In this document: in pieces, positions 1 through 64,000 of the stretch | Layout: each line of letters begins with the position of its first letter | Position numbering within the stretch: position 1 is the first letter of the stretch | Virus record (IMG/VR): IMGVR_UViG_2919614203_000001 | Location: 9,916-73,915 of that record | Strand: one strand, 5' to 3' | DNA length: 64,000 bases | Origin: a virus | The notes under the pieces: generated by a model | The model's database searches: none | What the model was told of the DNA's origin: nothing | Seen by the model: the letters and a program-made list of their open reading frames with translations, nothing else | Program-made: the position numbers and the translations under genes

Positions 1-1431
1 GAGGTTGCCGAACTGTGGCGGCACTGGATGGCAGCGCTTCGCAACGCGCAACCGCGGCTCTTGTCCTATCTCTCCTACATGACGGAACGGCTGCTACCGC
101 TGCGATCTATCGTGCGGCCAACTGGCTCGATCTACCTTCACTGCGACCCTACCGCCTCGCACTACATCAAGGCGATGATGGACAGCATTTTCGGGCACCA
201 GAATTTCCGAAACGAGATCATCTGGCGACGCACCGGGGCGCACGGTCGGGCCAAGAAATGGGGGCCCATCCACGATACGATCCTTTTTTACACGCGCAGC
301 GACAGCTACACTTGGAACCGGACCTTCGAGAAATACGACCAGTCCTATATCGACGACTTCTACCGCCACGAAGATCGCCATGGCCGCTATCGTTATGTGA
401 CGCTGGACGGTCCCGGTAAGCGCGGTGGTTCGTCGGGCGAGCCGTGGCGAGGTGTAGATCCGACGCCAAAAGGGCGGCACTGGGAACTTCCCCCAGACCG
501 GGCGCTTCCGCCGTGGTTCAAGCATCCCCCGGGATACGCCGATATGAGCGTCCAGGAGAGGCTTGACGTGCTAGACGATCAAGGGCTGATCTATTGGCCG
601 CCACGGGGCTCTGTGCCGCAATACAAGCGCTATCTGGCGGTGGCCGAAGGCAACCCCATACAAGACATTATCAGCGATATTCGGCCCATTGGATCGCAAG
701 CGGCGGAACGGCTTGGTTATCCAACTCAGAAGCCCGTGGCTCTGCTAGAGCGGATTATCAAGGCGTCCACGAACGAGGGCGATACTGTCCTCGACCCCTT
801 CGCCGGTTGCGCCACCACCGTAGAGGCCGCGCACGGGTTGAAGCGTAAGTGGATAGGGATTGATATCGCCATTCATGCCATCAAGCGTGTGGCCAAGGTG
901 CGCCTCGAAGACCGTCTGGGACTAGTGGAGGGCAAGGACTTCACAGTCGAGGGCATTCCTGAATCTGCCGAGGGCGCTCAGGACCTCTGGGAACGCGACA
1001 AGCACCAGTTCCAGAAGTGGGCAATCGAGCAAGTGGATGGGTTCGTGACCACCAAAAAGACCGCAGACGGCGGCATTGACGGGCGGCTCTATTTCTCGCT
1101 CCCCGGTTCGGCCGATTTGGAAAGCATGGTAATCGAGGTCAAGGGCGGCAAGCACGTCACCAAGGAGAACGTCCGTAGTTTGCGGGGCGTCCTTGAGCGC
1201 GATCAGGCGGCAATGGCCGGGCTTATCATTATGGGCGAAATGGGCGACCGCAAGACCAAGAACTTCGCCACTGAAATGGGCGATGCTGGCTACCTCGATG
1301 TGATGGGCGTCCAATACCCCAAGATGCAGATGCTGACTGTCGGCGATATTTTGGCAGGGAAGCGTTTCAACACTCCCACCGTCGCGAAAGCCCGGATGGT
1401 GGCGCAGCCGTCACTACCGCTCGGACGCTAG
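1..1431 (+). CDS. N4/N6 DNA methyltransferase fused to C-terminal Mrr-like PD-(D/E)xK endonuclease (5'-partial)
   Basis: Frame is open from base 1 (EVAELWRHWM...). MTase motifs YLHCD, NEIIW, GYPTQKP..LLERII, VLDPFAGCATT. C-terminal DGGIDG...IEVKGG nuclease motif. Confidence 0.85.
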   Translation, partial: EVAELWRHWMAALRNAQPRLLSYLSYMTERLLPLRSIVRPTGSIYLHCDPTASHYIKAMMDSIFGHQNFRNEIIWRRTGAHGRAKKWGPIHDTILFYTRSDSYTWNRTFEKYDQSYIDDFYRHEDRHGRYRYVTLDGPGKRGGSSGEPWRGVDPTPKGRHWELPPDRALPPWFKHPPGYADMSVQERLDVLDDQGLIYWPPRGSVPQYKRYLAVAEGNPIQDIISDIRPIGSQAAERLGYPTQKPVALLERIIKASTNEGDTVLDPFAGCATTVEAAHGLKRKWIGIDIAIHAIKRVAKVRLEDRLGLVEGKDFTVEGIPESAEGAQDLWERDKHQFQKWAIEQVDGFVTTKKTADGGIDGRLYFSLPGSADLESMVIEVKGGKHVTKENVRSLRGVLERDQAAMAGLIIMGEMGDRKTKNFATEMGDAGYLDVMGVQYPKMQMLTVGDILAGKRFNTPTVAKARMVAQPSLPLGR

Positions 1432-1535
1432 ATACAGCGCCTTAAGCCCATAATTACTAATTCCGAAATGGAGGTCTGCAGGAACCCGCCGCCCACGCCG
1501 CCGGTCGAAATTCGAAAGACCCTTCAGCGTTGGGA

Positions 1536-2564
1536 TTAGCCAGCTGTTTCCATTTCCAGGCGGGAGCGGAATCCGTTGCTGTCCATTTCGTGTTCGACCC
1601 GCGCGATCCGCCATGTCTTCGCGTCGATTTCCGATTTGAACCCTGACAGGGTCGCTTTCATGCCAGCGGCGATCGCGGCGTCGCCGTAGGCCAGCGTGAC
1701 TTCGAAACTGGCCGCGGCGCGCGCCAGGCGGTTCGTTTCCGATTTGGCGGCAGCGTCGGCGTCGGCCTGGCTGGCATAGATCCGTTTCAGCCGCTTGCGG
1801 TTCTGGCCCCCGTGCGAGGCGGTTTTCTGTTTTGCGGCGCCCTGATCGTGCCAGGTCGCTTCGGCGCCGTCCTGGGCCTTTTCCCGCGACGCGCGGCGGT
1901 AGGAATAGCGATCACCCGCCGAGCGGGTCAGTTCGATCGACGGGATCGGCGACCCGCCGACGGTCGTGTCGGCGCCGATCGGCGCGAAGATCAGGTTCCC
2001 ATCCTTCACGGTCGCGATCGCGTCATAGCGGCGGCCCAAGTCGCGCAGCAGCTGCATATCGGACTTGTTCGCCTGTTCGACCGACGTCACGACGGTCGCC
2101 GCGAAATCGGGATGACATGCCGCATTCAGGCCGTTGTCGGCCGCGACCTGGCCGACGATTTCGCCGATCGTCTTGCCGTTCCAGGTTCGCGTTCGGCGGG
2201 TGCGGAAGGACTTCGCCATGTCGGCCGAGCGGGCGCGCAGCGTGATCCTGTCTGGGGGCCCATCCCAGGCGACTTCGTCGACCAGGAACGTCCCCTTGTC
2301 GACCAGGCCGATCGCGACGCCGGTTCCCCGTTCCCATCCCAGCGAAACCTGCAGGCGGGACCCTTCGGGTGGCAGTTCGATTTCGCCGGTGCGATCGACC
2401 AGAACGATCTCGAGCTCGTCGCAGGATTCGGCGCGCTGTTCAGTGAGGCGCAGCGAAACCAGCAGCGGTTCGAACCTGTCGGTCAGATCCTGGCCGCCGT
2501 CGATCCTGACCGACCAGGCGGCGCGGGGCTGGCTGAATGCGCGATCGGCGCCCTGCTGGGCCAT
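1536..2564 (-). CDS. gpD: Phage late control D / baseplate hub protein
   Basis: 342 aa; LGW...DKGTFLVDEV, RTRTW...TIGEIV, Q..SD..LL.DLGRRYDA; last gene of tail operon after U. Confidence 0.9.
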   Translation of the reverse strand: MAQQGADRAFSQPRAAWSVRIDGGQDLTDRFEPLLVSLRLTEQRAESCDELEIVLVDRTGEIELPPEGSRLQVSLGWERGTGVAIGLVDKGTFLVDEVAWDGPPDRITLRARSADMAKSFRTRRTRTWNGKTIGEIVGQVAADNGLNAACHPDFAATVVTSVEQANKSDMQLLRDLGRRYDAIATVKDGNLIFAPIGADTTVGGSPIPSIELTRSAGDRYSYRRASREKAQDGAEATWHDQGAAKQKTASHGGQNRKRLKRIYASQADADAAAKSETNRLARAAASFEVTLAYGDAAIAAGMKATLSGFKSEIDAKTWRIARVEHEMDSNGFRSRLEMETAG

Positions 2565-2566
2565 GA

Positions 2567-2941
2567 TCAGTCGACCCGGCGCAGCGACAGGGTGAAATCG
2601 ACGGTACGCGCCTTGCCGGTGTCGACCAGGTTCGCGTGTTTTTCGTCGACCGATTCGATCACGAACTGGCCGAGGATATTCCCCGACCCATCGGACAAGG
2701 GCAGCGCGTCGCCGTCGTCGGCCATGTCGACCAGCTTCGCGATCGACGAATAGTCGCCGGCGATCGCGGGCACGATCTTGCCGGTCAGGGTGACGGTGTC
2801 GGCGCCGGGCCCGGTGAACTGGCTGGCCGGCCGCGCGCCGAACCGATCGGTCGTCGCATGGCGCCAGTTGCGGGTGCGCGCGAGTTCATCGAACAGGGCG
2901 CTGTCGGTTTCGAAAACGAACATTCCCAGGGCAGCGAGCAT
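2567..2941 (-). CDS. gpU: Phage tail protein U
   Basis: MLAALGMFVFE...R.W......RFG..P..QFTGPG; position between T and D. Confidence 0.9.
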   Translation of the reverse strand: MLAALGMFVFETDSALFDELARTRNWRHATTDRFGARPASQFTGPGADTVTLTGKIVPAIAGDYSSIAKLVDMADDGDALPLSDGSGNILGQFVIESVDEKHANLVDTGKARTVDFTLSLRRVD

Positions 2942-2953
2942 CGGGCCGGATCC

Positions 2954-5092
2954 TTAAAATTGGTCGGTGTAGGTTGCCAGGCCGCGCTGGCCGTCGCGTC
3001 GATCGATGATCCGCGCGACCCGTTCAGCCAGCGCCTGCGCATCTTCGCCGTCGCGCTGGTGAATGTGGATTTCCCATTTCCCCGCGCCGCCCTGGGTTGC
3101 GCCAGGCGCGCCGCCGCCAGCCATGCCGCCGGCCGTCGGGCCAGCGCCGGCCAGGCCGGCCGACAGGCGGCCCATCGCCTGCAGCGGACGCTGGCCGCCA
3201 CGATCGAGGCCGATGCCCAGGCCTTCGGTCATATGGCCGCCCATCTGCATCATCAGGCGCGACGGCGACTTGATCCCGAAGAACGACTTGAAAGCGGCGA
3301 TCCCGTTGCGCGCGACAGCGAGCAGGCGATTGCGCAGGCCGAACGGGTCGATCAGCGACAAAAGGCCCTGCATCATCTGGCCGCCCAGCGACCGGAGCCA
3401 GCCAGGCGCGGCGGCCAGGACCGACTTGACCGCCGACCATCCCGCCGAAAACGCCGCCTTGATCCGATCCCAGTTCGCATAAACGAGATAGGCGAGGCCG
3501 GCGAGGGCGAGGCCGATCCCGACGATCAGCGCGACCATCGGGTTTGCCATCATCATCAGGCCGGCCTGCATCACGCCGCGGCCCAGGAGCAGGACGGCGG
3601 TTCGCGCCATGCCGAGATAGGGCAGGAGTTTCGCGACGGCCGAGAGGGTGCCGCCGAACAGGAACATGGTCAGGCCCAGACCGATCTTGATCACGGCGAA
3701 CCCAGCGGCCAGCGACATGAGCGTTCCGGCCAGCTGCGGGTTCGCCTGCGCCCAGGCCGACACGCGCGACAGGATCGAATTGACCATGCCCAGGAAGCGG
3801 GTCGCAACCGGCAGAAGCGTCGTCCCCAAGGTGATCGCGAGGCGGCTTGCCGTGCTCAGGAACGATGCCCAGGCGACGTTCCCGTCCTGCAGTTCGCGCT
3901 GGTTGAACGCCTGGCTGATGGTGCCGGAACTGTTCGCGATCTGGGCGCGCATCGCCCGATATTCGTCCATTTTCAGGATCAGCATGCGCAGCGCCGATTG
4001 TGCCTGCATGTCTTCGACGACGAACCCGATCTTCGACAGGTCGCCGCCGGTCGCTTTTTGCGTGATTTCGGCCAGGGCTTCCATCGGCGTCCTACCCTTG
4101 GCGTAGGCCGCTTTCATCGCGGCGGGCAGATCGACGCCGAAGTTTTTCTGGAACGCCTTGATCGTCGCGGGCGAATTGATCTTCGCCAGCAGGTTTTTCA
4201 CGTTGTTCCCGGCTTCGTCGGCATCGCCTGCGCCCTGGCGCGCGATCTGCAAGGCGGCCGACAGATCCGCGACTGCGCCGACGCCGTGTTGGCCCAGCGC
4301 CTGCATCTGCGCAGTCAGGCCGGGGAAGTGCTTCGCCATGTCCTTCACTTCGAAGGCGCCCGCGTTGCCGCTGGCGGCCATGATGTCGAGCGCGCGGGCG
4401 GTATCGCCGAGCCCGACTTTCAGATTGTTGAGGTTCGCGAAGGCGGCGGCGGCGCCGTCGGCCATGTCGACCTTGAACGCGGTCCCCAGCTGGCCGATCG
4501 GGCCGATCATCTGGACGGCCTGACGCGGATCCAGGCCCAGGCCAGCGAGGGTGTCGACGCCGGCGCGCATGTCTTCGGGCATGCGGTGTGCCGCTTCGGC
4601 CGCGCGCAGGATATTGTCGGCCATCGCGCGCGTTTCGCGATTGGTCAGGTTCGCTTTCTGCTGAATGTCGACCATGCCCGAACTGAAATCCATCGCCGCC
4701 TTGCCGGCGATCACGATCGGGGTCAGCAGCGTCGCGCCGCTGATCATCTGCTGTTGACCGGCCGCCTGCAGTTCCTGGCCGCGCGCGTCCATTTTCGCGT
4801 TGCGGCCCTGGCGCGCGAGTTCGTCGCGCTGGCGGCGGATCGCTTCGTTCGCGCCCTGGACGCGGCGTTCCAGTTCGCGTTCCTGGTTCGCAAGGGCAGT
4901 GACGTCGCCGGTCGCACTTTCGAGCTGGCGCCGAACGTCGCGCAGTTCGCGTTCCAGGCCGCGCGCTTCGCGCTGCATCCCGCCCAGAACCTGACCGCCG
5001 GAGCGGCCCAGGCCGATGATGTTTTTCAGGCCGCCCGACAGCTTGTCGACGCCGGTGAACTGGACGATCAGGTTCAGCAGGTTGTTCGACAT
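2954..5092 (-). CDS. gpT: Tail tape measure protein
   Basis: 712 aa, Ala/Gly-rich, coiled-coil N-terminus, TP901-like core, hydrophobic segments, FFGIKSPSRLM near C-terminus. Confidence 0.9.
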   Translation of the reverse strand: MSNNLLNLIVQFTGVDKLSGGLKNIIGLGRSGGQVLGGMQREARGLERELRDVRRQLESATGDVTALANQERELERRVQGANEAIRRQRDELARQGRNAKMDARGQELQAAGQQQMISGATLLTPIVIAGKAAMDFSSGMVDIQQKANLTNRETRAMADNILRAAEAAHRMPEDMRAGVDTLAGLGLDPRQAVQMIGPIGQLGTAFKVDMADGAAAAFANLNNLKVGLGDTARALDIMAASGNAGAFEVKDMAKHFPGLTAQMQALGQHGVGAVADLSAALQIARQGAGDADEAGNNVKNLLAKINSPATIKAFQKNFGVDLPAAMKAAYAKGRTPMEALAEITQKATGGDLSKIGFVVEDMQAQSALRMLILKMDEYRAMRAQIANSSGTISQAFNQRELQDGNVAWASFLSTASRLAITLGTTLLPVATRFLGMVNSILSRVSAWAQANPQLAGTLMSLAAGFAVIKIGLGLTMFLFGGTLSAVAKLLPYLGMARTAVLLLGRGVMQAGLMMMANPMVALIVGIGLALAGLAYLVYANWDRIKAAFSAGWSAVKSVLAAAPGWLRSLGGQMMQGLLSLIDPFGLRNRLLAVARNGIAAFKSFFGIKSPSRLMMQMGGHMTEGLGIGLDRGGQRPLQAMGRLSAGLAGAGPTAGGMAGGGAPGATQGGAGKWEIHIHQRDGEDAQALAERVARIIDRRDGQRGLATYTDQF

Positions 5093-5127
5093 TCGGGCGG
5101 CCTTTCGGGCGGTTCAGGGTCAGGCGG

Positions 5128-5256
5128 TCAGGCGGTTCGGTTCATCTGTTTGAACCGTTCGACCGCCAGATCCTGCCAGGCGGCCAGTTCGTCGAAATCC
5201 ATTCCGATCATTTCGGAAAGGGGCCAATGGAACACGGCCGCGACGTCGGCGATCAT
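5128..5256 (-). CDS. gpE': Tail assembly chaperone extension E' (reached by -1 frameshift from gpE)
   Basis: MIADVAAVFHWPLSEMIGMDFDELAAW is typical GpE'; frame open back to the T7 run at 5319-5325. Confidence 0.85.
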   Translation of the reverse strand: MIADVAAVFHWPLSEMIGMDFDELAAWQDLAVERFKQMNRTA

Positions 5257-5624
5257 GGCGTCGACGGAACGATCGCGCCGGTCAGCTGCGCGATCTGCTG
5301 TTTCTGCGCGGCCGACATAAAAAAACCGACGATCGTTCCCGCCACTTCGGCGAAGTCTTCGGCCGAGAGGTTGCCGGCTTCGGCTTCGGTGATGAACGGG
5401 TCGCAGATCCGGGGCAGGACGGTGATGATGGAACCAGCGTCGGAATTGACCAGGTTCGAAATCGACAGGCCGCGCAGTTCGCCGGCCTTTGGCTTGCGCA
5501 AGGCCAGGGCGGTCACGTTGCCGCCTTCGCGTTCGATCGGTTCGGCGAGGGTGATCGTGTAGGGCCGGGGCTTGCCGGTGGTTTCGGTGGCCGGCGCATC
5601 GGCGACGGGGGTGGCTTCGGTCAT
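5253..5624 (-). CDS. gpE: Tail assembly chaperone E
   Basis: ITLAEPIER.G..V..L.LRKPKAGELRGL; between tail tube and tape measure. Confidence 0.9.
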   Translation of the reverse strand: MTEATPVADAPATETTGKPRPYTITLAEPIEREGGNVTALALRKPKAGELRGLSISNLVNSDAGSIITVLPRICDPFITEAEAGNLSAEDFAEVAGTIVGFFMSAAQKQQIAQLTGAIVPSTP

Positions 5625-5722
5625 AGCGGGAACCTTTCAGGGCGATCAGCGGGCAGGCGGTGCGGGGTTCCCCGCCCTGGCGCGCCCGCTTTTTCGCGCC
5701 AGAGCGGAGAGGGTTGGCGAAA

Positions 5723-6232
5723 TCAGGCGCCCAGGGCGGCGCGGATTTCGGCGTTGCGATCGATGCCGTCGACGATGAACACGCCGCCGACCATGTCGAT
5801 TTCGATTTCCGTCCGCCCGTCGATCGACAGCTTGTAGTAGGACAGGACCGACTTGAACGTGTGTTCGGTGTCATCCCCCGGCTTGGCGCCGCCCATGTCG
5901 ATTTCGACATAACGGCCGCGCGACACGACTTCGACGGCCTTCACCGCCGAACCGTCGTCGGCCTGATAGGCGCCGTTAAAGCGCAGCATGGTGCCGTCGT
6001 GCGCCGCGGCGCCGAACTTGCGGATCGCGGGGACCAGCAGGCCGCCGGCGACGAATTCCATTTCCAGCTTGTCCAGGCCCAGGTCGACGGCGACCGCGCC
6101 GACCATGCCGCCGCCGCGCCAGTCTTCGGTCACGATCTTGAGCGGGGGCAGGGTCACTTCGGCGACGACGCCCATATAGCTGTCGCCGTCGCCGTGCAGG
6201 TTCATGTTCTTCAGTTTGCTGGGAAGGCCCAT
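5723..6232 (-). CDS. gpFII: Major tail tube protein
   Basis: MGLPSKLKNMNL...LPPL....EDWRGGGM.G.V..DLGL..LE; 169 aa. Confidence 0.92.
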   Translation of the reverse strand: MGLPSKLKNMNLHGDGDSYMGVVAEVTLPPLKIVTEDWRGGGMVGAVAVDLGLDKLEMEFVAGGLLVPAIRKFGAAAHDGTMLRFNGAYQADDGSAVKAVEVVSRGRYVEIDMGGAKPGDDTEHTFKSVLSYYKLSIDGRTEIEIDMVGGVFIVDGIDRNAEIRAALGA

Positions 6233-6308
6233 TGTCTTTGCTCCTATGGCGCCGGGTCAGGGGAAGGGCTGGCCGGCATCAGGTGAAGGGGTTGCGCGCC
6301 GGATCCGA

Positions 6309-7454
6309 TCAGGCCGCCGCGAGAAGGTTGGCGAAGTCGGCGTAATACTTCGCCGTGATCCGCTGGTTCAGCTGCAGGCCTTCCATCGGGGCCGTCGGCG
6401 TGAAGTCGTAGTCGATGACGAGTTTGCCGTTGGCGAGGTCAGTCGGCGAATTCAGCGCCTGGTCGAACCAGGCCGAGCCGCCGACGATCAGGCCGGCCGC
6501 CGCCTTGGCGCGGAAATCGGCGTTGATCGTTTCGAGAATGTCGCGGACCAGGCCGACGGTCAGCGGCTTGTCGATCGCCCAGAGAAGGCCGGCCGCGATC
6601 GAATCCTGCAGAACCTGGCTGGTCCGGACGGCGCTTTCGAAGGCAAACAGGGGCTCGCTGCTGCAGGTGCGGTTCCCCCAGAATCGGAACCCGTTGGTGC
6701 GGACCAGCGTCGTCACCTGGGCCGCGTTCAGGGTGCCCGCGTCGGTTTCGTCGTCCTGCAGGTCGAAATAAATATCCTTCGACAGTCCGGTCACGCCGGC
6801 GACGGGGACGTTCGACAGCGTCTTGTTCCAGCCCTGCGTTTCGTCGATCAGCGCGCGCAGGCCGACCGCGCGGGCGACCGCATCGCCCACGAACGGGCCG
6901 GTAAAATCGGGCCAGATCAGCATGAGTTCGCGGGCCGAGAAGTTGGCGCGATAGAGGGCGACAGCGGCGATGTCTTCGCCGATCGCGCGGGCATAGGCCA
7001 TCGCGCGCAGCTTGGTTGCGATGACGGCCAGTTCGGTCGTGACGTCCTGCGTATCGAGGCCCGGCGCGGCCAGGATCCGCGGGCGGAACCCGGTCTGGAC
7101 TTCGGCGGCCAGCAATGCCTGCAGGCCGGTGAACACGCCGTCGATCTGGTCGCCGATGACCAGGGTGTCCTGCGCGCCGGGGTTTTCGGGATCTTCTTCG
7201 GCTTCGGCGACGCGGACGACGATCAGGATCGGGCCGACCTGGTCGGCGATCGCTTCCAGCGTCGGTTTCAGGGTGCCGGTCGTGCCGGCATCGCCGATCA
7301 CGCGGCGCAGATCGGTGATCAGGGTCGGGCGATCCAGCGGGAAGATTTCGTCGACCGCATCGTCGGCGGTGCAGACAAGGCCGATGATCCCGGTGGCGAT
7401 CGTGGTGATCGCGCGGGTGCCGGCGGTCAGGACGTTGGTTTTGATTCCGTGCAT
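6309..7454 (-). CDS. gpFI: Tail sheath protein
   Basis: MHGI...T..IGLVCTADDA, PRIL.APG, GWNKTLSNV, GFRFWGNRT motifs; 381 aa. Confidence 0.93.
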   Translation of the reverse strand: MHGIKTNVLTAGTRAITTIATGIIGLVCTADDAVDEIFPLDRPTLITDLRRVIGDAGTTGTLKPTLEAIADQVGPILIVVRVAEAEEDPENPGAQDTLVIGDQIDGVFTGLQALLAAEVQTGFRPRILAAPGLDTQDVTTELAVIATKLRAMAYARAIGEDIAAVALYRANFSARELMLIWPDFTGPFVGDAVARAVGLRALIDETQGWNKTLSNVPVAGVTGLSKDIYFDLQDDETDAGTLNAAQVTTLVRTNGFRFWGNRTCSSEPLFAFESAVRTSQVLQDSIAAGLLWAIDKPLTVGLVRDILETINADFRAKAAAGLIVGGSAWFDQALNSPTDLANGKLVIDYDFTPTAPMEGLQLNQRITAKYYADFANLLAAA

Positions 7455-7470
7455 GGGGTTCGGTTCCTTT

Positions 7471-7818
7471 TCAGAAAATCGGGACAGTGAGGCGCGAAAC
7501 GGACGTCGGGCTGGCGGTGTCGGTGCGGCGGCCGGTGACGGTGATGATCATCTGACCCAGAGCGAATTCGCCGGCGACTTCGACCCGCTGAACCAGCAGG
7601 CGCGGTTCCCAGCGGGCCAGCGCGATCGCAGTCGCCATGACGCACAACAGGCGGGTTGCGGCATTGTTCGGCCGATCGAGCAATTCGAACAGCAGCGAGC
7701 CATAATCGCGGCGCATCGGGCGCGTTCCGATCGGCGTCGACAGAATGTCGCCGATCGACTGGATCAGGTGATCGTCGCCGTCCAGCTGCGCGCCGGTTTC
7801 GCGGTTCATGCCAATCAT
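7471..7818 (-). CDS. gpW: Baseplate wedge protein W (gp25-like)
   Basis: MIGMNRETG....G.DHL.QSI.DIL.TP.GTR.MRRDYGS; ATG overlaps gpV stop (ATGA). Confidence 0.92.
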   Translation of the reverse strand: MIGMNRETGAQLDGDDHLIQSIGDILSTPIGTRPMRRDYGSLLFELLDRPNNAATRLLCVMATAIALARWEPRLLVQRVEVAGEFALGQMIITVTGRRTDTASPTSVSRLTVPIF

Positions 7819-8441
7819 GTCGGCAATCCGGTCGTGCCGCTGCCGGTCGTGACGCCGGTGTGCCGGTGCGTTTTCAGGTGGACCCCGCCGCCGACGACGT
7901 CGCTGCTGGCGGTGACAGTGCCGCCCGAATCGACATTGCCGCCGACGCCGGTATCGCCGCTGATCTGGACGTTGCCGTTCACCTGGACATTGCCGTTCAC
8001 GGTCGTTTCGCCGTTGATCGTGACCGGACCGTTCACGGTGACGCCGCCGTCGGCGGTGGCGGTGATCGTCGCGCCGGCGGGCAGTTCGATCACCATCGCA
8101 TGCGCGGCCGCGTCGTAAGACAGGACCGCTTCGTCGCCGAAGCGGATCAGGTCGATCGCGCGGTTGTCGGCCGCCGGGAAGGCATCGCAGACGATCCCGC
8201 GCAGCGCGACGCCGGCGCCGATTTCGCCGGCGGGGCACAACAGCACGACCTGTTCGCCGACGCTGGGCGGGGTCCAGGTGATCGTCGCGCCATGCCGGCT
8301 TTCGATCCAGCGGATCGGGCCGCTGATCGCGCCGTCGTCGAATTCCACGGTGCAGCGCGCCGCCGACAGGTCGACGGCAGCGATCGCGCCGAAGCGGATC
8401 AGCTGGTCGGGATCGGTCGGGGCATCTTCGGGACTGCGCAT
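7815..8441 (-). CDS. gpV: Baseplate spike protein V
   Basis: IRFG.I..VD, W.PPSVGEQV, beta-helix repeats, C-terminal HLKTHRH metal-binding tip. Confidence 0.92.
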   Translation of the reverse strand: MRSPEDAPTDPDQLIRFGAIAAVDLSAARCTVEFDDGAISGPIRWIESRHGATITWTPPSVGEQVVLLCPAGEIGAGVALRGIVCDAFPAADNRAIDLIRFGDEAVLSYDAAAHAMVIELPAGATITATADGGVTVNGPVTINGETTVNGNVQVNGNVQISGDTGVGGNVDSGGTVTASSDVVGGGVHLKTHRHTGVTTGSGTTGLPT

Positions 8442-8486
8442 GGCCGATGCCTTGCGCGCGCCTGCGCGATCAGGCCAGCGGCCGGG

Positions 8487-8509
8487 GTTGTGCCGGCCGC
8501 GCTTACAAC
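8487..8509. promoter_or_regulatory. GTTGT-N13-ACAAC late-promoter motif, copy 1
   Basis: GTTGTGCCGGCCGCGCTTACAAC(GGG), 46 bp before gpV start. Confidence 0.7.
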
Positions 8510-8537
8510 GGGCATGATCGCGCGGGCCGGAACAATG

Positions 8538-8735
8538 TCAGATCAGGCCGGCGTCGATCTTGGCTTCGACGCCCTGGGCGACTTCGGCGACGCGCGCGCG
8601 GGTGGCGTCGCGGTCATAGGCGCCGGCATCGTCCAGGACGGCGTTGACGGCGCGCCGATGGATCTTGCCACGGTGCGAGAAGGTGACGGGGACGGTCCTG
8701 GTTTCGGGATCGTAGGCGCGGATCTGGGTTCGCAT
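8538..8735 (-). CDS. Small hypothetical protein downstream of tail fibre
   Basis: 65-aa ORF filling the H-V gap on the operon strand. Confidence 0.65.
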   Translation of the reverse strand: MRTQIRAYDPETRTVPVTFSHRGKIHRRAVNAVLDDAGAYDRDATRARVAEVAQGVEAKIDAGLI

Positions 8736-8758
8736 GGTCTGGGCCTTTCGTGTCGGGA

Positions 8759-9850
8759 TTACTGCTTGCCGCGAACGGACCAGTAGAACCCCTGCAAGCT
8801 GTTATCGTCGCCGTCATCGGCCTGCAGCTGGACCGAAAACCCGTTCTTCGTGACGGTGCCGCTGATCACCTGGCACCACAGATCGCGATAGATCGACGCG
8901 GTCGAAACGACGGGCGTGACGCTGATCGCGATGATTTCGCCGACCGACCCGAAGGGCAGGGGGAAGGAAACCGCGACGACCGCTTCGTTCGTCCAGCTGC
9001 CCGTTTTCAAACCGGCCTGGTCCAGAAACCCGTTTGCGCGCTTTTCCCAGGTGCCGGCCGAATTGCTGCCGAACTTCGTCGCGTCGACAGCCTGCAGGAA
9101 GGCGGCCGCGTGTTTGCCGTCGAGCAAGTCGGCGTCCAGGCCGGAAGCGGCGCCATCGACCGTCTTGATCCTGGTCAGGATCGCGTTCGCGGTGAAGGCG
9201 GCCGCGTCCAATGGCGTGAACCCCAGGCGGGCGGGGATGTTCGCATACCAGCTGCCGTCCTGCCCATCGAGCATGTCGGCATCGAGCCCTGACCCGCTGC
9301 CGTCCTGACCCAGCAGCCACGACAGGACCGCGGCGCGGCCGGCGGCGGGGGTTAGGGCGCGCAGTGCATCAATACCGGCGATCGCTTCGGCAATGGTCGC
9401 CAGTTCGACAACGCCCTGGCGTTCGGTCGTCGCCGGCGGGTTCGAAAAGGTCGTGTCGCCGAACGTGACGGATTCGGCGTTGACGTCGACGAACCGGACG
9501 TCGACGGCCAGCGAGGCGATCGACGCGGCGGTTTTCACGACGACCGGATCGGCCTGGCCGTAGATCGCGAACAGCGTTCCGTCGGCGAGGTAAACGCCGA
9601 ACGATCGCATCGAATAGGCGTCGGGGCCGTCGTCGAACATGGTGACATGGATCGTGTCGGGCGCGACGACTTCGCCGGAAATCGCCGAAACCCGCTTGAT
9701 TTCGTCGACCAGGACGGTCGCCGCCGGATCGGGCACGATCGCCGTTTCGGACAGGCCGATTTCGGTGATCGCGACCGGTGCGGTGCCGGTGTGTTCGGCG
9801 TTGATCAGGGCAACGCGGCCGGCGTCGGTGACTGTGATCGTGAAAGGCAT
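8759..9850 (-). CDS. gpH: Tail fibre protein (gpH-like, short)
   Basis: N-terminal baseplate-anchor region ITDAGR.A, ATTERQGVVELAT, two GLDAD.LDG repeats, C-terminal gp53-like domain (SFP.PF...F.V...FYWSVRG). Confidence 0.8.
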   Translation of the reverse strand: MPFTITVTDAGRVALINAEHTGTAPVAITEIGLSETAIVPDPAATVLVDEIKRVSAISGEVVAPDTIHVTMFDDGPDAYSMRSFGVYLADGTLFAIYGQADPVVVKTAASIASLAVDVRFVDVNAESVTFGDTTFSNPPATTERQGVVELATIAEAIAGIDALRALTPAAGRAAVLSWLLGQDGSGSGLDADMLDGQDGSWYANIPARLGFTPLDAAAFTANAILTRIKTVDGAASGLDADLLDGKHAAAFLQAVDATKFGSNSAGTWEKRANGFLDQAGLKTGSWTNEAVVAVSFPLPFGSVGEIIAISVTPVVSTASIYRDLWCQVISGTVTKNGFSVQLQADDGDDNSLQGFYWSVRGKQ

Positions 9851-9879
9851 CGTGTCCCTACCTGGTCATGAAAAGGGGG

Positions 9880-10545
9880 TCAGGAGAAAATCGAGAGTTG
9901 CAGGCGATCGTCGCCGTCCTGCTGGTCGCCGTTCAGCTGCAGCGCGTCGGCGCCGCCGTCCTGCTGATCGCCCGACAGCAACAGCGCGGATTCCGGCGCG
10001 GCATCGGCGCCCAGCATCAGGCGCGCGAAGACGACCGGCCGCGCCGCTGCGACAACGCCGATCGCGCCCAGCGCATCGGTCGCGATCAGGAACGTGAAAT
10101 GGGACCGGACGGGTTTCGTGCGGACGACTTCGGCGATGACCTGGTCGACGAATTCGGACGTCGGCGCGGCGCCATCGTTGCCGCTGATCGAAACGGTCAG
10201 GGTGAAAGTGTGCGGTTCGCCGGGCGGATCCTGTTCGAACCATTCGCGCATGACGACATGGCCGCCGAACGAGGCGACGACGTCCTGGATCGAACGGGTC
10301 GTCCCCTTGCGCCGTTGAACCGCGATCGCGGCCGCGATCCGCGCGCGGCGGATTCGCAGCGGCCAGGTCGCGTCCCAGCTGTCGATCGACAATGCCCAGG
10401 CCAGCCAGGGCAGCAAGTCTTCGGGGCAATCCCAGGGCGACCAAATGTCGCGCAGCGGCGCGCCGATCGCGCCGACCCGAGCGCCGATCAGCATTTCGAG
10501 CGCCTTTTCCAGCGTCGTCGCGTTCGGGGGCAGGATCTGCATCAT
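9880..10545 (-). CDS. gpI: Phage tail protein I
   Basis: LPPNAT.LE, CP..LLPWLAW.LSID.W, RRKGT, EWFE...GEPHTF. Confidence 0.9.
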   Translation of the reverse strand: MMQILPPNATTLEKALEMLIGARVGAIGAPLRDIWSPWDCPEDLLPWLAWALSIDSWDATWPLRIRRARIAAAIAVQRRKGTTRSIQDVVASFGGHVVMREWFEQDPPGEPHTFTLTVSISGNDGAAPTSEFVDQVIAEVVRTKPVRSHFTFLIATDALGAIGVVAAARPVVFARLMLGADAAPESALLLSGDQQDGGADALQLNGDQQDGDDRLQLSIFS

Positions 10546-11444
10546 TCGTTGAACCCGGCGTCGACCAGATCGATCGCGGTCACGGCCGCGCATTCGGCGC
10601 GGGTGATGACCATGTCGGCGGCCGGTTCGTTCAGGATCACGTTCTGGACGCCTTCGGCGAACAGCGCGGCGATGATGCCGGCGCGGCTGACGTCGCGGCC
10701 AAGGCGCAGCGTCGCGGCCAGAAAATCGTTCAGTTGCGCCTGCGCCTGGGCCAGAACCAGCGCCTGATCGGGGCCGTTCAGGAAAATCAGGTCGGCCTGG
10801 ATCGTGAACGGGATGATCGTCGCTGACTGGACCGTGACCTGATCGGTCAGCGGCCGGATCGTGTCGGCGTTCAGCCGCGCGTCGACCGTCGCCAGCAATT
10901 CGGGGCTGGCCGTGCCGTCCCCGGTGCGCGACAGGATCGTGATCACGACTTCGCCGGGATCGGGGCTTTCGACCGATGCATCGCGAACGTCGCCGTCGGC
11001 CGACAGCGCATGGAAGATGTAGGCGCCCGCTGGGCCGGCGACCGAATAGCCTTCGGGGCCGAGAACCATGCGCCGGCGAAAATCGGTGTCGGATTCGTAA
11101 GTCGGCGCGATGCCTTCGTCGGGATCGCCTTCGTCGAGGATGAACCGTTCGACGCCGAAGGTCGCGGCGATGTGGTCGAGATCCGCGCCGACAGCGAACG
11201 CCGGCATGATGGCGCGAGCCGCATCGTTGACCCGCTGGCGCAGGATCAGTTCGCGATAGGCGAACAGCTGGACGACCTTGACGATCGGATCGCTTTCGAC
11301 CGTTGCGTCGAAGGTCGGGAAATAGATCTGCAGCTGCGCGAGCGCGGCGGCCAGGATCGTTTCGAAATCCAGGCTTTCGATGATGCCGGGCGCAGGGATC
11401 CGCGAAAGATCGACGCCGGTGAAACTGTCGCTTGCTACTGCCAT
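10542..11444 (-). CDS. gpJ: Baseplate assembly protein J
   Basis: VDLSRIPAP.IIE.LDFE, LESDP-like ESDP, YSVAGP.GAYIFHA, IRPLTD.V.V. Confidence 0.92.
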   Translation of the reverse strand: MAVASDSFTGVDLSRIPAPGIIESLDFETILAAALAQLQIYFPTFDATVESDPIVKVVQLFAYRELILRQRVNDAARAIMPAFAVGADLDHIAATFGVERFILDEGDPDEGIAPTYESDTDFRRRMVLGPEGYSVAGPAGAYIFHALSADGDVRDASVESPDPGEVVITILSRTGDGTASPELLATVDARLNADTIRPLTDQVTVQSATIIPFTIQADLIFLNGPDQALVLAQAQAQLNDFLAATLRLGRDVSRAGIIAALFAEGVQNVILNEPAADMVITRAECAAVTAIDLVDAGFNE

Positions 11445-11488
11445 GCGCCGGATCATCGCGGGCGCGGGCATCTATTCAATCCGCGCGC

Positions 11489-11511
11489 GTTGTCGCGGCC
11501 GGCCTGACAAC
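11489..11511. promoter_or_regulatory. GTTGT-N13-ACAAC late-promoter motif, copy 2 (divergent region)
   Basis: GTTGTCGCGGCCGGCCTGACAAC(GGG), 45 bp before gpJ start, 72 bp before the + strand cassette. Confidence 0.7.
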
Positions 11512-11582
11512 GGGGGCCGCTTCGATCCGCGCGCCTGGTCGGCCAGTCTGTCGCCGTTCATCACAATGCGGATCCGACAGCC

Positions 11583-12155
11583 ATGACCGACAAACGAACC
11601 GACCAGCTGCCAGAGGCGGACGCGCTGGACGGCGCCGAACTGGTCGCGATCGTCCAGGGCGGCCATTCGCGCCAGGCGCCGCTGGGCGACATTGCCGGGA
11701 TCCCGCACGATCACGCGATCGAAGACGTCGCGGGATTGCAGGCAGCGCTGGACGGCAAGGCGGCCGACGATCACGGCCACACGATCGGCGACGTCGCCGG
11801 ATTGGCCGCGGCGCTGGCGGCCGCGAGCATCGCGACAAGCGAGGAAATCGCCGGTCCGACTTACACGCTGGCTCTGGCTGACGGGGCGAACAAGTATAAG
11901 CGGGCGACGAACGCCGGCGGGTGTCTGATCACGGTTCCCCCAGATTCCGACGTCGCCTTTGCGATCGACACGGTCGTCACGTTTCGGGCCGCGACCGCCG
12001 GCCTGGTGAGCCTGGTGGCGGGGGGCGGCGTGACGCTGAACCGGCCAGGCGGATCCGGCGGGTCGCTGAATTTCGCCGAAGAAGGCGCGACAGTGCAGAT
12101 CAAAAAAGTCGGCGCCAACGCCTGGGACGTCATCGGCGGCACGGCTGCAGCTTAA
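11583..12155 (+). CDS. Fibre/decoration-like virion protein with HxHxIxDVxGL repeats
   Basis: Two HDHAIEDVAGL / HGHTIGDVAGL repeats; C-terminal YTL..AD...W.VIG domain typical of phage fibres. Confidence 0.65.
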   Translation: MTDKRTDQLPEADALDGAELVAIVQGGHSRQAPLGDIAGIPHDHAIEDVAGLQAALDGKAADDHGHTIGDVAGLAAALAAASIATSEEIAGPTYTLALADGANKYKRATNAGGCLITVPPDSDVAFAIDTVVTFRAATAGLVSLVAGGGVTLNRPGGSGGSLNFAEEGATVQIKKVGANAWDVIGGTAAA

Positions 12156-12169
12156 AGGAGTTTTCGAGA

Positions 12170-13126
12170 ATGGTTCTTAGGTTCCAAGGCGGCGAAAACG
12201 ACGCTTTTCTGGCGACGCCCGCCGGCACGACCGACGCTGGCGCCTATGTCGCGCCCAACCGAGCGGGATCCGCCGGCGTCACGACGCCTTTTTTCGCCGA
12301 CACGCCAATCGGCAGCTGTCGTTTCATGGCCGGTAACGACGGGCAAACCTATTCCCTGGGCTACTACTCCGGTTCGACCATTTTCGAATTGAAAAGTGCA
12401 GACAACGTCGCGCGGATTCGGTTGCAGACGGCCGGTTCCAATAATTTGAACTTCCAATGGTATAACGGGACAGCATGGGTGACGATCGGCGGGGCGTTCT
12501 ATGGCGCCTGGTCGGATGACGTCGCCGTCAACATAAACTGGAAGATCGACGCGGCGGCCGGCTATATCACGCTGTTTGTCAATGGCAGCTTTGTGCGAGG
12601 CATTACGGCCGCCGACACTTCCGCTTTGTCTCCTATTGCGCGGGTCCAAAGTTACACGCCCAGCCAGGAGCGCCTAACGATCAGCGAATTGATCGTCGAC
12701 ACGCAAAATTGCCTGAATTCGCGCGTGTATCACTTCCCGCCGACTGCCCAGGGTGACGACGCCGGCGGAACTGGCAATTACACGGCGATCGACGAAACCG
12801 CGGTCAGCGTTGCCGATTTTGTGCAGTTTGACGCTGTCGGCCAGAAACAATGTTATACATCGGCCGCGCGCGCGACGACGCTGCGGCCGACCGGCCTGAC
12901 CGTCGTCGGAAACTTTTTGAGGACAAGCGAAACCGGGCCGACCGGGGTCCGCGCCTATCTGAAAATCGGCGGGGTCTATTATTATGGCGCGGCCCAGGCG
13001 GTCGACGTGATCAATACCCATTTGCGCGAAACGTGGCTGATTAACCCGGCAACAGGATTGGCCTGGACGAATGCCGAAATCAACGCGGCGACGCTGCAAT
13101 GGGGGTGGGAAGCGGTGGCCGCATGA
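12170..13126 (+). CDS. Hypothetical beta-rich virion protein (lectin/ConA-like by composition)
   Basis: RBS AAGGAG; 318 aa Thr/Gly/aromatic-rich; NPATG.AWT.AEINA C-terminus; visibly lower GC than flanks. Confidence 0.6.
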   Translation: MVLRFQGGENDAFLATPAGTTDAGAYVAPNRAGSAGVTTPFFADTPIGSCRFMAGNDGQTYSLGYYSGSTIFELKSADNVARIRLQTAGSNNLNFQWYNGTAWVTIGGAFYGAWSDDVAVNINWKIDAAAGYITLFVNGSFVRGITAADTSALSPIARVQSYTPSQERLTISELIVDTQNCLNSRVYHFPPTAQGDDAGGTGNYTAIDETAVSVADFVQFDAVGQKQCYTSAARATTLRPTGLTVVGNFLRTSETGPTGVRAYLKIGGVYYYGAAQAVDVINTHLRETWLINPATGLAWTNAEINAATLQWGWEAVAA

Positions 13127-13317
13127 CCGTCCAGATCAACAAGTCGAGCCTGGTCGTCGGCGAAAAAGCCGATGAAGGCCTGCTGATTTTCAAATCGAGC
13201 CTGGTCGTCGGTGAAAAGGCCGATCAAAGCTTGATGATGTTCAAGTCGAGCCTGGTCGTCGGTGAAATAGAAATGACCGACACGCCGCGGCGACAGCCGA
13301 TGATCAGCACGTTCTAA
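13123..13317 (+). CDS. 64-aa protein of 17-aa tandem repeats
   Basis: ATGA overlap with upstream gene; KSSLVVGEKAD repeated 2.5 times. Confidence 0.6.
   Translation: MTVQINKSSLVVGEKADEGLLIFKSSLVVGEKADQSLMMFKSSLVVGEIEMTDTPRRQPMISTF
13141..13266 (+). repeat. 51-bp coding tandem repeat (2.5 units)
   Basis: AA(G/A)TCGAGCCTGGTCGTCGG(C/T)GAAA begins at 13141, 13192 and 13243. Confidence 0.9.
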
Positions 13318-13402
13318 CGCGTCGAGCGACAACGCCGCGCCATATCGCCAGGCCGGCCAGCTGGGCACGATCGCGCCAACATTTCATGTTGGAGCTTGTC
13401 CG

Positions 13403-13693
13403 ATGGATCGGAAAGAGTTGCGCGACCAGGCGGCCCATGCGGCCGTTTCCCTGTTGACGGTGATCCCGCTGGTCGTCTGCGTCGGCTTGGGCGCCGGGTT
13501 CCTAGCGATCACGATTGCGGGGATCTGGGCGGGCCTGTCGGTCGGGATGCTGGCCGAAGTGAAGGAACGCGGGTCGACCGTGACCTGGCCGGCGGTGAAG
13601 CGGGCGGTCGGATCCTGGCGCGACCTGGGCGGCTATGCCGCCGGCGGCGCGCTGATCGGATTAGGTGCGGCGATGTTCAGGGCCGCGGCATGA
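13403..13693 (+). CDS. Membrane protein, holin candidate
   Basis: 96 aa with 2-3 hydrophobic segments, directly upstream of and overlapping the lysozyme start. Confidence 0.55.
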   Translation: MDRKELRDQAAHAAVSLLTVIPLVVCVGLGAGFLAITIAGIWAGLSVGMLAEVKERGSTVTWPAVKRAVGSWRDLGGYAAGGALIGLGAAMFRAAA

Positions 13694-14271
13694 GCGCGCC
13701 GGCCGAACCCGCGCAGCTGACCGCGCGAACGGTGCTGGAAATCGCCGATCATGAAGGCGTCGTCCTGGAAGCCTATCTGGACAGCGTAGGCGTGTGGACA
13801 TGGGGGGTCGGCGTGACCGACGCGAGCGGGCACAAGGTCGGCCGCTATGTCGACCAACCTGCGACGCTGGAACACGTTCTGCGCGTGTTCGAATGGTTGC
13901 TGCGGACCCGTTACCTGCCGGCCGTGCTGACCGCCTTTGCGGGCCATGACCTGACCGAAGCGCAGACGGCGGCGGCGCTGTCGTTCCATTACAACACGGG
14001 CGCGATCGGTTCGGCCGAATGGGTCCGGTTGTGGAAGGCCGGCAAGGTCGACCAAGCGCGCGTCGCGATCATGAACTGGTCGCAGCCGCGCGAACTGATC
14101 GGCCGGCGCAAGTGCGAACGCGACCTGTTCTTCGACGGGCGCTGGTCCAGCGACGGGATCGTCGGCGTGTTCCAGGTGCAAAAGCCGGGCTATCGGCCGA
14201 TCCGGCCGAAACCGACTGACCTTCGCCTGGCCATCACGCGGGCGATCGACGATGGGACGCGGGCGGCATGA
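13690..14271 (+). CDS. Endolysin, GH24 lysozyme
   Basis: HEGVVLEAYLDSVGVWTWG gives E-x8-D-x5-T catalytic triad; GRRKCERDLF near C-terminus. Confidence 0.88.
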   Translation: MSAPAEPAQLTARTVLEIADHEGVVLEAYLDSVGVWTWGVGVTDASGHKVGRYVDQPATLEHVLRVFEWLLRTRYLPAVLTAFAGHDLTEAQTAAALSFHYNTGAIGSAEWVRLWKAGKVDQARVAIMNWSQPRELIGRRKCERDLFFDGRWSSDGIVGVFQVQKPGYRPIRPKPTDLRLAITRAIDDGTRAA

Positions 14272-14663
14272 TCGGGGTCGGCATTCTGGCGGGGATCCGC
14301 GCCGCCTGGTCGGCCTTTGTCGAATTGCCGCGCGCGGTGCATGTCGCGCTGATCGTGCTGGTCGGCGTGATCGCAGCGGTCGCCTGGCTGGCGCGCCACG
14401 ACGCGCGAACTATCCAGGCGCACGATGCCAAGGCGGCCGCCGCGACTTCGCAGGCGGTGACGCGCGCCGATCGCGCCGCGATCGCCGCCGACGCCCAGCG
14501 CGAAATCCAGAGACAGGCCGCCAGTGCCGAAACGAGAGAGGCGATCGACCATGCCGAAGACATTCACCCTGTCGAAGTGCGCCGGCCTGCTGGCCCTGCT
14601 GTCCGTGCCGCTGCTGACAGCCTGCGGAGACGCGCGGCCGCAAGTCGGGACGCCGCCCGCTGA
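14268..14663 (+). CDS. Inner-membrane spanin (Rz/LysB-like)
   Basis: N-terminal TM helix then Ala-rich coiled region; follows endolysin. Confidence 0.65.
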   Translation: MIGVGILAGIRAAWSAFVELPRAVHVALIVLVGVIAAVAWLARHDARTIQAHDAKAAAATSQAVTRADRAAIAADAQREIQRQAASAETREAIDHAEDIHPVEVRRPAGPAVRAAADSLRRRAAASRDAAR

Positions 14664-14874
14664 ATGGACCGCGCCGGTCGCCTGGCCGGTCGTGCCAGCG
14701 GGCGAAGCGCAATGCCCAGACGAGGAAACCGGCGCCCCGGCGCCGTGCCTGTCGGATCGGGAAACCGCCGATCTGCTGGCGGAACTGGCCGACGCCCTGG
14801 ACGCGGCGAACGGGAAGCTGCAGCGCCTGGGCGATTGGTTCGACGAATTCGCGAAAGCGAAGGCGGGGAAATGA
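14551..14874 (+). CDS. Outer-membrane spanin lipoprotein (Rz1/LysC-like)
   Basis: Signal peptide with lipobox LLTA-C, Pro-rich mature part, overlaps i-spanin 3' end in another frame. Confidence 0.7.
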   Translation: MPKTFTLSKCAGLLALLSVPLLTACGDARPQVGTPPAEWTAPVAWPVVPAGEAQCPDEETGAPAPCLSDRETADLLAELADALDAANGKLQRLGDWFDEFAKAKAGK

Positions 14875-15128
14875 TCGATCCGGTGACGATCGCGGCGGGT
14901 TTGACCGATGCCCAGGCCGCCGCGCTGCGCCATGCCATGCCTTGCGAGTTCGCCGGAACCTATGTCGGCAATTGTGGCGTGCTGATCATGGGCGAACTGG
15001 ACAGTATCGGTCTATTTCGCGAACCGCCTGCCGACGGTGGCGGGACTTGGGGGATCGTCGCGCGCCTTAATGAACGCGGCCTGGCCGTGCGTGACGCGGT
15101 TCTGGTCAGTCGTCCAGGGCTTCCATGA
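14871..15128 (+). CDS. Hypothetical protein, last gene of + cassette
   Basis: ATGA coupling at 14871; 85 aa; overlaps gpS 3' end convergently. Confidence 0.5.
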   Translation: MIDPVTIAAGLTDAQAAALRHAMPCEFAGTYVGNCGVLIMGELDSIGLFREPPADGGGTWGIVARLNERGLAVRDAVLVSRPGLP

Positions 15129-15567
15129 CCGTTTCCATGATCATGTCGCGGTCGCCTTTGGGCAGGCCCAGCAGGCGGCGCGCGGGGTAGCGATATTTGG
15201 GCGACCCGGCGGCGTGTTCGACCTTGTCGACCAGGCCGAAGTGATGAACCGCAGCGGCGCCGGCGACCAGCGGGCTGAACCGGAGTTCGACGCTGTCGGG
15301 CTTTGCCATGATCCGCATGTTGCGGGCTAGGCCGATTTTCCTGAACATTTTCCCGCGCCGTGCCGACGCTTTATCGCGGGGCTTTCGCGGTTCCATTGCC
15401 GACCCGTCGGGCTGGACGTTGCGGGCGATCCGTTCGGCGTTGTTGCGGCGCAGCTGCTGACCGATCTTGCGCGCGAGGCGGATCCGCTGGCCGGGTTTCA
15501 GGCGTTCCATGACGCCGGCCAGCCAGGGTTCGATCGCTTCGAGGCCGTCGCCGCTGGTCGTCGTCAT
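15106..15567 (-). CDS. gpS: Virion morphogenesis / tail completion protein S
   Basis: LARKIG..LRR....RI..NVQPDGS...PRK, A.VHHFG, YPAR.LLG. Confidence 0.88.
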   Translation of the reverse strand: MTTTSGDGLEAIEPWLAGVMERLKPGQRIRLARKIGQQLRRNNAERIARNVQPDGSAMEPRKPRDKASARRGKMFRKIGLARNMRIMAKPDSVELRFSPLVAGAAAVHHFGLVDKVEHAAGSPKYRYPARRLLGLPKGDRDMIMETVMEALDD

Positions 15568-16043
15568 GGCACGACCTGTTCGCCGCCCATGTAGATCTGC
15601 GCGAGCGGGGCAAGCGTTTCGCCGATCGGCATATCGTCGGCGAACAGCGGATCGGGTTCGGACAGGTGCTGCAGGTCGAACCCGCCGCCTTCGCGCGGGA
15701 CCAGGACGACCTGTTCGGTCAGATCCAGTTCGACGACCAGGTCGATCGTCGTGTCGTCGAGAATGTCGGCGTTGAACGAATAGCCACGGCCGGCGCCGGC
15801 GGCCAGGACGTCGGGCTGGTTCGTGCGCAGCCAGTCGTTCACGGCGAGGAAGATGATCGATGGGTGATCGGTGTAGTCGGTCACGACCAGGTGCAGCTTG
15901 TATTCCCAGCTGAACGCGCGCGACGCGGTCATAGGCGAGCGGATCCGGCCTTCGTCCAGCCAGATTTTCAGGCGATCGGAATCGCGGCCCAGATCGGGCA
16001 GGACAGCGGTGATCGCGGCGCGCAGGGACGCGGGCTTTTCCAT
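15564..16043 (-). CDS. gpR: Tail completion protein R
   Basis: M.KP.SLR.A, SF.WEY.L.L..TDY, W.R.NQPD, DL..EL.LTE.V. Confidence 0.9.
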   Translation of the reverse strand: MEKPASLRAAITAVLPDLGRDSDRLKIWLDEGRIRSPMTASRAFSWEYKLHLVVTDYTDHPSIIFLAVNDWLRTNQPDVLAAGAGRGYSFNADILDDTTIDLVVELDLTEQVVLVPREGGGFDLQHLSEPDPLFADDMPIGETLAPLAQIYMGGEQVVP

Positions 16044-16318
16044 CAGTCGATCCGCCACCAGCGCGACGGGTTGCCGGCGGCGACCGCATGGATCCGCAAG
16101 GCCGCGTAAGCGATCAGGCAGGGGTGCGCGAGGTCGTAAAACAGTTCTGTCCCGGTCAGTCGGCCCAGGCCGAACAGGCCGGCCGCGACGGCGAGGCACC
16201 AGAATTTAAGATAGCGAACGAACAGGTCGGCGCGCAGCGATGCCAGGACGCGGTCGAAGATCACGAACGCGATCGCGAGATAGGCCAGGCCGATCACCAT
16301 GTCGAACAGGTCAGGCAT
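16043..16318 (-). CDS. Small membrane protein
   Basis: 91 aa, three hydrophobic stretches, coupled to neighbours. Confidence 0.6.
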   Translation of the reverse strand: MPDLFDMVIGLAYLAIAFVIFDRVLASLRADLFVRYLKFWCLAVAAGLFGLGRLTGTELFYDLAHPCLIAYAALRIHAVAAGNPSRWWRID

Positions 16319-16700
16319 CGGTTTTCCCCCTGCCCAGGATCTTATCGAGCAAGGCTTTGGGCAGGCCGGCGACTTGCTCTTTCATCGAACCGCCGAACCC
16401 GCGGGCGGATTCGACGATATAGGTCGACAGGCCGCCAGCGCCGGCCATGACCAGGTGCAGCGACCAGGTCGGCGCCAGGGTGGCATGGGCGATCGCGGCG
16501 ATCAGCGCGCAAGTCACGGCCGACAGCAGGGTCAGCGCGTAGGTTTTGCGTTCGCCGGGTTCGGTGAAATACATGACCAGGAAGGCGGCGGCGATCGCCA
16601 GGAACAGGCCGCCCAGGAACTGATCGACCGGGGCCGCGATGCCCAGCGAGCCCATCGCAATCGCGAGGGCCAATTTTGCTTCTGCGCCCATGCCAGTCAT
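16311..16700 (-). CDS. Membrane protein at P2 holin (Y) position
   Basis: Multiple TM segments, basic C-terminus; ATG overlaps gpX stop. Confidence 0.6.
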   Translation of the reverse strand: MTGMGAEAKLALAIAMGSLGIAAPVDQFLGGLFLAIAAAFLVMYFTEPGERKTYALTLLSAVTCALIAAIAHATLAPTWSLHLVMAGAGGLSTYIVESARGFGGSMKEQVAGLPKALLDKILGRGKTDA

Positions 16701-16909
16701 TCCCACAGTTTCAAGGTTTCGCGCGCGGCGATCGGCGAGGCGGCCGGTTCGGGCAGCGTGACGATTGCGCCTTCGGGCAGGACCGGGCCGGCATCGGCCA
16801 GGCCGCGGTTCAGTTCGAAGGTCGCTTCGGTGATCCCGGCGGTCGTGCCGAGTTCGCGCCAGCAGATCAGGTCGAGCGTGTCGCCTTGCCTTGCCTGAAC
16901 CGTCGGCAT
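16697..16909 (-). CDS. gpX: Tail protein X (LysM-like)
   Basis: A.QGDTLDLICWRELG...E..LN.GLA..GP.LP.G..V.LP. Confidence 0.92.
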   Translation of the reverse strand: MPTVQARQGDTLDLICWRELGTTAGITEATFELNRGLADAGPVLPEGAIVTLPEPAASPIAARETLKLWE

Positions 16910-17367
16910 CAGATCAGTTCCACGGCGGTTCGGGTCGTGCCGATCATGTCGCGGATCGCGTGGGTCGCCATGCGGCGATAATCGGCCGCGACGGGGACGA
17001 ATTCGTCGGCGCGCGCGTCGCCGTCGTCGGTCGCCGAAATGTCGCGATAGGTTTCGGCCAGTTCGGCCGCGGCGGTGCAATAGACGGCGCGGCGGAACAG
17101 AACTTCCATCTTGCCGGCCTGGGCGCCGATCGCTGCCAGATCGCCGGCGCCGGCCGCGACATGGGCGGCCTGCCAGGCGGCCAGTTCGTTCATGACCGTG
17201 ACCAGCGCGCCTTCGATCGCGAAAGTCAGACGGCCGTGCGTGACGACTTTGCCAACGCGGATCTTGTCGCGCATGTCGTTGCAGCTGATCGCGGGGAACC
17301 AGCCATCGGCCGGGACCGTCGAATCCGCGGGCGACGCCGGGGCCGGGGGATTCGCGATCAGGGACAT
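16909..17367 (-). CDS. gpL: Head completion/stabilization protein L
   Basis: DGWFP.IS...R; RRAVY..A.AEL.E.YRD..AT; R.AIRD..G..R..VELI. Confidence 0.9.
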   Translation of the reverse strand: MSLIANPPAPASPADSTVPADGWFPAISCNDMRDKIRVGKVVTHGRLTFAIEGALVTVMNELAAWQAAHVAAGAGDLAAIGAQAGKMEVLFRRAVYCTAAAELAETYRDISATDDGDARADEFVPVAADYRRMATHAIRDMIGTTRTAVELI

Positions 17368-17464
17368 GTTCGAACGGTTCCTTTTCTAACGGGGGTGAGG
17401 TCGGGAATTCGGGCGAAGGCCTTGCCCTATTCCGTCCCGCCCCCGGCGCGGGTGGCGCAGCTGG

Positions 17465-18202
17465 TCAGTCGGACGCCGGCGCCGCGCCGGTGGCAGTCAG
17501 TGCCTTGCGGTCGCGTTCCAGGCGTTCGGTCAATTTCTTCACGCCCGCGTTCCGGTTCAGCGAGAGCGCGCGGGAAAGGGCGGACAGGGCCGCGTCGATC
17601 AGGGCGACCTTGCCGCCGGCGACGCCGCTTTCGGCGTCGGGTTCGAAGGCGTCGGCCTTGGCCGCCAGGGCAAGGCCGATCGCCTTGTGCAGCTTGGCGC
17701 GAACCTGATCGTGCATGTCTTCGCCGGCGGTCAGATCCTGGACCGCCTGCAGATATTCGAGGTCGATCGCGCCGGGGCGCAGGCCGGCTTCGGCGAATTC
17801 TTCGGCGATCAGCGTCGCGGGGCGGCGCGCGTAGCGTTCGGGCAGGCGCAGATCGTGTTTCAGGACATAGCGGGCGACGTCGAGCGCCGTCGGCCAGCAG
17901 GCGAGGTCGATCAGCCAGATCAGCATGGTGACGACGATTTCATCCTGGGCGCCGGTGTCGCCATCCAGGGCGCCGTCGACCCAGGGCAGATAGCGGCCGA
18001 TCATGTCGCGCTTGGCTTCGACCTTGCGTTCGATCGATTCGATCTGGCGAAGGCGGTTCAGATCGAGGCCCAGCGCGGCCAGCAACAGCTGATATTCGCT
18101 GGCGACCGGGCCGGTCGTCGGCATGGGCCGCGCGGTGCCGGTGCGGCCGACGGGCTGCTGGGCCAGGATCCGCTGGCGATTGCGAAGGGCGGGGCTGAAC
18201 AT
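17465..18202 (-). CDS. gpM: Terminase endonuclease subunit M
   Basis: SPA..R, L..D..RL..I.SIE.K...KR, QD.I...M.IW.ID, D..RAKL.KA.G, GVKK. Confidence 0.9.
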   Translation of the reverse strand: MFSPALRNRQRILAQQPVGRTGTARPMPTTGPVASEYQLLLAALGLDLNRLRQIESIERKVEAKRDMIGRYLPWVDGALDGDTGAQDEIVVTMLIWLIDLACWPTALDVARYVLKHDLRLPERYARRPATLIAEEFAEAGLRPGAIDLEYLQAVQDLTAGEDMHDQVRAKLHKAIGLALAAKADAFEPDAESGVAGGKVALIDAALSALSRALSLNRNAGVKKLTERLERDRKALTATGAAPASD

Positions 18203-18244
18203 GGGCGCGGGTTCCTGTCGGGCCGGTGGCTTAGGGGCCGGGTT

Positions 18245-18284
18245 CCCGCCTGGCGCCGTTAAAGGGGAACGGGCGCCAGGCGGG
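18245..18284. terminator. Strong GC hairpin between capsid and gpM genes
   Basis: CCCGCCTGGCGCC...GGCGCCAGGCGGG inverted repeat; no clear U-tract, so possibly a stability/attenuation element. Confidence 0.45.
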
Positions 18285-18316
18285 GTCGGACTGGCCGCTA
18301 GGGCCAGTTGTCAGGG

Positions 18317-19420
18317 TCAGGGAGCGGGGCGGGCGGGTGCCTTGCCGACGACGATGTTTTCGACCAGCGCGACTTCGCGCAGATCTTCGACGACGAAATC
18401 TTCGTTCACCGATTCGTAGTTCGCCACGCGATCGAATTCGGGTTCGTCGGCGAGGCGGCGGCGGCGGGTGCCTTCCTGCCAATAGATCGACAGGTTATCG
18501 AGGCGGGTGATCAGCAGCGCGTCGGCCGGGAAGAACGGGACGCGAACCGCCGGCAGGCCGCCCAGCTGCTTCGTCGAACGGATGATCCGGTCGGCCGCTT
18601 CGACTTCGGTCGCGGTCGTGCCGGCGCCCTGCGCGATCTGGAAATACTTGTCGTCGACCAGGTCATGACCGACGATGACGACCAGTTCGGTGTCGCTGCG
18701 GCGCCATTCGGGAATGAGGCGCTTGGCATCCAGGACGAGCGCGTCGAGCGAGGCATAATCGACATCGGCGTCGACCGCGTTCGTGCCGTCAAACAGGTCG
18801 CCGGCGCCGACATAGATCGCTTTCAGGGCCGCGTTGTTCGTGCCGTCGGTTTCGACAGTCAGGTTCCCGTCGTCGAAAACCTGGCCGGCCGCGCGGGTGC
18901 GGATTTTGTGCAGCCAGCCTTCGTTAACGTCCTGCAGGAGCGGGTTCGCGACGCGATCGGTCGCCGCGGCGATCGACGTGCCGTTCCAACCGATCATGAT
19001 CCGGTCGCGGGCCTGCTGTTTTAGGATCGCGTTGCGGACGACCAGTTCGAAATTCTCCTTGTGGCGCCAGGCGTCCAGCTTCGAATAGCGCAGCGACCAG
19101 TCGTAATCCGTCTTCGTGCAGAAATACGGATTGTCGCTGGTATCGGTCGGGTCGGCCGGGTTGCGGCGATTTCCGGCGGCGGTGTTGGTGCGACCGGCGG
19201 TCGTCTTGGTCGTGGCGACGCCGACGGCTTCACCCGACTGTTCGATCACCGGAACGACATTGATCAGCTGCAGGAATTCGACCGATTCCTGCATCGTTTC
19301 TTCGACGGTCTGGGCGACGGCCGGATCGACGGTGAACTTGACGGTCGCGCTGTCGACGCTGTTCAGCAGCGCGATCTGGCTGACGTAGGCGCCGAACAGG
19401 GCGCGGGTGGCGGTGTGCAT
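18317..19420 (-). CDS. gpN: Major capsid protein, P2 family
   Basis: F.VDP.V.Q.VE..MQES..FL, DRI.IGWNG.S.A, NPLLQDVN.GW, VPFFP, RLDNLSIYWQEG. Confidence 0.95.
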   Translation of the reverse strand: MHTATRALFGAYVSQIALLNSVDSATVKFTVDPAVAQTVEETMQESVEFLQLINVVPVIEQSGEAVGVATTKTTAGRTNTAAGNRRNPADPTDTSDNPYFCTKTDYDWSLRYSKLDAWRHKENFELVVRNAILKQQARDRIMIGWNGTSIAAATDRVANPLLQDVNEGWLHKIRTRAAGQVFDDGNLTVETDGTNNAALKAIYVGAGDLFDGTNAVDADVDYASLDALVLDAKRLIPEWRRSDTELVVIVGHDLVDDKYFQIAQGAGTTATEVEAADRIIRSTKQLGGLPAVRVPFFPADALLITRLDNLSIYWQEGTRRRRLADEPEFDRVANYESVNEDFVVEDLREVALVENIVVGKAPARPAP

Positions 19421-19471
19421 GGGTCGTGTTCCTCTAGCGAAGGGGCGCGGGGTTCGTGTGGCGGTTCGGGG

Positions 19472-20371
19472 TCAGCAGTTGGTTTTCGCGGTGCCGTTGC
19501 CGCCGGTGGCGGGCGGGCGGTTCGTGAAGCCAGGGGCGGGGATCTTGCCGATCGTTTCCGACAGCGTCGCGACCTGGGCGGTCAGCGCGGTCACTTCGGC
19601 CTGGCGCGCTTCGCCGGCCGTGCGCAGATCCGCGAAGGCGGTCAGCATGGCCGTGCCGAGCGCGGCGACCTGGGCGGTCAGTTCGGCGATTTCGGGCGCT
19701 GCCGCCGGCGCGGCCGGATCGGCGGCCGGTTGCGCCGGCTGTTCGACGATCGCAGGCGCGGCCGGGCCGGCGGTCAGCTTTTCGACCAGGGCGCCGATCT
19801 TGGCGAAAATCCCGGTCGGGTCGGCCGACGCGGTCGGATCGACCGTTTCGCCTTCCATTTCGATTTCGGCTTCGATCGCCGCGCTGAACAGGTTGGCCGC
19901 GTCCAGCTTGCGGCCGGCCAGCGGCGACTTGTCGCCCTGGGTCGCGCAGAACTGTAGCATTTCGGTGCCGAGCGACGCGGGGCTGTCGGTCACGGCGAGG
20001 CCGACCAGATAGGCCTTGCCGGTGCCGGCGAAGTTCGGGTTCACTTCGATCGACGAATAAAGCTTTTGTTTCGCGCGGTTGATTTCGACCAGGCTGTCGA
20101 GCGCGTCGATCTGGGCGAACAGGGCCAGGCGCTTTTCGGTCTTGCCGCCGACGTCGAGGTCGATCGTTTCGGTTTTCAGCGCGACGACGTCGCCCAGCGA
20201 GGAAAACGGGCCGGTCGCGGTGGCGCCGCGAATGTGTTCCATGTTGACGCGCGCCGCATAAGTGGCGGGCTTGTAGGTCGCCGCCATGTCTTCGATCCAC
20301 TTGCGGTCGATCGTGCGGCCGTCGGTCGTCGCGCCTTCGACTGCGACCCGGAAAAAACGCGATTTCGCCAT
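19472..20371 (-). CDS. gpO: Capsid scaffolding protein O
   Basis: FFRVAVEGATTDGR.I, MEHIRG, K.YSSIEV, YLVGLAVTDSPASLGTE. Confidence 0.95.
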   Translation of the reverse strand: MAKSRFFRVAVEGATTDGRTIDRKWIEDMAATYKPATYAARVNMEHIRGATATGPFSSLGDVVALKTETIDLDVGGKTEKRLALFAQIDALDSLVEINRAKQKLYSSIEVNPNFAGTGKAYLVGLAVTDSPASLGTEMLQFCATQGDKSPLAGRKLDAANLFSAAIEAEIEMEGETVDPTASADPTGIFAKIGALVEKLTAGPAAPAIVEQPAQPAADPAAPAAAPEIAELTAQVAALGTAMLTAFADLRTAGEARQAEVTALTAQVATLSETIGKIPAPGFTNRPPATGGNGTAKTNC

Positions 20372-20474
20372 TTGAACTTGCTCCGTCCTGCGTTGTGTGG
20401 CGCGCCAGGCGGGACGGCGGCCGGTGAGTTGACGACAAAGGGCCGGTTCGCAGGCCTATTCGCAACGCGGGCGC

Positions 20475-20497
20475 GTTGTGGCGCGCGGCGTCACAAC
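20475..20497. promoter_or_regulatory. GTTGT-N13-ACAAC late-promoter motif, copy 3 (divergent O/P region)
   Basis: GTTGTGGCGCGCGGCGTCACAAC(GGG), 47 bp before gpP start. Confidence 0.7.
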
Positions 20498-20543
20498 GGG
20501 GGGCGGTTCGGGAAGGGGACCGCGCGGGCATAGCGTCGCCGGC

Positions 20544-22439
20544 ATGGCAAGCCTGGCGATCGACGATCCTGAACTGAACGAACCAGCGTCGACCGGGATC
20601 CCGGCGACCGGCGAGGGCGGTGGCGCGATCGGCGTTGTGTCGTCGGCGTTCGCCATGCCGGCGCGGCGCCGCGCGCGATCGCTATACTGGCAAGGCTGGA
20701 CGCAAACCCAGATCGGCGAGGAATTGGGCCTTTCGATCAACACGATCGCGGCCTGGAAACGGCGCGACGACTGGGACGCGGCCGCGCCGCTGGAACAGGC
20801 GCAGGACGCGACCGTCGCCCGCTATGTCCAGCTGATCGCGAAAGAGAAGAAAACCGGGACCGATTTCAAGGAAATCGACCTGCTGGGCCGGCAGATGGAA
20901 CGCCAGGCGCGGATCGAGAAATACCTGGGCGGCGGGAATGAGGCCGACCTGAACCCCAATGTCGCGAACCGCAATACCGCCGAAGTGCGCGAGAAAAAGA
21001 CCAAGGCGAAAAACCTGATCACGCCGGACATGGTCGCCCAGCTGCGCGACGACATGGCGGGCGAACTGTTCGGGCATCAAACCGACTGGCTGTCGACGAC
21101 CGCGCTGCGGACCCGCATGATCCTGAAATCGCGGCAGATCGGCGCGACCTGGTATTTCGCGCGCGAACGACTGTTGGTCGCGCTGGAAAGCGGGAAAAAC
21201 CAGATCTTCATTTCGGCGAGCCGCGCCCAGGCGAACATTTTCCGAAACTACATCGTGCAATGGGTGCAGGCGGTTTGTGGAATCACGCTGAAAGGCGACC
21301 CGATCGTCATTCAACGGGGAGAGGATGAGGACGGCGCGGCGCTGGATCCGGTCGAACTGCATTTCCTGGGCACGAATTACCGGACGGCGCAGGGCTATCA
21401 CGGCGACGTCATCATCGACGAATGTTTCTGGATCTACGGGTTCGAAGAACTGTTCAAGGTCGCGTCGGCGATGGCGACCCAGCGGCAATATGCGATCACG
21501 CTGTTTTCGACGCCGTCGACCCTGGCCCATGAGGCCTATCCCATGTGGTGCGGGGACAGGTTCAACAAACGCCGCGCCAAGGCCGACCGGATCCGCCTGG
21601 ACATTTCGCACGACGCCCTGAAAGCGGGCGCGGCCGGCGCCGACGGGATCTGGCGCCAGATCGTGACGATCGACGACGCGATCGCCGGCGGGTTCGACCT
21701 GGTCGATCCGGCCCAGCTGCAGCTGCAATATGCGGTCGACGAATATGAAAACCTGTTCGGTTGCGTGTTCCTGGACGACAGCCAATCGATGTTCCCGCTG
21801 GCCGCCATGCGCCGGTGCATGGTCGACAGCTGGGATGAATGGCAGGATCTGCAGCCTTATTCGCTGCGGCCCTTCGGCGACGGCGAAGTGTGGCTGGGCT
21901 ATGACCCGAACGCGAGCGAGAACGGGACCGGCGACGACGCCGCCCTGGTTGCGGTGGCGCCGCCGTCGAAGATCGGCGGGACGTTCCGGATCCTGGAGAA
22001 ACGCCGCCTGAAAGGGCTGGATTTCGCCGGCCAGGCCGACGCGATCAAGGAATTCTGCAGCCGCTATCGCGTGACGAAAATCGGGATAGACACGACCGGC
22101 GCGGGCAAGGCCGTGCATCAGCTGGTTTCGAAATTCTTCCCGACCGCCGAAGCGATCAACTATTCGATCGACACGAAAACCGCGCTGGTTCTGAAAGCGA
22201 AAAACGTGATCACCAGCGGCCGGTTGAAGTTCGACGCCGGGTGGCTGGACGTCGCCACGGCGTTCATGGCGATCCGCCCGGAAATCACGAAAGGCGGGTC
22301 GCGCGTCACCTATGTCGCGAGCCGCGCCGGCGGGGCCGGCCATGCCGATCTTGCCTGGGCGATCATGCATGCCCTGCAATTCGAACCCCTGGACATTTCC
22401 GAACCCGCCGGTGGCGGGTCGACCGTGGAGATCTGCTAA
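20544..22439 (+). CDS. gpP: Terminase ATPase subunit P
   Basis: N-terminal HTH (LYWQGW...WKRRD.W), Walker A LKSRQIGATWYFARE, IDECFW, nuclease WLGYDP and HAD.AWA.MHA. Confidence 0.95.
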   Translation: MASLAIDDPELNEPASTGIPATGEGGGAIGVVSSAFAMPARRRARSLYWQGWTQTQIGEELGLSINTIAAWKRRDDWDAAAPLEQAQDATVARYVQLIAKEKKTGTDFKEIDLLGRQMERQARIEKYLGGGNEADLNPNVANRNTAEVREKKTKAKNLITPDMVAQLRDDMAGELFGHQTDWLSTTALRTRMILKSRQIGATWYFARERLLVALESGKNQIFISASRAQANIFRNYIVQWVQAVCGITLKGDPIVIQRGEDEDGAALDPVELHFLGTNYRTAQGYHGDVIIDECFWIYGFEELFKVASAMATQRQYAITLFSTPSTLAHEAYPMWCGDRFNKRRAKADRIRLDISHDALKAGAAGADGIWRQIVTIDDAIAGGFDLVDPAQLQLQYAVDEYENLFGCVFLDDSQSMFPLAAMRRCMVDSWDEWQDLQPYSLRPFGDGEVWLGYDPNASENGTGDDAALVAVAPPSKIGGTFRILEKRRLKGLDFAGQADAIKEFCSRYRVTKIGIDTTGAGKAVHQLVSKFFPTAEAINYSIDTKTALVLKAKNVITSGRLKFDAGWLDVATAFMAIRPEITKGGSRVTYVASRAGGAGHADLAWAIMHALQFEPLDISEPAGGGSTVEIC

Positions 22440-23498
22440 ATGACCGAACATCTGCAGCTGGCCGCGCCGGCCGACGGCGCCCTGGCGAACCCGGATCCGA
22501 TCGCCGAAGTCTTCACGTTCGGCGATCCCGAATCCGTGCTGGATCGCGGCGAGATCTTCGACCTGTTCGAAACGGTGCAGAACGGCCGCTGGTATGAACC
22601 GCCGATCAGCCAGGCGGGCCTGGCGCGGGCCTATCGCATGACCAGCCACCATCAGTCGGCGATCGTGCTGAAACGAAACCTGCTGGTTCGCGCGTTCAAG
22701 CCTTCGGATCTGCTGTCGACGACGGCCTTTTCGCGCTGGGTTCTGGACTGGCTGTTGATGGGCAACGCCTACATGGAAGCGCAGCGGAACCTGGCCGGTG
22801 ACGTCGTGCGGCTGATCCCGGCGCCGGCGGTCTATACCCGGCGCGGGGTCGAGGCGGGCCAGTTCTTTTTCGTCCGGTCGCAGTTCCTGCAGAACAAGGC
22901 CCACGAATTCGCGCGCGGGGCGGTGCATCACCTGATCGAGCCCGATCCGATGCAGGAAATCTACGGGATGCCGGAATATCTTTCGGCGATGCAGTCGGGC
23001 CTGTTGAACGAGGCCGCGACGCTGTTCCGGCGCCGGTATTATCGCAACGGATCGCATGCCGGGTTCATCCTCTACATCAGCGAGGAAGGCCTAGGGACCG
23101 TCGACAGCGACGCGATCCGCAAGGCGATGAAGGACGCGAAGGGGCCGGGGAATTTCCGGAACCTGTATCTGCATATCCCGAAGGGCAAGAAAGACGGTGT
23201 GCAAATCCTGCCGATCAGCGAGGTCGCCGCGAAAGATGATTTCCTGAATATCAAGGACACGACGCGCGACGACGTTCTGGCCGCGCATCGGGTGCCGCCG
23301 CAGCTGCTGGGCATCGTGCCGAAGAACGCTGGCGGGTTCGGGAATGTCGTCGACGCGGCCAGGACGTTCTACGAACTGGAAATCGAGCCGATCCAGCAGC
23401 GGCTTTGCGAGTTGAACGAATTCCTGGGCTTTGAAGCGATCGCCTTTACGCCGCGGGAAGGGCTGGCGATGCTGACCAGCCAGGCGCCGGCCGACTAA
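22440..23498 (+). CDS. gpQ: Portal protein, PBSX/P2 family
   Basis: FTFGDP..V, WYEPP.S, QEIYG.PEY, RRYY.NG.HAG.I, AAHRVPP.L.GI.P. Confidence 0.95.
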   Translation: MTEHLQLAAPADGALANPDPIAEVFTFGDPESVLDRGEIFDLFETVQNGRWYEPPISQAGLARAYRMTSHHQSAIVLKRNLLVRAFKPSDLLSTTAFSRWVLDWLLMGNAYMEAQRNLAGDVVRLIPAPAVYTRRGVEAGQFFFVRSQFLQNKAHEFARGAVHHLIEPDPMQEIYGMPEYLSAMQSGLLNEAATLFRRRYYRNGSHAGFILYISEEGLGTVDSDAIRKAMKDAKGPGNFRNLYLHIPKGKKDGVQILPISEVAAKDDFLNIKDTTRDDVLAAHRVPPQLLGIVPKNAGGFGNVVDAARTFYELEIEPIQQRLCELNEFLGFEAIAFTPREGLAMLTSQAPAD

Positions 23499-23683
23499 GG
23501 TCCGGCCGATCGGCCAGGTGCGTCGCTGGATCCGGCGCCCTGGTCGACCAGGCGATCGGCACCGCGCCAGATCAGCGGCTGATCGCCGCGCTGCAAGCGG
23601 CCCATCGCGGCCGCGTTCCGAAAGATCCTGACCGACCCGTCGGCGTTCATGACCGGGCGGCCTTTCCTGACAAGATAGAACAT
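23495..23683 (-). CDS. Possible small protein convergent on portal
   Basis: 62-aa ORF MFYLVRKGRPV... with GGGAA upstream; no recognisable motif. Confidence 0.3.
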   Translation of the reverse strand: MFYLVRKGRPVMNADGSVRIFRNAAAMGRLQRGDQPLIWRGADRLVDQGAGSSDAPGRSAGP

Positions 23684-23861
23684 GGGTTCGATTCCCAGGC
23701 GATGATTGCGTCGGCCTGGGCATAGCTGCGCGCGCGGGGCGCGTATCCAACAAACGACAGCGGTCGATCGGCGGGCAGGGCAGGGCCAGCGACGCCAGCG
23801 CGCGCCCTGGGCGGTCGCCGCGCACGCCAGGCCGGCCGACGTCATCCACGCCCCGCGCGCC

Positions 23862-23883
23862 GCGCTTTCCCCCACGCCCCGCC
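23862..23883 (-). other. P2-like cos site
   Basis: Minus strand GGCGGGGCGTGGGGGAAAGCGC resembles P2 cos GGCGAGGCGGGGAAAGCAC with a 3-nt insert; lies just beyond portal 3' end as in P2. Confidence 0.6.
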
Positions 23884-24043
23884 CGACCTTTCAGGCAATG
23901 GATTTTTTGCAGATGAGGCGGCGGCCGTGCGGGACTTGAGGCGGCCAGGGTAGGGACCGCCGGCGAAACGGGGAAAACGGCGGAATTCAGCCATTGCAGC
24001 CCAGACTTGGCGCGATCGTGACGATCTTCGGGCCAGGCAGGGG

Positions 24044-24306
24044 TCGGGGGAACCCTTACATTTATGACATTCGACGAAATTGGAATTCAACGGTCTGAAT
24101 TTGCTGAATAAAAATGTAATAGCTTGGCCCTGACACGACCCTGACATTTCCCCAGCCTCTCCATTATATCGTTGATTTATAACGATATTATAAGATCACA
24201 ATATAAGGGTTGCTGACCCTGATTAGGTAATGGCGATGTAAGGGCAAATGTAATGGCGCAAACCCGCAGAAAACTGCCAATGTCAGGAATGTCAGGGTTT
24301 TCCCGA
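24044..24306. repeat. AT-rich nested inverted-repeat region, origin-like
   Basis: 28-bp outer IR (24044-24071 / 24279-24306, 23/28 match), ~9 T(G/T)ACA(T) motifs in both orientations, central ATATCGTT-N7-AACGATAT (24166-24188). Confidence 0.7.
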
Positions 24307-24527
24307 TCCCCCCCGAACATTTGAGAGGCACGGCGCGCCGCGTTGCGAGATTTCTTTTGCGCTTCTGTGCTGACTTGTGCGCGCGGAACCGCCCGACTGG
24401 GACAGGCCGACCAGCGCGCGAGAGGACGGGCCGGCGCGGTCAATATGCGGCCAGGTGAGGTTTACAAATCATAGGTAAGTTATTGATATGTCTGGGCGAG
24501 TGCGGGGAATAGTTTACGAAAAAATCA

Positions 24528-24557
24528 TATGATTTCAGTTGGACACTGGAAATCATA
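24528..24557. other. Symmetric att junction (phage arm side)
   Basis: TATGATTTCAGT-TGGAC-ACTGGAAATCATA inverted repeat running into the anticodon loop; AAATCAT repeated upstream. Confidence 0.6.
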
Positions 24558-24596
24558 ATCCGCGTGTCGGGGGTTCAAGTCCCTCCTCCGCTACCA
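24551..24596 (+). tRNA. 3' half of non-initiator tRNA-CAT (Met or Ile2); att core, not an intact gene
   Basis: ATCATAA anticodon loop, TCCGC, GGGGG-TTCAAGT-CCCTC T-arm, CTCCGCT-A-CCA; no D-arm or 5' acceptor strand upstream. Confidence 0.85.
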
Positions 24597-26178
24597 CCGG
24601 CACCGTACCTTTTCGGATTTGGGGCTTCAGGCCTTGGCCGAGGGCGGTGAGGATGGCCAGTCTTCCGTCGATATCGATGTGCATGCCGCGGCCCTCCTCC
24701 TTGGGGGTGAGGGTTACGCGGTCGATCAGGGCGCGGAGGGCGTTTCGGGCCTGGCGCATCGTGTCCGGCGTGTCGTCGGTCAGCGTGGCGGTGAGGTCTT
24801 CGACCGCCTTGCGATAGGCCTCTGCCGCTGCGGGGTGGAGAGTGACGACTCGCGCCACGTCGGCGTCGGCCACGGTTTCGGCGATCGCGTCGCGTTCGGC
24901 GCGGAGGTCGCGCAGGCGCTGGACAACGTCCTGGATGTCGCCGGCGCCGGCCTCGATCGCGGTCATCCATCGGTCAATCTGCCGATCGAGGTCGGCCGCC
25001 TTCTTTTGCTGGCGCGCCGCGACGATGCGGTCTTCCTGCTGCAGGCGCGTGCGTTCGGCGTGGTAGGCCCGCACGGCGGCGGCGACGCGATCGGGCGAGA
25101 GCAGCTCGCGCTCCATTCCCGCAAGCACACGGCGTTCGATCGCGGTGTTGTCCATCGTCCGCCGGTTGTCGCAGGTGCCGGTCTTCCGCGCGTTGCTGCA
25201 GCCCCATTTGCCGTCGGCGATGATCGTCATGTTGCCGCCGCAGCTGCCACAGGTGACGAGGCCCGAGAGCAGCTTCTTCGGACGGACCAGGCGCTTGAAG
25301 TCCCAGTCCTTCGTTTCGGCGCGGCGCTCGCGCACGGCGTCCCACTCTGCCTGAGTGATGATGGCGAGATCGGGAACCGGCGTGACCTGCCACTCCTCGC
25401 GCGGGTTGACGCGGGGGACGCGGCGGCGGGTTTGCGGGTCGCGGACCATGCGGGTGCGGTTGTAGACGAGCTCGCCCACGTAGATCGCGTTGCAGAGTAT
25501 GCCGTTGCCGCGGACGGTGTCGCCGTTGATCGTGCTGACGTTCCAGCTGCCGCCGGTCGGGCCGGGAATGCCCTCGGCATTCAGTCGGCGGGCTATGGCG
25601 AGGGGCGATTCGCCGTCGAGATATTCGCGGTAGATCCGGCGGATGATGGCGGCCTGATCCTCGTCGATCTCGCGCAGGCCGCGTTCGGGCTCTCCCTTTG
25701 CGTCGAGCCGGTGCACCTTGCGGTAGCCGTAGACGACATTTCCCGGCACGCGGCCGTTCGCCACCCGGCCCGATTGGCCGCGCCTGATCTTGTCGGCCAG
25801 ATCCTTGCGGAACAGGCTGGCCATCGTGCCCTTGAAGCCGATCTGCAGTTCGTCGACCGCGCCTTCGGACAGGGTGACGATGCGCGCGCCGGCAAAGGCG
25901 ATGCGCTTGTGGATGTTGGCGAGGTCTTCCTGATCGCGCGACAGGCGGTCGATCGCTTCGGCCAGCACCTGGTCGGCGTGGCCGGCGGAGACGTGTTCGA
26001 TCAGGGCGTTGAGGCCGGGCCGGTCGCGCACCGCGCCGCTGATGGCGTAATCGGAAAAGACCTGCGTGACCTGCCACCCTTCGCGTTCGGCGCGGGCGGT
26101 GCAGACGCGCACCTGATCCTCGATCGAGCTATCTTTCTGCAGCTGGCTGCTGAAGCGGGCGTAGATCGCGGTGCGCAT
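24553..26178 (-). CDS. Large serine recombinase (integrase)
   Basis: MRTAIYARFSS (catalytic Ser), SG....RPGL..L, DRLSRD, recombinase domain YGY...IY, Zn ribbon LLSGLVTCGSCG...C...C, coiled coil. Confidence 0.95.
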   Translation of the reverse strand: MRTAIYARFSSQLQKDSSIEDQVRVCTARAEREGWQVTQVFSDYAISGAVRDRPGLNALIEHVSAGHADQVLAEAIDRLSRDQEDLANIHKRIAFAGARIVTLSEGAVDELQIGFKGTMASLFRKDLADKIRRGQSGRVANGRVPGNVVYGYRKVHRLDAKGEPERGLREIDEDQAAIIRRIYREYLDGESPLAIARRLNAEGIPGPTGGSWNVSTINGDTVRGNGILCNAIYVGELVYNRTRMVRDPQTRRRVPRVNPREEWQVTPVPDLAIITQAEWDAVRERRAETKDWDFKRLVRPKKLLSGLVTCGSCGGNMTIIADGKWGCSNARKTGTCDNRRTMDNTAIERRVLAGMERELLSPDRVAAAVRAYHAERTRLQQEDRIVAARQQKKAADLDRQIDRWMTAIEAGAGDIQDVVQRLRDLRAERDAIAETVADADVARVVTLHPAAAEAYRKAVEDLTATLTDDTPDTMRQARNALRALIDRVTLTPKEEGRGMHIDIDGRLAILTALGQGLKPQIRKGTVPVVAEEGLEPPTRGL

Positions 26179-26302
26179 GGCGGGTTTCCGGAGTGGCGGC
26201 GAGCGAATCGGCATGATGCTGCCGCGCGAGGGTGCGCGCAATGGCCAGCGCGATCACGTCGAGCGGATCGTCGGCCAGCGGAATGCGCGCGGGGGCGTTC
26301 AT
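26129..26302 (-). CDS. Small protein overlapping integrase start (RDF candidate)
   Basis: 57 aa, ATGA-coupled to MTase stop, helical LDVIALAIARTLARQ segment. Confidence 0.4.
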   Translation of the reverse strand: MNAPARIPLADDPLDVIALAIARTLARQHHADSLAATPETRHAHRDLRPLQQPAAER

Positions 26303-27939
26303 GCCGCGGCGCTTTCTATCGCAGCGCAATGTTCCGGCAGGTTGGCGCGGACCAGCGCTTCGGGGATGACTGGCGAGACGCTGTTGCCGCACATCCGGAC
26401 CTGCGCGGTCTTCGTCAGCGGTTTGCCGTTCGGGCCGGGGCAGTCGATCCGATAGTCGGGCGGGAAACCCTGCGCATTGAAGAGTTCGCGCGCGGTGAGC
26501 ATCCGCATGCCGATATCGGCCAGCGCGTACTCCTCGCCGTCGATCGAGACCGTTACGAGACCGTAGCGGTCTCGGGTAGTGACCGTGCCGAGCGGCCTGT
26601 CGAGGCCGTGGCCGTCGACCTCGTTGCCGTAGTACTTGATCAGGAAGGCGCGAACCTCCGCGAAGTGGGTGCCGCCGGCGCTGATCGTATGGAGCGGTTC
26701 GTCGCTGGCCTGCGCGGTGCTGGTGCCGCGCAGCTTGATCAGGTTCGAGGTGACGAGCTGCTGTTGGGTGCATCGGGCCGTCAGGGTCGAGACGGGATCC
26801 GCCATCGACCGGGGCGCGGCCCCGTTGCCGCCGTTGTGCTGGGCCATGAAGGCCGCGACGAGGTACTGGTGCGCGCCACCGGCGGTGATCGTATGGGTCG
26901 GCTCGTCAATCGCCGTGTGGGGCTTGCCGCTGTTGCGCATCGTCATGACGTGCGCGGCGACGAGCGCGTGCTTGCCGCCGCCTGCGACGATCGTGCCGAG
27001 CGGCTTGTCGAGACCGGGAACGCGCGGGGCCTGCCCGTCGCGTTCGCCATAGCCGGTCTGGATCAACGTCGGCGCGACGACCGCCATCTCGCCGCGGTGG
27101 GCGGCGGTGATGGTCGGGATCGGTTCGCCGACAGGATAGCTGCGATCGGCCGCGCCATGATGGGTCAGCGGAACGATGAACGGGTCGGCCGCATCGAGGA
27201 CGTAGCGAACGATGCCAGCGGCGATGCGGCGGCAGGTGTTTGCCTTCAGTGGTCGCGCGCGTTCGAAGATCGAGGGGCAGGGCTGCGACCAGTCTATGAT
27301 CTCTGCCGCAGTTCGCCACGGGCGAGGGCGACCGGGGCCGTGCGTCGGTTCGGGCCAGACGATCGACTTCCCATCGCGGCGGGCGATCAGGAACAGGCGC
27401 TTGCGGCTCGTCGGCGCGCCGTAGTCACAGGCGCGCAGTTCGCGCCATTCCACCTTGTAGCCGAGACGGCGCAGCTGGCGCACCCACTCCTCGAACGTCT
27501 GCCCCTTGCGATCGGGGCAGGGGCGGTTGTCGTCGCCGAGCGGACCCCATGTGCGGAATTCCTCGACATTCTCCAGCATGATGACCTGCGGCCGATTTTC
27601 ACCCAGGCGCTTGGCCCAGTGGACGACGATCCATGCGAGATCGCGGATCCGCTTCTCGACCGGCTTGCCGCCCTTGGCCTTGCTGAAATGCTTGCAGTCG
27701 GGACTGAACCACGCGAGTAGCACGGGCCGGACGCGGCCATCGACGGTGCAGGCCTCTTGCGGGTCGATCGCCATGATCGACTGGCAATGGTGGCGCGTGC
27801 CGGAATGATTGGCGCGGTGCATGGCGACCGCCTCGGCATCGTGGTTGATCGCCACGTCGACGCTGCGGCCCAGCGCCGCCTCGATCCCGGTGGAAGCGCC
27901 ACCGCCACCGGCGAAGTTGTCGACGATGAGCCAGTCCAT
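26299..27939 (-). CDS. DNA (cytosine-5) methyltransferase
   Basis: Motif I DNFAGGGG, motif IV variant SPDC, motif VI ENV, motif VIII RKRLF, motif IX/X RMLTAREL...QGFP, GNSV. Confidence 0.93.
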   Translation of the reverse strand: MDWLIVDNFAGGGGASTGIEAALGRSVDVAINHDAEAVAMHRANHSGTRHHCQSIMAIDPQEACTVDGRVRPVLLAWFSPDCKHFSKAKGGKPVEKRIRDLAWIVVHWAKRLGENRPQVIMLENVEEFRTWGPLGDDNRPCPDRKGQTFEEWVRQLRRLGYKVEWRELRACDYGAPTSRKRLFLIARRDGKSIVWPEPTHGPGRPRPWRTAAEIIDWSQPCPSIFERARPLKANTCRRIAAGIVRYVLDAADPFIVPLTHHGAADRSYPVGEPIPTITAAHRGEMAVVAPTLIQTGYGERDGQAPRVPGLDKPLGTIVAGGGKHALVAAHVMTMRNSGKPHTAIDEPTHTITAGGAHQYLVAAFMAQHNGGNGAAPRSMADPVSTLTARCTQQQLVTSNLIKLRGTSTAQASDEPLHTISAGGTHFAEVRAFLIKYYGNEVDGHGLDRPLGTVTTRDRYGLVTVSIDGEEYALADIGMRMLTARELFNAQGFPPDYRIDCPGPNGKPLTKTAQVRMCGNSVSPVIPEALVRANLPEHCAAIESAAA

Positions 27940-28040
27940 CACCATCCCCAGACACAGACGACCATCGTCGCGAGGGCAATGGTGGCGCAGAGGGCGCCTT
28001 GCTTCATTGCGGGTGCCTCGCGGCGGAGCCAGTCGCGCAT
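27939..28040 (-). CDS. 33-aa membrane peptide
   Basis: MRDWLRREAPAMKQGALCATIALATMVVCVWGW; TGATG coupling on both sides. Confidence 0.45.
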   Translation of the reverse strand: MRDWLRREAPAMKQGALCATIALATMVVCVWGW

Positions 28041-28492
28041 CAGGCGGCTTCCTTCATGGCCGGGGTGTCCTCGGCCCGCTTTTGCAGGGGGAGCGGGCCG
28101 AGGACGGGGGCGGCGACCTGGTTATAGAGGGCGAGGATGCCGCGGGTGCGGTCCGTGTCCTCTGTGGTCGCCGTGTGCTTGATCAGGGCGGCGGTGGCCG
28201 CGCGCTGGAGTTCGCGGAGCGCGTGCGTCAGGAACAGCGCCGGATCGGTGCCTTGCGGGGTGAGTTCCCACCATGTGGGTTGTGCGCTATCGCCTCCGGC
28301 TACTTTAGCGCGGTGGAGCTGATTGCGGATGTCCTCGGGCAGATCGCCGCCGGCGCGGACGGTGATGACCGCCCAGAACAGCATCTTTTGCTCCGCTTGG
28401 CTGAGGGTCATCCGGCAGCGTTCGACGGCGCGGCGCGCGTTGGTGCGGCGGCGTGTGAATTCTTCGGTGGCGAAGCGGGGGAGGTCTGTCAT
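28040..28492 (-). CDS. Hypothetical early protein
   Basis: 150 aa, coupled in left early operon. Confidence 0.6.
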   Translation of the reverse strand: MTDLPRFATEEFTRRRTNARRAVERCRMTLSQAEQKMLFWAVITVRAGGDLPEDIRNQLHRAKVAGGDSAQPTWWELTPQGTDPALFLTHALRELQRAATAALIKHTATTEDTDRTRGILALYNQVAAPVLGPLPLQKRAEDTPAMKEAA

Positions 28493-28731
28493 TGATCACA
28501 CCTCACGACGATCAGCGAGACCGGCGGGTGCGCATGGCCGACCACGGCCAATTCTACTGCGCCTCCGGCGTTCAGGACGGCGAGCTCGTCTGGCGTCGGC
28601 TCCCACCGGGAGAGCATCATTCCGCGATCGTCGCAAATGGAGAGGTGGCCGCAGGGGCCATCTGTCTCGGCATTCCACCCCTTTGGTGCGCCAAGATATC
28701 TCGTAGTTTTGGGGTGGCGCTTGGGGATCAT
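28489..28731 (-). CDS. Hypothetical early protein
   Basis: 80 aa; GAPKGW..E.DG.C..L, SRWEPTP.EL..LNAGG. Confidence 0.65.
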   Translation of the reverse strand: MIPKRHPKTTRYLGAPKGWNAETDGPCGHLSICDDRGMMLSRWEPTPDELAVLNAGGAVELAVVGHAHPPVSLIVVRCDQ

Positions 28732-28943
28732 CGGCCGATATCCATTTCGCCGAGGCGGTCGATCACGCGCGCGGTCATCGTATCTAGAAACTCGCCCGCG
28801 TGCCGGGGTGCCGGGCGATAAAAAGCCATGACGCCGAGCACGATGCTTTCGAGCGCGACCATCGTGTCACTCTCACTCTGGCCCTCGCGGATCAGCCGGT
28901 TCACCACATCCGGTGCAATCTTGTTGTGCCAATCGACGCCCAT
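28728..28943 (-). CDS. Hypothetical early protein
   Basis: 71 aa from MGVDWHNK, coupled to both neighbours. Confidence 0.55.
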   Translation of the reverse strand: MGVDWHNKIAPDVVNRLIREGQSESDTMVALESIVLGVMAFYRPAPRHAGEFLDTMTARVIDRLGEMDIGR

Positions 28944-29137
28944 CACAGCCGCCCCAGCAGGTGGGCGATGCCGCCCCACATGGTGGCGCTGAGCAGGGCG
29001 GCGACGAGCCACCAGCCCCAGCGGATGCGGTCTGCGCCGAGGGGGCGGTCGTAGCGGTTCGCCTCAATCTCGTGCTGGATGTATTCCGGCCAGGGGTGGC
29101 CGTTCGGGTCGGTGTGGAGCCGTTCGGGTCGGATCAT
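28943..29137 (-). CDS. Small protein with C-terminal TM helix
   Basis: MIRPERL...WGWWLVAALLSATMWGGIAHLL. Confidence 0.5.
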   Translation of the reverse strand: MIRPERLHTDPNGHPWPEYIQHEIEANRYDRPLGADRIRWGWWLVAALLSATMWGGIAHLLGRL

Positions 29138-29355
29138 CGGGCGATCTCCTCGATCACAAGGAACAGGAACGGCAGGCAGCCGAAGACGGCGACGAGCAGC
29201 GGCGCGCCGATCAGGCACGTGCGCCAGTCCTGCGGGGTGAAGGTGCGGACCAGCTCGCCCAGGTCGGCGGGCGGGGTGGCATGCGCGTCGGCGCAATGAA
29301 GGCGGGGGCTTCCTTCTGCGCTACCGCCTGCGGCTACTTGAGCGCGGGGGTTCAC
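29134..29355 (-). CDS. Small protein with C-terminal TM helix
   Basis: GTG start coupled to upstream stop; hydrophobic LIGAPLLVAVFGCLPFLFLVI. Confidence 0.5.
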   Translation of the reverse strand: MNPRAQVAAGGSAEGSPRLHCADAHATPPADLGELVRTFTPQDWRTCLIGAPLLVAVFGCLPFLFLVIEEIAR

Positions 29356-29444
29356 AGCGCGGCCGCCTTCATGACGAGCGCCATGCAGGCGATGCCGAAG
29401 GCGGTGGCGGTGAGTTCGCGCCAGTAGGTTTCGAGGAAGCCCAT
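29352..29444 (-). CDS. 30-aa membrane peptide
   Basis: MGFLETYWRELTATAFGIACMALVMKAAAL; fills the gap with coupled junctions. Confidence 0.4.
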   Translation of the reverse strand: MGFLETYWRELTATAFGIACMALVMKAAAL

Positions 29445-29445
29445 C

Positions 29446-29685
29446 TCAGGCAGCTTTCCGACCGCGCTTCGTGACGATGATGGCTTCGTCGCGGGTGGCG
29501 GTGACGTCGGTGCGCTCGACCGTCATCGTGCCGGTGGCGCGCTGCGAGCGGTCCCATTCGGGGCCGACGCGCTGGACCAAGAGGCGGCCGTCGCACTGGT
29601 GCTGGATCACGCGCAGCTCGCGGCCCTCCGGCTTCAGGAAGGCGGTCGAGCCCGCGAACGGGAATTCGGACTTGGATTCGAGCAT
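29446..29685 (-). CDS. First gene of left early operon, hypothetical
   Basis: GGAG RBS before MLESKSEF; 79 aa. Confidence 0.55.
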   Translation of the reverse strand: MLESKSEFPFAGSTAFLKPEGRELRVIQHQCDGRLLVQRVGPEWDRSQRATGTMTVERTDVTATRDEAIIVTKRGRKAA

Positions 29686-29717
29686 GGTGTTCTCCAGCAA
29701 GCTTTGGCAAGCGGAGA

Positions 29718-29767
29718 AGTGCACCAAGTGCACATAATGTGCAAGCTAAAAGTGCAAGATATGCACT
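29718..29767. promoter_or_regulatory. Left operator OL: two 17-bp palindromes
   Basis: AGTGCA-CCAAG-TGCACA (29718-29734) and AGTGCA-AGATA-TGCACT (29751-29767). Confidence 0.75.
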
Positions 29768-29773
29768 ATGCCT

Positions 29774-30157
29774 TTAATCATACTCCTCGTCGGGCCAAAA
29801 ATCCGGGGTGGTTGGGGCTTCCGACGGTTGCCGGGGAATTTCCGGAATCGTGCCGTCGAAGCTGGCGCGGATCCACGCGCACGATGGTCCTGCCCCTTGA
29901 TAGATGGCGTGAATTGGGGTGCCGGCGCGAATCAGTGAGCCGATGCGCCTGCAGCGTTCTGCGGTGAGATAGCCCAGCTGGATGCCGCGGGCGCTGAAGA
30001 CGGCGACGGCGCGGGGGTCGGCGGGGTTGTTCGGCTCGGGACGCAGCTCGACCGGTTCGCCCGGTGCGCACATGGCCAGTTCGAAGCGCCGCGACGGGCC
30101 GCGCTTGTTGGGAAAATCAATCCCGACGACTGCAAGGGAGAGGGGTGGAAGGCTCAG
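29774..30157 (-). CDS. HIRAN-domain protein (probable CTG start)
   Basis: LAVVGIDFPN...GEPVELRPEPNNPADPRAVAV...LGYL; domain begins upstream of first ATG (30073). Confidence 0.75.
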   Translation of the reverse strand: MSLPPLSLAVVGIDFPNKRGPSRRFELAMCAPGEPVELRPEPNNPADPRAVAVFSARGIQLGYLTAERCRRIGSLIRAGTPIHAIYQGAGPSCAWIRASFDGTIPEIPRQPSEAPTTPDFWPDEEYD

Positions 30158-30453
30158 TTGACGAAAGCTTGAATCTTGTCTCCGAAGGCGATCAGCGCGG
30201 CGATCACTGCCAACATACCGGCGAGACGTGTGTCGATATAAGTCTTGCTGGGAAGATGCGACACGCGCTCAGACAAAGTCGCCACACTGACTTCGACCGA
30301 CCCGACCCGGTCAATCAGCTTGTCCAAACGGTCCTCAAGTCGATTTACGCGCGATTCCATATCAGGCGGCTCCGTTCCCCCGCCCCGTTCGGGGGTTGCC
30401 GTGGGAATATAGGCGGTTCGCGTGCCGATATCCACTATCGTCGGTTCAGCCAT
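30154..30453 (-). CDS. Coiled-coil protein with C-terminal TM helix
   Basis: MESRVNRLEDRLDKL heptads; LAGMLAVIAALIAF TM segment. Confidence 0.65.
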   Translation of the reverse strand: MAEPTIVDIGTRTAYIPTATPERGGGTEPPDMESRVNRLEDRLDKLIDRVGSVEVSVATLSERVSHLPSKTYIDTRLAGMLAVIAALIAFGDKIQAFVN

Positions 30454-30754
30454 CGTGATCCGCACCTTTCGCCACATCAAAATCGAGAAGTCGGATGTCG
30501 AAGAACTTGGTGTTGCCGCAGTTCCGGCATGTGAGGGATGCGAACAGCGCCGCGACCTTGCCCGGATCTGCTTTCGCGACTTCGCCGCGCGCATCGTAGA
30601 TCGTCGGCGCGGTGAGGTAGCGGCCAGCGCCCCATTTGGTCGAGCCGCACATTTCGCAGCGACCGCCGCCCCTGATCTTGGCGACTATCCTGGCGCGGAT
30701 GTCATCCATTTCGACATCGGTGAGCGTGGTCTGGTCATCAGCAGGAGTGGTCAC
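30446..30754 (-). CDS. Zinc-ribbon protein
   Basis: CEMC...CRNC; GTG start 2 nt after cI stop. Confidence 0.6.
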   Translation of the reverse strand: MTTPADDQTTLTDVEMDDIRARIVAKIRGGGRCEMCGSTKWGAGRYLTAPTIYDARGEVAKADPGKVAALFASLTCRNCGNTKFFDIRLLDFDVAKGADHDG

Positions 30755-30756
30755 GA

Positions 30757-31413
30757 TCAGAGCCCCCGAGCCACCCATATCGCGCGGCCTTCGATGCGCA
30801 GGTCGGCGGTGTCGACTTCCTGATCGGCCATAGCGGGGTTGTCGGATATGACGAGCACCCGATCGCGGCCGATGGTGCGCAGCCGCTTGATGCCGGCGGC
30901 GCCGTACAGATCGATCCAATATATCCCGTCCTGCCGAGCGAGCTGGCGATCGGCGGTATCAATCATGATCGCATCGCCCCAGTTCAGGGTGGGGTACATG
31001 CTGTCGCCGATGCCGGTGACGAGACGCAGCTTGTCCGACGGCGAGCGGGTGATGGCGCGGATAAAGGCCAGGTCGAAGGTGACGGGCTCCGCCTCGACGT
31101 AACCGTCAATCAACGTGCCCGGTCCCATTGAGAGGGAGAGGTCCAGCTTCTGAATTTGAACAAGCTCGGATGAGGGGACCTGAGAGACAATCTCCGGTTC
31201 CATCCTGGTGCTAGTAATCCCCGCGCGGAAAAGCATCTCGTCACGCGACACGTCCAAAAGCTCGGCCAGAGCTTCTACGCGGCGAGCATTTATCTCAACC
31301 TTGCCGTTGACGATCTTGTTGGCGACCGAGCGCTCGACGCCCAGCGCATCAGCCAAGGCGGCATCAGTTATGCCGCGCGCTTTCTTGCGATCTTTTATCC
31401 AGCGGGTGTCCAC
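30757..31413 (-). CDS. cI: CI-like repressor (HTH + S24 autopeptidase)
   Basis: HTH ITDAALADALGVERSVANKIVNG; SMGPG cleavage region; GDSMYP (Ser) and GIKRL (Lys); divergent from cro. Confidence 0.9.
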   Translation of the reverse strand: MDTRWIKDRKKARGITDAALADALGVERSVANKIVNGKVEINARRVEALAELLDVSRDEMLFRAGITSTRMEPEIVSQVPSSELVQIQKLDLSLSMGPGTLIDGYVEAEPVTFDLAFIRAITRSPSDKLRLVTGIGDSMYPTLNWGDAIMIDTADRQLARQDGIYWIDLYGAAGIKRLRTIGRDRVLVISDNPAMADQEVDTADLRIEGRAIWVARGL

Positions 31414-31421
31414 GCTGCCGT

Positions 31422-31497
31422 TGTGCAAGCGGCGCACACGAAAGTCTTGAGCATATTTTGCACATATAGGGCTTGACCTTTGTGCAATAGATGCACA
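31422..31497. promoter_or_regulatory. Right operator OR: three 17-bp palindromes and PR -35
   Basis: TGTGCA-AGCGG-CGCACA (31422), TGAGCA-TATTT-TGCACA (31448), TGTGCA-ATAGA-TGCACA (31481); TTGACC at 31473. Confidence 0.75.
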
Positions 31498-31510
31498 TCG
31501 TCCGCCCATC

Positions 31511-31714
31511 ATGACACCTCTCGCAACTTACATGGAGCGAAACAAGATCAGCGACGCTGATCTTGCCGCGCTGATCGGCAAGGACCGGTCGATCGTGAAC
31601 CGGATTCGACAGGGCAAGCTTCGCCCGACGCTCGAGGTGGCAGCCCAAATCGAACGCCACACGAATGGAGAAATCCCGATGCAATCGTGGGTCGATCTCG
31701 AGGACGCAGCATGA
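31511..31714 (+). CDS. cro: Cro-like HTH protein
   Basis: 67 aa, ISDADLAALIGKDRSIVNRIRQG..RP; divergent from cI. Confidence 0.85.
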   Translation: MTPLATYMERNKISDADLAALIGKDRSIVNRIRQGKLRPTLEVAAQIERHTNGEIPMQSWVDLEDAA

Positions 31715-31872
31715 TCCTCAGCATTGACAAGGCAAAGATCGTCGGAGTCCGCGCGCCCCTTGAAGGCGAGGTGCTGGACCCAGCGCAGATCAAGTCGGTC
31801 AGCGGCGGGGCACCCATCGCGTCGCGCAGGGGATTGTCGGTCGCAGTTCATGCCAAAGGACATAGCGCATGA
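31711..31872 (+). CDS. Hypothetical protein
   Basis: 53 aa, ATGA-coupled on both sides. Confidence 0.45.
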   Translation: MILSIDKAKIVGVRAPLEGEVLDPAQIKSVSGGAPIASRRGLSVAVHAKGHSA

Positions 31873-32330
31873 GCGGGCGGGTGATCGTCGGGAAACGGCC
31901 GGCGTTTTCCGCTTCCGGCGCGCTGGATGCCATCGGGTCGGCGCTGCACCAGATCAAGGTGGAGGACGGGCTGACCTGGGCCGATGTCGGCGCGGTGCTG
32001 GGCGTCAGCGACGACCAGGCGGCGAAGTACGCCGAGGGCACCGCGACCATGAATGCGGTGACCTTTGGCCGGGGCAAGCGGGAGTGGAACGGGCGGTTCA
32101 CGGGACCGTTCGACCGGCTTTGCGAAGCGAGCCGCCCCGGCGGTGCCTGCGACCATTCGACGCTCACGGCGGTGCTCGACCTGGGTGTGCGGATCAGCCG
32201 TGCGCTGGAGGATGGCAGCTTCGACCTAGGCGACGTGCGCAACAATCGCCGGCAGCTGGAAGACGTGCGCGATGCGATCGATGCGCAGCTGCGTCGGCTT
32301 GTTCCCTCCGATTCGATCGCGGGAGACTGA
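31869..32330 (+). CDS. HTH protein at CII position
   Basis: LTWADVGAVLGVSDDQAAKY HTH; C-terminal helical region. Confidence 0.6.
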   Translation: MSGRVIVGKRPAFSASGALDAIGSALHQIKVEDGLTWADVGAVLGVSDDQAAKYAEGTATMNAVTFGRGKREWNGRFTGPFDRLCEASRPGGACDHSTLTAVLDLGVRISRALEDGSFDLGDVRNNRRQLEDVRDAIDAQLRRLVPSDSIAGD

Positions 32331-32331
32331 C

Positions 32332-32925
32332 ATGTGGGAGGGGGGAGCCGCTCAGTTCGTCATCCCGGCGCTGACGCAATATGCCGAGGCGGGCGACATG
32401 GCGCGATGGATCGCGACGGCGCGGCCGGGCGAGGTGCTGGTCTATGCCACCGGGCCGATGCTGGGCGATCACGCGGCCAAGCGGCTTGCGCTGCGCTGGC
32501 ATGGCGAGGGCCGGGTGCACCTGTTTCAGCGGCGCGCCGAGCGGGCGCATTGCTTCGAATATTGCGCGCGGGCGCGGGCGCCTTCGCCGGGCGAGGGTGC
32601 GAACGATGGCGGTCGGCCTGCCGGTGGGCGGCAGGTCGCGGGCAGTCCGCCGCGCGACGATGTCTGGCGCGAGAGCCGGGACGGGCGGGTCTATGCCCTG
32701 CTGTTCCGCGACGTCGCCGCCGGGCGGTGCTGCCCCAGCAACGGCGAAATCGCCGAGCGGCTCGATCTCGATGACCGGTACGCTGCCAAGAACGCGCTGA
32801 CCCGGCTGAAAACCATGGGGCTGATCCGGTTCGAACAGGCCGGGCGCACGCGGACGCGCATCGTGACGATCGTCGCGACGGGGCAGTCGAGTGCGGACAT
32901 ATCCGGGGAGATTGAACATGGGTGA
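32332..32925 (+). CDS. Protein with C-terminal winged HTH
   Basis: GGAG RBS; CPSNGEIAERL...L.RL...GLI...TRIVTIVATG. Confidence 0.6.
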   Translation: MWEGGAAQFVIPALTQYAEAGDMARWIATARPGEVLVYATGPMLGDHAAKRLALRWHGEGRVHLFQRRAERAHCFEYCARARAPSPGEGANDGGRPAGGRQVAGSPPRDDVWRESRDGRVYALLFRDVAAGRCCPSNGEIAERLDLDDRYAAKNALTRLKTMGLIRFEQAGRTRTRIVTIVATGQSSADISGEIEHG

Positions 32926-33172
32926 GGTGAGGATCAAATACGGTTTTGCGCGCAGCTATGTGGCGCTGGCCTGCCCCACGCCGCGCCCCGAGTGTCCACT
33001 GCCTGGTCCGGTTGTCGAGTTGATAGAGCGGCAGGATGGGCAGGTCGTGTCGGTGAAGGTGCTGACTCGCGGCGAGGCCGAGGAACTGCGCATGGCCCTG
33101 ACCTGCGCTCTGGCGGCGCTGGATGCGGGGGCGGTCTGGGATGCAGCCAATGCCGCGGAGCAGGCAGCATGA
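32918..33172 (+). CDS. Hypothetical protein
   Basis: GGGGAG RBS; 84 aa; coupled to dnaN. Confidence 0.55.
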   Translation: MGEVRIKYGFARSYVALACPTPRPECPLPGPVVELIERQDGQVVSVKVLTRGEAEELRMALTCALAALDAGAVWDAANAAEQAA

Positions 33173-34266
33173 GCGTCGTTCTGGAGGCCGGTGCGCTGGC
33201 CAAGGCGCTCAAGAAGGCGGCGGCCATTGTCGCTGCGAGCAACACCATTCCGATTCTCGCCAACGTGCGGATCGAGACGACGTCAGCGGGCTTGCAGGTG
33301 CTGACCACCGATCTTGATGTCGAATACTGCGAGACCGTGCCGCTTGTGTCAGCCGATGGCGAGCTGGCGACAACGGTCGAGGCCAAGCGGCTTGCCGCGT
33401 TGGCCGGTGCCGCTGCCAAGGGTGCGCAAATCAGTCTGGCGATGGAAGACCGGCAGCTGGCCGTCAAAGCCGGCCGGAGCCGGTGGAAGCTGAACGCATT
33501 GCCGGTCACCGACTTCCCCAAGATACCTGCGCTAGACCTGGTCCATCGCCTGACCATGCCGGGACAGCAGCTCGCATCGGCGCTCGCTCGGGTGCTGTGG
33601 TCACGATCGACTGAACCGACGCGCTACTATCTGAACGGGCCGCTCTGGCATGCAGGATCGGACGGGATGCTGCGGCTTGTCGCGACCAACGGACATACGC
33701 TCGCCAGCACGCGGGTCGATGCCCGTTTTCCGGCAGAAGGGGCGGACCTGATACTGGGTCCGAAGTTCTGCATGGCGGCGCAGTCGATCGCTGCCGACTT
33801 CTCCGGTTCCGTCGACCTGGAATGGAGCGCTTCGAAGATCCGCATGACGGCGGGCGAATGCTCGCTGCTGGGCAAGGCGATCGACGGGACGTTTCCGGAC
33901 TATCGCCGCGTCATACCGTGCGAAGTGGACGATCCCATCGTCGTCGATCCGGAGATGCTGCGCCAAGCGGTGCGGCGCATCGACCTTGTCGGCGAAGGCA
34001 AGACCCGGACCGTCAGAATCGGTCGGAGCGACGGGATCATCGTGGTTTCGACGCAGAACGCCGAGGTCGGCAGCGGGACCGAGGAGGTGCCGGCCGACGT
34101 GCGCGCCAGTTTCGAGGTCGGCTTCAACAGCCAGTATCTCGACCAAGTGCTTACCGCGATCGGTGGCGACAGCGTCACCATTCACCATGCCGATGCGACG
34201 TCGTTCGCCCTTGTCCGCCGCACGGTGGACGACGGGGCGCTCGCCATCGTCGGCCCGATGCGCTGA
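33169..34266 (+). CDS. dnaN: DNA polymerase III beta sliding clamp homolog
   Basis: 365 aa; NTIPILANV, TTDL, TRYYLNG, LVATNGHTL, IDGTFPDYRRVIP, IGFN-like VGFNSQYL, C-terminal IVGPMR. Confidence 0.92.
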   Translation: MSVVLEAGALAKALKKAAAIVAASNTIPILANVRIETTSAGLQVLTTDLDVEYCETVPLVSADGELATTVEAKRLAALAGAAAKGAQISLAMEDRQLAVKAGRSRWKLNALPVTDFPKIPALDLVHRLTMPGQQLASALARVLWSRSTEPTRYYLNGPLWHAGSDGMLRLVATNGHTLASTRVDARFPAEGADLILGPKFCMAAQSIAADFSGSVDLEWSASKIRMTAGECSLLGKAIDGTFPDYRRVIPCEVDDPIVVDPEMLRQAVRRIDLVGEGKTRTVRIGRSDGIIVVSTQNAEVGSGTEEVPADVRASFEVGFNSQYLDQVLTAIGGDSVTIHHADATSFALVRRTVDDGALAIVGPMR

Positions 34267-34278
34267 AGGAGAGAGGCG

Positions 34279-34521
34279 ATGTACCGCAACAGGGAAATGA
34301 CCGACGAAGTCTTCGCAGCGGTCTTTGCGGGCGATCTGGAAAAGGCGCGGGAAGCGCTCGACCTGCTGGTCGCGATCGAGCCGGACGGGCGGCTTTTGGC
34401 TTTGCGCAACCAGACCCGTCCCCGTGTCGAACTGCATGCGCCGACCGAGGAGTTTCCCAAGCCGGGGCATCTTCCTGGCTCGACCTTGGGCTGGCCCAGG
34501 CTGGCTCCTGAGGCGGCGTGA
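34279..34521 (+). CDS. Hypothetical protein
   Basis: GGAGAGAGG RBS; 80 aa. Confidence 0.55.
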   Translation: MYRNREMTDEVFAAVFAGDLEKAREALDLLVAIEPDGRLLALRNQTRPRVELHAPTEEFPKPGHLPGSTLGWPRLAPEAA

Positions 34522-35372
34522 TGGCGCGGGCGGCAACATCCCGGTTGAAGGTCAATCCTCCGCTCGGGCTTCGGCCCAGTCTGGAGAATTGCCGCCTGGG
34601 CGACCTGAAGGTCGATGCCGCCTACCAGCGGTCGATCGACAACGCTTCCAGCAAGGCGCTGATCCGCAAGATCGCCATGCACTGGGACTGGGCGCTGTTT
34701 CATCCGCTGGCGGTAGCGCGGCGGGCCGACGGGTCACTGTGGGTGGTGGACGGCCAGCACCGGCTTGAGGCCGCTCGGGCTCGGCGGGACCTGTACGACC
34801 TGCCCTGCGTGGTGTCGTCCTACGACAGCCGCGCCGACGAAGCCGCTTCGTTCGTGGCGATGAACGTGCAGCGCCGCGCGCTGTCGAAAATCGACCTGTT
34901 CAAGGCAGCCGTTGCGGCGGGCGATCAGGAAGCGACGGGCATCGTTTCGGCGATCGAGGCGGCGGGTCTGTCGGTCGCGCCGCATCAGAACTACGTGTCG
35001 TGGAAGCCCGGCATGGTTTCCAACATCGGCGGTATCGAAGCGAGCTGGCGCCGCCACAGCGAGGATGTGACCAGGCTGGCGCTGAGGGTGTTGGCGGATG
35101 CGTGGCGCGGCAGCGTGCTGCGCTATGCCGGATCGTTGTTTCCCGGCATCGCGGCCGTTGTCGCGGATGAATATGGGCGGTTCGTCGTCGATGATGAGTT
35201 CCGCGTGATGCTGGTCGAGATGATCGGCGCGGTCACGCAAGAGGATTGGCGCGGCGAGATCATGCGCAAGCGCGCCGACGATCCGAACCTGCGCTTTGCG
35301 GCTGCGAGCGAGGTTGTCTTGCGCGAGGCTTGGGCCGAGCTGCTCGCCGAATTCATGGATGAAGCGGCGTGA
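34521..35372 (+). CDS. ParB/Srx-like N-terminal domain protein
   Basis: L.VD.AYQR, WDW.LF.PL.VARR, VVDGQHRL.AA, EA..FV.MN..RR. Confidence 0.8.
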   Translation: MARAATSRLKVNPPLGLRPSLENCRLGDLKVDAAYQRSIDNASSKALIRKIAMHWDWALFHPLAVARRADGSLWVVDGQHRLEAARARRDLYDLPCVVSSYDSRADEAASFVAMNVQRRALSKIDLFKAAVAAGDQEATGIVSAIEAAGLSVAPHQNYVSWKPGMVSNIGGIEASWRRHSEDVTRLALRVLADAWRGSVLRYAGSLFPGIAAVVADEYGRFVVDDEFRVMLVEMIGAVTQEDWRGEIMRKRADDPNLRFAAASEVVLREAWAELLAEFMDEAA

Positions 35373-36112
35373 CGCGCGCGGCTTCGAGCATGCGGCGCTT
35401 CGGCTCCGTCGCGCCGAGGGGGCACGGCATCGTGCTGCCCGCCTATCATCCGTCTGCCCGGGGCGGTCGGTCGATCTTTCCCAGTCGCGTCTTTGCGCCC
35501 GATGAACTGAACCGGCTGCTCAAGAGCGGGCACAACAGCCGGAAGATCGGCAAGACGGTGGCCAAGGGGCCGCGCCGGGGATGGCCGATCTATACCCTGA
35601 CGCTTGAAGAGCGGGCGAGCTGCCCGCGCGAGTGCCGCGAATGGCTGCGCTGCTATGGCAACAACATGCAGGCGGCGGAGCGGATCGAGCATGGGCCCGA
35701 TCTGGAGGCGCGGCTGTTGATCGAAATGTCGGAGTTGCAGGAGCGGCACCCGGCCGGGTTCATGGTGCGGTTGCACGTGCTGGGGGATTTCTATTCGCCC
35801 GAGTACGTGGCGACCTGGTCGGAGGCGTTGCGGCGCTTCCCTGCGCTGCACGTGTTCGGGTTTACCGCGCGCGATCCGCGCGAACCGATCGGCCGGGCCG
35901 TGGCGATGCTGGCGGCGGATTTCGGGTGGCAGCGGGCGGCGATCCGCTTTTCCGGGCAGCCGCATGAGAACCGGGCCTCGCGGGTCATCGCCGCAGAGGC
36001 CGCCATCACCGATGCCATCCTGTGCCCGGCGCAAACCGGGGCGACCGACTGTTGCGCGACGTGCGCGCTGTGCTGGCATTCGGAACGCAGCATCGCGTTC
36101 AGGGCGCACTGA
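35369..36112 (+). CDS. GP88-like Cys-rich protein (possible Fe-S/radical-SAM-like)
   Basis: N.KIGK, CPRECREWLRCY (Cx3Cx5C), RLHVLGDF, C-terminal CPAQ...CCATCALCW. Confidence 0.65.
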   Translation: MTRAASSMRRFGSVAPRGHGIVLPAYHPSARGGRSIFPSRVFAPDELNRLLKSGHNSRKIGKTVAKGPRRGWPIYTLTLEERASCPRECREWLRCYGNNMQAAERIEHGPDLEARLLIEMSELQERHPAGFMVRLHVLGDFYSPEYVATWSEALRRFPALHVFGFTARDPREPIGRAVAMLAADFGWQRAAIRFSGQPHENRASRVIAAEAAITDAILCPAQTGATDCCATCALCWHSERSIAFRAH

Positions 36113-36134
36113 TGGGCCGGAGTGGAGAAGCGGC

Positions 36135-36527
36135 ATGACGGATCTGACGCCATGGGAGCGCAAGGCGCTCACCCTGCTGGAGCGGGCGGCGCTGGCGGAG
36201 CGGCCGTGTCCGACGAATGACGACGTGGCGGACTGGCTGCGGTGTTCGCATGCGAAGGCGGCGGGTGTTGTCGCCGCGCTCGACACGAGCGGCGTGATCC
36301 GCATCCATCGGCATGCCAATCGCCGGGTCATCGAAATCGTGGCGACGGGGCGGCGGACGGCTCTGACGGCCAAGCGGCTCCGGCTGCACGATGCGCTGCA
36401 CGATTCGTCGCCGAAAAGGCCTTTGGCGGTGCTGCACTATCACACCGGGTGTTCCTGGTGCGGGTGCCGGGTCGACGTGTGCTCTTGCCGCGACGGCAAG
36501 GCGGCGCGCGGGGAGATGGCGGCGTGA
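36135..36527 (+). CDS. Winged-HTH protein with C-terminal Cys cluster
   Basis: CPTNDDVADWL...L...GVI...RRVIEIVATG; CSWCGC...CSC. Confidence 0.6.
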   Translation: MTDLTPWERKALTLLERAALAERPCPTNDDVADWLRCSHAKAAGVVAALDTSGVIRIHRHANRRVIEIVATGRRTALTAKRLRLHDALHDSSPKRPLAVLHYHTGCSWCGCRVDVCSCRDGKAARGEMAA

Positions 36528-36709
36528 GCGCCTACGAGGACATCGGGCCGACCATGATGGGCCGCGCCGAGTTGTATGCGCTGTTCCGCGAGGCCGCGGT
36601 CATCGGGCAGATCGGCATGGAGCTGACCGTCGCGGGCGAGGGGATGGACCTGCCGCGCGCGCGGGCCAAGGTGGCCGAGCTGCGCGCGAAGCTGGGTGTG
36701 CCGAAATGA
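36524..36709 (+). CDS. Hypothetical protein
   Basis: GTGA-coupled 61-aa ORF. Confidence 0.45.
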   Translation: MSAYEDIGPTMMGRAELYALFREAAVIGQIGMELTVAGEGMDLPRARAKVAELRAKLGVPK

Positions 36710-37905
36710 GTGGCGGCGCATCCGGTTCATCCCCGGCGATCGATCCCGGTGTGCTCGCCGAGGCGAAGGCGCGGGTGGAGGTGTCGGATCTGGTCAAGCG
36801 GTCGGTGCGGCTGTCGCGGGCGGGGCGCGAGTTCAAGGGCCTATGCCCGTTCCACGACGAGTCGACGGCCAGCTTTACGGTCAACGACGACAAGGGGTTC
36901 TATCACTGCTTCGGCTGCGGGGCGCATGGCGACCAGCTGGCCTGGCTGATGCGGCACGACGGCATGGCGTTCCTGGACGCGGCGCGGGTGCTGATCGGCG
37001 AGGCGGGTCTGGGCGATCTGCCATCGGGCCAAGTGCCCCGGTCTGCGCCGGAGCGGCGCGAGGGGCGGCGGGGTGAACGTGACGGACCGGAGTTCGTGCC
37101 GTCGATCGAAGTGGCGCGGTTCATCTGGCGTTTGCGTCCGGTGGCCGGGTGGCGGACGCCGGTCGAGACCTGGCTGCGGACGCGCGGTGTGCATCCGGGG
37201 CCCGACAGTCCGGTGCTGGAGCAGCTGCGGTTTCATCCGCGGGTGCCGACCGGAGCGTGGCCGGTGGGGCAAGAGCCGAGGCGGTTCGGCCCGGCGATGA
37301 TCGCGGCGATCGAGGCGCCCATCCTGGAGGGCGCGTGCGTCATCGGCTTCGCGCCGATCGGGCTGCACGTGACGTATCTGGCCGACGAGGGCCGGACCAA
37401 AGCCGGGCGCAAGATGTTCGGCGGAACGGCGGGCGGCGGGGTGCTGCTGGGCGACTGGTCGGCGGATGCCGGGCACGTCGGTGCCGATACGCTGGCCGTG
37501 GCCGAGGGGATCGAGACGACGCTGGCCTTCCTGGCGCGGGAAGGCGTGACGCGGGGGGTGGCGGCGCTCAGCCTCAACAATCTGCAGGGCTATCCGCTGG
37601 AGGACCGGGCGGGCGCGGTGCCGCTTTACGATCCGCGCCCAGATCCGGGCCGCGCTATGCTGTGCTGGCCGGGCGAGTCCCGCGTGCTGGTGGGCGTTGA
37701 TGCCGACATGAAGGGGCTGAAGGACCGCACGGTGCGCGAGCATCCGCGCGCGGTGCCGGTGAAGCGCGACCTCAGCGGGGCCGAGCGGACCGAGCTGTGC
37801 GGTCGGCTCGCCAGTGCGGCCTGGCGCGCGACCGGGGCGCGGGTGAGCGTCAAGCGTCCGCCGATGGGCGCGGATTTCGGGGATCTGGCGAGGGAGGGGG
37901 TTTGA
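36706..37905 (+). CDS. DNA primase: CHC2 zinc finger + TOPRIM
   Basis: GLCPFHDE..SF.V......YHCFGCGAHGD; TOPRIM VAEGIET and GVDAD. Confidence 0.88.
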   Translation: MSGGASGSSPAIDPGVLAEAKARVEVSDLVKRSVRLSRAGREFKGLCPFHDESTASFTVNDDKGFYHCFGCGAHGDQLAWLMRHDGMAFLDAARVLIGEAGLGDLPSGQVPRSAPERREGRRGERDGPEFVPSIEVARFIWRLRPVAGWRTPVETWLRTRGVHPGPDSPVLEQLRFHPRVPTGAWPVGQEPRRFGPAMIAAIEAPILEGACVIGFAPIGLHVTYLADEGRTKAGRKMFGGTAGGGVLLGDWSADAGHVGADTLAVAEGIETTLAFLAREGVTRGVAALSLNNLQGYPLEDRAGAVPLYDPRPDPGRAMLCWPGESRVLVGVDADMKGLKDRTVREHPRAVPVKRDLSGAERTELCGRLASAAWRATGARVSVKRPPMGADFGDLAREGV

Positions 37906-38150
37906 TGATCCACATTCGTGTCGACGACAGTTCGCTGAACAGCCACCGCCGCTTTGCCTGCGGAATCGGGCCTGACCTGCCCGACGGCGACAAGTGGCTT
38001 TATCCCGGAATCATAGCGGACGCTGACGCGGACTGCCCCGGTTGCAACCCGCATCCCCAACCGATCGGGACGCCGTTGAGCCAATTGAGCGGGCGGAGTG
38101 GTGGCAATGTCGAGTGGCGCCGCATCTCCGAAAGTTGGGGGTATCCATGA
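37905..38150 (+). CDS. Hypothetical protein
   Basis: GGAGG RBS, TGATG coupling, 81 aa, CPGC. Confidence 0.55.
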   Translation: MIHIRVDDSSLNSHRRFACGIGPDLPDGDKWLYPGIIADADADCPGCNPHPQPIGTPLSQLSGRSGGNVEWRRISESWGYP

Positions 38151-38635
38151 CCGCGATCATCTCCGACTGCGGACGCTACCGCTACCGGCTCGAACGCAAC
38201 ACTGTCGGGGGTGGCGCGACCGCCGTTATCATGGTCAACCCCTCCACCGCTGACGCCACCGAGAATGACGCGACCATTCGCAAGCTGATCGGCTTCGGCC
38301 GGCGCAACAGGTGGGGTAAGCTGATCGTCGGCAACCTTTTCGCCTACCGCGCGACCGACGTGCGCGAACTCGGCAAGGTGGCCGATCCGGTCGGGCCGGA
38401 GAACGACAACCACCTGATCCAAATGCTCGCGGAAGCCGATCAGGCGATCATCGCTTGGGGGCCGCTGTCGAAGCAGCCGCTCCGCGTCCGCAATCGCTTC
38501 CTCAACGTGCTGACCATGATCTCTGGCGCGGGACTGGACCCGTATTGCATCGGCCCGGCCGCCAAGTGCGGGCACCCGAAGCACCCGCTTATGCTGCCCT
38601 ATGAAAGCCCGATCATCGAATGGACCCAGCCATGA
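38147..38635 (+). CDS. DUF1643-like protein
   Basis: S.CGRYRY.L.R, VNPSTAD...ND.TIRK, GNLFAYRATD, AWG, HPKHPL. Confidence 0.85.
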   Translation: MTAIISDCGRYRYRLERNTVGGGATAVIMVNPSTADATENDATIRKLIGFGRRNRWGKLIVGNLFAYRATDVRELGKVADPVGPENDNHLIQMLAEADQAIIAWGPLSKQPLRVRNRFLNVLTMISGAGLDPYCIGPAAKCGHPKHPLMLPYESPIIEWTQP

Positions 38636-38817
38636 CCGGCAGGCCCAAACGCCAATCTTGGGATCATGAAGGACATTACGAAGCCGCCGTGAATCGCGTC
38701 ATTTGCGCGATGAAGCGTGGGACTGGATGCGCATTGACCCCGGATATGGTCCGCGCCCTCCACTTCGCGGAGGGTGACGGGGACTATTGGAGCAAAATGA
38801 CAGAGGCCCAGCCATGA
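38632..38817 (+). CDS. Hypothetical protein
   Basis: 61 aa, coupled both sides. Confidence 0.45.
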   Translation: MTGRPKRQSWDHEGHYEAAVNRVICAMKRGTGCALTPDMVRALHFAEGDGDYWSKMTEAQP

Positions 38818-39524
38818 ACGACACAGCCGACGCCCTGCGCCTGTTCGTTGAGCGGATCGAGCGGGTCAGCGAGGAAATCGCCGGACTGCAGGAGGATCGC
38901 CGCGACATCTATGCCGAGGCCAAGGCCTGCGGCTTTTCGCCGGCCATCATCCGCAAGGTGATCGCGCGGCGGGCGCTGGCACCGGCGGACCGGGAGCTGG
39001 CCGATGCCGAGCTGGCGATCTACGAAGCGGCGCTCGACGGTGCCGACGTCAGCGAGGCCATGACGAAGCTGCGGCCCGATGCGGCGGCGCTGGCCGCGTC
39101 GATGCTGGCCGAGCAGATCGCGGGGATCGACGATCCCGCGACGGCCGAGGCGCTGGTGGAGCACATCGCCTTCCTCCTCGACCTGCGGGCCGAGATCGCG
39201 GCGCTGCGGGCGCAGGAATCGGATCGCAAGAAGATGGCTGGGGCCGAAGGGTTCGAGGCCAAGCAGATCGCTGTCGCCGTCCGCTGGTTCGAGAAGTGCG
39301 CCAAGCACGGCGAGGACGCGATGCGGGCGGGTGAGGCGACCTTCGACCTCTATCGCGCGACGTTCGATGCGCACGACGGGGCGCAGCGGTCGCCGACCGA
39401 GGATCCGAAGCTGGCGGCGGTGTTCACGCCGCCCACGAAGAAAACGAACGCCAAGGGCCGCGCGCTCGATGCCGCGCGGTTTGCCGCGATGCAGACGCGC
39501 CGGGCGCTGGAAGACAAGGGATAG
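38814..39524 (+). CDS. gapR: GapR (DUF2312)-like protein with tandem domain
   Basis: LRLFVERIERV.EE...L.EDRRDIYAEAK..GF...IIRKVI..R; second degenerate copy follows. Confidence 0.8.
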   Translation: MNDTADALRLFVERIERVSEEIAGLQEDRRDIYAEAKACGFSPAIIRKVIARRALAPADRELADAELAIYEAALDGADVSEAMTKLRPDAAALAASMLAEQIAGIDDPATAEALVEHIAFLLDLRAEIAALRAQESDRKKMAGAEGFEAKQIAVAVRWFEKCAKHGEDAMRAGEATFDLYRATFDAHDGAQRSPTEDPKLAAVFTPPTKKTNAKGRALDAARFAAMQTRRALEDKG

Positions 39525-39536
39525 GCAGGGGACCCG

Positions 39537-41135
39537 ATGACGCAGCGAAAAGGGGGATCGATCCCCGTGCCGGTGGCCGAGCCGGAAAAGATGGCCTGGT
39601 ACGAGCTCAACGACCTTGGCAATGCGGATCGGCTGATCGATCTGGCCGGCGGCAAGCTGCTGTGGGTGGAGGATCACTGGCGCGCCTATGACGGGCGGCG
39701 TTGGTCTGCCGAGGACGGTGCCCGGCTGTCGCAGCAGCTGGCGCACGACATGGCGCGGCACATCCCGATCGAGGCGGCGGCGCTGGACGAAGCGGCGGAG
39801 ACCGAAACCGACCAGGGCAAGAAGACGATGCTGCAAGAGCGCGCCTCTGCCCTGTACAAGCACGCCGTCCAGTCCGGCAACGCGAACAAGACGACGGCCG
39901 CGCTGGCGCAGGCGAAGTCGAAACTGGCCGCGACGCGCGACGATTTCGATTCCGAGACGATGGCGCTCAATGTCGCCAACGGCACCTTGCGGTTCTTCGA
40001 AGGGCCCGACGGGTGGGCGGTAAGGCTCGACGCGCACGATCCCGAAGACCGGATCAGCCGCATGAGCGAGGTGGCGTGGGAACCGCGGGCGCAATGCCCG
40101 GAGTTCACCCGGCACATGGAGACGGTGCTACCCGCGCCCGATGTGCGCAGCTATTTCCAGTCGTGCATGGGCTATGCCCTGACCGGCGAGATCAGCGAGC
40201 AGTGCATCTTCCTGCTGCAGGGCAAGGGCGGCGACGGCAAGTCGACGACGATGGACGTGCTGCGCGAGGTGTTGGGCGGTTATGGCGCGACGGCGGCGGT
40301 CGAATCGTTCCTGCACGGGGCGGCGCGCAGCGGGGCGGAAGCCTCGCCCGACATGGCTCGGCTTGCCGGCGACGTGCGGCTTGTCTGCACCAGCGAGCCG
40401 CGCATCGGGGCGATGATCGATGAAGGCCGGGTCAAGCAGGTGACCGGCGGTCAGCCGATCAGCGCGCGCGAACTGCATGGCGCGGTGTTCGAGTATCGGC
40501 CGCGCTTTGCCATCGTGTTCGAGTGCAACCGCAAACCGCGCATTTCCGGCGACGACGACGGCATCTGGCGGCGCATCGTCGTCATCGAGTTTCCGCACCA
40601 GTTCAAGGGTGCGGCCGACAAGACCGTGGGCCGCAGGCTGCTGGCCGAGGCCGAGGGGGTGCTGGGGTGGCTGGTGCAGGGCACGCTGATGTGGCTGAGC
40701 CACGGCCTGATCCCGCCCGAGACGGTGCGCGCGGCGATCGAGGATTACCGGAGATCCAGCAACCCTTTTGGTGAATGGTTCGGGGAAAGGGTCGCCACGG
40801 ACGACCCGGAAGCCCGCGCGCTCTCGGCCGATCTCTACGCCGATTACAAGCAGTTCTGCGAGGACAACGCCGTCGGCGATCGCGAGATCATGACCAGCAC
40901 GGCCTTTGGCCGCGCGCTGGGCGACAAGCAGCTCGCCAAGGCCAAGAACGCGCAAGGCAAGGTGATCCGCAAGGGGTGCCGGCTGCGCACGGCGGACGAG
41001 CTGTCGCTGCCGCCTGCGGGTGTGCAGGGCGGCGGTGACGTGGCGGGCGGCGCGCCCGACCGGACGCCCGGCAACTGGGGCGCCAGCGGCCACGACGACC
41101 AGGCCGACGGCGACTGGGACGGGTTCGATGACTGA
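39537..41135 (+). CDS. P4-family/D5-like SF3 helicase (phage primase-helicase C part)
   Basis: NDLGNADR, LNVANGTL, Walker A GKGGDGKST, SEP...IDEGRVKQVTGG..ISAR, DDGIWRR. Confidence 0.9.
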   Translation: MTQRKGGSIPVPVAEPEKMAWYELNDLGNADRLIDLAGGKLLWVEDHWRAYDGRRWSAEDGARLSQQLAHDMARHIPIEAAALDEAAETETDQGKKTMLQERASALYKHAVQSGNANKTTAALAQAKSKLAATRDDFDSETMALNVANGTLRFFEGPDGWAVRLDAHDPEDRISRMSEVAWEPRAQCPEFTRHMETVLPAPDVRSYFQSCMGYALTGEISEQCIFLLQGKGGDGKSTTMDVLREVLGGYGATAAVESFLHGAARSGAEASPDMARLAGDVRLVCTSEPRIGAMIDEGRVKQVTGGQPISARELHGAVFEYRPRFAIVFECNRKPRISGDDDGIWRRIVVIEFPHQFKGAADKTVGRRLLAEAEGVLGWLVQGTLMWLSHGLIPPETVRAAIEDYRRSSNPFGEWFGERVATDDPEARALSADLYADYKQFCEDNAVGDREIMTSTAFGRALGDKQLAKAKNAQGKVIRKGCRLRTADELSLPPAGVQGGGDVAGGAPDRTPGNWGASGHDDQADGDWDGFDD

Positions 41136-41177
41136 TCGGCGCGGGCCTGCCTGTGCCTCTGCACCACAAGATGTGGG

Positions 41178-41460
41178 ACAGACAGTTACAGACAGTTTCG
41201 GCAACTGTCTGTCTTTTCGGGCGGCGGGCGACGGTTTCGGCGGCGGTGGCGGGATGATGGGGCGGCGTCGGGGCTGGCCACCGGGATTGCGGCGAGGGGA
41301 AACCATCTGTCTGTCTGTGACTGTCCGTCCTCGCAAAGCCACGCTGGCTGCGGGTTACAGACAGTTGACAGAAAGACAGACAGTTTCTGCGGGGTTTGGT
41401 CCGTGCGGGCGCGGGCGCGCATGTGCGTAGGGTTTCCGACTATCTGTCTGTCTGTCTGTA
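41178..41460. repeat. ACAGACAG iteron cluster, probable replication origin of prophage 2
   Basis: ACAGACAGTT at 41178, 41188, 41357, 41376; inverted AACTGTCTGT at 41203; (TCTG)n at ~41306 and 41443. Confidence 0.75.
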
Positions 41461-41475
41461 GAAAAGGATCAAGAT

Positions 41476-41964
41476 ATGGGGGTTGAGCTTTCGCAGGTGG
41501 TGACCTGGCAGGACGCGGAGGATGCGATGCTGGCGGCGGTGGAGTACCTGGGCGCGATGCCCGACAAGGAGCGGGGTTGGCTGCGCGGTGGGCAGGGGTG
41601 GCCGGATATCGTGCGCGACGTGCGGGCGGGCGACTATGGCGATGGGCAGGGCCATGGCGGCGATGCCGAGCCGCGGCGGCAGTTGGGGCGCAAGGAGATG
41701 GCGGTGCTGGACCGGATGATGCTGGGCCCGCAGGCCGCCTGCTTGGCCGTGCCGGAGGAGCACCGGCGGCTTGTCGGCCGGGTGCTGATCGCCAAGCTCG
41801 ACCCGCGCGGCGACGTGTTCCGCTGGGAGCGGATCTGGGTGGCCGAGGGCGGCAAGCGGTGCGTGGTGACCAGCGATGCCTTGCGGATGCGGTACGAGCG
41901 GGCGATCGGGAAGGTGGCTGTGGCCATGGAGCGAGGTCGTGATCGTGCCGGGGCGGCGGCGTGA
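41476..41964 (+). CDS. Hypothetical protein at late-regulator position
   Basis: AAAAGGA RBS; 162 aa; C-terminal helix LRMRYERAI; last gene before packaging operon. Confidence 0.6.
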   Translation: MGVELSQVVTWQDAEDAMLAAVEYLGAMPDKERGWLRGGQGWPDIVRDVRAGDYGDGQGHGGDAEPRRQLGRKEMAVLDRMMLGPQAACLAVPEEHRRLVGRVLIAKLDPRGDVFRWERIWVAEGGKRCVVTSDALRMRYERAIGKVAVAMERGRDRAGAAA

Positions 41965-41970
41965 CGGGGC

Positions 41971-42070
41971 CATTTACCCAGTTGCGGCTCTGTAACCCGC
42001 AGAAGTCCTGCGGGTAAGCTGTCAAGCCGTTTCCATTTACCCAGTGAAATATTGGGTGTTCGTTTACCCA
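41971..42070. promoter_or_regulatory. Late-promoter region repeats
   Basis: CATTTACCCAGT at 41971 and 42034, GTTTACCCA at 42062, ACCCGCAG-N5-CTGCGGGT hairpin at 41995-42015. Confidence 0.5.
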
Positions 42071-42217
42071 CCTTTTCGGGGGTATCAGGAGATACGCTGA
42101 GGCGGGCCTGTGTCGGCCTCGGGGTATCCTCTCCCAGACTTGGCGACTGCGCCCGGCCAGTTTCCCCCCATTGTGGTGGCTGGCCGCAGTCGCCTCCCTT
42201 TCGTCAGGAGCGCGCAC

Positions 42218-42574
42218 GTGGGTCGGCTCAAGGCCATGCCGTCGCGGCTCGGGCGGCCAGCGTCGCGGGTGCGGGCAAGGCCGAAGGTCGCCGAGGGGTT
42301 CTACCAGTCGGCCGAGTGGCTCGACTATCGGCGGCGGCATCGGGACTGGACGCGGGCTCAGCACGGCGGCGTGTGGTGCAAGGTGTGCGGGGCGACGCAG
42401 CGGCTGATCCTCGACCACCGGGTCGAGCGGTCGGACGGCGGGGCGGACTTCCCTCCCTTCGAGGAGGCGGACTGGCTCTGCACGCCCTGCCACAACCGCA
42501 AGACGGCCGAGGCCAAGGCGCGGCGGGTGCGAGGCGAGGCAGGACGGGGGGTGGTCGAAAGTTCAGGGGGTTGA
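42218..42574 (+). CDS. HNH endonuclease (packaging-associated)
   Basis: AGGAG RBS, GTG start; FY.S.EW, CKVC...DHR.E..DGG...LC..CHNRKT. Confidence 0.88.
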   Translation: MGRLKAMPSRLGRPASRVRARPKVAEGFYQSAEWLDYRRRHRDWTRAQHGGVWCKVCGATQRLILDHRVERSDGGADFPPFEEADWLCTPCHNRKTAEAKARRVRGEAGRGVVESSGG

Positions 42575-42616
42575 CGGCACCTAGACCGCATCCCGTCTCA
42601 TCTGGGGATTTTTTTC

Positions 42617-43099
42617 TTGGGCGATGGAATTTCGGACGGGCAGGTTGACCTGTTCGGCCTGCCAGTGTTGCCGGAGAAGGGGCGGGGGCGGCCGGCGCAT
42701 GTCTGGACCCGGGAGAATTCCGACGTTGTGAACCTGCTGTTCGCGTGCGGGCGCAAGCCGATCGAGATCGCGCGAGTCCTGAAGGTCAGCAAGCCGACGT
42801 TCTACAAGCATTATTTTAACGAGATCGCGAACGCGGGCCACGCGCCGCTGATGCTCAAAGGTCGCCAGCTCGCCCGCCTGAACAAGGCCGCCGAGGAGGG
42901 CAACGTTGCCGCCGAGAAGGCGCTAGCCGCGATGGTGCACGCCGAGCAGCAGCGGGCGCTCAGCGAAAAGGTCCAGGAGCGCGGCAAGGTCGCGGCCCCG
43001 GCCCCGCGGCTCGGCAAAAAGGAACAGCAGAAGGAGGCGGCGGCCGGTGTGGCCGGGCGCTTCGGCACGCGGCAACCGCCGCCGGCGATGATCCAGTAG
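42617..43099 (+). CDS. Terminase small subunit
   Basis: HTH IARVLKVSKPT..KHY..E; LGKKE motif; precedes TerL. Confidence 0.75.
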   Translation: MGDGISDGQVDLFGLPVLPEKGRGRPAHVWTRENSDVVNLLFACGRKPIEIARVLKVSKPTFYKHYFNEIANAGHAPLMLKGRQLARLNKAAEEGNVAAEKALAAMVHAEQQRALSEKVQERGKVAAPAPRLGKKEQQKEAAAGVAGRFGTRQPPPAMIQ

Positions 43100-43106
43100 G
43101 ACGCCG

Positions 43107-44840
43107 ATGCCGAAGTGGACGACCTCCTGCCCGGACTGGGCGGAGCGTATCGTAGCGGGCGACAGCTTGGTGCCGGTGGCGCCGCTGTTCCCGGACAAGG
43201 CGGCGGACGCGCTGGGCGTGTTCAAGTCGTTGCAGGTCACCGACCTGCCGCAAAAGAAAGACGGAACCTACCCGACGCTGGGCGAGATCTGCGACGAGTT
43301 CGTGTTCGACTTCGTCGCCGCGATCTTCGGGGCGGAGGACCCGCTGAGCGGCGCGCGGCTGATCAACGAGTTCATGCTGTTGATCAGCAAGAAGAACGGC
43401 AAGTCGATGATCGCGGCGGGCATCATGCTTACCGCGCTGATCGTGAACTGGCGGCACCACCAGGAGCTGCTGATCTTGGCGCCGACGATAGAGATCGCGG
43501 GCAACAGTTTCGGCCCCGCATCCGGCATGGTGCGCGCGGATCCGGAATTGTCGGATCTGCTGCACGTGATCGAGCACCAGCGCACGATCCGGCACCGGGT
43601 GACGAAGGCGGAGCTGAAGATCGTCGCGGCCGACAGCGGCGTCGTCGGCGGCAAGAAGGCCGGCTTCGTCCTGGTCGAGGAATTGTGGCTGTTCGGCAAG
43701 AACCCGAAGGCCGAGGCGATGCTGCGCGAAGCGACGGGCGGCCTCGCCACGCGGCAAGAGGGCTTCGTGATCTACATCACGACGCATTCCGACGAGCCGC
43801 CGGCCGGGGTGTTCAAGGCCAAGCTCGCTTATTTCCGCGACGTGCGGGACGGGGTGATCGAGGATCCGGCCAGCATGGGCGTGCTCTACGAATGGCCCGA
43901 GGCGTTGCTGGAGGCCGAGGCGTACCTCGACCCGGCGATGTTCTACGTCACCAACCCGTCGATCGGGCGGTCGGTGACGCAGGACTGGCTGGAGCGGCAG
44001 CTGGCGATGGCGCAGACCGGCGAAGGCGAGAGCCTGCAGGTCTTCCTCGCCAAGCACCTGAATGTCGAGATCGGGCTGCGGCTCCGCCGGGATCGGTGGG
44101 CCGCGGCGGACTTCTGGCTTGAAGCCGCCGATCCGGACCTGACGCTGGAATCGCTGCTCGATCGCTGCGAGGTGGTGGTGGCCGGTATCGACGGCGGCGG
44201 GCGCGACGACCTGTTCGGCGCGGCGGTCGCTGGGCGCGAGAAGGACACCGGCCGGTGGCTGACCTGGGCGCATGCCTGGGCGCTGGAAATCGCGCTGGAG
44301 CGGCGCAAGGATATCGCCCCGGCGCTCCGCGGCTTTGCGGCCGATGGCGATCTGACGATCGTCACGACCGGACAGGAGATCGTCGACCAGGTCGCCCGGC
44401 TGATGAAGCGGATCTTCGACGCGGGGCTGATGCCCGAGGTCGGCGCGGTGGGTGTCGATAGCTGGGGCATGGGCGCACTGGTCGATGCGCTCGTCGCATC
44501 GGGGTTCGAGACATACGACGAGGTTACCAAGCGGGGCGGTTCGATCACCCCGGTGCGGCAGGGCGTGGGCCTGACCGGCACGATCAAGACAGTCGAGTTC
44601 AAGCTGGGCGACGGCATGCTGCTGCATGACGGGTCGGCCCTGATGGCCTGGTGCGTATCGAACGCGCGGGCCGAGTTGAGAGGCAGCAACTTGTACATCA
44701 GCAAGCAACTGGCCGGCGCGGGGAAAATCGACCCGTTGATCGCCATGCTCAATGCCGTGCAGATGCTGGAGGCCGGGCCCGTCGCGGCCAACGACAACGT
44801 GCCGTCGATTTATGAGACGCGCGGGATGATCGTGATCTGA
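43107..44840 (+). CDS. Terminase large subunit
   Basis: Walker A ISKKNGKS, Walker B VLVEELW, NPS.G, nuclease AGIDGG...D and KIDPL.A. Confidence 0.93.
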   Translation: MPKWTTSCPDWAERIVAGDSLVPVAPLFPDKAADALGVFKSLQVTDLPQKKDGTYPTLGEICDEFVFDFVAAIFGAEDPLSGARLINEFMLLISKKNGKSMIAAGIMLTALIVNWRHHQELLILAPTIEIAGNSFGPASGMVRADPELSDLLHVIEHQRTIRHRVTKAELKIVAADSGVVGGKKAGFVLVEELWLFGKNPKAEAMLREATGGLATRQEGFVIYITTHSDEPPAGVFKAKLAYFRDVRDGVIEDPASMGVLYEWPEALLEAEAYLDPAMFYVTNPSIGRSVTQDWLERQLAMAQTGEGESLQVFLAKHLNVEIGLRLRRDRWAAADFWLEAADPDLTLESLLDRCEVVVAGIDGGGRDDLFGAAVAGREKDTGRWLTWAHAWALEIALERRKDIAPALRGFAADGDLTIVTTGQEIVDQVARLMKRIFDAGLMPEVGAVGVDSWGMGALVDALVASGFETYDEVTKRGGSITPVRQGVGLTGTIKTVEFKLGDGMLLHDGSALMAWCVSNARAELRGSNLYISKQLAGAGKIDPLIAMLNAVQMLEAGPVAANDNVPSIYETRGMIVI

Positions 44841-46123
44841 TGGGCTGGCTCGACAGGCTTTTCGGCGCGCCAGCGCCCGATGCGCCGGTGCCGGCCGAGG
44901 GGGCGGGTATCGCGCGTCTGGCGCAGGGTGGCGGGGCGGTACAGGCCTACTCGACCATCAACCTGCGCGACGAACACCTGCCTGACTTTCTCCGAGGCGG
45001 CATGACCAGCAAGGCCGGGCGGACGGTTAGCGAGTATTCCGCGATGCGGAACGCGACGTTCAACCGGGCGGTCAACGTCATCGTCGGCACGATCGGCATG
45101 CTGCCGCTCAACCTGTTTCGCCGGGGCGCGGACAATTCGCGGGAGAAGGCAACCGACCACCCGGTCCATCGTCTTCTGCGGGTTCAGCCGAATCCGGCGC
45201 AGACACCGTACCAGTTCAAGTCGTTCATGCAGGGGCGGGCCCTTCTGTACGGCAACGCCTTCGCCTTTAAGGTGCCGGGCATCCGCGGGCCGCAGGCGCT
45301 GTGGCCTCTCGATCCGCTGCGGGTGACGATCGAGCAGGCCGACGATTTCAGCCTGCAGTATCGGTATCGCCCGAAGACCGGGGGCGAGCGGATCTACAAG
45401 CCGTCGGAGATATTCGACCTGCGGGGCCCGTGGTCGGAAGACGGGTTGCGCGGGCACGGTCTCTTGCGGATGGCCGCCGAAGCCCTTGGCCTGGCCGAAA
45501 TCACCGATGAGGCCGCCGCCCGGCTGTTGCGGAACGGCGCCTATGTCGGCGGCGTCCTGGAGCATCCTAAGCAGCTGTCGGAGGCCGCGATCGAGCGGCT
45601 GAAGCATCAGTTTCAGGATGGCTATGCGGGCGTCGAGAATACCGGCCGCTGGATCGTCGCGGAAGAAGGTCTGACCGCGAAGCCTCTGGGGGCGAGCGGG
45701 AGGGATGCCGAAGGCCTGGCGCAGCGCAAGCACCAAGCCGAGGAGGTGTCGCGGTTTACCGGCGTTCCGCGGCCCCTGCTGATGTTCGACGAGACGAGCT
45801 GGGGCACCGGCATCGAGCAGTTGGGTCTGTCGCTGATCACCTACTGCCTCATGCCGTGGTTCGTCGCGTGGGAGGAGGTCGTCGCGCGATCGCTCCTAAA
45901 GGAGAGCGAACGCGAGACCCTCTACGTCAAATTCAACGAGGGGGCGCTGCTGCGCGGATCGCTGAAGGACCAGGCGGAATTCCTGTCCAAGGCCATCGGC
46001 GGCCCGGGTCAGGGTGGTTGGATGTTGGCCGACGAGGCGCGCGAGCTGATGGACATGAACCCGATGGAGGGCGGGGTCGGCCAGCGGCCGGCCTGGAGCA
46101 ACGAGGTGACCGACAATGCTTGA
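44840..46123 (+). CDS. Portal protein, HK97 family
   Basis: HP..RLL..QPNP.QT, GNA.A, P.RV, F.GVP..L, CL.PW....E, EAR..M...P. Confidence 0.93.
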   Translation: MGWLDRLFGAPAPDAPVPAEGAGIARLAQGGGAVQAYSTINLRDEHLPDFLRGGMTSKAGRTVSEYSAMRNATFNRAVNVIVGTIGMLPLNLFRRGADNSREKATDHPVHRLLRVQPNPAQTPYQFKSFMQGRALLYGNAFAFKVPGIRGPQALWPLDPLRVTIEQADDFSLQYRYRPKTGGERIYKPSEIFDLRGPWSEDGLRGHGLLRMAAEALGLAEITDEAAARLLRNGAYVGGVLEHPKQLSEAAIERLKHQFQDGYAGVENTGRWIVAEEGLTAKPLGASGRDAEGLAQRKHQAEEVSRFTGVPRPLLMFDETSWGTGIEQLGLSLITYCLMPWFVAWEEVVARSLLKESERETLYVKFNEGALLRGSLKDQAEFLSKAIGGPGQGGWMLADEARELMDMNPMEGGVGQRPAWSNEVTDNA

Positions 46124-47000
46124 ACGATTTGGCATCATGGCGATGGCTCGCCCTTCGGCTCTGCCCGTCCCCGCGGATCGCAAGGTGTCCGCCCTGTCGA
46201 ACGGGCAGGTCATGGAGCGCTGGAACGCCGAGGCGGCCGGAGTGCGCGCTCTGGCGGCGGGCGACAACGTGATCACGATGTTCGACGCAATCGGCGAAGA
46301 CTTTTGGTCGGAAGGCATTACGGCCAAGTCCGTGGCTCGGCAGCTGCGCGCGATCGGCGACCGGCCGGTCGAGGTGCAGATCAATTCGCCGGGTGGCGAC
46401 ATGTTCGAGGGTATCGCGATCTACAACGTGCTGCGCGAACATTCGCAGGACGTGACGGTCAAGATCATGGGGATGGCAGCGAGTGCCGCCTCGATCATCG
46501 CGATGGCAGGCGACCGCGTCGAGATCGGCGCTGCCTCCTTTCTGATGATCCATAACTGCTGGGTGCTGTCGATCGGCAACCGGCACGACATGGCGCAGGT
46601 GTCGGAATGGCTTGCGCCGTTCGATGCTGCCATGGCCGAAGTTTATGCGGCGCGTAGCGGGCGGACCGTCGAAGAGTGTGCGGCCTGGATGGACGCCGAA
46701 ACCTACATGAGCGGAAGTGTCGCGATCGAGCGCGGCTTTGCCGACGCCCTTCTGTCCGCCGACCAGATGACGGAAGAGCCGGCGGCGCGGGAAGCCGATC
46801 GCGAGCTCAATGCAACCCGCGCGCTCGAACTGACACTCGTTTCGGCGGGCATGACGCGCAGCGAAGCGCGCGCCCGCATCAAAGACCTGAAGGGCACGCC
46901 AGGCGCTGCCCACCCCGCCACGCCTGGCGCTGGCGCAAGCGACGGCTCCGCTTGGATGAACGGGGCCATGGACTTCCTGGCGACGCTCAACGCGCGCTGA
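46116..47000 (+). CDS. ClpP-like (S14) head maturation protease
   Basis: INSPGGD.FEGIAIYN, G.AASAAS.IAMAGD, FLMIHN, ETYM....A..GFAD. Confidence 0.92.
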   Translation: MLERFGIMAMARPSALPVPADRKVSALSNGQVMERWNAEAAGVRALAAGDNVITMFDAIGEDFWSEGITAKSVARQLRAIGDRPVEVQINSPGGDMFEGIAIYNVLREHSQDVTVKIMGMAASAASIIAMAGDRVEIGAASFLMIHNCWVLSIGNRHDMAQVSEWLAPFDAAMAEVYAARSGRTVEECAAWMDAETYMSGSVAIERGFADALLSADQMTEEPAAREADRELNATRALELTLVSAGMTRSEARARIKDLKGTPGAAHPATPGAGASDGSAWMNGAMDFLATLNAR

Positions 47001-47017
47001 AACCGAGGAAAATCGAC

Positions 47018-48286
47018 ATGACCAAGATGTTTCTTGCCAGCGGGCTGCTGGCGTCCGCTTCGCTCGCTGTCGCTCCGCGCAGCGTTTTTGCCGCCCCGCG
47101 CGCCGAACCCAACGACCCGAAGGCGTTGTTCGAACAGCTCCAGCAGGCCGTCACGGCGATGCGCGAGAAGAACGACCAGGCTCTCGCCTCCAAGGTCGAC
47201 GACACCGTCCTGAACGAGCACGTTGATCGGATCAACGCCACGATCACCACGCTCGAAACTGCGATCGAGGAGGTCATGGCCAAGCAGGCTGCCGATCGCC
47301 TCGGTGGCAAGGACGCGCCGAAGGATCCGGAGTACACCGCCGAGTTCAACGCGTACTTCCGCCGCGGCCAGGCGACCGATCGTCTCGAGACGATCAAAGC
47401 TGCCGCGACCAAGACCGACGGCGAGGGCGGTTACCTGGCGCCGATCGAGTGGGACCGCACGGTCACCGGCCGGCTCAAGCAGGTCTCGGTCATCCGTCAG
47501 CACGCCTCGGTCGTTTCGATCAGCGGCGCGGGTTTCAGCAAGGTCTTCTCGGACCGCAATATCGGTTCGGGCTGGGTCGGCGAAACCGCTGCTCGTCCGG
47601 CGACCACCACCCCGGCGCTTGCCTCGCTGTCGTGGGCGGTCGGCGAGATCTACGCCAACCCCGCCGCTTCGCAGGGCCTGATCGACGATGCCGAATTCAA
47701 CGTCGAACAGTGGCTGGCCGACGAGGTCGAGACCGAATTCGCCAAGCAGGAAGGCATCGCGTTCCTGTCGGGCGACGGCACCAACAAGCCGCATGGCCTG
47801 CTGACCTATGTCACGGGCGCGGCCAATGCCGCTCGCCATCCCTGGGGCGCGATCGAGACGATCAACTCGGGCGATGCCGCGCTGCTCACCGGCGACGGCA
47901 TCCTCTCGCTGATCTACGGTCTGCCCGAGGAATACGAGGCCAATGCCAAGCTGTTCATGAACCGCACCACGGCGGGCGCTGCGCGCAAGCTGAAGGATGG
48001 TCAGGACAACTATCTCTGGCAGCCGTCGTTCGAAGCCGGTCAGCCGGCGACGATCGCCGGGGTCCCGATCGTTCACCTGCCGGCCATGCCGACCGTTGCC
48101 GCCAACGCGATCGCCGCTCTCTACGGTGACATGGCGGAGACCTACCAGGTCGTCGATCGCATCGGCATCCGCGTGCTTCGCGATCCGTACACGAACAAGC
48201 CGTTCGTGCACTTCTACACGACCAAGCGGGTCGGTGGCGGGGTCAAGAACCCCGACGCGATGAAGGCGCTGAAGGTCGCCGCCTGA
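47018..48286 (+). CDS. Major capsid protein, HK97 fold
   Basis: GAGG RBS; coiled-coil delta domain; GGYLAP.E, EG.AF..GDG..KP.G, LK D...Y.W, R.GG. Confidence 0.95.
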   Translation: MTKMFLASGLLASASLAVAPRSVFAAPRAEPNDPKALFEQLQQAVTAMREKNDQALASKVDDTVLNEHVDRINATITTLETAIEEVMAKQAADRLGGKDAPKDPEYTAEFNAYFRRGQATDRLETIKAAATKTDGEGGYLAPIEWDRTVTGRLKQVSVIRQHASVVSISGAGFSKVFSDRNIGSGWVGETAARPATTTPALASLSWAVGEIYANPAASQGLIDDAEFNVEQWLADEVETEFAKQEGIAFLSGDGTNKPHGLLTYVTGAANAARHPWGAIETINSGDAALLTGDGILSLIYGLPEEYEANAKLFMNRTTAGAARKLKDGQDNYLWQPSFEAGQPATIAGVPIVHLPAMPTVAANAIAALYGDMAETYQVVDRIGIRVLRDPYTNKPFVHFYTTKRVGGGVKNPDAMKALKVAA

Positions 48287-48303
48287 TCTCAGCGACGAGG
48301 AAG

Positions 48304-48333
48304 CGGGCCGGGGTCAGACCCCGGCCCGTCTTT
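48304..48333 (+). terminator. Hairpin terminator after capsid gene
   Basis: CGGGCCGGGGT-CAG-ACCCCGGCCCG followed by TCTTT. Confidence 0.6.
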
Positions 48334-48389
48334 CGATGAGCGGCGTGCGCGCCTCTCTTCGAAGGACGGGGACATCGAAAGGAAAGACC

Positions 48390-48683
48390 ATGGTTGCCAA
48401 GAAGAAGAGCGTCGACACCAGCGACGTGAAGCTGAGCGACGTGCCGGGCGTGGCGGATACCGCAGGCCTGAAGGCCGACAACCTGACCCCCGCGACCGAT
48501 GTTGCGGCGTCGGGCGCGATGATCGAACCCGAAATCGTCGAGCGCATCGAGACCAGCCATCCGGCGGTGGACAATGCGCCGCGCGCCCGGCAGCCCGCCG
48601 TGGCCAACCGGATCGATTTCAACGATCCCACCAAGTCCGAGGCCGAAGCGGTCGCGGACAACCTGGCCGCACAGAACGCCTGA
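48390..48683 (+). CDS. Small acidic protein after capsid
   Basis: AAAGGAAAG RBS; 97 aa; NRIDFNDP motif. Confidence 0.6.
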   Translation: MVAKKKSVDTSDVKLSDVPGVADTAGLKADNLTPATDVAASGAMIEPEIVERIETSHPAVDNAPRARQPAVANRIDFNDPTKSEAEAVADNLAAQNA

Positions 48684-48707
48684 CACGACCAACCAGCGGT
48701 AGCAGCG

Positions 48708-49292
48708 ATGATCTTCGAACTTCAGCACGTCCCGATGGCGGACGGCTATGGGGAAGCGTTGCTGCCGCTGGCGGAGTGCAAGGCCTGGTTGTCGATCGGC
48801 GAGGGTGAGACCGAGTTCGACGACCTGATCGCGGTGTTGCGCGATGCGGCGATCGAGTTCGTCGAGCGGTACTGCGAGGTGAAGCTGCTCGAGACGGCGG
48901 GGCAGGTCTGGACCGGGGAAGCGTTTCCCTGCGCTGGGGCTCGGCTTTCGCTAGGGCTGCGGCCGGTCGTGTCGATCGAGGACGTGACCTGGCTGGATGG
49001 CAGCGGCGCGGAGGTGACCGGCACGATCGGCGATTTCCGTCTGCTGCCGGGCGGCGAGGTCGTTGCGGCGATCGGGGGTAGCTGGCCCTCGGATGTGGGC
49101 GGCGGGGTGAGCATCACGTTCACTGCAGGCTATCCGGACGGTGAAGCGCCGAAGTCGCTGCTGACGGCGGCCAAGCGGTTTATGGCGTATCTCTACATGC
49201 ACCGTGAGGCGGTGATCGTGGGCGCGGTTGCGAGCGAAGCGCCTTTGGGCGTGACGGCGCTGTGCGCGCCGTACCGGCGGGTGCGGATATGA
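48708..49292 (+). CDS. Head-tail connector (gp6-like)
   Basis: L.L.E.KAWL.I....D.LI..L..AA...VE; V.I.F.AGY; Y..RE. Confidence 0.85.
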   Translation: MIFELQHVPMADGYGEALLPLAECKAWLSIGEGETEFDDLIAVLRDAAIEFVERYCEVKLLETAGQVWTGEAFPCAGARLSLGLRPVVSIEDVTWLDGSGAEVTGTIGDFRLLPGGEVVAAIGGSWPSDVGGGVSITFTAGYPDGEAPKSLLTAAKRFMAYLYMHREAVIVGAVASEAPLGVTALCAPYRRVRI

Positions 49293-49669
49293 TCCGGGCG
49301 GGCGAGCTCAACCGGAAGATCAGGATCCAGCGTCCTGTCGCCGACGACTCCTTTGACGGCGCTGGTTCGTCGAATTGGGAGGATCTGACCGAAAACGAGG
49401 CGCCGCTGTTCGCGAGCGTGCAAGATTCGCTGCCGAGCCGGGGCGAGAAGCTGGCGGACGGGCTGAACATCGCGACCCGGCCGGCGCGGGTCCGGATCCG
49501 GTGGCGGACTGATGTCGCCGCGAACATGCGGGTGCTGATCGGGGAAACCGTCGACGGCGAATGGCAGACGTACCGGACCGCGCAGATCGTGACGCCGCCG
49601 GCCGAGCTCGGCTTCCGCAAGGGGCTGGAGTTCATGATCGAGGATTACAGCACGGCGGGGAACGGCTGA
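49289..49669 (+). CDS. Head closure / head-tail adaptor
   Basis: M.RAGELNRKI.IQRP; RIRWR.DV...MRV. Confidence 0.85.
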   Translation: MIRAGELNRKIRIQRPVADDSFDGAGSSNWEDLTENEAPLFASVQDSLPSRGEKLADGLNIATRPARVRIRWRTDVAANMRVLIGETVDGEWQTYRTAQIVTPPAELGFRKGLEFMIEDYSTAGNG

Positions 49670-50199
49670 TGCCGACGGTCAAGGGGCGGGCGGAGGTGCG
49701 CGCTTTCATGGCCGCGATACCCGAGGCGCTGGAGACGAAGATCCTTCGCGGGGCTGCTCGAGCAGCTGCCCAGGTTGTCGCTGACGAGGCCAAGGACCGT
49801 GTCGTTTCGTCGGAAGTTCGCGGTGCGATCAAGGTTTCGACCAAGCAGGAGGTTGCGGGTCAGGTTATCGCCCGGATCCAGACGAAAGGACCGGGGGCCT
49901 ATATCGCGCCGTGGCTGGAGTACGGCACGTCGCAGCACTTCATTACGGTCGACGACAGCCAACGCAATGGATTGAGCGTCGGCAGCATTAACCGGAAGGC
50001 GAAGGAAGGCGTGCTGGTCATTAATGGCACGCCGGTCGGCAAGACGGTGCTGCATCCGGGCGCCCGGCCGCATCCATTCATGCGCGTCTCGCTCGATCTG
50101 AAAGCCGGCGAGGCGATCGCTGCGGCGCAGGAGTACATCAACGCCCGACTGGCGCGCGAAGGCCTCGGCGGGGCCGAAGTGTCGGAGGGCGACGAATGA
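49669..50199 (+). CDS. HK97 gp10-like tail completion protein
   Basis: LRGAARAAA.V..DEAK; LEYGT; HPG.RP.PFMR. Confidence 0.82.
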   Translation: MPTVKGRAEVRAFMAAIPEALETKILRGAARAAAQVVADEAKDRVVSSEVRGAIKVSTKQEVAGQVIARIQTKGPGAYIAPWLEYGTSQHFITVDDSQRNGLSVGSINRKAKEGVLVINGTPVGKTVLHPGARPHPFMRVSLDLKAGEAIAAAQEYINARLAREGLGGAEVSEGDE

Positions 50200-50597
50200 G
50201 CGGCACGAAGATCATCGGGGACCTGCTGATCGCGGATGCCGCGGTTTTGGCCGAGGTGCCGGCGGCGCGGATCAAGGCCGGGCAGCTGCCCGACGCGATC
50301 GCGTTGCCCGCTCTGCTGGTCCGGAAGATCAGCGGCGTCGAGAGGGTGCATCTGCAGCGGGTCGGGTCGGTCCGGATGACGGAGCGCGTCGAGGTCACCG
50401 TCCGCGCGGGAAGCTACCGCGAGCAGGAAGTGATCATCAAGCTGGTGCGCAATGCCTGCGCCGGGGTGACCGGCACGAAGTCAGGGTTCGACGGCGTCTA
50501 CGTCGAAAATGCCGGGACGGGCCCCGACCTGATCGGTCCCGGCAATACATTCGAACAATCACAGGATTTCAAGGTCGGCTTCAACGAGCCGGTCTGA
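50196..50597 (+). CDS. Tail terminator (DUF3168-like)
   Basis: RI.AG.LP....LP, R.EV.V.A.SY; position before tail tube. Confidence 0.75.
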   Translation: MSGTKIIGDLLIADAAVLAEVPAARIKAGQLPDAIALPALLVRKISGVERVHLQRVGSVRMTERVEVTVRAGSYREQEVIIKLVRNACAGVTGTKSGFDGVYVENAGTGPDLIGPGNTFEQSQDFKVGFNEPV

Positions 50598-50608
50598 GTG
50601 CGAGGAGA

Positions 50609-50779
50609 ATGACGATGGCAAAGACGATCAAGGCAGTTCCGGTCAAGGATTTCAAGGATGCCGGAACGAAGAAGAGCTTCAAGGCCGGAGTCGAGGCCGA
50701 CTTCACCGAAGGCGAGCACGCCAATTTCATGGCGGCCGGCCTCCTGAAGAAGCCCGAGGCGGACAAGAAGCCCGCCTGA
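50609..50779 (+). CDS. Small basic protein (56 aa; not in ORF track)
   Basis: GAGGAG RBS; MTMAKTIKAVPVKDFKDAGTKKSF...AAGLL. Confidence 0.6.
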   Translation: MTMAKTIKAVPVKDFKDAGTKKSFKAGVEADFTEGEHANFMAAGLLKKPEADKKPA

Positions 50780-50844
50780 CCGAATTGCCCGACCGCGCGG
50801 GTGTAAATGCCGGGTGATCCGGCTCGCCACCAAGGAGAAAACCA

Positions 50845-51294
50845 ATGGGCGTTAATACTGCGGCGGGCTCGAAACTCGCCATTTCGGCCGCCAACCCGGC
50901 CACCGAAGACGCGGCCGGTTATGCCGCGCTGACCTATACCGAGGTCGCTTATGTCAGCAATCTCGGCGATCTCGGCTCGTCCTACGAGATGGTCGAGTTC
51001 CAGCCTCTCGACGGTCCGAAGCTCAAGCTGAAGGGTCCGCGGGATGAGGGCTCGCTCAATCCGTCGATCGCGCTGGACGATGACGATGCCGGCCAGGCGC
51101 TGCTGCGCACTGCGTCGGAAGACGGCACGAATGCCTTCTATTCGTTCAAGATCACCCGCCCCGATGGCGCAGTCCGCTATTTCCAGGGCCCTGTCTTCGG
51201 GATGCCGGAAAGCATCGGCTCGGCCAGCGATGTCATCACCGCGTCGCCGACGATCGAGGCGTGTACCGAAGTCATCCGCGTCAACGCCCCCTGA
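50845..51294 (+). CDS. Major tail (tube) protein
   Basis: AAGGAG RBS; T.AGS.L.ISA..PAT, LG..G, K.KG..D.G, D..GQ..L. Confidence 0.8.
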   Translation: MGVNTAAGSKLAISAANPATEDAAGYAALTYTEVAYVSNLGDLGSSYEMVEFQPLDGPKLKLKGPRDEGSLNPSIALDDDDAGQALLRTASEDGTNAFYSFKITRPDGAVRYFQGPVFGMPESIGSASDVITASPTIEACTEVIRVNAP

Positions 51295-51326
51295 CACTTT
51301 TCCCGGCGGCCGCGCGCCGGACCCTA

Positions 51327-51375
51327 TGCACTGACCCTCTCCGACCATCGCGGTTGGCGGGGATGGGTCAGTGCA
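51327..51375 (+). promoter_or_regulatory. Long hairpin between tail tube and chaperone genes
   Basis: TGCACTGACCC...GGGTCAGTGCA outer stem, CCGACC/GGTTGG inner stem. Confidence 0.4.
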
Positions 51376-51397
51376 CCTTACCGCGAAAGGCAAATCC

Positions 51398-51820
51398 ATG
51401 TTCGACATCACGACGCAGTTTCCTGCGGACACCGCCGCGATCCATCTCAAGGGACTGGACGGCGAATACCTTTACGACGACAAGGGCAACCCCGTTCGCA
51501 TCGTCGTCTACGGGCCGGGTTCGAAACAGTTTTCGGTGATCCAGGCGCGGCAGACCAGTCGCGCCGTGAAGCGCATGCAGGATAACGACGGGAAGCTCCC
51601 ACAAGTACCGCCCGAGCAGCGCGCCAAGGAAGATGCCGAGGACCTCGCCGCCATCACCGTCGCGTTCGAGAATTTCGATTTCCCGCCCGCGAAGGGCAAG
51701 CCGGATCTCGAGAAGTTCGAGGCGTTCTACGCACACCCGAAATCGGTGCACTTCCGTGACCAGGTCACCAAGGCGGTGAAGACCGAGGGAAACTTCAAGG
51801 CCGCCTCCGCAAAGGACTGA
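51398..51820 (+). CDS. Tail assembly chaperone (G-like)
   Basis: Position between tube and tape measure; I.VYGPGSK; in-phase G GGA AAC near 3' end. Confidence 0.75.
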   Translation: MFDITTQFPADTAAIHLKGLDGEYLYDDKGNPVRIVVYGPGSKQFSVIQARQTSRAVKRMQDNDGKLPQVPPEQRAKEDAEDLAAITVAFENFDFPPAKGKPDLEKFEAFYAHPKSVHFRDQVTKAVKTEGNFKAASAKD

Positions 51821-52194
51821 CGCTTTACGCGCGGCATCTGGGATGGCTCAACGCCGTCCCAAAGCCGCGCGAGGGGAGCAAGCGGTCCGAACACGACGGG
51901 CGGCGCAGAATAGAGCGGTTCAGGGACGACGGGATTGTCGCGGCGATGCCGCCCAACCCGGCGCCGCACGTCATCAAATGGCTGGTCGAGATCGGCCTGA
52001 CCGAAGAGAACGGGATGGGCGAAAGCCCCCTGAGCTGGCGTGAAATCAACGAATGGCAGGCAGCGACCGGTGTGTCGCTGTCGGCGTTCGAAGCCACGCT
52101 GATCCGCGAACTTTCCGTCGCGTATCTCTCGCAGAAGCGAAAATCCGACAGCGAAAACAGCCCGCCACCGTGGGCTGAGAAGATCGACCGATAA
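51787..52194 (+). CDS. Chaperone -1 frameshift extension (T-like)
   Basis: -1 frame from the slippery site is stop-free to 52194: LTLYARHLGWLNAVPKP...L.W.EI..WQ...GV.L..FE..LIR.LS. Confidence 0.75.
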   Translation, partial: GKLQGRLRKGLTLYARHLGWLNAVPKPREGSKRSEHDGRRRIERFRDDGIVAAMPPNPAPHVIKWLVEIGLTEENGMGESPLSWREINEWQAATGVSLSAFEATLIRELSVAYLSQKRKSDSENSPPPWAEKIDR

Positions 52195-52205
52195 AGGACA
52201 CGCAC

Positions 52206-55200
52206 GTGGAAGGTATGCCTTCACTTGAGGTCGGCTTCGCGATCGACACCGGAGGTTCGTTCGAATCCCTGCAGCAGCTGCAGGCGGTGATGGACACCAC
52301 CGAAGCCAAGGTGGTGGCGGAAGCGGCGAAAATCGAAAAAGCCACGTCCGGCATGGTCAATCTTTCCGGCAGCACGGCCGAGGTGAAGGCGTTCGGCAAC
52401 GCCTACACGCGCGAGATGGAAAGCCTGTCGCGCAGCAACCGCATCGCAGAGAGCGCGGCCGAGCGCATGATCAAGCAGCTCGACTGGCAGGCCATGACAT
52501 TCGGCAAGACCACTCAGGAGATCCGCGAAATGCGGGTCGAGCAGCGGGCGCTGGCGGCGGAATCGCGCGGCCTGACGGATGTCGCGAACCGGTTGCGCGC
52601 GGCCAATGCCGAGATCCAGCGGCTTGAAGGCACGACCAACACCATCAACACGACATCGGGCAAGACGGCCTTCGGGATGCGCAATCTGGGCTTCCAGGTG
52701 CAGGACCTTGGAGTCCAGTTCGCCATGGCGGCGCAGTCGGGCGATCCGCTTCGCGGCGTGATGATGGCGCTTGTCCAGCAGGGGCCGCAGATCAAGGACG
52801 CCATGGAGCAGGCCGAGCTCAGTGTCGGCGGACTGGTCCAGCGCCTTGGCGCGGGTGCTGCGCGCTTTGGTGTGTTTGCGGTCGGCGCTGCCGCCGGCGC
52901 ATACCAGATGAAGCAGTTCACGGACTCGCTCAACGAGAGCGCTGGCACCGATGCTTTCATCCGCTCACTTGGCCTGACGGCGGACGAGATCAAGGAGCTG
53001 GAGAATACCACGGTCACCTTTGGCGACGTCGCCCTGGGCACGTGGGATGTCGTTTCCGGAGGCATCTGGGACGTGATCGGCCCGGCTGTCACAGCCGCGC
53101 GTGGCTGGTTCGACGAGTGGTTCACCCACATGAACGCCGAGGGCGCGAAGCTGATCAACAATGTCGTCGGTTTCTTCGTCGGCGGGTTCAACGCGATCGG
53201 TGCGACCTGGTCGCGCCTGCCCGGCGCGATCGGCGACATCGCGACGAATGCGGCGAACGCGACCATCGCGGCCATCAACAAGATGGTGCAGATGGCGGTG
53301 AACGGCATCAACGCGCTGATCAATGCGGCGAACAGGCTGCCCGGCGTCGACATCGCGACGTTGACCGCTCCGCAGATCGGGATGATCGAAAACACGTATG
53401 CCGGGGCGGGAAAGGGCGCTGCGGACGCCTTCACGACCGCGTTCGACGCAGCGCAGAAGAACTATTGGGGCGCGTTCACCAGTGCGGTCGGCAATGCCGC
53501 GGAAAAGCGGTTTCAGGACCGAATCCGCGCACAAGCGGGCGAACTCATCGGGGAGCGCCCGGATTCGCCGGGTAGCGCTGGACGCAAGTCCCGGGAAGTC
53601 GACGAACTCGCCAGGGCCTATGACCGCGCCCTGAAGGCGGCACAGGGCTTCAACGCCTCGCTCGAGAAGGAAATCGCGCAGTTCGGCAAGACCGCGATCG
53701 AGATCAAGCGCATGGAGGCCGAAACTGCGGCGCTCGCCGCGGAAAAGGCGATCGTCGCCGGGTTGTCCAAGGAACAGGCCGAGGCGCTTCAGAAAGAGGC
53801 CGCCGCGATCCGGACGAACGTCACCGAGTGGGAGAGACTGACCCGCGCGCAGGCGGAGGCTGACTGGCGCCAGAACGTCATCGTGCCGCTGGAACAGGAG
53901 CTGGCCCTGCTGGGCAAGGTCGGTCCGGAACGCGAACTCGCGGCGCTCGCCTTCGAAGAGCAGGCCTTGAAGGCGCAGTGGGCCAAGGACGGTATCAGCG
54001 ACGTGAACAAAGCGTGGGAGGAATACTTGCGCCTGCGGACGAAGATCATCAACGAAAAGAGCGCGATGGAAGCGGAGGCCGAAAAGGCCAAGCTGCTTAA
54101 CGATGAGCTGCGCGACATGATCGGCCTGCTCGGCAACCTCGGCGGCGTCGGGAACGCCATCGGCGGACTGCTCGGCGTATTCTCCGGCAACACGTCGGCG
54201 GTCGGCGGGCCGCTCGGCGATATCCTCAACGCGACGATCGGCACGCGCCAGGACGAGAAGACCGGCAAGGTCATCGCCCGGACGATCGGCGACGAATTGT
54301 CCGACGTTTTCGGCGCTGGCGGGCCGTTCGCGAAAACCATGTCCAGCCTTCTGCAGGGCGCTGGCGCCGGCATGATGGCCAGCGAGCTGGTGCTGGGCAA
54401 GAATTCGACGACGGAGAAGATCGGCGCGGCTCTGGGCGGTGCGGCGGGCAAGGCACTGGGCACGGCGATCGGCGGGCCGCTGGGCGGGGCGATCGGCAGC
54501 GTCTTGGGTGGTATCGCGGGCGGCTTCGTCGGCGGGCTGTTCAAGAAGACGAAGTCCGGCGGGGCGACGATCACCGGTGTCGACCAGTTCAGCGTGTTCG
54601 GCAACAGCAGCTCTCGCATGGATGCCGCGGGCGATCTGGCGGGTTCGGTCCTCTCCGGCCTGGATAGCATCGCCAAGGCGCTGGGCGGCACGCTGGGCGG
54701 CTTCAACACAACCATCGGCATTCGCGGCAAGGACTACCGCGTCAACGGCAGCGGCACGTCGCTGAAGACCAGCAAGGGCGCGATCGACTTCGGCGACGAT
54801 GCGCAGGCTGCGATTGCCTTCGCGATAGAGGATGCGATCAAGGACGGGGCCCTGATGGGCCTCCGCGCGGGGACGCAGGCGCTTTTGCAGAAGGAGGGCG
54901 AGTTCGAGGCCCAGCTGCAGAAGGCGCTCGCGTTCGAGGGTGTGTTCCGCGAGCTGAAGGCGATGACCAGCCCGCTGGTCGTCGGCCTGGAGGACATTGC
55001 CGACCGCTTCGCCCAGCTGAAGGAGATCTTCACCGAGGCCGGGGCGAGCGCCGAAGAGTTCGGGCAGCTGCAGGAGCTGATGACCCGCCAGCAGCAGGCG
55101 CTCATCGACCAGATCAGCGCGAACTATCGTTCCACGTTCTACACCGACGCGGAAAACCTGAAGTTCGCCAAGCAGACGATCAAGGACACGCTGACCCCGC

Positions 55201-56153
55201 TCGGCAAGGGCTCGGTCGATACCGTCGCCGAATACAAGAAACTGGTCGAAGCCACCGACGCGCTCGCAAATCCAGAGCTTTACGGCGCGCTGATGGAGCT
55301 GGCCGACGAGTTCGGCGTGATCAAGGACGCCGCCGATGCCGCCGCGGCCAACAAGGAGGCGCTGAAGGCGCTGGCCGAGGCGATCAAGGCGCAGCGCACG
55401 CAGCTGCAGGTCGACCTGCTCAATGCGCAGGGCCGGGCGCTGGAAGCCACCGCGAAACAGCGCGAGGCCGAGCTGGCGGCGATGGACGCCTCGCTGCGTC
55501 CGCTGCAGCAGCAGGTCTGGGCGCATCAGGACCTGGCCGATGCGTGGGAGCGCGAAAGCGCCGAGCTCAATGCGACGATCAAGACATTTGGCGATCTGGG
55601 CGACACCCTGCGCGAGTTCCGCGACGGGCTTTACCAGACCGACGACGCGACCAGCTCCTACACTCGCCGCCTCGCCGAATTGCAGCGGGTCGGCGGGCTC
55701 GCCTCGCTGGGCGACAGGGATGCCATGGGCCTCCTCCCCGGTGTCGGGCAGGACTTCCTGGAAGTCGCCAAGCGGCAGGCCAGTTCGCTGCAGGATTACC
55801 AGCGCGACGTCGCCCGCGTGGCTCGCTACGCCGACAGCGCGATCGGCGCGGCGGACGGCATGGTCAGCGAGGCGCAGGCGCAGCTGGACGTGCTGGAAGA
55901 GCAGGTCAGCCAGTTCATCCAGTTGAACGACACGGCGCTGTCGATCGAGGATGCGCTGGAGCGGATGGTCATCTCGCAGACCTCGCCGGCGCAGACGAAC
56001 GCCGACCTGGCGCCGCGCCTCGATCGTAACAACGAGCTGCTCGAGCGTCTGCACACCGCGATCGAGGCGGGTGCGCTGGCCAGCATCGACACCGCGACGC
56101 TCATCCGCCGGGTCAGCCGTAACGGCGTTGCGCTGGCGACGACTGCGTCATGA
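52206..56153 (+). CDS. Tail tape measure protein
   Basis: 1315 aa helical, lambda-type LxVxxQQGPQI motif, Gly-zipper GG.LGG segment. Confidence 0.9.
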   Translation: MEGMPSLEVGFAIDTGGSFESLQQLQAVMDTTEAKVVAEAAKIEKATSGMVNLSGSTAEVKAFGNAYTREMESLSRSNRIAESAAERMIKQLDWQAMTFGKTTQEIREMRVEQRALAAESRGLTDVANRLRAANAEIQRLEGTTNTINTTSGKTAFGMRNLGFQVQDLGVQFAMAAQSGDPLRGVMMALVQQGPQIKDAMEQAELSVGGLVQRLGAGAARFGVFAVGAAAGAYQMKQFTDSLNESAGTDAFIRSLGLTADEIKELENTTVTFGDVALGTWDVVSGGIWDVIGPAVTAARGWFDEWFTHMNAEGAKLINNVVGFFVGGFNAIGATWSRLPGAIGDIATNAANATIAAINKMVQMAVNGINALINAANRLPGVDIATLTAPQIGMIENTYAGAGKGAADAFTTAFDAAQKNYWGAFTSAVGNAAEKRFQDRIRAQAGELIGERPDSPGSAGRKSREVDELARAYDRALKAAQGFNASLEKEIAQFGKTAIEIKRMEAETAALAAEKAIVAGLSKEQAEALQKEAAAIRTNVTEWERLTRAQAEADWRQNVIVPLEQELALLGKVGPERELAALAFEEQALKAQWAKDGISDVNKAWEEYLRLRTKIINEKSAMEAEAEKAKLLNDELRDMIGLLGNLGGVGNAIGGLLGVFSGNTSAVGGPLGDILNATIGTRQDEKTGKVIARTIGDELSDVFGAGGPFAKTMSSLLQGAGAGMMASELVLGKNSTTEKIGAALGGAAGKALGTAIGGPLGGAIGSVLGGIAGGFVGGLFKKTKSGGATITGVDQFSVFGNSSSRMDAAGDLAGSVLSGLDSIAKALGGTLGGFNTTIGIRGKDYRVNGSGTSLKTSKGAIDFGDDAQAAIAFAIEDAIKDGALMGLRAGTQALLQKEGEFEAQLQKALAFEGVFRELKAMTSPLVVGLEDIADRFAQLKEIFTEAGASAEEFGQLQELMTRQQQALIDQISANYRSTFYTDAENLKFAKQTIKDTLTPLGKGSVDTVAEYKKLVEATDALANPELYGALMELADEFGVIKDAADAAAANKEALKALAEAIKAQRTQLQVDLLNAQGRALEATAKQREAELAAMDASLRPLQQQVWAHQDLADAWERESAELNATIKTFGDLGDTLREFRDGLYQTDDATSSYTRRLAELQRVGGLASLGDRDAMGLLPGVGQDFLEVAKRQASSLQDYQRDVARVARYADSAIGAADGMVSEAQAQLDVLEEQVSQFIQLNDTALSIEDALERMVISQTSPAQTNADLAPRLDRNNELLERLHTAIEAGALASIDTATLIRRVSRNGVALATTAS

Positions 56154-57046
56154 AGATCATCCTGCCGCTGGAGATCACCGGTGCGAACCTGATCGACACC
56201 AACGTCACCGAGACGCTGCCGGTGTGGGATGAAGCCACGGCCTATGTCACCGCCGACCAGGTGCGCGTGATCCAGGCGGACGGCACCGGCATCGCCTACG
56301 AGGCGCTGGCGGGCAACACCGGCAAGGATCCCGCCGAAAATCCTGCCGAATGGCTCGATCTTGGCCCGACGAACCTGTGGGCGATGTTCGACAAGAAGGT
56401 CGGCACGCGGACTGTGCTGGAAGGGTCGGTCGACGTTAGCATCGACGTGACCGGCCGGGCGGACAGCCTGGCGCTGCTGAACCTGACGGGGACGGATGTC
56501 GACGTCGTCGTCGCGGATGCAGACGGGAACACGATCTACGACGAGAACTATCCGCTCGTTTCGGTCGACGGCATCGACAACTGGTACGATTATTTCTTCG
56601 CGGAGATCGAGACCACCGACAAGCTGATCCTGACGGATCTGCCGAACAACTACAACACGACCGTCCGGATCACCGTGAACTATGCCGATGCCACGGCCGG
56701 CGTGGGCTGGTTCGCGATCGGGCGCCTTGTGGATTTCGGCGTGACCGAGAAGGGCATGGGCATCGGGATCACCGACTACAGCCTCAAGGAAGCCGACGAT
56801 TTCGGAAACCTGTTCGTGTCGGAGCGTCCCTATTCCGGCACGGTCGTCGCCCGCGCGCTGGTGGAAAAGAGACGCGTCGATCCGGTCTACAGGACGCTGG
56901 CCGGCATTCGCGCCACGCCCGTCGTGTGGATCCCGGCCGACGCCTACACCAGTTCGATCGTCGTCGGCTTTTTCCGCGAGTTCAAGATCGCGATCGAATA
57001 CCCGACTTACTCCCTCTGCAACATCGAGATTGAAGGGCTGACCTGA
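56150..57046 (+). CDS. Tail tip / distal tail protein
   Basis: 298 aa directly after TMP; W.D.GPTN.W.MFD; IGI.DYS.K..D.FGN. Confidence 0.65.
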   Translation: MKIILPLEITGANLIDTNVTETLPVWDEATAYVTADQVRVIQADGTGIAYEALAGNTGKDPAENPAEWLDLGPTNLWAMFDKKVGTRTVLEGSVDVSIDVTGRADSLALLNLTGTDVDVVVADADGNTIYDENYPLVSVDGIDNWYDYFFAEIETTDKLILTDLPNNYNTTVRITVNYADATAGVGWFAIGRLVDFGVTEKGMGIGITDYSLKEADDFGNLFVSERPYSGTVVARALVEKRRVDPVYRTLAGIRATPVVWIPADAYTSSIVVGFFREFKIAIEYPTYSLCNIEIEGLT

Positions 57047-57993
57047 TGGCCGCACCGGAAATTACCACCCCGCCCGATGCGCCGGTGCGGGGCGAAGCTG
57101 CTGTCGATTTCGCGTCGAAGGCGGACGCCTTTGTCGCCTGGCTGGTGCTCTTCGTGACGCAGCTGCGCGCGGCGATCCTCTACATCGCGCAGCTGATGGC
57201 CGGGGCGCTTTCGTCCACCAGCTCCACGTCGGTGGCGATCGGGACGGGCACGCTGGTGTTCGAGCTCGACACCGAGGCTTCGTTCGTCGCCGGGCAGTCG
57301 GTCATCATCTCGGCCGATGCCGACAATTACATGCTGGGGACGGTCACCGATTATACCCACCCGGATCTGACGGTCGACGTGCTGTCGGTGACGGGCGCGG
57401 GCACTTTCGCGGACTGGGCCATCGGCCTGAACGTGTCGGCCGAAGACATCACGGCGGGCGGCATCGAGGCAGGCGCGCTGGCGATGCGCGACACCATCAA
57501 CGGCGCTGACTGGTCGGGCACCGATCTTTCCGTTGCCAACGGCGGCACGGGGGCGAGTGATGCGGCGACAGCTCGAACCAACCTTGCGGCGCTGGGCGCG
57601 GCGACGGCGGCGCAGGTGCGGGCGGGTATCGCCACCGATGTCGGCCTGACCCCGGCCAACCTCTACGCCGCCGGCGACGAGGTGGCGGTGGCCTATGCGG
57701 CCTCGATCGAGCTGGACTTCGCCGCGGGGCGCAACTTTGCGATCGGGCCCCTGACCGGCAACGTGTTCCTGGAGAACCCGGTCAACGCGATCGACGGGAT
57801 GTGGGGCGATATCGCCGTGCCGCAGGACGGCACCGGCGGGCGCACGATCGATTACGATACGAACTGGCGCTTTCCTAGCGGCAAGGCGGTGGGCGGGGTG
57901 CTTTCGACCGCCCCCAATGCCGAGGACATCATCAGCTATCGCGTGCGCAACGGCCTTTTCTACGGCACCGTGCGCAAGGGCTTCGCAGCCTGA
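57046..57993 (+). CDS. Tail fibre-like protein
   Basis: P..P.R...F...ADAF N-terminus, NGGTGAS.A..AR.NL repeat, QDGTGGR C-terminal domain. Confidence 0.65.
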   Translation: MAAPEITTPPDAPVRGEAAVDFASKADAFVAWLVLFVTQLRAAILYIAQLMAGALSSTSSTSVAIGTGTLVFELDTEASFVAGQSVIISADADNYMLGTVTDYTHPDLTVDVLSVTGAGTFADWAIGLNVSAEDITAGGIEAGALAMRDTINGADWSGTDLSVANGGTGASDAATARTNLAALGAATAAQVRAGIATDVGLTPANLYAAGDEVAVAYAASIELDFAAGRNFAIGPLTGNVFLENPVNAIDGMWGDIAVPQDGTGGRTIDYDTNWRFPSGKAVGGVLSTAPNAEDIISYRVRNGLFYGTVRKGFAA

Positions 57994-58892
57994 TGTTCGC
58001 GCCGCCCTTCTTCGGCGATCCGGACGCGGAGGTCGCGATCGACCTGGCCGTCTCGGTTTCGCCCGCATCCCGATCGACCGTGGGGTCGACCGCCACCTTG
58101 ACCAGCGAGGCGGTGACCGCCGTGGCGGTCGGCGGCACGGGCCCCTATAGCTACGCCTGGACGAAGTTGTCGGGCGGGGCGATCACGATCAACAGCCCGG
58201 CTGCGGCGACGACCACCTTCACGGCGGCGAGCATGGGCATCGGAGAGAGCCGCACGGCCTATTTCCTGTGCACGGTGACCGATGCGGCGACGGACACGGT
58301 GACGACGGTCACCGTAACAGTGACCTTCCTGCGCGCCGCGGCGCTCTCGGTTTCGGTCGCCAACAGGTCACGAAGCGGCACGGCGGGGACGCTCAGCACC
58401 ACTTATCCGGCCAGCAGCGTTGACGTTTCCGGCGGTGTGCCGCCCTATTCCTACGCATGGGTAAAGGTGTCGGGCGATGCGATCACCATCACGGACGAGA
58501 CGACGACCACGCCGACCTTTTCCGCGACCGGCCTGGCCTACGGCGAAAGCCGCGAAGCCAGGTATGAACTGACGGTCACCGATTCCGTCGGCACGATCGG
58601 CAGCGACGAGGCGGACATTGCGCTGTCCCGTGACACGGCGACGACGTTCAGCCCCGTGCCGGGATCGGTCAGCGGGCAGAGCGTCACGCTGAGCGCCAGC
58701 AACCTGGTCCGGTGGGTTTATACCAAGTCGGGCAGTTCGGGCGCGTCGGCGAGCCTCACCTCCGGCTTTCAGGGCACGTCGATCACCTTCGCACAAAATA
58801 CGCCCGGAACGGCGACATTCACTGTCACCGCGCGGAGCTCCGACAACACCACCGTGCTGGGCACGTGGACGATCACGGTGACCAAATCATGA
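57993..58892 (+). CDS. Ig/PKD-repeat virion protein
   Basis: Two repeats GG..PYSYAW.K.SG.AITI......TTF; Thr/Ser-rich. Confidence 0.7.
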   Translation: MFAPPFFGDPDAEVAIDLAVSVSPASRSTVGSTATLTSEAVTAVAVGGTGPYSYAWTKLSGGAITINSPAAATTTFTAASMGIGESRTAYFLCTVTDAATDTVTTVTVTVTFLRAAALSVSVANRSRSGTAGTLSTTYPASSVDVSGGVPPYSYAWVKVSGDAITITDETTTTPTFSATGLAYGESREARYELTVTDSVGTIGSDEADIALSRDTATTFSPVPGSVSGQSVTLSASNLVRWVYTKSGSSGASASLTSGFQGTSITFAQNTPGTATFTVTARSSDNTTVLGTWTITVTKS

Positions 58893-59035
58893 TGAGGGTG
58901 CTGCACCAGGGCGGGCGGATCATCTACCGCCGCGTCGACGGCATCCGGCGCCCTCTGCTGGTGGAGTCCACGCCGACTTTCGACAGCACGGCCGTCAAAT
59001 TCGATAGCACCCTTTGGAAGTGGGATATGACCTGA
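58889..59035 (+). CDS. Small virion protein
   Basis: 48 aa; TFDSTAVKFDST motif; coupled junctions. Confidence 0.5.
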   Translation: MMRVLHQGGRIIYRRVDGIRRPLLVESTPTFDSTAVKFDSTLWKWDMT

Positions 59036-59535
59036 TGGCGCAGCAGACAATCAATCTGGGCGCGGGCCCGAACGACAACACTGGGGACGATCTGCGCACG
59101 GGTGGCGACAAGATCAACGACAACTTCACTGAATTGTATGCTGAAGTCGCGACGATCCCTGATGCCTACACCGACGAACAGGTGCGCGATGTCATCGGCA
59201 CTGCACTGATTGAGGGCTCGGGTATCGAGATCACCGTCAATGACGGCGGTGATACGATCACCATTTCGGCCACTGGCGGCGGCGGGTCGCTGGAATGGGT
59301 GCCCAATTTTACCGCCGATGGCGAAGTGCGGATTTACGCAAGCGAAGCCATGACGATTACACAACAGGGGACCAGCGGGACAGGCTCAGTCGCCTATGAG
59401 AAAAGCACGGCCGCCGCGCCCGCTACGTTTTCCGGTACGTCCAGCCCTGCGACTCTGGAAGCTGGCGCATGGCTGAAGGTGACCGCCTCGGCCGTCGCCA
59501 CACTGTTCGCCGTCGCGCTCAAGAGGACCGCATGA
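59035..59535 (+). CDS. Fibre-anchor protein with NDxTGDxLR motif
   Basis: QTINLG..PND.TGD.LR.GGDKIN.NF.ELY, recalled from T4 gp9/10-type N-termini. Confidence 0.65.
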   Translation: MAQQTINLGAGPNDNTGDDLRTGGDKINDNFTELYAEVATIPDAYTDEQVRDVIGTALIEGSGIEITVNDGGDTITISATGGGGSLEWVPNFTADGEVRIYASEAMTITQQGTSGTGSVAYEKSTAAAPATFSGTSSPATLEAGAWLKVTASAVATLFAVALKRTA

Positions 59536-60152
59536 TCGTCCAATCGTGCCCTTTTCCTTCCGGGGGCGACCTGAGCGAGTTCCCTTTGGTCGCCCGCGCG
59601 ACGACGATTGAAGGTGGGACCATCCCCCTCTTGGGTCTCGACCTAACCGATTACCAATCGATCTTCGTGGCTATCGACGGGGTGAGGGTCAGCGTTGTAA
59701 ACACTCAGATCGGGCTTCGGGTGTCGGTCGACGGCGCGCTGCGGGCGAGCGGCTACCGTTACCTGAAAAACGCCGTTGATAGTAGCTCAACTACGGTTGG
59801 TAGTTATTATAGCCAAGGCGGCGACCGCGCCCTTCTTTCGACCAACGTGACAAACGCGGGCAGTCATTCCGCGAGTTGGGGCGTGCTCATTTCCGACAAC
59901 GATCCATCTTTGTTCAAGAACATGATCTTTGAAGAAGCCCGTATGATTTCCAACGCACCGGGCACTGCCACATATAGGGGTATTGGATGCGCTACGCTCG
60001 AAGTGGCTGGAACCATCGACGGGTTCCATCTTATTCCTGACAGCACCGGGGTGATCACCGAGGGAAGCCTTGCCGTTTACGGCGTCAAAAAGTCCGCTCG
60101 GACGGCAGGTGCTGTTGCGCTGGCGTCGATGTGGGTGGGGGCTTTGTCATGA
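59532..60152 (+). CDS. Beta-sandwich phage domain protein (paralog of 61325-61852); probable N-terminal part of a split PhoD fusion
   Basis: L.LTDYQ....IDG...LR, I.....K, G...G..L.P..G....G...YG; ends WVGALS-stop overlapping PhoD ATG. Confidence 0.65.
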   Translation: MIVQSCPFPSGGDLSEFPLVARATTIEGGTIPLLGLDLTDYQSIFVAIDGVRVSVVNTQIGLRVSVDGALRASGYRYLKNAVDSSSTTVGSYYSQGGDRALLSTNVTNAGSHSASWGVLISDNDPSLFKNMIFEEARMISNAPGTATYRGIGCATLEVAGTIDGFHLIPDSTGVITEGSLAVYGVKKSARTAGAVALASMWVGALS

Positions 60153-61315
60153 GCGGGGCAACCATTTCCATCCGCACTACCCGCAATACCAATGTGCGGC
60201 TTGCCTATTCGACCGATAGCGGACTCGCGTCGCCGTCGTATTCTGCATCGCAAGTTACGATTGATCGGACAGCCAAGTTCATCTTGACGGGTCTCGACCC
60301 CAACACCCGCTATTACTACGGCGCTGAAATTGACGGTATTCTGCAAGCGACAATCGGGACGTTCAAGACGCTGGGCGCGACCACCCTCAAGGTCTGCGTT
60401 TCGGGTGATGCGAGCAGCGGAAGCAACGCTGCGGTCTATGATACGATCCGAACCGAAGCGCCCGACCTGTTCCTGCACTTGGGGGATATTCACTACGACG
60501 ACAATTTCCTGAATTCGGAAGCGGTCGTCAACGGCTCGCTGGATCGGGTGTTTGCCCAAGCCAAGCCTGCCCAACTGTTTCGCGATATTCCCTCCTTGTG
60601 GATTTACGACGACCACGATTTTGGGCCGAACGACAGCCACGCTGGTTCGGGGATGACGGCTTCGTCTTCGATGTATCGCAAGCGGGCTCCCTCCTATCCG
60701 CTGCAATCGTCCACTTCGACTGACCCGGTTTATCACTCGTTCGAGATCAATGTTGACGGCATCGGGGTCGTGTTCATCGTGACCGACCAGCGTGCGGCAG
60801 CCTCGGACAAGACCGCAACCGACAATTCCAGCAAGACCATGCTCGGCACCACGCAGAAGACATGGTTCAAGGGTCTGTTTTCGAACCCGGCCAACGATGG
60901 AAAACTGTTCGTGTGGCTTTGCTCGCGGGCCTGGGGTGGTGTGGCGACTGCCGGTGCCGATCATTGGGGCGGCTTCACGACCGAACGCACCGAACTTGGC
61001 GCGCATATCCATGCCGAAGCACCTGGCCGGTGCCTTGTGCTTTCCGCCGACATGCACTCGCTCGCCTTTGATAACGGCACAAACCACACGTTCGGCAGCG
61101 AACCATTCGTCACCCTGCAATGCTCGCCGCTCGATAGGACCGGCGACACAACCTATGGCGGAGCGACCTATTCGCAGGGCCAATACACCAACAACGGCCA
61201 GTTTGCGGTCCTGACCTTCGCCAAGACGGGCGCGTCCCAGATCACGGTAGCGGCGGTCGGCAAGAACGCTGCCGGGTCAACGCTCGTCACCTATTCCCCC
61301 GTATTCAATCTGTGA
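60149..61315 (+). CDS. phoD: PhoD-like alkaline phosphatase/phosphodiesterase lacking signal peptide
   Basis: Fn3-like N-domain (LTGL.PNTRYYY), metal motifs HLGDIHYDD, YDDHDFGPND, TDQR, MLG..QK.W, SADMH. Confidence 0.82.
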   Translation: MSGATISIRTTRNTNVRLAYSTDSGLASPSYSASQVTIDRTAKFILTGLDPNTRYYYGAEIDGILQATIGTFKTLGATTLKVCVSGDASSGSNAAVYDTIRTEAPDLFLHLGDIHYDDNFLNSEAVVNGSLDRVFAQAKPAQLFRDIPSLWIYDDHDFGPNDSHAGSGMTASSSMYRKRAPSYPLQSSTSTDPVYHSFEINVDGIGVVFIVTDQRAAASDKTATDNSSKTMLGTTQKTWFKGLFSNPANDGKLFVWLCSRAWGGVATAGADHWGGFTTERTELGAHIHAEAPGRCLVLSADMHSLAFDNGTNHTFGSEPFVTLQCSPLDRTGDTTYGGATYSQGQYTNNGQFAVLTFAKTGASQITVAAVGKNAAGSTLVTYSPVFNL

Positions 61316-61324
61316 GGCCCTGAC

Positions 61325-61852
61325 ATGGCTTGGTCTATCATTTCGCATCAATCGGCCCCGGCTTCGAACCAGTTTGACTTTAGCAGCCTCACTCTCAGCG
61401 GATACCAGCGCCTTGTTCTGATGCTGGACGGGCTTGTCGTCGGGACTGACGGGGCGTTTATCCAATTGCGCCTCAAAATCGCCGGTTCGGAGATCTCGAC
61501 CAGCTACCGCTGGCACCATCGGGTGCATTCCTCGTCGAGTACGATTGAATCAACCAATACGCAGACCGGCACCTTCGTTCCGCTGATCTACGGGAGTGCA
61601 TCAGATTGGGGCATCGGGAATGCGGCGGGGAAAAGCGGCAGCGCAATGGTGCAGATCAGCAACCCTACTGCCGCACTCTACAAGACGATGACCGTTGACA
61701 GTGTGGTCAATGCTAAGACGGGCAGCATCGTGCGGGCCATCGGTGGAGGTTCGCTCGACAATACTGGCTCGATGAATGGGCTGCGGGTCTATCCGTCAAC
61801 TGGCACCCTGACGGCCGGCAAGGCGACTCTTTACGGTCTTAATACCGCCTGA
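61325..61852 (+). CDS. Beta-sandwich phage domain protein (standalone paralog)
   Basis: FDFSSL.LSGYQ.L.L..DG, QLR, ISNP....YK, G.L..P..G....G..TLYG. Confidence 0.7.
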   Translation: MAWSIISHQSAPASNQFDFSSLTLSGYQRLVLMLDGLVVGTDGAFIQLRLKIAGSEISTSYRWHHRVHSSSSTIESTNTQTGTFVPLIYGSASDWGIGNAAGKSGSAMVQISNPTAALYKTMTVDSVVNAKTGSIVRAIGGGSLDNTGSMNGLRVYPSTGTLTAGKATLYGLNTA

Positions 61853-62794
61853 TCTACGTTGCTCGATCAAGATGACTAGGAGTGCCGACACGGTCAGCGA
61901 CAAGGTTGCCGCCCCCGGCATTTCGAGGCCGATTGATCGCGCGAAGTCGATGACTGGCCGATGGGTTGCATAAAGCGGATAGGACAAGAGACCGAGGGCC
62001 GCGCAAAGCGAGGCGTGTTTGCTGTCCATCCGGGCAGCGCCAATGATCATCACGGGCGTTAGGATAAAGCAGAACGCCGGGTTGAAAAACCAAATCGGCA
62101 GCATCGGGCCAACGATCATCGCCAGCACGAATGTCGTCAGCGCTACCCAGGGGGTGACCTGGAATTCCTGCCAGCCAAAACGGAATATGGCCATGCCGAT
62201 AAGATACCCGGACAGGGCGCGGACAGCCATCGGCAGGAAGTAGGCGACGTCAGTGCCGCCGGTCTCATGACCGATCACGGCGGTGGCGGCCAGGTAGGAA
62301 AAAGCAGCGATAATCGTAAGGCACAGGAGCGCGCGATTGCCAATCCGGGCGAGCGCGACAGCGTGAAGAATGTTGGCGGCGAGCTCATAGAACAGCGACC
62401 AGCCTGGGCCATTGATGGGGAACGGCCGTTCGTCAAAGAGTGGTGCTGGCAAGAACGCCATGGCCAAGGCGAAGGCGATAATGACGAGAGCCGGATCAAA
62501 TCCGCCTGCCAACATATTCGCCGCGCCGATCGCGCAGCCGATGGCGAAAACGGGCCAGAGCCGACGGTAGCGCAAAACCATGAATCGCACGGGCGATAGA
62601 TCGCCAGAGGCCAGTCGCGGCTCGAACGTTCTTGCCATGACAAAACCGGAGATTGCGAAGAACAGGTCTACCGCCATGCCACCGCGGGTCCAGTTGCCCG
62701 GTATCGTCCCGAACCAAGCGTCGAGATGAAAAATGAACACCGCCAGTGCAGCGAGGCCTCGAAGCGCGTCGAGACCGTAAAGACGTTTCCCCAT
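61796..62794 (-). CDS. Membrane O-acyltransferase (OafA/Acyl_transf_3 family)
   Basis: LDALRGLAAL.V..FH, AVDLFF.ISGFVM, RYRRLWP, WSL.YE, LG..SYPLY..H; ~9-10 TM segments. Confidence 0.9.
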   Translation of the reverse strand: MGKRLYGLDALRGLAALAVFIFHLDAWFGTIPGNWTRGGMAVDLFFAISGFVMARTFEPRLASGDLSPVRFMVLRYRRLWPVFAIGCAIGAANMLAGGFDPALVIIAFALAMAFLPAPLFDERPFPINGPGWSLFYELAANILHAVALARIGNRALLCLTIIAAFSYLAATAVIGHETGGTDVAYFLPMAVRALSGYLIGMAIFRFGWQEFQVTPWVALTTFVLAMIVGPMLPIWFFNPAFCFILTPVMIIGAARMDSKHASLCAALGLLSYPLYATHRPVIDFARSIGLEMPGAATLSLTVSALLVILIEQRRSGGIKTVKSRLAGRQGAS

Positions 62795-62889
62795 CGACCC
62801 ACGGTCTGCCGGGTAGCTCTGAAGATCAAGTAAAAGTCACTGTTACTATCACCGGGTCAGTACCGGTTTGCAGCACAAAGGAATTCACG

Positions 62890-63036
62890 ATGAGCGACGA
62901 TTCGGTCGCCCTCGTCGGCGCGGTGGCGCTGGCGGGGGTTGCGGTGCTGTGCCTGCGGCGCTGGCTGCTCTGGCGCGAGGCGCGGGCACTGATGCTGCGC
63001 AAGATGGCGGAGATCCGGGACGGGGTGCGGGTGTGA
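62890..63036 (+). CDS. Small membrane protein (lysis cassette)
   Basis: 48 aa, N-terminal TM helix, basic tail. Confidence 0.5.
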   Translation: MSDDSVALVGAVALAGVAVLCLRRWLLWREARALMLRKMAEIRDGVRV

Positions 63037-63398
63037 CGGGTGGCGTCGACGCGTGGTTGCAGGGCGTCGCTGCATGGAGCGCCGTCGGCGCATCGAGCGG
63101 GGCGGGGTTCTTCTTCGCCAAGTGGCTGGTCGAATACGTCGGCGGCCGGATGGATCGGCGGGCCGATGCGCTGGACGCCAGCACGCAGCGGCTGATCGAG
63201 GGTCTGGAAAAGCGGGTCTGCTCGCTGACCACCCGGGTCGAAACGGTCGAGCGCGAGCTGGTCGAGTGCAAGCACAAGCACGCCGAGGCCGAGGCCGAGA
63301 CGATGCGGCTGAAGGCCATCATCCAGGGCAGCGGCGAAGTGCGCGAACAAGCGGCGCGGATCATCGCCGCCGAGAAATATCGCGGGGGGCAAGAATGA
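63033..63398 (+). CDS. Holin-like TM + coiled-coil protein
   Basis: N-terminal hydrophobic segment, long coiled coil, coupled to endolysin. Confidence 0.55.
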   Translation: MTGGVDAWLQGVAAWSAVGASSGAGFFFAKWLVEYVGGRMDRRADALDASTQRLIEGLEKRVCSLTTRVETVERELVECKHKHAEAEAETMRLKAIIQGSGEVREQAARIIAAEKYRGGQE

Positions 63399-64000
63399 CG
63401 ACGGTGAGGGAACTGCAAGGCGCGCTGGGCGTGAAGGTCGACGGCATCTTCGGGCCGGTGTCGAGCGGGGCGTTGCTGGCTTCGTTCGTGAACCGGAACG
63501 CGCCGGCCGTAACTGACGCCGACATGGCGGCATTCGCTGCCAGACTGGGCTGCTCGCTGCGCCAGTTGCGCGCGGTGGCCAAAGTGGAAAGCGGCGGGTC
63601 GGCCTTCGACGCGCAGGGGCGGCCCAAGATGCTGTTCGAGCGGCACCTGTTCCACCGCCTGACCAACGGGGAGCATTCGCCCGCGACCTTCTCCAGTCCG
63701 CAATGGGGCGGGTACGACGTGAGCAGCTGGGCGAAGCTGGCCGCGGCCTGTTCGGTCGATCCCGGCGCGGCATTCGGCGCGTGCAGCTGGGGCAAGTTCC
63801 AGGTGCTCGGGCTGCACTGGTCGACCTTTGGCCTCGCATCGTCCTTCGCGCTCGCCCGGTCGACGGTGCGATCGGAGAAGGCGCATTACGAGCTGCTGTC
63901 GCTCTACATCGAAAAGCACGGGATGAAGGACGAGCTGCGCGCCCTGTCGCGTGATCCCGACGACTGCCGCGCCTTTGCGCAGGGGTTCAACGGCCCCGCC
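63395..64000 (+). CDS. Endolysin, N-acetylmuramidase (DUF3380-like), 3'-partial
   Basis: LQ.ALGV.VDG.FGP peptidoglycan-binding start; AVAKVESGG, P..LFERH.F, SWG.FQ..G; frame open to window end. Confidence 0.88.
   Translation, partial: MTTVRELQGALGVKVDGIFGPVSSGALLASFVNRNAPAVTDADMAAFAARLGCSLRQLRAVAKVESGGSAFDAQGRPKMLFERHLFHRLTNGEHSPATFSSPQWGGYDVSSWAKLAAACSVDPGAAFGACSWGKFQVLGLHWSTFGLASSFALARSTVRSEKAHYELLSLYIEKHGMKDELRALSRDPDDCRAFAQGFNGPA

Follow-up and report, generated by a model that had tools for sequence, protein, structure and literature searches.

Phage virions can bear receptor-degrading enzymes, such as tailspike depolymerases and the GDPD-type glycerophosphodiesterase modules in staphylococcal phage baseplates. 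A stable non-covalent link between proteins is made in chaperone-usher pilins by donor-strand complementation, where an Ig/FN3-like sandwich lacking an edge strand receives it from the terminal peptide of its neighbour. PhoD of Bacillus subtilis, an FN3-like N-domain followed by a catalytic domain (2YEQ, PF09423), is a Tat-exported phosphodiesterase/phosphomonoesterase that is reported to be an endo-acting wall-teichoic-acid hydrolase, or teichoicase (PMC7086022). Closer to the case described here are the PhoD proteins of cyanophages. A 2026 preprint reads cyanophage phoD as a phosphate-scavenging auxiliary gene whose transcription is independent of that of the neighbouring neck-fibre genes (10.64898/2026.02.14.705889). 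In an LC-MS/MS analysis of phage YongM, PhoD ranked 7th among 32 proteins and the tail-bearing protein encoded upstream was detected too; the preparation was a concentrated lysate and not gradient-pure virions (PMC8875764). The published cyanophage phoD genes are treated as auxiliary metabolic genes, and the split between PhoD and its upstream neighbour went unremarked there.

The window, i.e., the whole 64,000-nt stretch of viral DNA that was analysed, contains a siphovirus-type prophage in which a PhoD gene and its upstream partner lie inside the distal-tail module. The terminase, portal, protease, capsid, tail and tape measure genes are all located 5' of the pair on the same strand. The features on which the following description relies are:

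52206..56153, + strand: tape measure protein, 1315 aa, start of the distal-tail module (PHROG 3336/167, tail length tape measure)
59014..59535, + strand: 173-aa protein with a T4 gp9/gp10-like N-terminal segment (PF07880, 1e-06; PHROG 677 'baseplate wedge tail fiber protein connector', 4e-15)
59532..60152, + strand: P0001, 206 aa, predicted lectin-like beta-sandwich ('dom', residues ~19-186) followed by a flexible 20-residue tail (AF2)
60126..60149, + strand: C-terminal octapeptide S-M-W-V-G-A-L-S of P0001, matching the missing strand A of the PhoD N-domain
60137..60141, + strand: GGGGG, Shine-Dalgarno-like element for PhoD within Val-Gly-Ala codons, 7 nt before the ATG
60149..61315, + strand: P0002, 388 aa, PhoD-family metallophosphoesterase without signal peptide
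60482-60502, 60608-60619 and 61046-61057, + strand: metal motifs of P0002
61325..61852, + strand: tailless 175-aa paralog of the P0001 domain (BLASTP 31% identity to P0001, E 2e-15; dom HMM 1e-64)
61796..62794, - strand: acyltransferase-3 gene, O-antigen acetylase-like, convergent, at the prophage end (PF01757, 1e-23; PHROG 3333 O-acetyltransferase, 4e-34; PHROG 6705 O-antigen acetylase)

The pair is flanked by the T4 gp9/10-N-like protein and by tail-fibre-like proteins (Pfam, PHROG), and coupling throughout the module takes the form of ATGA or 1-nt overlaps (56150, 57046, 57993, 59532 and 60149). The 173-aa gene is joined to the P0001 gene by such an ATGA, and its product is a candidate fibre anchor or adaptor. 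The 175-aa paralog downstream shows 41% identity with the N-domain of P0030, a protein in which the P0001-type domain is fused to PhoD. The O-antigen-acetylase-like gene at the prophage end suggests a surface polysaccharide as the receptor; such a receptor-modifying acyltransferase gene, together with an enzyme placed in the tail-fibre module beside lectin-like domains, recalls the virion-borne receptor-degrading enzymes, from which this locus differs in having a PhoD fold instead of a beta-helix or GDPD and a putative attachment by a split domain instead of an N-terminal adaptor. At three other loci (L029, L030 and L198) PhoD likewise lies 3' of the tape measure and is coupled to genes of fibre-like proteins, and PhoD homologs occur in structural modules of unrelated phages, at the tail tip here and at the neck or capsid fibre in cyanophages; in Microbacterium phage Tandem the homolog lies between a capsid gene and a stopper gene.

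P0002 matches Pfam PF09423 with 58.9 bits (cutoff 27; E 6e-16), its residues 93-368 covering profile positions 13-335 of 343, and PHROG 13624 'hydrolase' at 1e-59. It shares with B. subtilis PhoD the HMM family and the metal motifs, although direct sequence similarity between the two is weak (phmmer E 0.006). The open reading frames, the overlapping start and stop, and the motifs GDIHYDD (residues 112-118), DDHD (154-157) and ADMH (300-303) are as the original prediction described them, with SGDA also present. Seven residues (D113, D154, H156, D157, D213, D301 and H303) are invariant in a family alignment of 40 homologs, and P0002 is apparently an active PhoD-type metallophosphoesterase. Unlike the B. 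subtilis enzyme, P0002 is ~130 residues shorter, is encoded in a prophage tail module and carries no Tat signal: in the translated N-terminus, MSGATISIRTTRN, neither a hydrophobic core nor an RR motif or twin-arginine segment is seen, so that a PhoD without Tat or Sec signal among tail-fibre genes, as first proposed, is borne out. When P0002 alone was searched against genome contigs, only distant cellular PhoDs were returned; in 301 genomes of the host's order, three others matched, all distant (28-31% identity, E 1e-21 to 2e-25).

A further difference from B. subtilis PhoD is that the first strand of the P0002 N-domain is encoded by another gene. P0002 starts with MSGATISIR at an ATG that overlaps the upstream stop as ATGA (TCATGAGC), and its PhoD_N sandwich is incomplete, with PF16655 reaching 19.9 bits (cutoff 30) over profile positions 26-90 only. 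The segment missing from P0002, strand A, has the form Ser-x-Trp-x-Gly-Ala-x-Thr; it stands in cis directly before the equivalent of the P0002 start in more than 100 cellular and viral relatives, and it immediately precedes PhoD-HMM position 1 in nearly all of the ~190 distinct relatives, among them cellular proteins that have signal peptides. P0001 ends with it (...S-M-W-V-G-A-L-S, then TGA). The concatenated P0001 and P0002 are collinear with the cis forms (GAL-SMS-GAT versus GAL-TDD-GAT), and the proposed register, in which WVGALS and MSGATISIR form the first strands of the PhoD N-domain, thus proved right against these relatives. The fold was modelled on a stand-alone cis homolog, P0040, which is 47% identical to P0002, and not on P0002 itself; its best structural match is B. 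subtilis PhoD 2YEQ (E 1.2e-25, TM 0.78). In this model, residues 2-12, which hold the motif, form a strand (pLDDT 96), followed by a 2-residue turn and by strand B at residues 15-22. M1-S2 of P0002 align to that turn, placing the chain break within the two-residue beta-turn between strands A and B. It had also been considered that homologs might encode two proteins with PhoD folding complete from Met 60149; two proteins are indeed found, but the fold from Met 60149 is incomplete because strand A is missing from P0002.

The AF2 model of P0001 has pLDDT ~95 at residues 19-186 and 54 in the tail, which, when P0001 is modelled alone, is of low confidence and lies outside the fold of the protein. 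A wide structure search (VIA) returned Galectin/ConA/GH32-C-like folds at Z 7-8, which as modelled are generic lectin-like sandwiches only, and a Foldseek search of the model against the PDB gave no match at E <= 0.001. The Atlas neighbours of P0001 are viral without exception, T7-tail-fibre-N proteins among them. P0001 has 35 homologs; it has no match in Pfam or PHROG, tblastn of 50,697 phage records was also empty, and all 40 members of the P0001 family gave noise only against Pfam.

To see how widely the arrangement is shared, we compared the split loci, of which there are at least 16 distinct ones (the window, L004, L017, L029, L030, L031, L037, L139, L190, L195-L198 and three cyanophages). 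In all these divergent phages PhoD lacks strand A, and strand A forms the C-terminus of the upstream ORF. The junctions are ATGA, TAATG, TTGA, GTGA, an in-frame TAA-GAT-ATG or spacers of 1-8 nt, and each split PhoD begins at the same residue with an ATG, GTG or TTG of its own. The upstream carriers belong to at least five unrelated architectures of 200-811 aa whose common feature is only the C-terminal octapeptide, kept across 36-66% PhoD identity. Among the split loci, both TCN and AGY codons are used for the Ser that stands two residues ahead of the Trp, and the Trp persists in AT-rich cyanophages lacking a Shine-Dalgarno element; selection has therefore acted on the peptide. Among 91 loci that were classed by script as cis and have a nearby upstream ORF, the motif stands at the ORF end in 3, of which two (L029 and L025, the latter identical with the window) are really split, so that L032 is the only true cis case. 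The donor tail thus appears on the partner where PhoD lacks the strand, in a complementary distribution of strand and partner. Judged from the sequences compared, the split is a conserved two-gene arrangement and not a deletion, assembly error or recoding. The original prediction had put the present state down to one of these three; the nearest clade instead has two proteins split at exactly the same point, the junction geometries differ and include one in-frame stop, and the eight GC-rich junctions checked lack a slippery heptamer and have a Shine-Dalgarno-like element.

The cyanophage proteins (YongM, Elbi, Dfl-JY23; A-Lf14/A-Alj1/A-Hlh1) resemble this locus in that the PhoD domain is 36-41% identical, lies beside fibre genes and is split from an upstream ORF ending in S/N-phi-W-x-x-x-x; they differ in a C-terminal extension of ~280 aa, in short spacers in place of ATGA and in a tail that is one residue shorter.

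Strand A supplied in trans most likely tethers PhoD to the lectin-like fibre-tip protein, and the conservation of the split in many phages suggests a plug-like role of the strand, by which the enzyme is fastened to the fibre protein. PhoD would be translated by ordinary coupling, through the ATGA stop/start overlap and the Shine-Dalgarno-like element that the strand's Gly codons form. Once both proteins are made, the tail of P0001 would act as a donor strand and pair with PhoD strand B, the enzyme would be held non-covalently to the fibre/lectin module of the tail tip, and the virion-borne PhoD could cleave phosphodiester-linked surface polymers of the host envelope; a surface phosphodiester polymer is the putative substrate by analogy with B. 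subtilis PhoD. On balance we favour, if only by a modest measure, that the two separately translated proteins form one functional unit in which strand A is donated in trans and the enzyme, tethered to the fibre, acts from the virion. The likeness to chaperone-usher pilins is one of working and not of family, because here a C-terminal tail would donate strand A of an enzyme's accessory domain, with no chaperone or usher. Relatives reach the same linkage by in-frame fusion or, apparently, by -1 frameshift. More tentatively, and with about as much doubt as belief, S-phi-W-phi-G-x-x-x might be a portable docking tag on unrelated fibre proteins that completes strand-deleted PhoD and loads it onto the virion, with the linkage made by donor strand, fusion or a U_UUU_UUA -1 frameshift, and with this natural split-domain plug and socket setting the amount of enzyme per fibre.

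The alternative that survives best, though we regard it as unlikely, is that PhoD is a soluble auxiliary enzyme for phosphate scavenging or envelope remodelling in the cell or lysogen, unattached to the virion, the tail being a relic or marking a transient contact. The cyanophage preprint reports very high phoD expression and phosphate-dependent infection as well as transcription apart from the neck-fibre genes (10.64898/2026.02.14.705889), and in Streptomyces BE-type phages the PhoD homolog lies among tRNA genes, outside the structural genes. The closest relative of the window, L032, whose PhoD is 92% identical, has a 103-nt insert by which PhoD gains its own strand A and a Tat-like RR/lipobox leader in frame while the upstream protein keeps its tail; the leader together with its own strand A fits an exported, non-virion enzyme. 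In a relic, however, S-phi-W-x-G would not be retained at the very C-terminus of at least five unrelated carriers over such PhoD divergence and with two Ser codon families. The window PhoD has no signal peptide and its gene is tightly coupled within the tail-fibre operon, and PhoD of YongM ranks among the structural proteins, with the polymerase at trace level (PMC8875764), all of which speaks against a soluble enzyme.

Recoding is very unlikely. A -1 frameshift or stop bypass at ATGA would give a ~594-aa P0001-PhoD fusion, alone or beside the separate products, and would agree with PhoD being in the -1 frame at all ATGA and TAATG junctions and with the exact collinearity of the plain concatenation. 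Two distant relatives, L199 and L200, do contain U_UUU_UUA in frame, three codons ahead of the fibre-ORF stop; from this site the -1 frame leads into strand A and PhoD, and these two look like true -1 frameshift fusions comparable to lambda G/GT and T7 10A/10B. In a slippery-site scan, TTTTTTA was found at L199 and L200 only among 192 distinct PhoD starts. Unlike these programmed frameshifts, the window has no such site, PhoD has its own start codon, and the split comes after strand A and not before it. Eight split junctions (that of the window and seven others) are free of X_XXY_YYZ heptamers within 60 nt of the stop. Moreover, ATGA is a -1 overlap by definition and the general coupling pattern of the module, L190 has an in-frame stop, the cyanophage spacers of 1-8 nt put PhoD in other frames, and the GC-rich junctions provide, besides the start at the same residue, a Shine-Dalgarno-like element. 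The scan also gave matches at L024, L146 and L028, which are of the kind expected by chance. The homolog search with the upstream protein of L199 was swamped by collagen repeats and left six full-length relatives usable; P0093 and P0051 searched against viral contigs gave no close relatives to enlarge the frameshift set.

It is also highly improbable that the tail is conserved only as a ribosome-binding or coupling signal for PhoD while the peptide itself is idle. In all eight GC-rich split junctions checked, GGAG or GGGGG, made up of Gly-Ala or Gly-Gly codons, stands 6-10 nt ahead of the start (element at -10 to -15), in line with such a signal. The Ser, the hydrophobic residue and the Trp, however, lie 18-24 nt upstream, too far for a Shine-Dalgarno element; they are kept in the AT-rich cyanophage junctions and in L190, all without such an element, and the cis forms, which have no start after them, conserve these residues as well. 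That a recent 1-nt deletion or assembly error turned a fused gene into a pseudogene pair, the split being the fusion minus one base, can be set aside with near certainty, as at least 16 independent assemblies and isolates show the same split, three sequenced cyanophages among them, the two ORFs are both intact and both conserved (PhoD in L032 being 92% identical), and the metal ligands are invariant. A read search found one soil-metagenome run sharing 7% of words, whose single 151-nt contig corresponds to 60404-60550, with the junction outside.

Single-ORF fusions of the P0001-type domain with PhoD do exist (P0020, P0021, P0023 and P0030, 565-570 aa), as the original prediction anticipated, but the nearest clade is split. 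Other fusions of an N-domain with PhoD, of ~620 aa, exist as well. The fused state had been proposed as the ancestral or functional one; because the dom-PhoD fusions are nested inside the split clade, they more likely arose from split genes. These four fusions hold a single hybrid copy of the motif (W-x-G-A-L directly before strand B), so PhoD may be able to fold without strand A, which makes donation less necessary.

The current reading of phage PhoD genes is that they are auxiliary genes for scavenging phosphate. The present locus and its relatives suggest that many are part of fibre assemblies, and they provide a specific mode of enzyme attachment that can be tested. If the octapeptide docks as proposed, it would serve as a short natural tag with which cargo enzymes can be loaded onto phage fibres, fusion, frameshift and split would form a clean evolutionary series at one domain junction, and phosphodiester-linked surface glycans would be indicated as receptors of phages, or as barriers to them, in Gram-negative hosts. 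Several deposited phage PhoD genes would also have their annotated starts corrected; that of YongM PhoD is annotated 78 nt too far downstream.

We found that the 388-aa product P0002 matches Pfam PF09423 (58.9 bits, cutoff 27) and PHROG 13624 'hydrolase' (1e-59), and the metal motifs named in the original prediction were all found, mapping to invariant columns in a 40-sequence alignment. The predicted fold of P0040, a 47%-identical homolog of P0002, has a mean pLDDT of 95; among PDB entries it is closest to B. subtilis PhoD 2YEQ (E 1.2e-25, TM 0.78), with purple acid phosphatases next. No signal peptide is present at the P0002 N-terminus. The gene is part of a siphovirus-type morphogenesis block that is complete and lies on the + strand; in it, seven distal-tail genes follow the tape measure:

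43107, +, large terminase
between terminase and tape measure, +, in this order: portal, protease, major capsid, adaptor, tail completion, major tail
52206-56153, +, tape measure, 1315 aa
56150-57046, +, distal-tail protein, 298 aa
57046-57993, +, distal-tail protein, 315 aa, tail-fibre PHROG matches
57993-58892, +, distal-tail protein, 299 aa, PKD/K319L-like (Ig-like) and SprB repeats, Hoc-like PHROG match
59014-59535, +, distal-tail protein, 173 aa, T4 gp9/10-like N-terminus
59532-60152, +, P0001, 206 aa
60149-61315, +, P0002, 388 aa, PhoD family
61325-61852, +, 175-aa protein

The observation of a signal-less PhoD-family enzyme in a tail-tip module is thus confirmed. Gene joins throughout the module are ATGA or 1-nt overlaps, so the ATGA overlap between P0001 and P0002 represents normal coupling and is in itself no oddity. 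The sole sizeable gap in the operon (58893-59013) follows the 299-aa PKD-repeat gene. At the prophage end the block is terminated by a convergent acyltransferase-3 gene of O-antigen-acetylase type; it shares 57 nt (61796-61852) with the 3' end of the 175-aa gene, and its location, adjoining receptor-binding genes, is typical for lysogenic conversion.

To define the start of the PhoD N-domain, a family HMM was built from proteins starting like P0002, and its position 1 was located in about 190 distinct relatives encoded on viral, metagenomic and genomic contigs. Almost all of these, cellular proteins with signal peptides among them, have the motif phi-x-phi-W-x-G-[AG]-phi-[TS] (phi, hydrophobic) directly upstream of position 1 in the same frame. 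Residues 2-12 of the P0040 model, which make up this segment, form a beta-strand (pLDDT 96), and strand B (15-22) comes after a turn of two residues; M1-S2 of P0002 align with the turn and G3-T10 with strand B. The C-terminal octapeptide of P0001, S-M-W-V-G-A-L-S, therefore corresponds to the first strand of the PhoD N-domain (strand A), and the boundary between the two genes is exactly at the hairpin turn between strands A and B. P0002 lacks strand A yet is otherwise intact, and the missing strand is on the C-terminus of its neighbour. The register originally proposed for the two products is correct, and it is general across the relatives.

The same split was found at other loci, listed here by the end of the upstream ORF and the junction:

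L004, SLWVGALS-stop, TAATG
L017, SLWIGGLT-stop, TTGA with a TTG start
L029, SMWSGALS-stop, ATGA
L030, SLWVGAPT-stop, ATGA
L031, SLWTGDVA-stop, ATGA
L037, SIWVGAIE-stop, ATGA
L139, SMWIGGVS-stop, ATGA
L190 (3914-3946), SLWIGLNS-stop, in-frame TAA-GAT-ATG
L195, DLWIGGMA-stop, TAATG
L196, TLWLGALQ-stop, ATGA
L197, SLWVGEIA-stop, ATGA
L198, SLWVGGEA-stop, GTGA
cyanophage isolate Dfl-JY23, NMWTATF-stop, spacer within a 1-8 nt range
cyanophage isolate Elbi, SIWSIAY-stop, spacer within the same range
cyanophage isolate YongM, SIWTSTY-stop, 1-nt spacer to the conserved PhoD start

PhoD identity to P0002 at the split loci ranges from 36% to 66%. The strand is conserved, and its presence in the PhoD chain and the split are in complementary distribution. 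Among 91 loci that our script classed as having strand A in the PhoD chain and that have a nearby upstream ORF, three carry the motif at the end of that ORF; two of these (L029 and the window itself) are split loci misclassed by the regular expression, and the sole true case is L032. Over all loci, the motif is at the C-terminus of 19 of 5905 ORFs, split loci and duplicates included. In a maximum-likelihood tree the window falls within a 35-row clade (SH-aLRT 92) almost uniformly without strand A in the PhoD chain, and more split lineages are found near the base of the phage group. Judging from these sequences, the split of the PhoD N-domain is conserved and not an accident. An assembly error, one of the explanations first offered, is ruled out, since too many separate assemblies and isolates show the same split. 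In Nostoc phage YongM (MT426122; 2486-2564), the deposited PhoD CDS misses the first 78 nt from the conserved start (MGTIAATIK...) onward and with them strands B and C; the correct start is 1 nt past the stop of the upstream gene. At L190, read-through of the stop would fuse the upstream protein with PhoD, and the contig stops within PhoD.

Recoding had also been suggested. However, no X_XXY_YYZ heptamer is present within 60 nt of the stop at any of eight split junctions, and all eight bear GGAG, GGAGG or GGGGG 10-15 nt upstream of the PhoD start, an SD-like element supplied by Gly codons of strand A (GGGGG at 60137-60141 in the window). Together with the varied junctions, including the in-frame stop of L190, this favours ordinary coupled translation of two polypeptides over recoding.

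The upstream proteins that carry the strand fall into unrelated groups: single-domain proteins of about 200-217 aa (window, L004, L029-L031), proteins of about 480 aa with an internal copy of the P0001 domain (L017, L195), an SPRY-like pair (L037, L197), and others, including those of 811 aa (L196) and 668 aa (L198). The C-terminal octapeptide is the sole feature common to them. Across the split loci the codons for its Ser, two residues before the Trp, are TCG, TCC, TCT, AGC and AGT, and AT-rich junctions retain the Trp; selection therefore acts on the peptide and not merely on the RNA. P0001 itself is predicted (40-sequence alignment) to be a beta-sandwich (residues 19-186, pLDDT about 95) with a 20-residue tail of low confidence (pLDDT 54). 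The fold is generically lectin-like, matching GH32 C-terminal domains, galectins and ConA-like modules (Z 7-8), with some CBMs of phage fibres and baseplates also among the matches. In the Atlas, its closest clusters contain viral proteins only, including some with a T7 tail-fibre N-domain; for this virus-only family of about 170 aa, Pfam and PHROG give neither a name nor a function. The downstream 175-aa protein is a paralog of the P0001 domain (dom), and two to five such paralogs surround PhoD, free, tandemly duplicated or fused to either PhoD end (window 61325-61852; L031:6001-8861; L004:7197-8276). Layouts elsewhere are dom|PhoD|dom, dom|PhoD|dom-dom, dom|PhoD-dom|dom|dom and dom,dom,dom-PhoD.

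Single-ORF fusions also occur, as dom, linker and PhoD (P0020/21/23/30, 565-570 aa), as a different N-domain followed by strand A and PhoD (about 620 aa; one 620-aa relative has a Laminin_G_3, ConA-like N-domain in place of dom, 3e-20), and as PhoD with a C-terminal dom (P0010). The natural dom-PhoD proteins partly support the original view that the two products belong to one fusion; however, they are nested inside the split clade (100*) and are thus probably secondary fusions, as far as the tree indicates. They have one hybrid motif, W-x-G-A/H-T/L, running directly into strand B, are six residues shorter than the true single-chain forms, and line up with the window sequence as if 17 nt had been deleted between the two GGGGC repeats that flank the stop/start there (60130-60160). 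With only one hybrid motif left, strand A may be dispensable once the link is covalent.

In two distant relatives (L199:2945-3001 and L200:2942-3001), the upstream fibre ORF, a collagen and Laminin_G_3 protein in L199, stops three codons past an in-frame T_TTT_TTA, and the -1 frame, which has no start codon here, leads on into strand A and PhoD. Homologous upstream proteins stop at the same point. By its sequence this appears to be either a genuine programmed -1 frameshift or a frameshift that recurs at the T run; if so, the family would have three different ways of joining fibre and enzyme. Gene callers place the start of these two PhoDs within strand B.

The conserved two-gene split is, on the sequence evidence, most likely a docking device: the P0001 tail would pair as a donor strand with strand B of PhoD, tethering the enzyme to the fibre/lectin module, and the complex would sit on the tail tip, where, by analogy, PhoD may attack phosphodiester-linked surface polymers. 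The nearest relative, L032 (same in L033; PhoD 92% and upstream protein 57% identical), counts against this reading. Its upstream protein retains the end SLWAGALT-stop, and a 103-nt junction insert (6747-6851) reads in the PhoD frame as an RR/lipobox-like leader and a second strand A, possibly an exported lipoprotein variant or a remnant of recombination with a cellular phoD. Also against it are the PhoD homolog among tRNA genes in Streptomyces BE-type phages and a 2026 preprint in which cyanophage phoD is regarded as serving phosphate acquisition and has a transcription pattern of its own (10.64898/2026.02.14.705889). Indirect support for the tail-tip location and polymer attack comes from PhoD homologs in structural modules of unrelated phages, from the acetylase-like gene beside the module, from the description of B. 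subtilis PhoD as an endolytic teichoicase (PMC7086022), and from LC-MS/MS of a concentrated YongM preparation, in which PhoD ranked 7 of 32, the tail-bearing protein encoded upstream ranked 20 and polymerase was at trace level (PMC8875764). In Microbacterium phage Tandem, gene 38 (L193:6218-8170), a 650-aa phosphoesterase with a PhoD-like domain, lies between the major capsid and head-to-tail stopper genes, a third kind of structural-module placement.
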